38,659 nt of DNA from Octopus bimaculoides (lineage: Eukaryota), in NCBI RefSeq assembly GCF_001194135.2, contig NC_068995.1, positions 40,514,194-40,552,852 of the forward strand, given 5' to 3'. The notes beneath the pieces were generated by a model. It worked only from the letters and a program-made list of their open reading frames with translations. It was not told where the DNA came from and made no database searches. Below are positions 1 to 38,659 of the stretch, one piece after another (the stretch's first letter is position 1; each line of letters begins with the position of its first letter). Position numbers and translations under genes: made by a program.

Positions 1-1330
1 AGTAGTAGTAGTAATAGTAGTGGTGGTGGTGGTGGCGGTGGTGGTAGTAGTAGTCGAGGTTGTTTCTTGGCGATTGCAGCCACGGAACAGAAGCATTAGA
101 GTTGGTGTGGCGTGGCGGTGGTCATGACGATGTTGGTGGTGCTGACGATAGTAGTACTGGTGATGATGGTGATTATCGGAGATGGTGGTGGTAGAGGTAG
201 CAGTGACGGTGGTGGCGTTTGGGGTCATGGTGGTGTTGATAGTTGCGGTGATAGCGAGGGTGGAGACAGTTGTAGAGGATGATAGTGATAACAGTAGTGA
301 AGTCATAATTATGATAGCGATGGATACGACGACGATGATGATGATGATGATGATGATGACGACGACGACGACGNNNNNNNNNNNNNNNNNNNNNNNNNNN
401 NNNNNNNNNNNNNNNNNNNNNNNNNNNNNNNNNNNNNNNNNNNNNNNNNNNNNNNNNNNNNNNNNNNNNNNNNNNNNNNNNNNNNNNNNNNNNNNNNNNN
501 NNNNNNNNNNNNNNNNNNNNNNNNNNNNNNNNNNNNNNNNNNNNNNNNNNNNNNNNNNNNNNNNNNNNNNNNNNNNNNNNNNNNNNNNNNNNNNNNNNNN
601 NNNNNNNNNNNNNNNNNNNNNNNNNNNNNNNNNNNNNNNNNNNNNNNNNNNNNNNNNNNNNNNNNNNNNNNNNNNNNNNNNNNNNNNNNNNNNNNNNNNN
701 NNNNNNNNNNNNNNNNNNNNNNNNNNNNNNNNNNNNNNNNNNNNNNNNNNNNNNNNNNNNNNNNNNNNNNNNNNNNNNNNNNNNNNNNNNNNNNNNNNNN
801 NNNNNNNNNNNNNNNNNNNNNNNNNNNNNNNNNNNNNNNNNNNNNNNNNNNNNNNNNNNNNNNNNNNNNNNNNNNNNNNNNNNNNNNNNNNNNNNNNNNN
901 NNNNNNNNNNNNNNNNNNNNNNNNNNNNNNNNNNNNNNNNNNNNNNNNNNNNNNNNNNNATGGTGATGATGGTGGTGGTGGTGGTGGGGATGGTGATGAT
1001 GATGGTGGTGGAGGTAGTGGTGGTGATGATGATGGTGGTGGAGGTAGTGGTGGTGATGATGGTGGTGGTGATGATGATGGTGGTGGTGGTGGTGGTAGTG
1101 GTGATGGTAGTGGTGGTGGTAGTGTTGATAATTGTGGTTGTAGTGGTGATGATGATGATGGTGGTGGAGGTAGTGGTGGTGATGATGGTGGTGATGGCAG
1201 TAGTGGTGGTAGTGGTAGTGGTGGTGATGGCAGTTGTATTGATGGTGATGATAATGGTGTTGGTGATGGTTTCTGTTGTTGCTGCTGCTGCTGCCGCTGT
1301 TGCTGCTGAATGATGGTGATAGTGATGCTG
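1..1330. repeat. Compound trinucleotide low-complexity tract (TGG/TGA/TAG/CGA), interrupted by an N gap at 374-959
   Basis: Runs of tggtgg, gatgat, tagtag and gacgac; the ORFs here are homopolymeric T/H/G/D/V translations. Confidence 0.95.
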
Positions 1331-1494
1331 GTGATAATGGCATGACATCAACACTTGCTGGGCCATAAATCCTACAGATGCATGACATTATCACGTAAGA
1401 TTTATATAAGATATAAATCTAGACGTTGGTAAAGAGAGATAAATCAATTCTGCCTCGCTAAAAACTGTTTCTGGAATAACATTTCATGTATCAG

Positions 1495-1645
1495 GCGCAG
1501 ACCGTTAATGTGTAGTCTATAAGTTCTCTGCACAACCTTGTGGTACCAGGTTCGATCCTTCAACGCAGCACTTTGAGCAATTAGTTTCTACACCTACCCC
1601 AAGTTGGCAAATACCTCATGTGTAGAATTTGGTTGACGGAAACTG
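1495..1645 (+). mobile_element. Degraded 5' part of SINE family A
   Basis: ggtaccaggttcgatcc (B-box-like) ... gaatttggttgacggaaactg matches the head of the copy at 4958-5120. Confidence 0.6.
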
Positions 1646-2150
1646 TGCAAGAAACTCTGAAAGAGCATCTGCAGTGATTTTGGAAGAGTATTTTTACATG
1701 TCCTAAGAGAACAGTTGGGAGTACATCTCGGCCCGTTGCTGAGTTTGATCTCATTTCATCAATGGCCGATATTACATCCTCTTCTGTTATGTTGATGTAA
1801 TCGATGGTTGCCTCTTTTCCGAAAACTCCTTCGAAAACCCTTGAAAAACTCCTTCGGCTTGTTTATCTGCATATTTTCCAATGGGGAAGTGAAAACACTT
1901 CGGAATTGTTTATTTGGTGCTTCACTTATCTTCCCCTGGTCTGCAGTTAGTGACCTGTTTTTACCAAATAGTGGCCCTATCTTTTAGCGTACTGAGGCAG
2001 ACACCTTCAGGATATCTTTTTATATTTTCGACTGCCCTGGTTTCTCTTTCTTCTCTTTCTTTTTCATGGGAGATTTTGAGGTTTATTTTCTATCTCGAAG
2101 AGTTCCTCTGTCAGGTGGGATTTAACTTTGGCGTCGATGTTGCCACAGCT
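1646..2150 (-). mobile_element. Decayed LINE ORF2 fragment (CR1/Jockey-like; region between endonuclease and RT)
   Basis: Minus-strand translation with frameshifts: ISHEKEREERETRAVENIK ... KISEAPNKQFRSVFTSPLENMQINKP ... IDYINITEEDVISAIDEMRSNSATGRD ... LQMLFQSFL. This resembles the 'SVFT...I...DV..AI..M..NSA.GPD' segment preceding LINE RT domains. Confidence 0.7.
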
Positions 2151-2184
2151 TCCTGTGTGAGGTTTCTCACAGGTAGTGTCATAG

Positions 2185-2460
2185 TCACTGAAGCAAATAA
2201 AATAATAAAAGAATATATGCGTCCTGCCCAACTCTTCGAAACGCCGGTGTTAAAACAGGGGCAGCTGATGAAGGAAAATGTTCTTTATGTGGCTTGTGCG
2301 TTTTCTGTGCTCTGGTTATTATTATTTTCTTGTCTACGTTTTGTTTGCAATGTCCTGTACCCAGATATGCACCTATATATACAGATAGACGTAGGTATGC
2401 ACATACCTGTACGTATATATGCATATACTCATTTATTATTTGTTTATATATATATATATA
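2185..2460 (+). repeat. Interspersed repeat with hammerhead-like half motifs (putative Penelope-like terminal repeat)
   Basis: GAAAC at 2238, CTGATGAAG at 2265, then gtctacgttttg...gtcctgtacc...atatgc; same layout as 30600-30850 and partly 18901-19004. Confidence 0.45.
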
Positions 2461-2778
2461 TATATGGGAGAATATATATANNNNNNNNNNNNNNNNNNNN
2501 NNNNNNNNNNNNNNNNNNNNNNNNNNNNNNNNNNNNNNNNNNNNNNNNNNNNNNNNNNNNNNNNNNNNNNNNNNNNNNNNNNNNNNNNNNNNNNNNNNNN
2601 NNNNNNNNNNNNNNNNNNNNNNNNNNNNNNNNNNNNNNNNNNNNNNNNNNNNNNNNNNNNNNNNNNNNNNNNNNNNNNNNNNNNNNNNNNNNNNNNNNNN
2701 NNNNNNNNNNNNNNNNNNNNNNNNNNNNNNNNNNNNNNNNNNNNNNNNNNNNNNNNNNNNNNNNNNNNNNNNNNNNNN

Positions 2779-2812
<34 letters not shown>

Positions 2813-2998
2813 GTATACACTTAGTAACGCACACTTATATAATAGGATATGGTTTTATGGTTGGAGGGACGTGGTACCAACGATATGGTACATAAACGTT
2901 ACATGACTATATACTCTGTTTAAATTTCTGGAGAGTTAAAACAAAGCGGTTTAAGTGAAGCATGATGCCGTAGGAGAATACAAGACACCTTGCTTGTC

Positions 2999-2999
2999 T

Positions 3000-3034
<35 letters not shown>

Positions 3035-3083
3035 TTCAATTATTTATTCAGTCATACTATTTATCTATTTATCTATTTATCTA
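2999..3083. repeat. (TTTA)n/(TCTA)n microsatellite
   Basis: Direct reading. Confidence 0.9.
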
Positions 3084-3600
3084 TTTTCCACTTGATTATT
3101 TTTTATTTGTCATGTTCTGCTTGACAGGTGTTTTATCAAAACAGTCGTTAAAAATTAATTTCTCATCACAAGACATAAAATTTTCTTACTATCCAAGAAT
3201 GTTTTGTGAAGTTTATCACCATCCATACCGTTATTTATAAAGTTGTCAATTTTGCTTCGTATTATTGTTGTTTTTTTTAACAATTTGAAGGAAATTATTC
3301 AAGACCGATGAAATTATCTTTAGTTGTTGCTTTCAAAAAAAAGAAGCTATTAAAGATATTTAGGAGGAAGTCATAATTAATAAAAGTTCATAAAAGTAAG
3401 TGCAAGGTGTAACGCGAGCGCGTAATGCGAGGTGACAAGAATGGCTCGTTTGATAAATCACACGGTCGATACAATAAATATATATATTGAATGGTACGTA
3501 TAAGTGCCACAAGGAAAAAAAGAGACAACCGCGTAGAAAGATTAAGAGAAAATTTATTGATATGTTATCATGTGTGTATGTGTATGCATCATGTATACAG

Positions 3601-3988
3601 TGGAGGTGCAATGGCCCAGTAGTTAGGGCAGCGGACTCGCGGTCATAGGATAGCGGTTTCGATTCCCAGACCGGGCGTTGTGAGTGTTTATTGGGCGAAA
3701 ACACCTAAAGCTCCACGAGGCTCCGACAGGGGATGGTGGCAAACCCTGCTGTACTCTTCCACCACAACTTTCTCTCACTCTTACTTCCTGTTTCTGTTGT
3801 GCCTGTAATTCAAAGGGTCAGCCTTGTCACACTGTGTCACGCTGAATATCCCCGAGAACAACGTTAAGGGTACACGTGTCTGTGGAGTGCTCAGCCACTT
3901 GCACGTTAATTTCACGAGCAGGCTGTTCCGTTGATCGGATCAACTGGAACCCTCTACGTCGTAAGGGACGGAGTGCCAACAACAACAA
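3601..3988 (+). mobile_element. Full-length tRNA-derived SINE, family B, with (AAC)n tail and TSD
   Basis: A box tggcccagtag (3612), B box ggtttcgattcc (3655), (aac)n tail; flanks catgtatac(a/t)g at 3590 and 3989; near-identical reverse copy at 36445-36836. Confidence 0.9.
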
Positions 3989-4957
3989 CATGTATACTGA
4001 ATAATAGACAGGCCGTCATGAGAACAAAGATGTTTGTGCATATGAGCATAGATGTATGCGCGTGTTCGAAACATAGAAGAATGGTAATGAAGAGAAACAG
4101 CGAAAGAGTCTATAGCCATCGAAGTGAGAAGTAAGTTCATGTATGAAAAAGAATACTAGTTCGTAGTCAAAGGTACACGGCAGTTGAAATACTGTACCAA
4201 GAAGTCGCGGCCATGATGCTAAGGCGGTTACTGGTACAGGTCGTACGTGAATTTGTGGTTGTGTTGATGCTGACTGGGTCACTTGATACAGCAGTTCATG
4301 CAGGTTGTACATTCGCTGTTGATCCATGGTGAAGTAATTCACGAACAGTAAAGTGTGGGAACTTGAGTGAGTTGCTTGCTGAAGTGTGTACGTAGAGAGA
4401 TGATGTTGACGACGTTAAGGATATGATAGTGGCGACGAAGACGGCGGTTGCCTTAATGCCGTTGGATGAAGTTAGTAAGTTCTCAACGTGGCTGCTGTGA
4501 TGGAGCTGTTGTCTGGAGGGGTCGCTGGCGTTTCAGCCATGACCATCTCGTCTTTTCTTTAAAGATATCCACGTTATTTTCCCCCTTGTAAGATATTGAA
4601 TGTTATTGTTGTCGTTGTTATGGATTTTTTACCCCTAATCATCTCTGATAAATACAAGTTTACAATCACAGCATCCTAACGGTAACCGTTCCGTCATTTG
4701 GAGACGAGGATATGTAAGATGGCATTGACTAAGCCTTCCGCCGCTTTCAAGGCGGTATGATGAGGATAATGTAGTTGCTATTTCTATTGAGTGGACTCAT
4801 CCCATAGAAGTTCTACGATGCTGGAGGCGCTGTTAGAGTTGCTAGTGGTGACAATATTGATCAGACCCAAACCAGCCATGATGTGGCAGACTTATAATCA
4901 AAGACGTTCCAGCTATAACCATTACGTTTTTATTTTATTTTTTTTCATTCATAACAG

Positions 4958-5136
4958 GGCGTAGGAGTGGCTGTGTGGTAAGTAGCTTGCTTACGAACCA
5001 CATGGTTCCAGGTTCAGTCCCACTGCGTGGCACCTTGGGCAAGTGTCTTCTACTATAGCCTCAGGCCGACCAAACCTTTGTGAGTGGATTTGGTAGACGG
5101 AAACTGAAAGACGCCCGTCGTATATATGTATGTATA

Positions 5137-5224
<88 letters not shown>

Positions 5225-5418
5225 TGCCCCCAACATCGCTTGACAACCGATGCTGGTGCGTTTACGTCCCCGTAACTTAGCGGTTCGGTAAAAGAGACCG
5301 ATAGAATAAGTACTAGGCTTACATAGAATAAGTTCTGGGGTCGATTTGCTCGACTAAAAGGCGGTGCTCCAGCATGGCCACGGTCAAATGACTGAAACAA
5401 GTAAAAGAGTAAAAGAGA
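4958..5418 (+). mobile_element. Full-length tRNA-derived SINE, family A, with an internal (GT)n microsatellite
   Basis: tggctgtgtggt A-box-like and ggttcagtccc B-box-like motifs; internal TA/GT tract at about 5120-5220; 3' part ending gtaaaagagtaaaagag; homologous copies at 13331, 19151, 20258 and 8705. Confidence 0.9.
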
Positions 5419-5979
5419 GATATCTAAAACTATATTATCTACACACAATTTTCTTTTTCTGAAAAAGAGTAGATTTAGCTGCTATTTCTACCAATTCAAA
5501 TGACCATAAACAAGTCACCTGATTGTTTCGGATCAGCAACTCTTGTAATACAATATCGTCTGTGTGATGTTATCTTTACCAGCCAAGGCCCTTCATCCCT
5601 CTGGGTACTATATTATCACCAAACGCCATCCCCCTTTTCAACGTACTTTTGGCAGATGAAACACTGCCTACTGCAGCCATTGTTGTTGTTCTTGCTCTTT
5701 GCGTTTGTTGTTGTTGCTATACTATAATGTCTTCTCTGATGCAGATGGCTTTGCTCTCGGTAATTAGTCGTGTAGTGTGATTACTGAGGCAAGAATTTCC
5801 TCACCTGCTATCAGCCTGTTTTCTTTCATATCAAACATATCTACATATACATCTACACATGCCAGAAAATCGCACACACGCACACATACACACGTATATA
5901 CGTATGTACCTCATGTCACCACAGACAAGCTATACTAGGATACACTTACACATACATAAGTACATACGTACATGTATAA

Positions 5980-5982
5980 ATT

Positions 5983-6036
<54 letters not shown>

Positions 6037-6059
6037 TACAAACACTTATATATGCATAC

Positions 6060-6090
<31 letters not shown>

Positions 6091-6740
6091 AACGCACATA
6101 CACATAAATATATATAATATATATNNNNNNNNNNNNNNNNNNNNNNNNNNNNNNNNNNNNNNNNNNNNNNNNNNNNNNNNNNNNNNNNNNNNNNNNNNNN
6201 NNNNNNNNNNNNNNNNNNNNNNNNNNNNNNNNNNNNNNNNNNNNNNNNNNNNNNNNNNNNNNNNNNNNNNNNNNNNNNNNNNNNNNNNNNNNNNNNNNNN
6301 NNNNNNNNNNNNNNNNNNNNNNNNNNNNNNNNNNNNNNNNNNNNNNNNNNNNNNNNNNNNNNNNNNNNNNNNNNNNNNNNNNNNNNNNNNNNNNNNNNNN
6401 NNNNNNNNNNNNNNNNNNNNNNNNNNNNNNNNNNNNNNNNNNNNNNNNNNNNNNNNNNNNNNNNNNNNNNNNNNNNNNNNNNNNNNNNNNNNNNNNNNNN
6501 NNNNNNNNNNNNNNNNNNNNNNNNNNNNNNNNNNNNNNNNNNNNNNNNNNNNNNNNNATATATATATATATATAATATATAATATATATAATATGTAATA
6601 TATATATATATATTATATATATAATATATGATATATAATATATATAAAATATATAATATATATAATATATATAATATATATATAAAATGATATATATATA
6701 ATATACATATACATACATATACATATACATACATATACAT

Positions 6741-6781
<41 letters not shown>
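5980..6781. repeat. Compound (TA)n/(CA)n/(TATAA)n microsatellite around a gap
   Basis: Direct reading; N gap at 6125-6557. Confidence 0.95.
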
Positions 6782-6782
<1 letters not shown>

Positions 6783-6918
6783 AAATTTGTCTATCCAATA
6801 TCACACAATGCACACACGCAGGTGAATGTGTCTGTGTCTGTGTATGTGTGTGAGTATGTATTGGTTTCTTTGTGTGTGTGTGCGCGTGTATATTAGTATG
6901 TGTATTTGTGGGTGTGAG

Positions 6919-6954
<36 letters not shown>

Positions 6955-7678
6955 TGTATGAGTGTGTGATACAACATACACCGTAACGATTTCACAACGA
7001 GTCTATACCTATCTATGAACATAAGGAGAAATAGTAGACAAGTAAATATATATTTTTTATGTTGGACCTCGCTTCTGATCAAATGCGGTTCGGTTTAAAT
7101 ATAGGACAGCTTAAAAGACTCATGTATTTTTTTTCTTCACGGCTTATTAATCCCTTCTTTGTATGTACTGGTTGTTGCTGGCGGCCAGCTTTCTGGATAC
7201 AATACATACATGCTAACATTGGTGTAAAGATTAGACACACGACTGTACTTAAGCAAACATTTGTACAGACACACAAGCACAAACAAATATCAATATATAT
7301 GTGCGTAAGAGCGCACATATATATATATATATACATATTTATGTTTGTGTATGTGTGTGTTGTGTGTGTTTCTGTGCTTAATGTATANNNNNNNNNNNNN
7401 NNNNNNNNNNNNNNNNNNNNNNNNNNNNNNNNNNNNNNNNNNNNNNNNNNNNNNNNNNNNNNNNNNNNNNNNNNNNNNNNNNNNNNNNNNNNNNNNNNNN
7501 NNNNNNNNNNNNNNNNNNNNNNNNNNNNNNNNNNNNNNNNNNNNNNNNNNNNNNNNNNNNNNNNNNNNNNNNNNNNNNNNNNNNNNNNNNNNNNNNNNNN
7601 NNNNNNNNNNNNNNNNNNNNNNNNNNNNNNNNNNNNNNNNNNNNNNNNNNNNNNNNNNNNNNNNNNNNNNNNNNNNNN

Positions 7679-7709
<31 letters not shown>

Positions 7710-7725
7710 ATATTTGTGTGTATTT

Positions 7726-7760
<35 letters not shown>

Positions 7761-7829
7761 CTACACATACATGTATATGAATACGTAACACATACAACAC
7801 ACAGACACACACGTGTGTGTGTGTGTGTA

Positions 7830-8112
7830 TCTACAATAACGAAGGCGGCTATATGCAGTATAAAACCAAGAAGGAAAAATTCAGTTGTCAATAATTGTGA
7901 CTGTGTGTGCAGGGTAGCAACTACGTTGCTAGAAATAAAACTCAAAGACCCTTAGAGCCGCAGAAAAGCACATGTCTATGCACCGACAGCGGAGATAACT
8001 GCCCCACAGCGAGTGAAATCACCATACTAGCGTAGTTTGGCTTAAAGTTAAAGCTCATCATCGCTGGATGGTTTGGTTAAATCCGTCGGTATTTCGTATT
8101 TAGCATATAAAT
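7830..8112 (-). repeat. Inverted copy of the ~350-bp hammerhead-bearing repeat (ribozyme core disrupted)
   Basis: Its reverse complement aligns to 8268-8516 and to 8113-8235; the core reads cgatgatgagctttaactttaagccaaac (14-nt deletion removing the C of CUGAUGA, and GAAA>CAAA). Confidence 0.8.
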
Positions 8113-8516
8113 TATTTTTCGCAATTTAGGTGCTACCCCAGTTACAATTAGTGTTACCCTCAGTTACCATTAGTGACAATTGAATTTTTCCTTTTTGGTT
8201 TATACTCCGTATAGCCACCTTCGTTTTTTTTCTATAATTTTACCATTACCATTTTGCTGAATCATCCATTGATTCATATGGTAAATACGATATACTGACG
8301 GTCGGATGAAGCCAAACCATCCAGCGATGGAATAGTCACCACTGATGAGCTTTAATTTTAAGCGAAACTATACTAGTATGGTCATCTCGCTTTCTGTGGG
8401 ACGGTTATTTCCCCTGTCGGTGCATAGATATGTGCTTTGAGGCTCTAAGGATCTTTGACTCTTATTTCTAGCAATGTAGGTGCTACCCTGCACACTCAGT
8501 AACAATTACTGACAGT
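8113..8516 (+). repeat. Partial tandem (~1.15 units, period 350 bp) of a hammerhead-bearing repeat
   Basis: taggtgctaccc occurs at 8127 and 8477, with similar flanks (tattt..gcaat.taggtgctaccc...cagt.ac.att..tgaca). Confidence 0.8.
8336..8384 (+). ncRNA. Type I hammerhead ribozyme with intact core
   Basis: Stem I acca(8338-41)/tggt(8379-82); CTGATGA 8342-48; stem II gctt/aagc 8349-63; GAAA 8364-67; stem III acta/tagt with a tac loop; GUA cleavage triplet 8376-78. Confidence 0.85.
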
Positions 8517-8519
8517 CGT

Positions 8520-8631
<112 letters not shown>

Positions 8632-8704
8632 ATACTTAGTCCTAGAATGGAGATGGTGGTATTACATTTATTCCTTCCTTACAACATTATGGCTGTGTGA
8701 AGGC

Positions 8705-8940
8705 ACAGGCGAGGTCTTGTGGTAAATAGTTTGCTTCTCAGTCACTTGGCGCGTGTCTTTGTCTTTCTCTCTGTTTCCCCCATCGGTTGTCGCCCGGAGT
8801 TGGTTTGTTTACGTCCCGATTCGGTGGAAGAGTCCGATGAGTACCGGAGTTCAGAGAATATATACTGGAGTCAATTTGTTCGACTATAACCCTTCAAGGC
8901 TGTGCACCAGCATGGCTGTAATCCAATGACAAATAAAAAA
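8705..8940 (+). mobile_element. Degraded, internally deleted SINE family A
   Basis: tgtggtaaatagtttgctt head; gtttacgtccc...ctggagtcaatttgttcgact...ccagcatggc 3' part. Confidence 0.65.
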
Positions 8941-9019
8941 TACAAGAAAAATATACACACAAGCACGCACATGCATACACACATATACACACGCACAGAC
9001 ATGAATGTATCTTTTAACG

Positions 9020-9190
9020 TTTTTGCTTCTTTCGGTCATAAGACTGCGGCCATGATAGAACACCAGCTTGAAGTATTTCGTTAAACAATTCGACCTCAGC
9101 ACTTTTAAATCTTGTACTTCTTCTATCGCCCTCTTATTGCCGAACTGTTACGTTACAGGAATATAAACAAGCCAGCGCTAGTTGTCAAGT
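9020..9190 (-). mobile_element. SINE family A 3' fragment
   Basis: Reverse complement matches cttgacaac...cggcaataagag.gcgatagaag...gtcgaattg...catggccgcagtc. Confidence 0.6.
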
Positions 9191-10151
9191 ACATCTATCC
9201 AGCACATCTATCTATCTATCTTTTTTTTTTCTCGATCCCTTTTGATCGAACTCCTCCCGTAGATTTCAAAAGTCAAATTCGTTTCTCCCGAGGATTCGCC
9301 GTTTTAGAGCCTTTTGATCCTAAATACACTACATAACCACATACACTCGCTTTTATATAGGAGAACATATATATACTTTATATTTCTTACGTTTGTATGT
9401 TGTATGTTTGCAAGTTAGTTGGCGTTTATGAGTTAAATACATATTCATGGTAGCATATGTGCTTGCATGTGTGGGCGCGAACGCTAGTGTCTATATTTGT
9501 CTGTATACGGAGAATTTCCGTTAATACACTGAACTGCACTAAACTTTACTTATAATTATACAGATCACACTTGTACATATATTTACATACATATACGATG
9601 ACTGTCCACTCGTGACCGAAGAAAATCATCACTGACCATTTACAACACACACACACACACATACACACACACACATACACACACACATGTATATATATAC
9701 GCATTCGTACATAAGCATAGATACTTATAGATATATACTTGCATTCATATATTCGTACACACATACGTTCATATATACTTACAAATATATACAAACATAT
9801 ACATATATATATACATGTGCACATACATACATAAACAAGCATATACATACGCATACATTTGTATACATGCATCTATACATATACATACGTATAAGCATAC
9901 GTACATGCCTATAATATTGAACATCTACAAACATATGTCAGACATATTGAGACTTAGTAACCTTACCATTCCAATCTCGAAAAAGATGGCTTCATATAAA
10001 TGGAATGACAACTTCCGGTTAATTAAGTGAGATTCCTCTAAAATATCAGTTGACGTGTTCTTACCGAATAGCAACTAACATTTACCAAACATGTCAACAA
10101 AAGATACATCATATCTAAACATATTCTATCTTACTCTTCTCTTATTTCAAC

Positions 10152-10202
<51 letters not shown>

Positions 10203-11065
10203 NNNNNNNNNNNNNNNNNNNNNNNNNNNNNNNNNNNNNNNNNNNNNNNNNNNNNNNNNNNNNNNNNNNNNNNNNNNNNNNNNNNNNNNNNNNNNNNNNN
10301 NNNNNNNNNNNNNNNNNNNNNNNNNNNNNNNNNNNNNNNNNNNNNNNNNNNNNNNNNNNNNNNNNNNNNNNNNNNNNNNNNNNNNNNNNNNNNNNNNNNN
10401 NNNNNNNNNNNNNNNNNNNNNNNNNNNNNNNNNNNNNNNNNNNNNNNNNNNNNNNNNNNNNNNNNNNNNNNNNNNNNNNNNNNNNNNNNNNNNNNNNNNN
10501 NNNNNNNNNNNNNNNNNNNNNNNNNNNNNNNNNNNNNNNNNNNNNNNNNNNNNNNNNNNNNNNNNNNNNNNNNNNNNNNNNNNNNNNNNNNNNNNNNNNN
10601 NNNNNNNNNNNNNNNNNNNNNNNNNNNNNNNNNNNNNNNNNNNNNNNNNNNNNNNNNNNNNNNNNNNNNNNNNNNNNNNNNNNNNNNNNNNNNNNNNNNN
10701 NNNNNNNNNNNNNNNNNNNNNNNNNNNNNNNNNNNNNNNNNNNNNNNNNNNNNNNNNNNNNNNNNNNNNNNNNNNNNNNNNNNNNNNNNNNNNNNNNNNN
10801 NNNNNNNNNNNNNNNNNNNNNNNNNNNNNNNNNNNNNNNNNNNNNNNNNNNNNNNNNNNNNNNNNNNNNNNNNNNNNNNNNNNNNNNNNNNNNNNNNNNN
10901 NNNNNNNNNNNNNNNNNNNNNNNNNNNNNNNNNNNNNNNNNNNNNNNNNNNNNNNNNNNNNNNNNNNNNNNNNNNNNATATATATTAAATATATACTTTT
11001 ATAAAACAAATTTTACAAAATATATGCATTGATTTTGAGCTCTATCCTTTAAGAGACATGTATAC

Positions 11066-11116
<51 letters not shown>

Positions 11117-11194
11117 CATACATACATACATATACATGTGTGTGTATATGTATGTCTGTATGCTACGTCTGATTACATAAGATATAATTGATAA

Positions 11195-11700
11195 ATGGAA
11201 GGTGCATTCTTGAAGTTTTGAGACTTATTCAGGAAAGACATCCATTAATTTCTAAGAAGTACAAAACACTAAGCTCCTTCAAAAGTAAGATCCTTTGATT
11301 TCAATGCACTTGTAGTACTCCTGCCACTTCGTGTAGGCCCCGTGGAAGTCCAAAGTAAATGTGACCAGGATCTTTGTTATAACATCTTTCATCTTCTCAA
11401 TGTCTTCAAAACAACTTCCCCTGAGGCTCTCCTTAAGCTTGAGGAACAACCAAAAGTCACAGCAAGCTGGGTCTGGACTGTATGGAGTGCGGGGAATAGT
11501 TTGACGCCTGTCTCTGTCAAGTAGTCGGTTACCAGGATGGAATTGTGGACGGATTCCTTGTCTCGGTGCAAATTCCACCGACCCAACTGGAAGCGTTTTG
11601 TCCTTTTGCAATGAAATATTTTCCTAGACTCTCTCTCAAACCAACAAAAGATGCTCTTTGTTGATCGTCTTGCCAAAGGAACCAAATAGATGTAGATTAT
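11195..11700 (-). mobile_element. Mariner (DD34D) transposon 3' remnant with terminal inverted repeat
   Basis: Frameshifted translation VPL..TINKE...WNLHRDKESVHNSILVTDYLT...PYSPDPACCDFWLFLKLKESLRGSCFEDIE...YKCIEIKGSYF (YSPDLAPxD-type motif); TIR-like ggtgcattcttgaagttttgagact at about 11201-11225. Confidence 0.9.
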
Positions 11701-11908
11701 GCGGCGAGACTGCAGAATCGTTACATCACCGGTATAATTGCGTAGCTGCATTTCGTTCGATTTTATGTTCTGAGTTCACATTCCGCCGGTGTCGACTTTG
11801 CCTTTCATCCTTTCGGGGGTCGATAAAATAAGTACCAGTTGAGTACTGGGGTCGATGACTGACCTTTTCCCCAGAAATTGCTGGCCTTGTATCAAAATTT
11901 GAAATCAA

Positions 11909-11953
<45 letters not shown>
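11701..11953 (+). mobile_element. SINE family C with (ATT)n tail
   Basis: gcagaatcgtta...gagttcacattcc...gtcgactttgcctttcatcctttcggggtcgataaaataagtaccag. Confidence 0.85.
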
Positions 11954-12144
11954 GGCAGAGAGCTGGTAGAATCGTTAGCACGACGGGCGAAATGCTTAGC
12001 GGTATTTCGACTTTGCCTTTCATCCTTTCGGGGTCGATAAATTAAGTACCAGATGCCTACTGGAGTCGATCTAATCGACTGGCCACCTCTGCCAAAATTT
12101 CAAGCCTTGTGCTTAAAATAGAAAGGATTATTATTATTACTATT
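11954..12144 (+). mobile_element. SINE family C (internal deletion), directly after the tail of the previous copy
   Basis: ggcagagagctggtagaatcgttagcac...ctttgcctttcatcctttcggggtcgataaattaagtaccag...gaaaggattattatt. Confidence 0.85.
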
Positions 12145-13330
12145 AATCTTCTTCGACATTAATTGTTTATATATCGTTTCTATTTTGATTTACAATTTGC
12201 AGATATTTCCCCTCCAAATTGAATGTTTCTGTATTGTATCTCGTAGACAGTTCACATGAAAAAAGGTGAGAGTTTTCTTTTAGGTGTTTTTGCTTTTGTT
12301 TGAGAAAACAGACATTTTTGAAGATATCTTCTTGTTTCCTCTCGTTGCTTTTTATTTTATTTTATTTTATTTTATCTGTCTTTGCATTTGCTCAAATGCT
12401 TAAAGTGACTCCGAGACAGAAACAACGTCCCCTCAAAGAATAAATTGAAAATAAAGACAACTACATAGAAAATAAACATGTTACAAAAATAATGAACAAT
12501 AATATTTTACACCAGGAAACACACACGCTTGAAGATACACACATACACACACGCATACAATTACACACACTCACACGTTGATAGAAAAAATAATGACATT
12601 TCAATGGACAATGGCACTATCGTGAACAATAGTAGCGATTTGCTTGGCAGTAGCAACAACAACAACAACAACATCAATACTCACGTTCATATTTTTCAAA
12701 CGAAAATATTGTAAATGGCGTCAATAGCAATCGAATCGGTTTTTCTAACATTCCTAGTGGCAAGCAAGTTTTGTTCATGGAACAAGATCAGTGAGAGACA
12801 TGGTGGCGATGTCTCCTTAAGGGGCGTATCTGTCAGAATGAGTGAGGATTTTTATCCAAGAACTGGTACAGAGAGACGTGACCTACTTCTACCTTTCAAA
12901 CAGTGGACGGCCGTTGAATGCATTCCCGCCTAAAAAGAAAAAAAAAATGAATAAATTATAAAATTTAAAGGGACCCCTGTTTTGTGTGAGGATCGAAGTG
13001 GTCAGTACCGACTGCAAAAGATTTTATGAAACGACAAACTGAATCTGTTTGTCATGCACTTAGTCATAGACTCATATTTTGACAGAGTGGGTGGGTCAGT
13101 AATCTTCAAGCATCACAATGAGGTGCATGGGCTGTGATCATTGACTGCTGGTTCGTTGGCAATTTTGAAGCGCAATGTAGGTGAGTGCAGATGAAAAATG
13201 ACATGTGGACGGAAGGTTAGTAGGGACCTCCTCTGAACCACAGAATCATTCTGGGGTGGTTTACTCTCTGTTGAAGCGATGATTATTTTGATAAATCAAG
13301 AACTTCTCTTGTCAGGAATTGAGTACAGGT

Positions 13331-13750
13331 TTTATTCGTTTATTCTTTTATTCTTTTACTTGTTTCAGTCATTTGACTGCGACCGTACTAGAGCACCTCT
13401 TTGAAGGATTGTTGTCGAATAAATCGACCCCAGGACTTATTTCTTAAGCCTAGTACTTATGCTATCGGTCTCTTTTGCCGAACTACTAGGTTATGGGGGC
13501 GTAAATGCATAAAAAATTGGTTGACAAGCGGCGATAGGGGTGAGGGACAAATACAGACACAAAGACACACGCACACACATTGTTATCTACACATATATAT
13601 ATATATACGACAGGCTTCTTTCTGTTTCCGTCAACAAAATCCACTCACAAGGCTTTGGTCGGCTCGAGGCTATAGTAAAACACACTTGCCCAAGGTGTCA
13701 TGCAGAGAGACTGAACCTGGAACCATGGGTTGGGAAGCATGCTTTTTATC
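13331..13750 (-). mobile_element. SINE family A, near full length (5' end in gap)
   Basis: Reverse complement is collinear with 4958-5418 and has a short internal microsatellite. Confidence 0.9.
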
Positions 13751-15379
13751 NNNNNNNNNNNNNNNNNNNNNNNNNNNNNNNNNNNNNNNNNNNNNNNNNN
13801 NNNNNNNNNNNNNNNNNNNNNNNNNNNNNNNNNNNNNNNNNNNNNNNNNNNNNNNNNNNNNNCCTGCACTTACAGTGGACGGGTGCTGAGCGCGCCCCAG
13901 CCTAAAATTTGTTGTTCAAATTCAGGTCTCTATATTCAGAGCAAAACCACCTCATCCCCTTGTGAGAATGGAGCCCTCCTACCTCAAAGTAAAAAATAAA
14001 TATCCGAATCAGAAAGTGCGAGAAGACTAAACATTTTATTTCATCGGGAAAAGAAGGGGTTTTTCATGAAGTGAGATCACTTCCTCTGCATAGGAGCGGG
14101 ATTTTTGTCCAGCAAAAAGAAGACCTTCTCCTGTGAAATGGAACACATCGCTCTTGAGGAGAAACCTTTCTTCCCGAATGAACTGAATTTTACAGCCCTT
14201 CGTGTAATCCAAAGAGGGTGATACAAGATGCGTATGAAATAATTTGGGGCTTTCCAGCCAATCAGAGAAGTGATGAAAGAAAATAAGAAAAAAAATCAAA
14301 GAAAAGATCGACTGTTGATAAAGTATTCTTATAAAGTTTATAGTTTCATATTTTTTAACCAATCGTAGGACATGGCCCCTTCAGTTTTTCAAGAGCTTCA
14401 CTTGGAAGATTTTATATTTTCCAACCGAGAACAATACATGGATAGATTTTAAGGTTTGCATAATTATAACCGCGGGTACCCTAATCAGTGCCAATAATGG
14501 TTTATTCCTTTAAATGTAGATGGCTAGCTCCCTACCCCGGTCTTTTATAAATCGAACTTCGTTTATTCACTTACTTTGTTTTATTACAGTTCTTTAATTA
14601 TTCTACGTTTTCATATGTTTCATAAATTATTACACTTATCCCCACATCTATGGTGTAACGTCTTTCAAACTAACATTTTAAAGAAATCTAACTTGTTTGT
14701 TTACCTCATTACCCACGTCATGTAAAACTTCCTTTCAACGTCTAATGTTTTGTATGTATGAATGATTTGTATGGAATTGCACTCACTGGCTAAATCAAGA
14801 AATTATTGTTGTTGTTGTTGTTATATATATGTATTTATTTATTTATTTATTTCTTCCCAAATGTACCATATTAGTGATGTTGCTGCAGACTAAACAAAGC
14901 AGTACAGTTATCACAGCAGACATCAATGTCCATTCGCTATTGTGGATTTCATCTTATTTCTGGACACACGCATACACACACAAACACACACATACATACA
15001 TACATACGCACGCACGCACATTTACAAACACACACATATACACACGTGACCACTTATCTACAGACGTCATCACAAAACTGAACCATTATAACATTAATCA
15101 AATGCACCTTCACGCGAATAGCTTTCACAAAACCCAATAAACTACTTCGTCCCACCCTTCCCCCCGTCATACACTGACTAACATCTCCAGATATCAGTTA
15201 TCAAAGTTAACAGCATATGAAACACAGCAAACACAATGTCTGTCTGATCATCAACCAGAAATCATGACAATCAACCAGAGGTTTATACGTAAAATTTATA
15301 ACAAACAAAATCTTAAACTACAAAAAAAAAAAATGCATAGCATTCTCGCTATTCCACTAGAGAGGTTCTTTTACAGAAG

Positions 15380-15553
15380 GAAAGACTACACTACATTAGA
15401 AAGACTGTAGTACAATGAAAAGGCTGTAGTACACTGGAAACACTGTACTACAGTAAAAAGCCTATACTATAAAGAAAGGACTATTATACAACAGTAAAAA
15501 TATTGTACAACAATGAAAATACTATACGAGAGCGAAATGACGATACTACAGTA
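15380..15553. repeat. Degenerate 19-bp minisatellite, about 9 units
   Basis: Units gaaagactacactacatta, gaaagactgtagtacaatg, aaaaggctgtagtacactg, gaaacactgtactacagta, aaaagcctatactataaag at exact 19-bp spacing. Confidence 0.8.
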
Positions 15554-15644
15554 TTTCAGTTGTTCAGTCTTTAAAGTTTATTACTGCGCAGTCTTTCACA
15601 ATAATGCAGTCTGAAAGACTGCATTACTGTGAAAAATTTATAGA

Positions 15645-16725
15645 AACCAAAATGGCTTCAGCAAAGGCTTGGAGGTTCTGATTTCTACCACAGATCCTTG
15701 CTCTCAAAAGAACTGTAGAAGAAATCAGAACCTCCAAGCAAAAAATATTTAATGTATCAGTGGATTCCTCCAAAACATTAAATAATGTCAACAAAAGGGC
15801 CGTGTTTGATAAGCCATGAATGTCCTGTAGAAAACACATCATGCTTCATTCAAAATACAGACGATTCAGGTAAAATGTTTCCAACAAGGAGACACACTAT
15901 CCCCTTTTCTCTTCATGATTCTTGTGGACTATATTTTGAGGCAAAACCTTGACGTCCAAGACAAAAGCCTCACCTTGGAACAGAAGTGATCAAAAAGTTA
16001 TCAGAGCATGCGTCAGAGCATCATTCTGTTAGTGATCTTGGTCCTCACACCACATCAACTATATGATGCATATCATTTGTCAACATCCCCTGATAACAAA
16101 TATATCCGGTAGATGACGTATGTTTCTCAACACTAAGAACATTGAGTACATGACCATCAATGAGAGTGAAAGCGGCTAAGAAATTTATCTTCAAGATGGT
16201 ACGTAATTCAAAGAATTCAGTGATTTCATGCACTTTGGGTTCAATGTTGTTGATGGTAAGAAAAACCTTCTTACACGAAAGTAACTAGCCTGGAGTGTCT
16301 GTAAAAAGCTTCTAGTATTTCAAAGTCAACAAGGCTTTCCTTCTTCGGAGTAAGGAGCGTTCTTCTCCATAGAGCTCAAACCCGGACTATCAAAGAGCTT
16401 CAACGTAAACTTGACAGAACGTACATCAGTCTTCTTATGAGGGCTCAAAATATCTTATGGAATGAACACAAAACCAAAGAGGGGATTTAGGTACACATTC
16501 CATCCTTCTCTACTGGCCACTACTTTTGTGCTGCATACCAGGCTATATCACGTGTTTTTAGGAAAGAATTTTGAATACTAAAAGGTGATGGGGATCGCTT
16601 AATTAGGTCGATGTTATTTGCAAGCGACTCACAAATTGAGGGTCTACTAAAGATAATGTAGGAGGAAGGTAGAGATTCTTGATGCAACTTCGTGGAACGC
16701 ATTTCTGTTGCAGCTTCTTGAGAAG
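15645..16725 (+). mobile_element. 5'-truncated, decayed RTE-type LINE (RT and C-terminal region)
   Basis: Motifs QNGFS, QILALKRTVEEI, VSVDSSK (xDFSKAFD-like), QGDTLSPFLFMILVDYILR (15885), EYMTIN, DFMHFG, LAWSVCKKL, SVLL...KLDRTYISLLMRAQNILW; many stops and frameshifts. Confidence 0.9.
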
Positions 16726-16754
16726 AAAACGAAAGCAAAACAAAGACAAATAAA

Positions 16755-16850
16755 AAAATATACTAGACTACACTGAAAAGACTATAGCACGTAGAATAGA
16801 CAAGACTAAGCGCATAGAAAATACTAAACTGGAGTGAAAAGACGAAAAAA
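16755..16850. repeat. Further degenerate units of the 19-bp minisatellite
   Basis: aaaagactatagcacgtag and aaaatactaaactggagtg resemble the units at 15380-15553. Confidence 0.55.
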
Positions 16851-17424
16851 ATGCTGCACTTAATTACACAAAAAGACAAAGCACATTAACAAAAAAGATA
16901 ATTTGCTTTGCATCATAGTTACATCTGAAATTAGTAAAGATTCAAAGAAAAACACACAAAAGATAGAACAAGACAAACAACATCAACGGCAAACCTCACA
17001 CCTAAACGTCACAAACTTAAACACTTCAATAAGCATGTTTACATAAAAGTAAAAAAAAAAAAAATTCACAAAGAGAAAAATATAGAACAAGATTTACAAG
17101 GATACATACAAAGTCTCACAAACGCGCGCGCGCACACACACACACACATACACACACACACTTTAGTAAACTGTTATTAATAGTCTCACATAAGACCCAA
17201 ATACAGCCACATAAAAGCCACAACGAATAGCAATAAAGCAAAAAAACGTGTGAAAACTTCAACTAACAATTTGTAATACGACACTTGCGCGAGCGCGCAC
17301 AAACACACACACACAGACAATGCAACAAAGAAAAGTTCTCAGACACACACACTCTCTCTCACATACACACACACGATTTTTTTTTTATATGTTTGTTTTT
17401 ATTTCTTTTAATGTCTTCCGTGTA

Positions 17425-17555
17425 GGGTGCCACCTTTTTTAAGGGTTCAGACGATTACGTCCACCTCAATACTTGAACCGCTTCTTATTTTATCGACGTC
17501 GGGAGGATTAAAGGAAAATGTTGGCAGGGGTCGGTTTTAAAGCGAGACCAAAGTT
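17425..17555 (-). mobile_element. Diverged SINE family C fragment
   Basis: Reverse complement ttttcctttaatcctcccgacgtcgataaaataagaagcggttcaagtattgaggtggacgtaatcg resembles the family C core. Confidence 0.55.
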
Positions 17556-18405
17556 AAAANNNNNNNNNNNNNNNNNNNNNNNNNNNNNNNNNNNNNNNNN
17601 NNNNNNNNNNNNNNNNNNNNNNNNNNNNNNNNNNNNNNNNNNNNNNNNNNNNNNNNNNNNNNNNNNNNNNNNNNNNNNNNNNNNNNNNNNNNNNNNNNNN
17701 NNNNNNNNNNNNNNNNNNNNNNNNNNNNNNNNNNNNNNNNNNNNNNNNNNNNNNNNNNNNNNNNNNNNNNNNNNNNNNNNNNNNNNNNNNNNNNNNNNNN
17801 NNNNNNNNNNNNNNNNNNNNNNNNNNNNNNNNNNNNNNNNNNNNNNNNNNNNNNNNNNNNNNNNNNNNNNNNNNNNNNNNNNNNNNNNNNNNNNNNNNNN
17901 NNNNNNNNNNNNNNNNNNNNNNNNNNNNNNNNNNNNNNNNNNNNNNNNNNNNNNNNNNNNNNNNNNNNNNNNNNNNNNNNNNNNNNNNNNNNNNNNNNNN
18001 NNNNNNNNNNNNNNNNNNNNNNNNNNNNNNNNNNNNNNNNNNNNNNNNNNNNNNNNNNNNNNNNNNNNNNNNNNNNNNNNNNNNNNNNNNNNNNNNNNNN
18101 NNNNNNNNNNNNNNNNNNNNNNNNNNNNNNNNNNNNNNNNNNNNNNNNNNNNNNNNNNNNNNNNNNNNNNNNNNNNNNNNNNNNNNNNNNNNNNNNNNNN
18201 NNNNNNNNNNNNNNNNNNNNNNNNNNNNNNNNNNNNNNNNNNNNNNNNNNNNNNNNNNNNNNNNNNNNNNNNNNNNNNNNNNNNNNNNNNNNNNNNNNNN
18301 NNNNNNNNNNNNNNNNNNNNNNNNNNNNNNNNNNNNNNNNNNNNNNNNNNNNNNNNNNNNNNNNNNNNNNNNNNNNNNNNNNNNNNNNNNNNNNNTCAGT
18401 TACGC

Positions 18406-19004
18406 AATAAATGAAAAATGCATTAAATACCACAAAACGTACACGTAGGACAGACACAAAAAGACCCGTAATTCTTCACCAGTTATCAACCGAAAAATAT
18501 TAATACCCAGTTTCGTATCTTTAACGTTAAGATTGAGAACTTCGTATATCGGCGGCACCCGCAAGATTTGCGTAGAATTAGATCTTGAACAAACAAGACA
18601 ATACAGGGTAGACGTACAAAAGTAAACAAATGTCATTTGAAACGATAGATGAAGACACAATAAATAAAGCCTTTCGGCCAAACACTCGAATGATGAGTAA
18701 CGCCTGGAAGAAATCCTCACCCATCACTCTCATGTCTGGCTGAAAGGCTTTATTTATTGTCTTCGCCTACCGTTTCAAATTACATTTGTTTACTTTCGTG
18801 CCTTCACCCTGTATTGTCTTGTTTGCTCAAGCCCTAATTCTACGCAAATCTTGCGAGTGACACCGATATACGAAGTTCCCAGCCTTATCGTTAAAGGCAC
18901 GAAACTGGGTATTAGTATTTTGGTCGTAACTGATGAAGAATTAGAGTGCTTCTGTGTCTGTCTACGTGTACGTTTTGTAGAATTTAATGCATCTTTCATT
19001 TATT
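18406..19004. repeat. Long inverted repeat: arms of about 270 bp (18406-18680 and 18737-19004) around a 56-bp spacer
   Basis: The arms are reverse complements, about 85% identical by eye, e.g. aataaatgaaaaatgcattaaat / atttaatgcatctttcatttatt and gcctttcggcca / tggctgaaaggc. Confidence 0.9.
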
Positions 19005-19150
19005 ATATATTTCGGCCTCCCGAAACCACCTACAACACAACAGACTTTGTCCGATAGCTCAGAAGACCGCGTAGTCGAGCTCAGCAAACCATCTTGCTTA
19101 GAGCGGAAGAAGCAGTAGTCAAAGGAGTCAGGAGAGTTGAAAATTACCAA

Positions 19151-19308
19151 CAGGAGTGGCTGTGCGGTAAGTAGCTTGCTTACCAGCCACATGGTTCCGG
19201 GTTCAGTCCTACTGAGTGGCATCTTGGTCAAGTGTCTTCTACTATAGCCTCGGGCTGACCAAAGCCTTGTGAGTGGATTTGGTAGACGGGAGCTGAAAGA
19301 AGCCTATC

Positions 19309-19340
<32 letters not shown>
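19151..19340 (+). mobile_element. SINE family A head plus internal (GT)n running into a gap
   Basis: High similarity to 4961-5160. Confidence 0.9.
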
Positions 19341-20257
19341 NNNNNNNNNNNNNNNNNNNNNNNNNNNNNNNNNNNNNNNNNNNNNNNNNNNNNNNNNNNN
19401 NNNNNNNNNNNNNNNNNNNNNNNNNNNNNNNNNNNNNNNNNNNNNNNNNNNNNNNNNNNNNNNNNNNNNNNNNNNNNNNNNNNNNNNNNNNNNNNNNNNN
19501 NNNNNNNNNNNNNNNNNNNNNNNNNNNNNNNNNNNNNNNNNNNNNNNNNNNNNNNNNNNNNNNNNNNNNNNNNNNNNNNNNNNNNNNNNNNNNNNNNNNN
19601 NNNNTATGGAATAAATAAATAGTTCCTTAGAGAGTTTTTAGAGGGTTGTTTCATTTACCTCTGAAATGTCTGGATGATTTTTAGTGAGCTTTTCTTTTAT
19701 TTACCAGTCTAATGATTTATTTTCTATCATTTTTTAAAATCACTCCCCCCCCCCACTGGACTCTTGTTACTTCTGATTTCACGGCAGGATTCAGCATTCT
19801 TTACGTTGCCAAGTTCACTATTTCCGCAGCCAATACAAAGCCTTTCACCGTTCACATTAACCGCCGAAACCAACCTCACCCTCGACACCAAATACAATGT
19901 CAACTGTTCCACACGAATTTTACCTGGTACCATCCCACACATCGACCGCATTGCACCGGCTGCTACATAGAAAAAAAAACCCGCCCACATCGATTTTCAT
20001 CACATCACCCGTCGCACATCTTCTTCCAGTACGAACTACGTGTGCAATAGTAGTTTTTGCACTTCGCCCACACCGTAAATGCGCGCCAAAATCATACCGC
20101 CTTCACTTTAAACAGTCACGTGAATGATTTTTTCGTCGTCGCTTGCAAAACCAGCGAGCAGTGTTTTAATTCGCGTCATACGAATGAAAAATAATCTGAA
20201 TATATTTTACGTTTATAAAAATATATGTATGTATGTATGTATGTATGTATTATCATT

Positions 20258-20650
20258 TATCATTTACTTGTTTCATTTAATGGGATGCAGTCAACCTTGG
20301 GTACCACCTTGAAATGTTTTAGTCAAACGAATCGACCCTCCCCGTACTTATTTTTCAACCTGGTACTTTTTCTGTGAGATCTCTTTTGCCAAATCACCAA
20401 ATTACGAGGGTATAGATAAACCAACACCGGTCGTCAGTCGATGGTGTTGGAGGGATGAATACAAAGACACGCATACATGCACACTAAGACATATACAGAC
20501 ACACACACACATACACACACATATGTATGTACACGACGGGATTCTTTTAATTTCCGTCTACCAAGTCGAGTCACAAAGTTTTGGTTAGCTCGAGGTTATA
20601 ATAGAACATACTTGCTCAAGATGTCACTCGGCATCGAATAACTGAATAAC
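20258..20650 (-). mobile_element. Diverged SINE family A
   Basis: Reverse complement is collinear with 4958-5418; imperfect (CA)n at the internal microsatellite position. Confidence 0.8.
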
Positions 20651-21049
20651 CTTTGTCATTCTCAAAAATGCAGTGAGCTAGCAATTAAATCGTTGGCACG
20701 CTATAAGCAACGACGCTATTGTATACAACCATGACAATACAAAATAAATAAATAAATGTATTTTACAAAATGGTAGTAAAGTCTAATTTCATTACGACAT
20801 ACTGAGAAAGACATCATCATAAATCTAAACGTTGTAACTAAATAAAGAAAAATTGCACTAGAAAATCTGCATGCGTGTGTTTCCGTGTGCGTGTGTGATT
20901 GTGTGAGCGTGTTTGTGTGTGTGATTTTATATGTGTGTCTATACACACGCAGTTAAGTGTGCGCGTGTACATGTATATACATACACACACACGTGACAGT
21001 GGACGTACGTAGCAAAAGGGCACTCAATGCATTTAGCAGGAGTTACATT

Positions 21050-21224
21050 TATATATATATATATATGTGTGCGTGTGTGTGTGTGTGTGTGTACATACAT
21101 ATACATACACATACACATACACATATATATATATGTATATGCATACATATATATGTGTATATGTATATATATGCATGTATATATATATGCGTATATATAT
21201 ATATATGCATGTATATATATATGC

Positions 21225-21256
<32 letters not shown>

Positions 21257-21278
21257 GTATATGTATGTATATATATAT
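21050..21278. repeat. Compound TA/TG/TATG microsatellite
   Basis: Direct reading; abuts the gap at 21279-21588. Confidence 0.95.
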
Positions 21279-22487
21279 NNNNNNNNNNNNNNNNNNNNNN
21301 NNNNNNNNNNNNNNNNNNNNNNNNNNNNNNNNNNNNNNNNNNNNNNNNNNNNNNNNNNNNNNNNNNNNNNNNNNNNNNNNNNNNNNNNNNNNNNNNNNNN
21401 NNNNNNNNNNNNNNNNNNNNNNNNNNNNNNNNNNNNNNNNNNNNNNNNNNNNNNNNNNNNNNNNNNNNNNNNNNNNNNNNNNNNNNNNNNNNNNNNNNNN
21501 NNNNNNNNNNNNNNNNNNNNNNNNNNNNNNNNNNNNNNNNNNNNNNNNNNNNNNNNNNNNNNNNNNNNNNNNNNNNNNNNNNNNNNNNCTATAAAATATG
21601 TTCAGGTTTGCGAACGTTCTACCGAGGAAGACTTTATATCACGTTCAAAATAGCAGCTGAATTTGCAAGTATCATATTCTGCCATCTTGAAAATAAGAAG
21701 CTCACTTTGGACAACGTATTGTTGAATTTACAAATTGACGGAATGGTTGATATTGGAATACTTTTGCTAATAGCTCTGCTTGGTCAGGGTGTGACGTTGG
21801 ACTAAAGAACAACAATATATATATATATATATATATTGAGGAAGGAAAGTCTGTGCAGTCATTTCATCTGCTAGATATAACAGGCATGTCTCCCTCAAAT
21901 CGTATCCCACGGATCTTGTAAGGTGACACATCATCTTAGAAACGTTCTTCATGTAAACCGACGTGGTATTCACATCTGGAACGATTCTATGGTGCTAATA
22001 AACAACAACAACAACAACAACAACCGCAGCAACAATAAAAATACATTATAACTAAAATTGCAACTTAAAATCACGAGTTTTGCTTAAGGTCAAAAATGCT
22101 TTCCCTCTGAACAAGTTTTGACCCTTCTACACGGTACGACCCTCAGCTGCACCACAGGTGGATCACAGATCTCACCACATGGCATCTTTCACAAAAGCCT
22201 TCTACCATAGCCTAGAGTATTTGAAAGCTTTGTGAATGAAATTTGGTAGGTAGAAAGAGTATGAAATTCGTCAGATGGAATCATATGCAGACTGTTTAGT
22301 AGAATTTAACCACCACCTCAATATTACCAACTTAGAATCAGAATTTTATGCTAAATTTCAGTTGAAGAAATACCAAAAAATGTTTTAAAAATGCTAAATA
22401 TAACAAAAAAAATGCTAAAGACTAATTATATCAAAAAGCTTAATTTTTGCCTACATTATTATTTACTTTCTTTAATTATATTCAGCA

Positions 22488-23090
22488 TTAAGAAATAATT
22501 TCTTGAATTTCACTAATTTGATCACTTTCAGCTGCAGTGCCTAGGTCATGACTTCTGTATACATTCACGGTCCCAGTCTTGTTAATTATGTGTTTTGGAA
22601 TATTGAAGTTTTTGCAACATTTGCCATATCTTTTCAGGCCATATTTTATAGACAGTATTGGTCTAAGCATAGGAAGATGCATGTTGTTTTTCAATCTTGA
22701 CTTGATTACACCCATACTACTGAACAACCGTTCAACTTCTGCATTTGAGTTTGGCAATGACAATAGATTAATGGCAAAATTTGCAACATCTCTAAAAGGA
22801 TTTCCTCCAGTAGCATCTTTATATTCCAAGACTTCCAGCCAGAATGCCTCAGTATTAGATTTGTCCATTTAACTAAATGAATGCAATTAAACTTAATTTC
22901 AATTGAAGCAATTTTTTCTTCATTTGAATGCAATGCTTCTAAGACAGGTAAAATTGACTCTTTGAAATGCTGCAAGATATTCTCCACTGAAAAACATTTG
23001 ATATTCCTCAGTATATTAATATTTCCTGGCAAAGAGTGCTTGAGCTCTTTATAAAGGCAGAGTAAAAATTGTTGTGCGAATAGTATTTTC
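22488..23090 (-). mobile_element. hAT transposase C-terminal remnant (dimerisation domain), frameshifted near 22870
   Basis: LYKELKHSLPGNINILRNIKCFSVENIL... then FWLEVLEYKDATGGNPFRDVANFAINLLSLPNSNAEVERLFSSMGVIKSRLKNNM; FW...LLSLPxSNAxxERxFS is the hAT dimerisation signature. Confidence 0.9.
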
Positions 23091-23190
23091 TTTTCAAAGA
23101 CGGTAGGGTATGATTTGAGACGTACTTAGCTGCTAATTCTAGAAAGTAGTCATACTCACTTCTGATTTTTGATATTACTATTTTGATGAA

Positions 23191-23401
23191 GGCAGCGAGC
23201 TGGTAGAATCGTTAGCACGCCAGGTGAAATGCTTAGTGATATTTCGTCTGCCGCTACGTCCTGAGTTCAAATCCCACCGAGGTCGACTTTGCCTTTCATT
23301 CTTTCGGGGTCCATAAATTAAGTACCAGTTATGCACTGGAGTCAATGTCATCAACTAGTCCCCGCCTCCCAAATTTCAGTCCTTGTGTCTTTAGTAGAAA
23401 G
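23191..23401 (+). mobile_element. SINE family C flanked by an exact 20-bp direct repeat
   Basis: Full head-to-tail match; gatattactattttgatgaa at 23171-23190 and 23402-23421. Confidence 0.9.
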
Positions 23402-23421
23402 GATATTACTATTTTGATGAA

Positions 23422-23645
23422 GACAGTGAGCTGGCAGAATCGTTAGCACGCTGGGCAAAATGCTTAGCAGCATTTCGTGCTTCTTTACGTTCTGGGTTCG
23501 AATTCCGCCGAGGTCGACTTTGCCTTTCATCCTATCGAAGTCAATAAATTAAGTACCAGTCAAGTACTGGAGTCTATGTGATTGACTAACCCCCTTCTAC
23601 ACCGATTCCAGGCCTTGCATCTATAGTAGAAAAGATTATCATTAT
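23422..23645 (+). mobile_element. SINE family C, second copy of a tandem pair
   Basis: gagctggcagaatcgttagcac; B box ggttcgaattcc; gtcgactttgcctttcatcc. Confidence 0.9.
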
Positions 23646-23701
23646 TTTGACAGAGTGGAATTCGTTTAGTCATCCATTAGAACTTATTCACTGGCCGCGT
23701 T

Positions 23702-23795
23702 ATAGAAATTGACCTCAATATTTAACTGGTACTTTGATTTATTGGCCCCAAAATGATGACTGCATAATTGACCACTGCAGGATTTGAACTCAAGT
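23702..23795 (-). mobile_element. SINE family C fragment
   Basis: Reverse complement gagttcaaatcc...ggggccaataaatcaaagtaccagttaaatattgaggtcaat. Confidence 0.6.
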
Positions 23796-24576
23796 GGTTA
23801 AGAGATCTTTTATCATGCATTTATGTATAAACTAACATTTGTACTTACCGGATGTATAACAGTAAAGCAAAAAAAAAAAAATCTCTTAGAATACCAAATT
23901 ATGAATATTTTATATAAATATCAAATTTCTGTCTCCAATCTATAATAATACGAATATTTAATAGCAAAACCAGGATGGTGTTTTTTTCTTCACATAGAAT
24001 AAATTAATAAAATCTAAGTAAACACTTCAATCTGTAACAACTCCCACTTCAGAAAAACAAAGAGAAACAAGAGAAAACTATGTCAACAACAGTGCTGTTC
24101 CGAAACTAACAATTAAATAGAACACAATTATATAAATAAGTAAAATTAGGACGGTACATCTCTATAATTTATACAAATGTGAACCCTAAACACCTTCAAA
24201 TGATATCCTAAACCATAACCTTAAAGTTTAATCTTAAATCCGAATCCTAAAATCTAAAATCTAACCGTAAGTCATTTTTTTTTTTTTTTTGGTGGGGGGT
24301 TGTAATCTCCTATGTTTAATACATAGAAGTCATTTTTAAAAATGGTAAAAATGTCAGAAATGGCAAAGTTATGATTGACTGTAGCCCGAAAGGGAAACAT
24401 GAGGAACCTCAACTGTATGTGCTTTTGTGCAACCAGCCTTGTTCCATCGAGCGTTCTTCTAAGTTGATTAACCGGAATAATTTCTTCGTTTCAGCCTGTG
24501 ACAAATACAACCAACTAGACATATTTGGCGGAACGAAACTTTTAGCTATTGGTTTGTAATCCTGCTTAATCACCGT

Positions 24577-24631
<55 letters not shown>

Positions 24632-24941
24632 TCTCTTCACGTGCATGTGTGTGCGTGTATGCATGAATAAACATACACTCACAGAACTTTATGGTATTCT
24701 TTGAATTGCAAATTCTGTATCAACTTCTTGCAAACACCAATCACTTCCATTCCTATGTACACACTTGATTAATCTCATTTTTAATTAAAACTATTAGTAA
24801 ATTTCTGATGAGAATTTATCGAAGTACACTTTGTGAATCTCTAAGCAGTTGCTAGTTTTCTCTTCCTCTTTCCTTTCTCTCCTTTTCTCTTATACGCTTG
24901 TATTCAACTCACATTTTATGTGTGCGTGTGTATACATATAG

Positions 24942-25003
<62 letters not shown>

Positions 25004-25544
25004 TAAAGTAGAGAATGAAAAGGCAAGGCATTTGGCATCACTCGAAATGCATTTAAATTAAATAGAGAATATAAACATAGTACAGAATAGTTAGGATAAA
25101 AAGTTTGAGTTCCTTACAGCTGTTTCTAGAATATCCCATCATGTTGATCATGGTATTGAGTAAGGATTCCATAAGCTAAGTATACTGTCGTCGGAGAAAG
25201 AAGTCAGAAAACATAGACATGAAGAATCAACCCAATCGAGGATTTTAGTACTTTCCAGTTTGCTGAAAAATGAATGAAGGATCAGAATGAAAAGTATATG
25301 CGTTTCGTAGTTCCATGTTCAAATAAATAGTGAAATTATAGTTAAAGGTACATTACCAATTTCGCTTAAGGAGAGACCACTTCTAGCCACCTTTGATAAG
25401 CATTTTCAGTACTTCATTTTTCAATTGCAGTTCAAGACCAGAATTTTAGAGGTAAAACAAACTGGGCTCTCATAAAACATGTACGTACCTATTACATTAC
25501 GTTAGTTGATGAAGACTCCTCGTATAATCTCTCTCTCTCTCTCT

Positions 25545-25596
<52 letters not shown>

Positions 25597-25619
25597 TTAT
25601 GTATGTATGTATGTATATA

Positions 25620-25836
25620 CAAGGGGTGCTGAAAAGTTCCTAAATGTGGGTAAAAGAAAATGCAAGAGGATCAATTAATTATGATTTTATTCAACATAAT
25701 CCTATCTCAGATTCACTCCCTTATTGCAGCGATGTTTCAGTTTTTCTAATCTCGGTAGAAGAACTCGGAAGTTTGAGCCTCTAACCAGGTCCTTCGCGAT
25801 TCCCTTAAAGCAAGAAACTTTTCAGCACTCCTTGCG
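25620..25836. mobile_element. Mariner-type MITE (~215 bp) in TA context
   Basis: TIRs caaggggtgctgaaaagttcct (25620) and agaaacttttcagcactccttgcg (25813-36), each flanked by TA. Confidence 0.85.
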
Positions 25837-26051
25837 TATATATATATAAAGGTAAGATCGAAGGATCAATGTGTAGGAAATTAGTAAGCTTCGAACAGTC
25901 TGAAGAACAACTTTCAGAAACAGTAGCGGTTTATTGACGTAGAAGCGTATAAATTTTTTCCTATATCGAAGTTCGATAAGCTGAAAAAATTGCTTTATAA
26001 TTTACGGTTAGCAGCTAGTGTTGCTGTGTATATATAAGGTATATAGGTCAA

Positions 26052-26057
<6 letters not shown>

Positions 26058-26092
<35 letters not shown>

Positions 26093-26479
26093 ACACATAC
26101 ACACATACGCACGCACGTACTCACACATACACACGCACATACATACATACATACATACATACATGCATGCATGCATGCATACATACATACATACATACAT
26201 ACATACATACATACATACATGCGTATACACACACTCGCTTACGTATGTGCGTGTGGCACGCCTAAATATTTTGTTTCGGTAACAAGTAGAGTCTGATTAA
26301 GGAAATAGCTTCCTTCTGCCGATGTTATTAATTTGTGACGAAAATATATAACGATAGTGGTAGCATTGATTCTATATGTGGATAAGTGTATACATGGATG
26401 TATACCGATGCAAATGGAAATTGATGTGTGTGTGCATGTGTATGCATGCGTGTATGTATGTGTTTGTGTGGGTGTGAGC

Positions 26480-26568
<89 letters not shown>
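26058..26568. repeat. Cluster of (CA)n, (CATA)n, (TG)n and (GA)n microsatellites
   Basis: Direct reading of 26058-26222 and 26425-26568. Confidence 0.9.
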
Positions 26569-26569
<1 letters not shown>

Positions 26570-27316
26570 ATGATTCATTTGTATAAGTTTGTGAGATGAG
26601 TGTCGAATCTTAAGTGCCCAAGTGTATATATGTCTAGAAAGTTCAGCTTTGCTTTTCGCATGATGTTTAAATGGAATGTCTTCGATTATGCAAGGGAGCT
26701 GCTTTCAATATTACTTCACACTGAATGAATACGAAATGAATACAGAAGTTATTTAACACTCAATGACAAGACTTGGATGTCTTTATGAAGGAGAAATAGA
26801 TTTTACGAGCCAGCACTCGGCTGTACCAAACAGAATTGCATTGCAGCATAAAATTAATTTTGTTGTCATCAGATGTAATACAATTAGAAACAGCGCTGCT
26901 ATGCAAATTATCCAAGCATAAAGTTGAGCAATAGTTTGTTTTATTAAACTGTTTATGTTATCGTTGCCCAACGGTTTTTGAGTTCAAATATTAACGGTGG
27001 CACTCGTGGTTTTTGCTTTTCGTTTAGCATTTTGTGTATGTTTGATTAGTACCATCAACACTGTCCCTCTTTCTTTCCCTTTCTATCTTCTCCTTTCTCT
27101 CTCCCCCTCTCTCTCTCTACATACAGGCGTAAGCGATCATGAACCTTCCATGGACCTTTCGTTTTAAAATTCATGTCTTATTTGAGTAAACATACAACAA
27201 CGGTTGCCCGTTGCCTTCTGCTGGTTTATTCTGATAGTCTCTTGCTCCCACTTACCCTTGAGGCGCAGGGACTACTCAATCCCTCAGCAGGTTAGAATGG
27301 TCCACATAACATCAGT

Positions 27317-27414
27317 GAAGGCACATGGCTCAGTGGTTAGAGCATCGGGTTCATAATCATGAGGTAGTGAGTTCGATTTCCGGACCGGATTGTGTTCTTG
27401 AGAAAGACACTTTA
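27317..27414 (+). mobile_element. tRNA-derived head of a further SINE family (D), truncated
   Basis: tggctcagtggttagagc A box, gagttcgatttcc B box, then tgtgttcttgagaaagacacttta. Confidence 0.7.
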
Positions 27415-30003
27415 TTGGACAAAGAAAATAGAGCCGATGTTCTCATACATGTTTTTCACAGCTCGGTTAACTATTAAAACATGATCTTGTGTGTCTTCCC
27501 CAGTGACACAACCAACCGCCTGTACTGGATTTGAACATAAAGCCGATGAACTTCCTCGTCCATTATTCAGCCGGCTTGTCTTTAATGTTCCAAGCTGGGC
27601 ATTTTTACAGTTTTAAAAACTAAAAATTATCTTCAGGAAGTGTCTTTTTATATACCATCGGATTGACCAAACCTTGTGAATAAAATTGAATGACGGAAAC
27701 TGCGTGGAATCCTGTCCGACGGACTATACCTTTAATTCAAAATTCCACCTTTTCACACACGGTGTAACGCTGATTCTAATTAATAATTATGTTAAGCGTA
27801 TTTGGGTGTTTATATATTCGGGTCTGTGGAACACTCGGAAATTTACCCGTTAATTTAATAAACAGGTCGTCCAATGGGTCTGACAACCGAATACACATCT
27901 TCGAAACCGCGCGCGTGTCAGTACATATGTCAGTACATATGTAGGTGTGCACATATGTGTATGTACATATATAGGCACAAAGAATATTCCAATCTTTCCA
28001 TATGTAAGGAAGAGAAAGAATAGAGAGGTAATAAGAAAACTCTGTAGACCAACGGGTAATTCATGGTAAATTCTCCCCTCCGGGGTCTATTTTTATTCTT
28101 ACCCAAAATATCGTTACTCGAGTATTTTCTTATCACCCACGTATTTCATACAGATGCCCAAAAACTGGATATCTTCTGTGTCATACTCACCAGTTTCAGG
28201 AGAGTTAGCATAGCTCATGCGCTTTGCCCATCCATCACGACTAGTCATTTTTTTAAAAAGGGAGCAGGAAAATGGCGTTTCCTTTCATCTATTTGTAATT
28301 GATGATTCCTTAACAGTTACCAATGTTATTCGTTATTTCATTTACCAGTTCGTTGGATGTTATATGTTTTCATTGGCTGACTTCGCTATTATTTATCTGC
28401 ATTTCGGCTTTTATATCATGTTAGCCTCTGTTTAAAAAAAAAAATGTTTATATGTATATTATTTCTCATTGATCATTTTAGTAGTCGTTCTGTATATGCT
28501 TGTCTGTTCCGTAATCGCATTCTGTTTTCTAAACTGTTTCATGTCTCACTAGGCAGTTAACTTGTGTATCCCTTATCTGTTATCCGGTGCAGTAGTTTTC
28601 TTATTTTGCTTGTATATCATTTTCCAGATCTTGTTGTCTTAAAGTTGATTTTATGAAAATGTTAATCAATCTATCGTTTCCTATTGATCTATTCAGGATC
28701 GTTCAACTTCTACATTCTATAGACTAATCACATCCCGTTTTGCTAGCTATGCAGTATTTTGCTCAGTTTTTCTATTTGTTCATTGCTTATGTAAACAAAC
28801 ATTCGAATCAGCCACCTTTAATTACAAATAGCCTGGACAGCAACATTAGCTGATATATCTCCACAATGTGATCCGACTGTAAAAGTACCCGATGAAGCAA
28901 CACATGGTTCGTCATGTGGCTACGCATCGCTGGAAGGAGGTGTCCCATTCGCGATCCACAACCGAACGGTAATGAGGAATTTCTGCTTTTTCTCCAAAAT
29001 TGTCTGAGCCTATAGAATATTTCAAAGCTTTCCCTAAGAGTTTAAAAACTCAGGAGAGAGAACACAAAAAGGAACCTCTATCAGCCCTGACCTGGTATTA
29101 AATAAAACAACAGCAACATTATAATATACTAACAGTTTCATATTCCGGTTACAAACCGACCAAAACCCAAAGTAAATAATCCAGACTTCTATTGACAGTA
29201 AATGTTCAGCATTCTTGTTGTTGTATACTGTGTGTGTTTGTGTGTATGTATGTTTGTTTGCGTATATCATTGTCTGTCTCATTGCTGTGTGAGTTCATAG
29301 CACATTCCTTAGAATGTGTGTGTATGGATACATATGTGTATATACATACACACATAATACTTGCATATATGTGTGCGTGTGTGTATGTATGTATCATACA
29401 TATGTGTACTCATATAAACTTATATCGCACACACACACATTCACATACACGTGAGATGAGTGCGTGTGTATGTATGTGTGTGTGTGTATGTGTGTATGTA
29501 TGTGTGTGTGCGTACGTGTATGATAAAGTTCATTTTTAAAGGATATGTCCAGCTTCTGCGTCCTTCAACAAGTTTCCTCCTTAATCCATCTTATACTCGG
29601 TCCCAAAATACCACATTTTTATCATTCCAGTTTTCGATCTTTTTGTGTTTAGAAAAGAATTTTCACAGATTTGATTTTATCAGATGAGCATGACATATAG
29701 CAGAATGTCGACATTTGTCTCAGCACCCCCTCTCTCCTTCACCCTCTACCTCCGCGTCTGTCTTTCTGTCTGTCTGTTTCCCGCTTTCCCTCCTTTCCTC
29801 CCCTCCTCGCCTCTAATTTCTCTCTCTTTCTCTCTTTTCCTTATTTGATTATTATGTTAAAGGGTTTAGCTGGTATCTCTCCATCAACTTTAATGTATGA
29901 TTGTGTATCGTAGAGAAATATTTTTGCAGCCTTTCTTATTTGTCTGCACTCCGCCGACCCCTTGAAGCCATAATGAAATGAGCAAACGAAGAATCCTCTA
30001 CGT

Positions 30004-30260
30004 CAGGGGTTCTCAACTACATTTGTTTTTATCTATGGACCCCTTTAATTACTATTTTATTCTGATAGACCCCCATAACCATTCGAAGTTTAAAAACTGG
30101 TTTGATAGATACTTCTTTCAAAATTCCTATTTTCGTTATCAGTCATTCACTTGTGTAGGCTGAACTATGTAAAATGCCAGAGATAGAAACCAAGGTTTTT
30201 CTTGCAATAAACACATCTAATGCAAATTTTTTCCCTGGACCCATAGAATATTGTGGACCC
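30004..30260. mobile_element. hAT (Charlie-like) MITE, partial
   Basis: Starts with caggggttctcaac; collinear with the reverse complement of 35377-35726. Confidence 0.8.
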
Positions 30261-30599
30261 TATTTTGTTCTCTCTCATCCTTTCTCTAATTCTTTTCCTC
30301 TCCCCTTCGCCGTTCTCTGTCTGTCCCACTCTCTCCCTCACTCTTCCTTCTTTGCTCTCTCGTTGCTCGTATGTGACCATCGGTCATCTTTCTTTTCCTC
30401 ACTTGAGTTTCTTTCTTTCCGTCCGATCAGCAGCAGAGATCTGATGCATTCTTGTCTGTCTCCTGTCAAAGCTTGTTCCTCCCGCGTTTGCCACCTCACC
30501 TCGTTGAGGCTTAGCAGCTCTTTCTGTTTGTTTCACTGTCCTGTTTTTGTTACCAATTTTGACCCTCCGCAAAATTCCCAAATTTTATTTAATTTGTTT

Positions 30600-30850
30600 T
30601 GCGGAAGCAACTGTTTTGTCGAAGACGTATCTTGTCGTGAATTGCTTGAAATACGGAGTAAAAACACAGCCGACAATTGGTGAAGGGTCGTTCTTTATGT
30701 TGCTTGTCTTGTTTTCGATTTGTTTCTTTCGTTGTTCGCAAAAAAATGCTCGTATTCTATGTTTACGTATTTCATGTTGTCTACGTTCTATGACGTCCTG
30801 TACCTATATATGCATATATATGTACATATGTATATAAGTATGTACATATA
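30600..30850 (+). repeat. Second copy of the repeat at 2185-2460 (putative Penelope-like terminal repeat)
   Basis: gaaatacggagta...aattggtgaagg...ttctttatgttgcttg...gtctacgttc...gtcctgtacctatatatgc. Confidence 0.5.
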
Positions 30851-31259
30851 TGTATGCATATATGCCTATAAATATAAATATAATATTTATATTATATGAT
30901 TGAACGCCACACATCCATTTCCAAGTAAGTATATGTGTGTGTGTGTGGGGGGGGTGCGTGTGTATGCATGCGAGTGTGTGCGTGTGTGTGTATGTGCGTA
31001 TGTATGTGTGTGTAAATGCGTATGTATGCATATATTGATATATATGTTTATATATAAATCCGCACGCACACATTTATGTATATAGAAACAGTTGTTTATG
31101 TATGTATGTATTTATACACACAGATATATAGATACATAACAACATATATACACGTAAATGACCTGGCGGGGGGCGGTTAAACAGAACAATTTCATAAATA
31201 CTTATACATGCATTTTATATATACATACATACATGCGTATATACATTCTCACACACACG

Positions 31260-31291
<32 letters not shown>

Positions 31292-31632
31292 TGCGTGTGT
31301 GTGTGTGTGTGTGCTCATACGCTCGCATCGCCACATAGACATAGAAACCCTGATATTCTTCACAATAGCAACTTTATTTTAAAACATCCATGTTCGCATT
31401 GGGTGGCCCAGCTATATTTCGGGCCACCAGCCTTGCTGTTATTGGAATGTGTAAGAGCTCTCTGAATACCCAGTCCCCACTGCTAACCATCAACACTCTG
31501 GCACCAACTGCACCATCACCACCATCAGTATCACCATCATCAGCATCAACATCACCACCACCACCACCACCACCACCATGTACTGGGCCACCTCAGCAGA
31601 AATTAAGTCAGATTTAATTAATGGCGACATTA

Positions 31633-31686
31633 AGACAACTGATGAGGAATCTGATAACAGATATTCCTAATAACAGTATTTGTGAT
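31633..31686 (+). other. Decayed minimal hammerhead-like motif
   Basis: gacaa-CTGATGA(31639)-stem II ggaat/ctg..cag/attcc-taataa in place of GAAA-cagta-tttgtg. Confidence 0.4.
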
Positions 31687-31726
31687 AACATCCTTAGATC
31701 TGCAATAAGAAATAAATGGTCATGTG

Positions 31727-31792
<66 letters not shown>

Positions 31793-32446
31793 NNNNNNNN
31801 NNNNNNNNNNNNNNNNNNNNNNNNNNNNNNNNNNNNNNNNNNNNNNNNNNNNNNNNNNNNNNNNNNNNNNNNNNNNNNNNNNNNNNNNNNNNNNNNNNNN
31901 NNNNNNNNNNNNNNNNNNNNNNNNNNNNNNNNNNNNNNNNNNNNNNNNNNNNNNNNNNNNNNNNNNNNNNNNNNNNNNNNNNNNNNNNNNNNNNNNNNNN
32001 NNNNNNNNNNNNNNNNNNNNNNNNNNNNNNNNNNNNNNNNNNNNNNNNNNNNNNNNNNNNNNNNNNNNNNNNNNNNNNNNNNNNNNNNNNNNNNNNNNNN
32101 NNNNNNNNNNNNNNNNNNNNNNNNNNNNNNNNNNNNNNNNNNNNNNNNNNNNNNNNNNNNNNNNNNNNNNNNNNNNNNNNNNNNNNNNNNNNNNNNNNNN
32201 NNNNNNNNNNNNNATATATATATATATAAATATATATATAAATATATATATATAAAAATGGAACAAAAACGCAATAGAAGGCATTAAAACGTTTGGACAG
32301 AAAGACGATACAAAGGCCGACAAGAGAAACAACAATTAGAAAAACAGGCAAAAAGAAAATACAAAACGAGCCATTCGTGGATTACTTTCCTCAGTCAAGT
32401 TCCAGAAGTCACGACCATTTCGAGCAATACATATATACATATACAT

Positions 32447-32492
<46 letters not shown>

Positions 32493-33384
32493 TTTTACGT
32501 GTATATGTATATGTGCGTGTACATTCATACATATATACACAGAATACATTTCTATATCGTAATGACGATTGATGTTATTCTAACTGTTGCTTCTATGCAT
32601 TCATCTCTCCTATTTATATAAATTTTTCGTACGCATTTACTTAACAACATATTTCTTTTATACATTTACTTATCTACATTTATTTCTCCTATTTGCTTTA
32701 TATACATTACATATATACATTTACTTATATACATCCATCTCTTTTTGCTTTATATGCATTACATATATACTCTAATATCTCTTCTATTTGCTCTCTAGAC
32801 ATCCTTTATATTTCTCAGTAAAAATATGAAAATTATTTGAAGAAACGTTTGCGAATCTGTGTTAAAATATAAAATTTCCTTCTTTTATGGAAAATTCTTT
32901 TATTTCTTGAAAGTCTTGCCTTTAAATACAAGGAAACGATTGTATGGAATTCTGGAAAATGCATTAAAACCAATATTTTGCATCCTTTATTCATAAACAA
33001 CATTTTTTGGTCTTTCTACAAAGAATTGTTGATTATTTTTACACTCAAAACAGCACCTCCAGCCCACCCCACCTACCGCCGCTATCATCGCCTTTACCAT
33101 TGTTTTGCAATTCGTTTATGCAATGTCGTCATTCGTCGATTACGTGGTATAAAAGAAACCCCCTCCTCCTCTTCATCATCATCATTATACTTCTTCTTCT
33201 AGAAGAAGAAGAAGAACAACAACAACAAAAACAACAACAACAACAACAACAACATCGACNNNNNNNNNNAACATCGACAACAATAAGAGAAACAACATTT
33301 CGTATTTCACAAATGATTTATTCCGAGGCAGATTCATCACTGAACCCCACCAATTCTCGTAACAGTCATGTATATTTCAGCCCA

Positions 33385-33585
33385 ACGGTATTCTAACCTG
33401 CTAGAAATAGATACTAAATCTTTCCTTGAAGCTTATCATACCGTTTCTTCCCGTTTTAATAAAAGAGTCAAGGCACATTGACTAATGTAGTCCAATATGT
33501 ATTGTGCATAGAAAGAGAAGAATGGTCATGGCCCGAACGTCTTGGATCACAGCTCGACCCGAGCACAACAACAACAACCATACCA
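33385..33585 (+). mobile_element. Degraded SINE-like 3' region ending in (AAC)n
   Basis: ctagaaatag..ctaaatc and atggtcatggc...(aac)n; related pieces on the minus strand at about 23095-23155 and 4525-4560. Confidence 0.45.
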
Positions 33586-34013
33586 TTCTCAATGTAGTCC
33601 GAGGGTTAAAATATAATAAACAATAGCATCATTTTCTGATTGCATCTGACATTGATGAAAAAAATGTCAATTAAGAGAAAATAGAAATTTAGACGTTTAT
33701 TATAAAAGCCTCTTGATAAAACTTTTATTTAAATTTGGAAAAACATTAAAACTGACATAGAAAACTCCGAGGAAAACGTCATATTATTGATGCAATTTTT
33801 TTTTTTTCGTTTTGTTTGACAAATTGCTGTAACAATATGGAGGTCAGGTCGGGGGTATGGAAAAGTTAGATGTTGAGCTTAGTCATGAAGCCATGACGTA
33901 TATAAATATAGTAACATGTAAACTATCATGTCGATAGTTCCAGGTATTCAAAAAGCCAGTGAGGACTTCACTGCATTTCTGATCCAGCGACGAATAATGG
34001 AGGGGAGCCTCTC

Positions 34014-34075
34014 TGTAACTAGCTGTAAAACAAATTTCAAATTTCCTTGTGAAATTTGTTTTACAGCTAGTTACA
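34014..34075. other. Perfect 26-bp inverted repeat with a 10-nt loop
   Basis: tgtaactagctgtaaaacaaatttca (34014-39) is the exact reverse complement of tgaaatttgttttacagctagttaca (34050-75). Confidence 0.9.
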
Positions 34076-34108
34076 TAAACATAATATATGCATACAAACA
34101 TATACATC

Positions 34109-34152
<44 letters not shown>

Positions 34153-34293
34153 AATAATAATAATAATATATTGTTTTACAACTAGTCACAAGGAAATTTT
34201 TTTGGATGTTCAAAACCTTTTTTTGGATTTTCTCGTCGCTGATGCGCAACATAAACATAATATATGCATACAAACATATACATGATGATGATG

Positions 34294-34329
<36 letters not shown>

Positions 34330-34508
34330 TAATTATAATATAATACCATACAGAAAATTGCACTACTGGGCACTGCACACATCCTACGCAAAACACTTTC
34401 AATACAGTAACCATAAGAGTATCACAGCAAACCACAGCACATACCCAAGGCACACAGAGCTGCGCTCGGTAGTGAAGTGAAAGCACGTTATAAAAATAAA
34501 ATTACTGA

Positions 34509-34543
<35 letters not shown>

Positions 34544-34548
34544 TATTA

Positions 34549-34723
34549 TAATCCTTTCTATTATAGGCACAAAGAATTTCACTGGTACTTAATATTTATC
34601 GACCCCGAAAGGATGAAAGGCAAAGTCAACACCGGCAGAATTTAAACACAGAACGTAGCGATAGGCGAAATACCTTTAAGCATTTTACTCTGCGAGCTAA
34701 CGATTCTGTCAGTTCGCCGCCTT
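34549..34723 (-). mobile_element. SINE family C embedded in an (AAT)n tract
   Basis: ctggtacttaa..tttatcgaccccgaaaggatgaaaggcaaagtc...gctaacgattctgtcagttcgccgcc; (aat)n on both sides. Confidence 0.85.
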
Positions 34724-34725
34724 AC

Positions 34726-34771
<46 letters not shown>

Positions 34772-35376
34772 GTTTTATTCTTATAAATTTTATTTTTATA
34801 TATTTTTATATTTTAAAAAATTTTAAACTTTAAATTTTTGTAATTTTTTAAATTTACTCAGATTTTAATTTGTTAATTCTTTAATTTTAATTTTAATCCT
34901 TAATGTTTTAATGTTTTTATTTTTTTAATCTTATTCAATTTAATTTAATTTAATTTAATTTAAAATTATATTTGACCTTCAATTTTATTTGGATTTGAAA
35001 ATAATTCTATTTTGATTTCACTTTATTTTGGTTTTAATTACGCATTTCTCCCTTTATCTCAATTCAATATCCAAATATAGCGAAGCTTTCTCAACCTTCC
35101 CATCATAATATAGTTTCTGTTGATTTTTTCATTCACTTTTCGAATACAATTTCCCTCACTATGTGAGAGAACTGTACAAAAACTAATGGATAGTACAAAA
35201 CTAATGGACCATACTGTAACAATCAAACTGGTGAAAGTGATTAAGGAAGCAACAATTTGGGTAGACAAATGTGGTTGTTGAGATGACTAAATATTAACGA
35301 CTAAAGTTGACCATGTGAGTTAGTGGCCTAATATAAAATTTCAACATAATATTTGGATAGTATTTAACATGTAGAC

Positions 35377-35726
35377 CAAGGGTTCTCAACCAGGATCCAC
35401 AAGGCCCCTGAGGGTCCGTTTAAGATTTTTGGCGGTTCACGCAGCAAAATAGTAAATTGTTTACAATAGTATTTTAAGGGCTCCTGAAAAGATGTTGCTT
35501 TAGCTGTATGCATTGATAGGTACTGCAAGAAACAGCTAGGTTTCTTTCTCTAACATTTTACATCGTTCAACGCTACATAAGTTAACGTGTGAAAAAACAA
35601 AATAGGAATTTTCAAAGAAGTTTCTATGAAGCTAGTTCTTAAACATCGAATGGCTATGGGGGTCCACCAGAATAAAATAATAATCATAGGGGTTCCATAG
35701 ATAAAAAAAATGGCAGAGAACCCCTC
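35377..35726. mobile_element. Full-length hAT (Charlie-like) MITE, 350 bp, with 8-bp TSD
   Basis: TIRs caagggttctcaacca and tggcagagaacccctc (12/16); TSD atgtagac (35369-76) and ctgtagac (35727-34), 7/8 identical and similar to the NTCTAGAN Charlie target. Confidence 0.85.
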
Positions 35727-36244
35727 CTGTAGACAGTGCAAATGTTTTCGTGTAGTGATGACCCAATTAAAAGCACTAATGTTTTTATGAATATCCCTTC
35801 CTCAATTTCAGTCATCCTCTGACCCCTTCTTTATTGAAAACCTTCCCACCTCTATTCTCTCTTTTCCTTCTTCTCTTCCTTCCTTTCTCTTCATTCTAGT
35901 CCTTCCTTACCAAATTTTGACTACTTTCCCCCTTTCTTCCTTATCTCTCTTTTAATTAATCACCTTATTCAATTACACTTATTCTTATTGTCTTTCTCCG
36001 CCCGTACCATTCCTTCGGTGTTCTATTTTGTTATAACCAGAAATGACTGACGAAAGCAGCATTAGCTTTCTAGATCGTTTAATTTTTCTCAACCGATCAA
36101 GGGGCCGATTGAGTAAACCTATCAATAACGAACCTATAATGACCACTGGAAACAGCTGTAAGTCAAATTTAGTACAATAACGAAAGATATGTGATGACCA
36201 TTATTTATGACTTGTCTTATATATATATATATACATACAAATAT

Positions 36245-36440
36245 ATATGGGAGAATTTACGAAAAAAATAACAACAGACGAGGACAGGTGGTGTAAACAA
36301 CAAAAGGATGTATTAGTTTAACGCTCGGGAATAGAGAAATTCTTTAACGTTTCGAGCTACGCTCTTTAACAAAAAGAAATAAGGAGAAAAACAAGAAGAA
36401 AAAAAAATTTAATGTAGTGGTCAGCGATCTATCATGAGAC
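36245..36440 (-). repeat. Interspersed repeat containing a minimal hammerhead fold with a mutated core (36341-36376)
   Basis: Minus strand tcttt-TTGTTAA-a-gagc(gta)gctc-GAAA-cgt-t-aaaga: stems I, II and III all pair, but there are three substitutions in CUGANGA. Confidence 0.55.
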
Positions 36441-36444
36441 ACAT

Positions 36445-36836
36445 GTTGTTGTTGGCACTCCGTCGTTTACGACGTCGAGGGTTCCAGTTGATCCGATCAA
36501 CGAAACAGCCTGCTCGTGAAATTAACGTGCAAGTGGCTGAGCACTCCACAGACACGCGTACCCTTAACGTAGTTCTCGCGGATATTCAGCGTGACACAGT
36601 GTGACAAGGCTGACTCTTTGAATTACAGGCACAACAGAAACTGGAAGTAAGAGTGAGAGAAAGTTGTGGTGGAAGAGTACAGCAGGATTCACCACCATCC
36701 CCTGCCGAAGCCACGTGGAGCTTTAGGTGTTTTCGCTCAATAAACACTCTCAATGCCCGGTCTGGGAATCGAAACCGCGACCCTATGACTATCACCGCGA
36801 GTCCGCTGCCCTAACCACTGCGCCATTGCGCTTCCA
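36445..36836 (-). mobile_element. Full-length SINE family B with gacacat TSD
   Basis: Reverse complement is collinear with 3601-3988; gacacat occurs on both flanks. Confidence 0.9.
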
Positions 36837-37979
36837 CCGACACATATGTATACATGTATGTATATACATATGAACATATACATATACATATTCACACACA
36901 CGCACACACGCACACACACGCACACACGCACACACACGCACACACATAGGATTACTTATGGAACAACCAGCTATAGATAGCTGTGTTCTAACGACAGACA
37001 GCAGAATTTTTTTACCAACATGAATCTAAGCCACACGCATTTATGCGAGATCGTTTTTCCTGTACTTACATTAACAGTTATGTTACCGATTGATTTTTCT
37101 GACCATTAGCATACAAGTCGACGGTTGGATAATATATTATATGTTATAATTAATGTTAAAGAATTCCTAGGAACGCAATTTATTGCTTATCGTGTAAGTC
37201 ACACTTCCTATTTTCGCTTCTTTTCAATTTAGATATTTATTCTGGAAATGGAATTTAGGGCAAGTTGGAATTTCAGCTCCGGAGCAACGTTCAAAATGGA
37301 AAATAAGTTGGAGGATTCCTTAACGCGTACAAAAATATACATTATTAAAAGAAGAAAAAAAAAAACAGTTGTGNNNNNNNNNNNNNNNNNNNNNNNNNNN
37401 NNNNNNNNNNNNNNNNNNNNNNNNNNNNNNNNNNNNNNNNNNNNNNNNNNNNNNNNNNNNNNNNNNNNNNNNNNNNNNNNNNNNNNNNNNNNNNNNNNNN
37501 NNNNNNNNNNNNNNNNNNNNNNNNNNNNNNNNNNNNNNNNNNNNNNNNNNNNNNNNNNNNNNNNNNNNNNNNNNNNNNNNNNNNNNNNNNNNNNNNNNNN
37601 NNNNNNNNNNNNNNNNNNNNNNNNNNNNNNNNNNNNNNNNNNNNNNNNNNNNNNNNNNNNNNNNNNNNNNNNNNNNNNNNNNNNNNNNNNNNNNNNNNNN
37701 NNNNNNNNNNNNNNNNNNNNNNNNNNNNNNNNNNNNNNNNNNNNNNNNNNNNNNNNNNNNNNNNNNNNNNNNNNNNNNNNNNNNNNNNNNNNNNNNNNNN
37801 NNNNNNNNNNNNNNNNNNNNNNNNNNNNNNNNNNNNNNNNNNNNNNNNNNNNNNNNNNNNNNNNNNNNNNNNNNNNNNNNNNNNNNNNNNNNNNNNNNNN
37901 NNNNNNNNNNNNNNNNNNNNNNNNNNNNNNNNNNNNNNNNNNNNNNNNNNNNNNNNNNNNNNNNNNNNNNNNNNNNNNN

Positions 37980-38230
37980 GGGACTAGTCGATTACATCGA
38001 CTCCAGTATTTCACTGGTACTTAATTTATTGACCAATCTAAATCCCTGCCTGTCTGTCTGTCTGTCTGTTTGTCTGCCTGCCAGCGCTCAACTGGTAATT
38101 ACTTTATCGTTACCTGAAAGAGATGAAAGGCAAAGTCGGCTCCAACGGAATTTGAACTCAGAACGCAAAGACGGACGCAATGTTAAGCATTTCGCCCAGC
38201 GACCTAACGTTTCTGCCATCTCGCCGCCTT
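37980..38230 (-). mobile_element. SINE family C (rearranged; contains a (TGTC)n insert)
   Basis: gatgaaaggcaaagtcggctccaacggaatttgaactcagaacg...ctaacgtttctgccatctcgccgcc. Confidence 0.8.
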
Positions 38231-38491
38231 GCTGTAATTATTCTTTTAAAAACGATGGGATGGCCACCGTTGAGACGGCTTTAAAATAGTTGGTTATTTA
38301 ATATATATATATACAACATATCGTCCGATGCTTAAAACATTAGACTTTATTAAATCTCAGATGACCCACCCCACCATACTACCATCTTTATGAAGCAGAA
38401 AATTCTGGAAAAGCTATTAAATTTCATCAACGTTACTACTGTAACGTTAAGGTTAAATTTAGTACCTTAATCATGATCGGAAGCTTTAATT

Positions 38492-38550
38492 CTGTGGTTT
38501 TCAACTAGGATCCATATGGTCATTCGGGGTCCGGATTTTGTTGCTAAAGT
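38492..38550. mobile_element. End fragment of the hAT MITE family
   Basis: ctgtggttttcaactaggatccat...ggggtccg matches 35377-35420. Confidence 0.6.
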
Positions 38551-38615
38551 TTATGACCAATAAAGTGGTTATAACTCTTCTATACACAATATTTTAACAT
38601 TGAAAGAATCCCGTC

Positions 38616-38659
<44 letters not shown>

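What the first reader, a model, noticed from the sequence alone, without database searches (positions are those of the whole stretch)
8336..8384. Intact type I hammerhead ribozyme in a non-coding repeat
Seen in sequence: every canonical core nucleotide is present (CUGAUGA 8342-48, GAAA 8364-67, GUA triplet 8376-78). Three helices close the core: stem I acca/uggu, extendable past one C-C mismatch; stem II gcuu/aagc; and stem III acua/uagu. The inverted copy has tggtga at the matching position, which would extend stem I to 6 bp. Established: small type I hammerheads occur in Penelope-like element terminal repeats and in non-autonomous retrozymes. Inference: a transcript of the + strand would self-cleave after A8378.
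Basis: partly seen in the sequence, partly recalled or inferred. Interest (0 to 1): 0.85.

Follow-up and report, generated by a model that had tools for sequence, protein, structure and literature searches.

The report
Hammerhead ribozyme motif in retroelement copy
A 45-base stretch with every sequence hallmark of a self-cutting hammerhead RNA sits inside a 350-base non-coding mobile-element copy in what is probably an octopus-type genome; that is the usual home of such ribozymes in animals, so it is real but ordinary, and this copy is probably weakened.

Summary
Positions 8338-8382 (+) carry a complete type I hammerhead core, CUGAUGA, GAA, A15.1-U16.1 and A17, closed by three 4-bp helices. 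It is the only such motif in the window. Shuffled windows give one in about 0.2% of cases.

Rfam finds nothing at gathering score. It gives only sub-threshold hammerhead-clan hits of 24.5 and 19.8 bits. A hammerhead in the terminal repeats of a Penelope-like element (PLE) from Argonauta hians scores no better, at 20.7 bits.

The motif lies in a 350-nt, 38% GC, non-coding unit. The insertion has 1.15 direct units plus a head-to-head inverted truncated copy, and microsatellites flank both outer ends. This is the known insertion signature of PLEs and their non-autonomous derivatives, the non-LTR retrozymes.

The inverted copy keeps helices II and III but has lost C3 and the 5' strand of helix I, and it has G12→C. 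It also carries G where the intact copy has the C-C mismatch. With that G, the hammerhead becomes the minimum-energy fold.

My verdict is a genuine hammerhead-lineage motif in a solo retrozyme-like copy. The core is intact, but helix I is weak and activity is untested. It is a new member of a known kind.

The parts
8338..8382 (+). Type I hammerhead motif. Helix I 5' strand ACCA 8338-41 (extends to U8336 past the C8337-C8383 mismatch). Core C3-A9 at 8342-48. Helix II 8349-63. G12 A13 A14 at 8364-66. Helix III 8367-77. Predicted cleavage between A8378 (position 17) and U8379. Helix I 3' strand UGGU 8379-82.
   Evidence: Read directly. Only descriptor hit in the window. Seen in 5 of 3000 shuffles. 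Rfam sub-threshold hits: Hammerhead_3 24.5 bits and HH9 19.8 bits with type I topology.
8323..8327 (+). Possible distal closing stem of helix I. AGCGA pairs with UCGCU 8387-8391 across a 10/4-nt internal loop, which would be a candidate 'loop 1'.
   Evidence: Appears in the constrained fold and in the minimum-energy fold of the C8383G variant. Both strands are also present in the inverted copy, with different spacing. This is inference only.
8387..8391 (+). 3' strand (UCGCU) of the possible distal stem. In the present sequence it pairs alternatively with AGCGA 8361-8365 in the competing inactive fold.
8367..8382 (+). A 16-nt palindrome, ACUAUACUAGUAUGGU (perfect if G-U pairs are allowed). It overlaps helix III, the cleavage site and the 3' strand of helix I. 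It forms the competing hairpin, or a 16-bp intermolecular duplex.
   Evidence: Minimum-energy folds and cofold.
8113..8514 (+). Direct (sense) copy of the repeat, 1.15 units of a 350-nt unit. The start, ttatttttcgcaatttaggtgctaccc at 8113, recurs at 8463. It is 38% GC and has no ORF above 55 codons. Its 3' end abuts a (CA)n(TA)n microsatellite.
7838..8112 (-). Inverted, 5'-truncated copy of the same unit, joined head-to-head to the direct copy at 8112/8113. Its 3' end abuts a (GT)n/(TA)n microsatellite, and it ends at a different unit position from the direct copy.
8019..8060 (-). Dead hammerhead relic in the inverted copy. It keeps UGAUGA, helix II and helix III, and reads UGGUGA. It has lost 15 nt (C3 plus the helix I 5' strand) and has C in place of G12 at 8039.
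   Evidence: No hammerhead hit in Rfam.
7679..7830 (.). Left flanking compound microsatellite, (TA)n/(GT)n. This is the target-site context.
8517..8629 (.). Right flanking compound microsatellite, (CA)n(TA)n. This is the target-site context.

Best explanation
The motif is a genuine hammerhead-lineage element. It is a canonical-core type I hammerhead carried on the sense strand of a roughly 350-nt non-coding, non-autonomous retroelement of the Penelope-like-element / non-LTR-retrozyme kind.

How the family would work (inferred from established knowledge of these families):
- Master copies are tandem arrays that are transcribed as multimers.
- Each hammerhead folds into a three-way junction of helices I to III.
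- The 2'-OH of position 17 (A8378 here) attacks its own 3' phosphate. G12 (G8364) acts as general base and the 2'-OH of G8 (G8347) as general acid.
- This produces unit-length RNAs with a 5'-OH (U8379) and a 2',3'-cyclic phosphate.
- These RNAs can be circularised by a tRNA ligase and copied into DNA by a PLE reverse transcriptase.

How this locus arose (inferred from its anatomy):
- It is one insertion event into a microsatellite.
- Both strands of the cut target primed cDNA synthesis, which gave two copies joined head-to-head with their 3' ends facing outwards.
- One copy is longer than a unit, which implies a multimeric or circular template.

State of this locus:
- It is a solo copy. The inverted arm's ribozyme is dead and the direct arm keeps a complete core.
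- Helix I of the direct arm is weakened by a G-to-C change at 8383.
- A + strand transcript could be cut at most once, at 8378/8379, and probably inefficiently.
- I expect no function for the host.
For: Shown directly:
- The core and helices are complete.
- The motif is rare in shuffled windows, about 0.002 per window.
- The top Rfam matches for the stretch are hammerhead families.
- Unit, tandem and inverted anatomy, microsatellite flanks, low GC and absence of coding are all verified.

Evidence from the sibling copy:
- It retains 9 of the 11 invariant core bases counted here (C3-A6, G8, A9, G12-A14, A15.1, U16.1), both hairpins and the cleavage triplet.
- None of the 5 substitutions across 8343-8384 falls in the 20 helix positions (P=0.03).
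- The 15 nt it lacks has no duplicate of 7 nt or more in the element. A deletion in the sibling is therefore more likely than an insertion that happened to supply C3 and ACCA.
- Its G opposite C8337 turns helix I into 6-7 bp and makes the hammerhead the minimum-energy fold at -14.1 kcal/mol. This matches the 6-bp helix I and 4-bp helix II reported for canonical metazoan hammerheads (PMC4209133).

Evidence from the literature on architecture:
- PLE insertions show a partial tandem, an inverted 5'-truncated copy, microsatellite targets and different ends (a 'tail') (PMC8557442).
- The PLE enzyme cuts and extends both strands (PMC11167929).
- Paired motifs on opposite strands 100-700 bp apart have been reported (PMC4209133).
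- Retrozyme units are 150-450 bp with GC below 50% (PMC7229834).
- Solo monomers are common (bioRxiv 10.64898/2026.07.22.740005).

Evidence from a related genome:
- A SINE-like repeat links the window to octopods.
- 20 kb of Argonauta hians holds a PLE with a GIY-YIG ORF and a weak RT match. Its 88%-identical terminal repeats carry identical canonical type I hammerheads.
- The same stretch holds a 357-nt array with a head-to-head inverted copy and a hammerhead-shaped motif whose helices differ from the window's by compensating changes.
- That PLE hammerhead scores only 20.7 bits in Rfam, so sub-threshold scores are normal for this class.
Against: - There is no Rfam hit at gathering score.
- The helices are short and A/U-rich. 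The hammerhead fold is -4.1 kcal/mol against -5.1 for the minimum-energy fold of the 49-mer. It makes up about 0.05% of the ensemble in 76 nt, and fold energies do not differ from shuffles (z -0.03).
- Only one sibling copy was available and its core is dead, so family-level conservation of the core is inferred, not shown.
- No other copy was found in the window or in the viral, metagenome, prokaryote-genome or protein collections.
- The hammerhead segment is no more conserved between the two copies (88%) than its flanks (86-87%).
- No autonomous PLE was seen next to the insertion.
- No expression or cleavage data exist.
Confidence: 0.75

Rival explanations
1. Chance look-alike. An A/T-rich repeat happens to contain CUGAUGA and GAAA with three short complementary stretches. 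No ribozyme was ever encoded.
For: Scores are sub-threshold in Rfam. The helices are weak and the fold is not favoured. At about 0.002 per window, a gigabase-sized genome should contain on the order of a hundred chance motifs of this quality. The sibling copy lacks a working core.
Against: The sibling copy shows that the motif's hairpins and 9 of the 11 invariant core bases counted here pre-date the two copies. Creating the perfect core in the + copy would need a 15-nt insertion ending in exactly ACCAC plus a C-to-G change at exactly position 12. The motif sits on the sense strand of an element with the PLE/retrozyme insertion signature. The sibling's G at the mismatch position restores a 6-7-bp helix I and the hammerhead as minimum-energy fold. 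A related genome has the same kind of element with the same motif shape.
Confidence: 0.1
2. Active, host-relevant ribozyme at this locus. The hammerhead efficiently cleaves a host transcript, for example an intron or UTR, and has been co-opted in the way the amniote intronic hammerheads have.
For: The core is fully intact. The best type I Rfam match is to HH9, an intronic hammerhead family.
Against: The helix I mismatch and the competing palindrome predict poor folding. The locus is an ordinary two-armed transposon insertion in microsatellite DNA with about 13% divergence between arms and a decayed sibling, so nothing points to purifying selection. No exon or gene was recognised nearby; the only protein-family match is a hAT transposase remnant.
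Confidence: 0.05
3. Type III hammerhead at 8330-8373, which is Rfam's best-scoring reading. Helix III would be GAAUAGU/ACUAUAC and cleavage would follow C8337 of a GUC triplet.
For: Hammerhead_3 gives the highest score, 24.5 bits. The 7-position pairing 8330-36/8367-73 (one mismatch) and a GUC triplet do exist.
Against: Only 4 nt (ACCA) lie between C8337 and C3, so helix I cannot form. The model simply deleted its helix I hairpin (alignment). The same four bases would have to serve as both strands of helix I. That pairing is better seen as one more competitor of the type I fold.
Confidence: 0.02
4. C/D-box snoRNA-like element, with UGAUGA read as a C box.
For: Weak Rfam C/D-box matches of 13-14 bits on both copies.
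Against: All E-values are around 1-10. There is no D box (CUGA) near a terminal stem and no guide region. The matches rest on the UGAUGA heptamer alone.
Confidence: 0.01

Closest known systems
Non-LTR retrozymes of invertebrates, such as those of the mussel Mytilus galloprovincialis and the coral Acropora millepora (Cervera & de la Peña 2020, PMC7229834)
   Same: Non-coding unit of a few hundred bp (350 nt here). GC below 45%. Type I hammerhead on the sense strand. A helix III stable enough for monomeric action. A copy longer than one unit, which implies a multimeric or circular template.
   Different: This locus has only 1.15 units and one live hammerhead, so it cannot release a circle. No array with two or more hammerheads was seen. 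circRNA expression is unknown. No sequence similarity to any published retrozyme could be tested.
Hammerheads in the pseudo-LTRs of Penelope-like elements (Cervera & de la Peña 2014, PMC4209133; Craig et al. 2021, PMC8557442). The Argonauta hians PLE found here is an example (L005 13899-14262 and 19138-19476).
   Same: Type I topology with a 6-bp helix I in the inferred ancestral state. Insertion as a partial tandem plus a head-to-head inverted truncated copy, in microsatellite DNA, with different 3' ends. Rfam scores of about 20 bits.
   Different: There is no RT/GIY-YIG ORF between the repeats. The motif is of the canonical type, with a 4-bp helix II and a 4-bp helix III. It is not the PLE 'min-HHR', which has a 7-8-bp helix II and no helix III. 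Outside the roughly 35-nt motif it has no similarity to the A. hians repeats.
Satellite and SINE-like hammerheads: newt satellite 2 and Schistosoma Sm-alpha (reviewed in PMC6155905)
   Same: Type I hammerhead in a repeat of a few hundred bp. Palindromic sequence around helix III. A possible internally looped extension of helix I.
   Different: Those have a 1-2-bp helix III capped by a palindromic loop, and documented loop 1-loop 2 contacts and cleavage. Here helix III is 4 bp with a triloop. The palindrome is offset so that it buries the cleavage site, and no tertiary contacts can be assigned.
Rfam RF02275 Hammerhead_HH9 and RF00163 Hammerhead_1
   Same: The best type I-topology alignment, positions 8338-8382, is to HH9: ACCA|CUGAUGA|GCUU..AAGC|GAAAC...GU|A|UGGU.
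   Different: It scores 19.8 bits against a gathering score of 52. RF00163 scored lower still, against a gathering score of 34.

Membership tests
Hammerhead ribozyme, type I | Invariant core: C3 U4 G5 A6 N7 G8 A9, G12 A13 A14, the A15.1-U16.1 pair, and H (not G) at position 17 | tested here: met
   8342-8348 reads CUGAUGA. 8364-8366 reads GAA. A8367 pairs with U8377. A8378 is position 17. The G10.1-C11.1 pair is also present (G8349-C8363).
Hammerhead ribozyme, type I | Three helices around the core, with helix I open-ended | tested here: met
   Helices of 4, 4 and 4 bp. Helix I is marginal: 4 bp, then a C-C mismatch. It becomes 6-7 bp with the G seen in the sibling copy.
Hammerhead ribozyme, type I | Covariance-model score at or above Rfam's gathering score (RF00163 or clan CL00010) | tested here: not met
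   No hit at gathering score. Best scores are 24.5 bits (Hammerhead_3, gathering score 48.5) and 19.8 bits (HH9, gathering score 52). Control: a PLE pseudo-LTR hammerhead from A. hians also fails, at 20.7 bits against 34.
Hammerhead ribozyme, type I | Conservation of the core and compensatory change in the helices among homologues | tested here: inconclusive
   Only one sibling copy is available. It has 0 of 5 substitutions in 20 helix positions (P=0.03), but its own core is broken. Comparison with the A. hians motifs shows the helices differ by compensating changes, but position-by-position homology is unproven.
Hammerhead ribozyme, type I | Loop 1-loop 2 tertiary contacts of natural hammerheads | not testable with these tools
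   A candidate internal loop (8328-8337 / 8383-8386) and the 7-nt loop 2 exist. No contact can be assigned from sequence.
Hammerhead ribozyme, type I | Mg2+-dependent self-cleavage 3' of position 17, giving a 2',3'-cyclic phosphate and a 5'-OH | not testable with these tools
   Folding predicts the active fold is a minor conformer, about 0.05% in 76 nt.
Non-LTR retrozyme | Non-coding unit of about 150-450 bp with GC below 50% (PMC7229834) | tested here: met
   350-nt period, 38% GC, longest open frame 55 codons, no Pfam domain.
Non-LTR retrozyme | Tandem array in which every unit carries a type I hammerhead, which is the definition of an active retrozyme in bioRxiv 10.64898/2026.07.22.740005 | tested here: not met
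   Only 1.15 units and one hammerhead lie on the + strand. The second motif is on the opposite strand and is dead. This fits the 'solo monomer' class described in that paper.
Non-LTR retrozyme | Expression as unit-length linear and circular RNA | not testable with these tools
   No transcript data are available.
Penelope-like element (autonomous) | ORF encoding a reverse transcriptase and a GIY-YIG endonuclease between the pseudo-LTRs | tested here: not met
   The insertion (7838-8514) is bounded by microsatellites and has no ORF above 55 codons. The window ORFs I scanned gave only a hAT domain.
Penelope-like element (insertion signature) | Partial tandem, an adjacent inverted 5'-truncated copy, a microsatellite target, and unequal ends (PMC8557442) | tested here: met
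   The same layout occurs in the A. hians 357-nt array.
PLE 'min-HHR' variant | Long helix II (7-8 bp), short helix I (4-5 bp), and no helix III or a single pair (PMC4209133) | tested here: not met
   Helix II is 4 bp and helix III is 4 bp with a triloop. The motif is of the canonical type.

The most novel reading that the evidence does not exclude
Octopod cephalopods may harbour an undescribed group of roughly 350-nt PLE-dependent retrozymes whose ribozyme module departs from the textbook form in two ways. First, in the window copy, a 16-nt palindrome overlapping helix III, the scissile site and helix I could act as a built-in switch between an inactive duplex or hairpin and the active junction. 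Second, the A. hians 357-nt array is 99% identical between its units, so it amplified recently, yet it carries CCGUUGA in place of CUGAUGA (U4C and A6U). That would be either a naturally tolerated core variant or proof that such arrays amplify without ribozyme activity.
Probability: 0.12. Interest if true: 0.5.

Novelty: new member of a known kind. Interest (0 to 1): 0.3.

Why it matters
Type I hammerheads in short animal repeats have been known since 1987. [quoted passage not shown]

The finding has modest value in three respects:
- It is a worked example of a bona fide-looking hammerhead that Rfam's thresholds miss. The same is true of a PLE hammerhead in a related genome.
- I found no paper describing hammerheads or retrozymes in cephalopods, so this points to such elements there.
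- The head-to-head, two-armed insertion with a copy longer than one unit is a clean natural record of both-strand priming on a multimeric or circular template.

Tried and rejected
- **Rfam's top reading as a type III hammerhead (8330-8373).** Rejected because no helix I can form.
- **C/D-box snoRNA reading.** Rejected; only noise-level matches.
- **Protein-coding reading of the repeat.** Rejected; only 25-55-codon frames and no domains.
- **tRNA-derived SINE.** Rejected; no tRNA found in the window.
- **Search for more family copies.** All of these failed:
  - Exact-pattern scans of viral contigs gave 0 hits.
  - The metagenome scan gave one chance hit in a bacterial-type coding region, L001.
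  - The prokaryote-genome scan gave three hits. The only one I read (L002) lacks the core; the other two were not inspected.
  - Searching the protein collections with spurious ORFs of the repeat found nothing. The one hit in the representatives search, P0001, is a low-complexity coincidence.
  - An nhmmer profile of the two copies against the rest of the window found nothing.
  - The supplement of PMC7229834 had no matching sequence.
- **Organism identification through the hAT and mariner ORFs.** These searches timed out three times. Exact look-ups of window ORFs found nothing. A SINE-derived ORF finally linked the window to Argonauta hians.
- **MAFFT alignment of the four hammerhead motifs.** It misaligned the 3' halves, so I made the structural comparison by hand in a script and ran no covariation statistics on it.
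- **Hammerhead-type dimer through helix III.** This would give 4+4 bp around a 3x3 mismatch, which is no better than the monomer hairpin. The cofold minimum is instead the inactive 16-bp palindrome duplex.

Full report
**What is there.** The window is a draft animal assembly. It has 12 runs of N and is dense in (CA)n and (TA)n microsatellites.

Every coordinate in the finding is correct:
- Helix I: ACCA 8338-41 pairs with UGGU 8379-82.
- Core: C3-A9 is CUGAUGA at 8342-48.
- Helix II: GCUU/AAGC, with the 7-nt loop UAAUUUU.
- Core: G12 A13 A14 at 8364-66.
- Helix III: ACUA/UAGU, with the loop UAC.
- Position 17: A8378.
- Beyond helix I: a C8337-C8383 mismatch followed by U8336-A8384.

A further AGCGA/UCGCU stem (8323-27 / 8387-91) could close an internal loop in helix I.

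**Is it more than chance?** A type I descriptor I wrote finds this motif and nothing else on either strand, even at 2-bp helices. Among 3000 dinucleotide-preserving shuffles, 5 contained a motif with helices of at least 4/4/4 bp, and 42 contained one at 3/3/3 bp.

Rfam gives no hit at gathering score. With permissive thresholds the best matches to the stretch are hammerhead families. Hammerhead_3 scores 24.5 bits but only by deleting helix I, so that reading is not viable. HH9 scores 19.8 bits with the type I topology at 8338-8382.

The motif alone is significant for one window. It is not significant for a whole large genome, where on the order of a hundred such chance motifs would be expected. 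The decision therefore rests on context.

**The repeat.** Self-comparison shows a 350-nt unit.
- The + strand holds 1.15 units, at 8113-8514. The start of the unit at 8113 recurs at 8463.
- An inverted, 5'-truncated copy lies on the - strand from 8112 down to about 7838 and abuts the direct copy head-to-head.
- Both outer (3') ends run into compound microsatellites, and they end at different positions within the unit.
- The unit is 38% GC.
- It has no frame longer than 55 codons and no tRNA-like part.
- No other copy lies in the window.

This layout is what is described for Penelope-like elements: a partial tandem, an adjacent inverted 5'-truncated copy, a microsatellite target and unequal ends (PMC8557442). 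A PLE enzyme has been shown to cut and extend both DNA strands (PMC11167929). The size, GC content and non-coding nature fit the non-LTR retrozymes (PMC7229834), which have recently been argued to be non-autonomous PLE derivatives that are often present as solo monomers (bioRxiv 10.64898/2026.07.22.740005). Paired hammerhead motifs on opposite strands 100-700 bp apart were noted in Schistosoma (PMC4209133). The hammerhead lies on the strand that this geometry defines as sense.

**The sibling copy as a witness.** On the - strand at 8060-8019 the inverted copy reads UGAUGA-GCUU-uaacuuu-AAGC-CAA-ACUA-cgc-UAGU-A-UGGUGA.
- It keeps both hairpins and the cleavage triplet.
- It lacks 15 nt (tggaatagtcaccac, which is the helix I 5' strand plus C3) and has C for G12. 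Rfam sees no hammerhead in it.
- The 15 nt has no duplicate of 7 nt or more in the element. A deletion in the sibling is therefore the simpler history, compared with an insertion that happened to deliver ACCA-C.
- Of the 5 substitutions across 8343-8384, three are in loops, one is G12, one is at the mismatch position, and none is in the 20 helix positions (P=0.03).
- The sibling has G where the + copy has C8383. With that single change the 76-nt stretch folds, as its minimum-energy structure, into the hammerhead junction with a 7-bp helix I and the distal stem (-14.1 kcal/mol).
- That matches the 6-bp helix I and 4-bp helix II reported for canonical metazoan hammerheads (PMC4209133).

I infer that the common ancestor of the two arms had a complete, well-folding hammerhead, and that each arm has since decayed in a different way. 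This is inference from two sequences. The hammerhead segment is not more conserved overall (88%) than its flanks (86-87%).

**State of the present copy.**
- The hammerhead fold of the 49-mer is worth -4.1 kcal/mol, against -5.1 for the minimum-energy fold.
- In 76 nt it accounts for about 0.05% of the ensemble.
- The competitor is built on a 16-nt palindrome (8367-8382) that buries the cleavage site and the helix I 3' strand. The AGCGA of helix II/G12 also pairs with UCGCU 8387-91.
- Nearest-neighbour energies ignore hammerhead tertiary contacts, so this is a caution and not a disproof.
- With a single live motif, the locus can be cut once at most and cannot release a unit-length RNA.

**Relatives elsewhere.** Direct searches for the unit in the viral, metagenome and prokaryote collections, and through spurious ORFs in the protein collections, gave nothing that I could relate to it. 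The matches I read were chance ones, and two prokaryote hits were not inspected.

A different repeat gave the link to a known organism.
- A SINE-like element with a (GT)n tail is present five times in the window.
- Its spurious ORF matched a 'hypothetical protein' of Argonauta hians.
- The DNA is 75-90% identical.
- The window therefore probably comes from an octopod.

The 20 kb fetched around that gene (L005) happened to contain three informative elements.
- **A PLE.** Its + strand ORFs give a weak RVT_1 match (E 0.05) followed by a significant GIY-YIG match (E 3.5e-5). It is flanked by 88%-identical direct repeats. Each repeat carries an identical canonical type I hammerhead, CUCUAC|CUGAAGA|UUU-uuaau-AAA|GAA|AC-gc-GU|U|GUAGAG.
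- **A 357-nt array.** It has 2.3 units at 99% identity, plus a head-to-head inverted 187-nt copy, so its architecture is the same as the window locus. It carries a hammerhead-shaped motif with a 6-bp helix I, a 4-bp helix II with a 7-nt loop, helix III AC-uaua-GU and a GUC site. Its core box is CCGUUGA. Only this roughly 35-nt segment resembles the window unit, at 74%. Helices I and II differ from the window's by compensating changes.
- **A 354-nt array.** It has inverted parts and no hammerhead.

As a calibration, Rfam gives the A. hians pseudo-LTR hammerhead 20.7 bits against RF00163, whose gathering score is 34. That is the same level as the window motif. Failing the gathering score is therefore normal for this class and does not count against the finding.

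**Conclusion.** The most likely reading (about 0.75) is a real hammerhead-lineage motif in a solo, two-armed insertion of a non-autonomous PLE/retrozyme-type element.
- The family mechanism is taken from established work, not shown here. It comprises self-cleavage of multimeric transcripts, ligation to circles and PLE-mediated reverse transcription.
- The both-strand priming origin of the locus is inferred from its anatomy.
- Whether this copy still cleaves is open. I put roughly even odds on detectable cleavage in vitro and lower odds on efficient cleavage.
- A pure chance motif (about 0.1) is not excluded until a genome-wide family alignment is made.

The element is a new member of a known kind and of modest interest.

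Noticed in passing
L005 13899-14262 and 19138-19476; ORFs 16202-16561 and 17337-17645 (+): Argonauta hians locus with a Penelope-like element. Its 88%-identical direct terminal repeats each carry an identical canonical type I hammerhead (14137-14176 and 19352-19391). They flank ORFs with a weak RVT_1 match and a significant GIY-YIG match. Rfam RF00163 scores the hammerhead at only 20.7 bits (gathering score 34).
   Followed up: partly
L005 14740-15744: A 357-nt array of 2.3 units at 99% identity, on the - strand, plus a head-to-head inverted 187-nt copy. It carries a hammerhead-shaped motif with two core changes (CCGUUGA for CUGAUGA), a 6-bp helix I, a palindromic helix III and a GUC site. Either the array amplified recently without a canonical core, or this is a core variant.
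   Followed up: partly
L005 12391-13510: Another array, with a 354-nt period, 2.3 units, 99% identity and inverted partial copies next to (TA)n. I found no hammerhead in it. Its CUGAUGA...GAAA string lacks a helix II.
   Followed up: partly
window 4963-5151 (+), 19152-19340 (+), 13547-13743 (-), 20461-20627 (-), 27638-27702 (+): A SINE-like repeat, several copies of which adjoin a (GT)n/(CA)n run, occurs five times in 38 kb. It is 75-90% identical to a copy in A. hians, where an ORF across it is annotated as a 'hypothetical protein' (P0002). That annotation is probably spurious.
   Followed up: partly
window 22488-22868 (-): ORF with a hAT-family C-terminal dimerisation domain (Pfam PF05699, E 1.4e-4). 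This is a DNA-transposon remnant.
   Followed up: partly
window 11279-11611 (-): The ORF looks by eye like the C-terminus of a Tc1/mariner transposase. Pfam gave no match at E 0.01.
   Followed up: partly
window 1584-1983 (-): Open frames that by eye resemble the region upstream of the RT domain of a non-LTR (LINE-type) ORF2. Not tested.
   Followed up: no
window 3642-3987 and 36444-36789: A 346-nt inverted repeat pair, 94% complementary, 32 kb apart. These are two copies of some other interspersed element.
   Followed up: no
window 18494-18657 and 18758-18921: A 164-nt inverted repeat, 87% complementary, with arms 100 nt apart. It has a MITE-like or hairpin-forming structure.
   Followed up: no
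window 28109-28193 (-): A relaxed-descriptor hammerhead-like hit with one core mismatch (CUGGUGA) and very long loops. It is most likely chance.
   Followed up: no
window 21227-21588, 31898-32259, 2481-2850, 7388-7761: The longest 'inverted repeats' reported by the repeat finder (I1-I15) are assembly gaps (runs of N) matched to each other together with flanking TA repeats. They are artefacts, not real repeats.
   Followed up: yes
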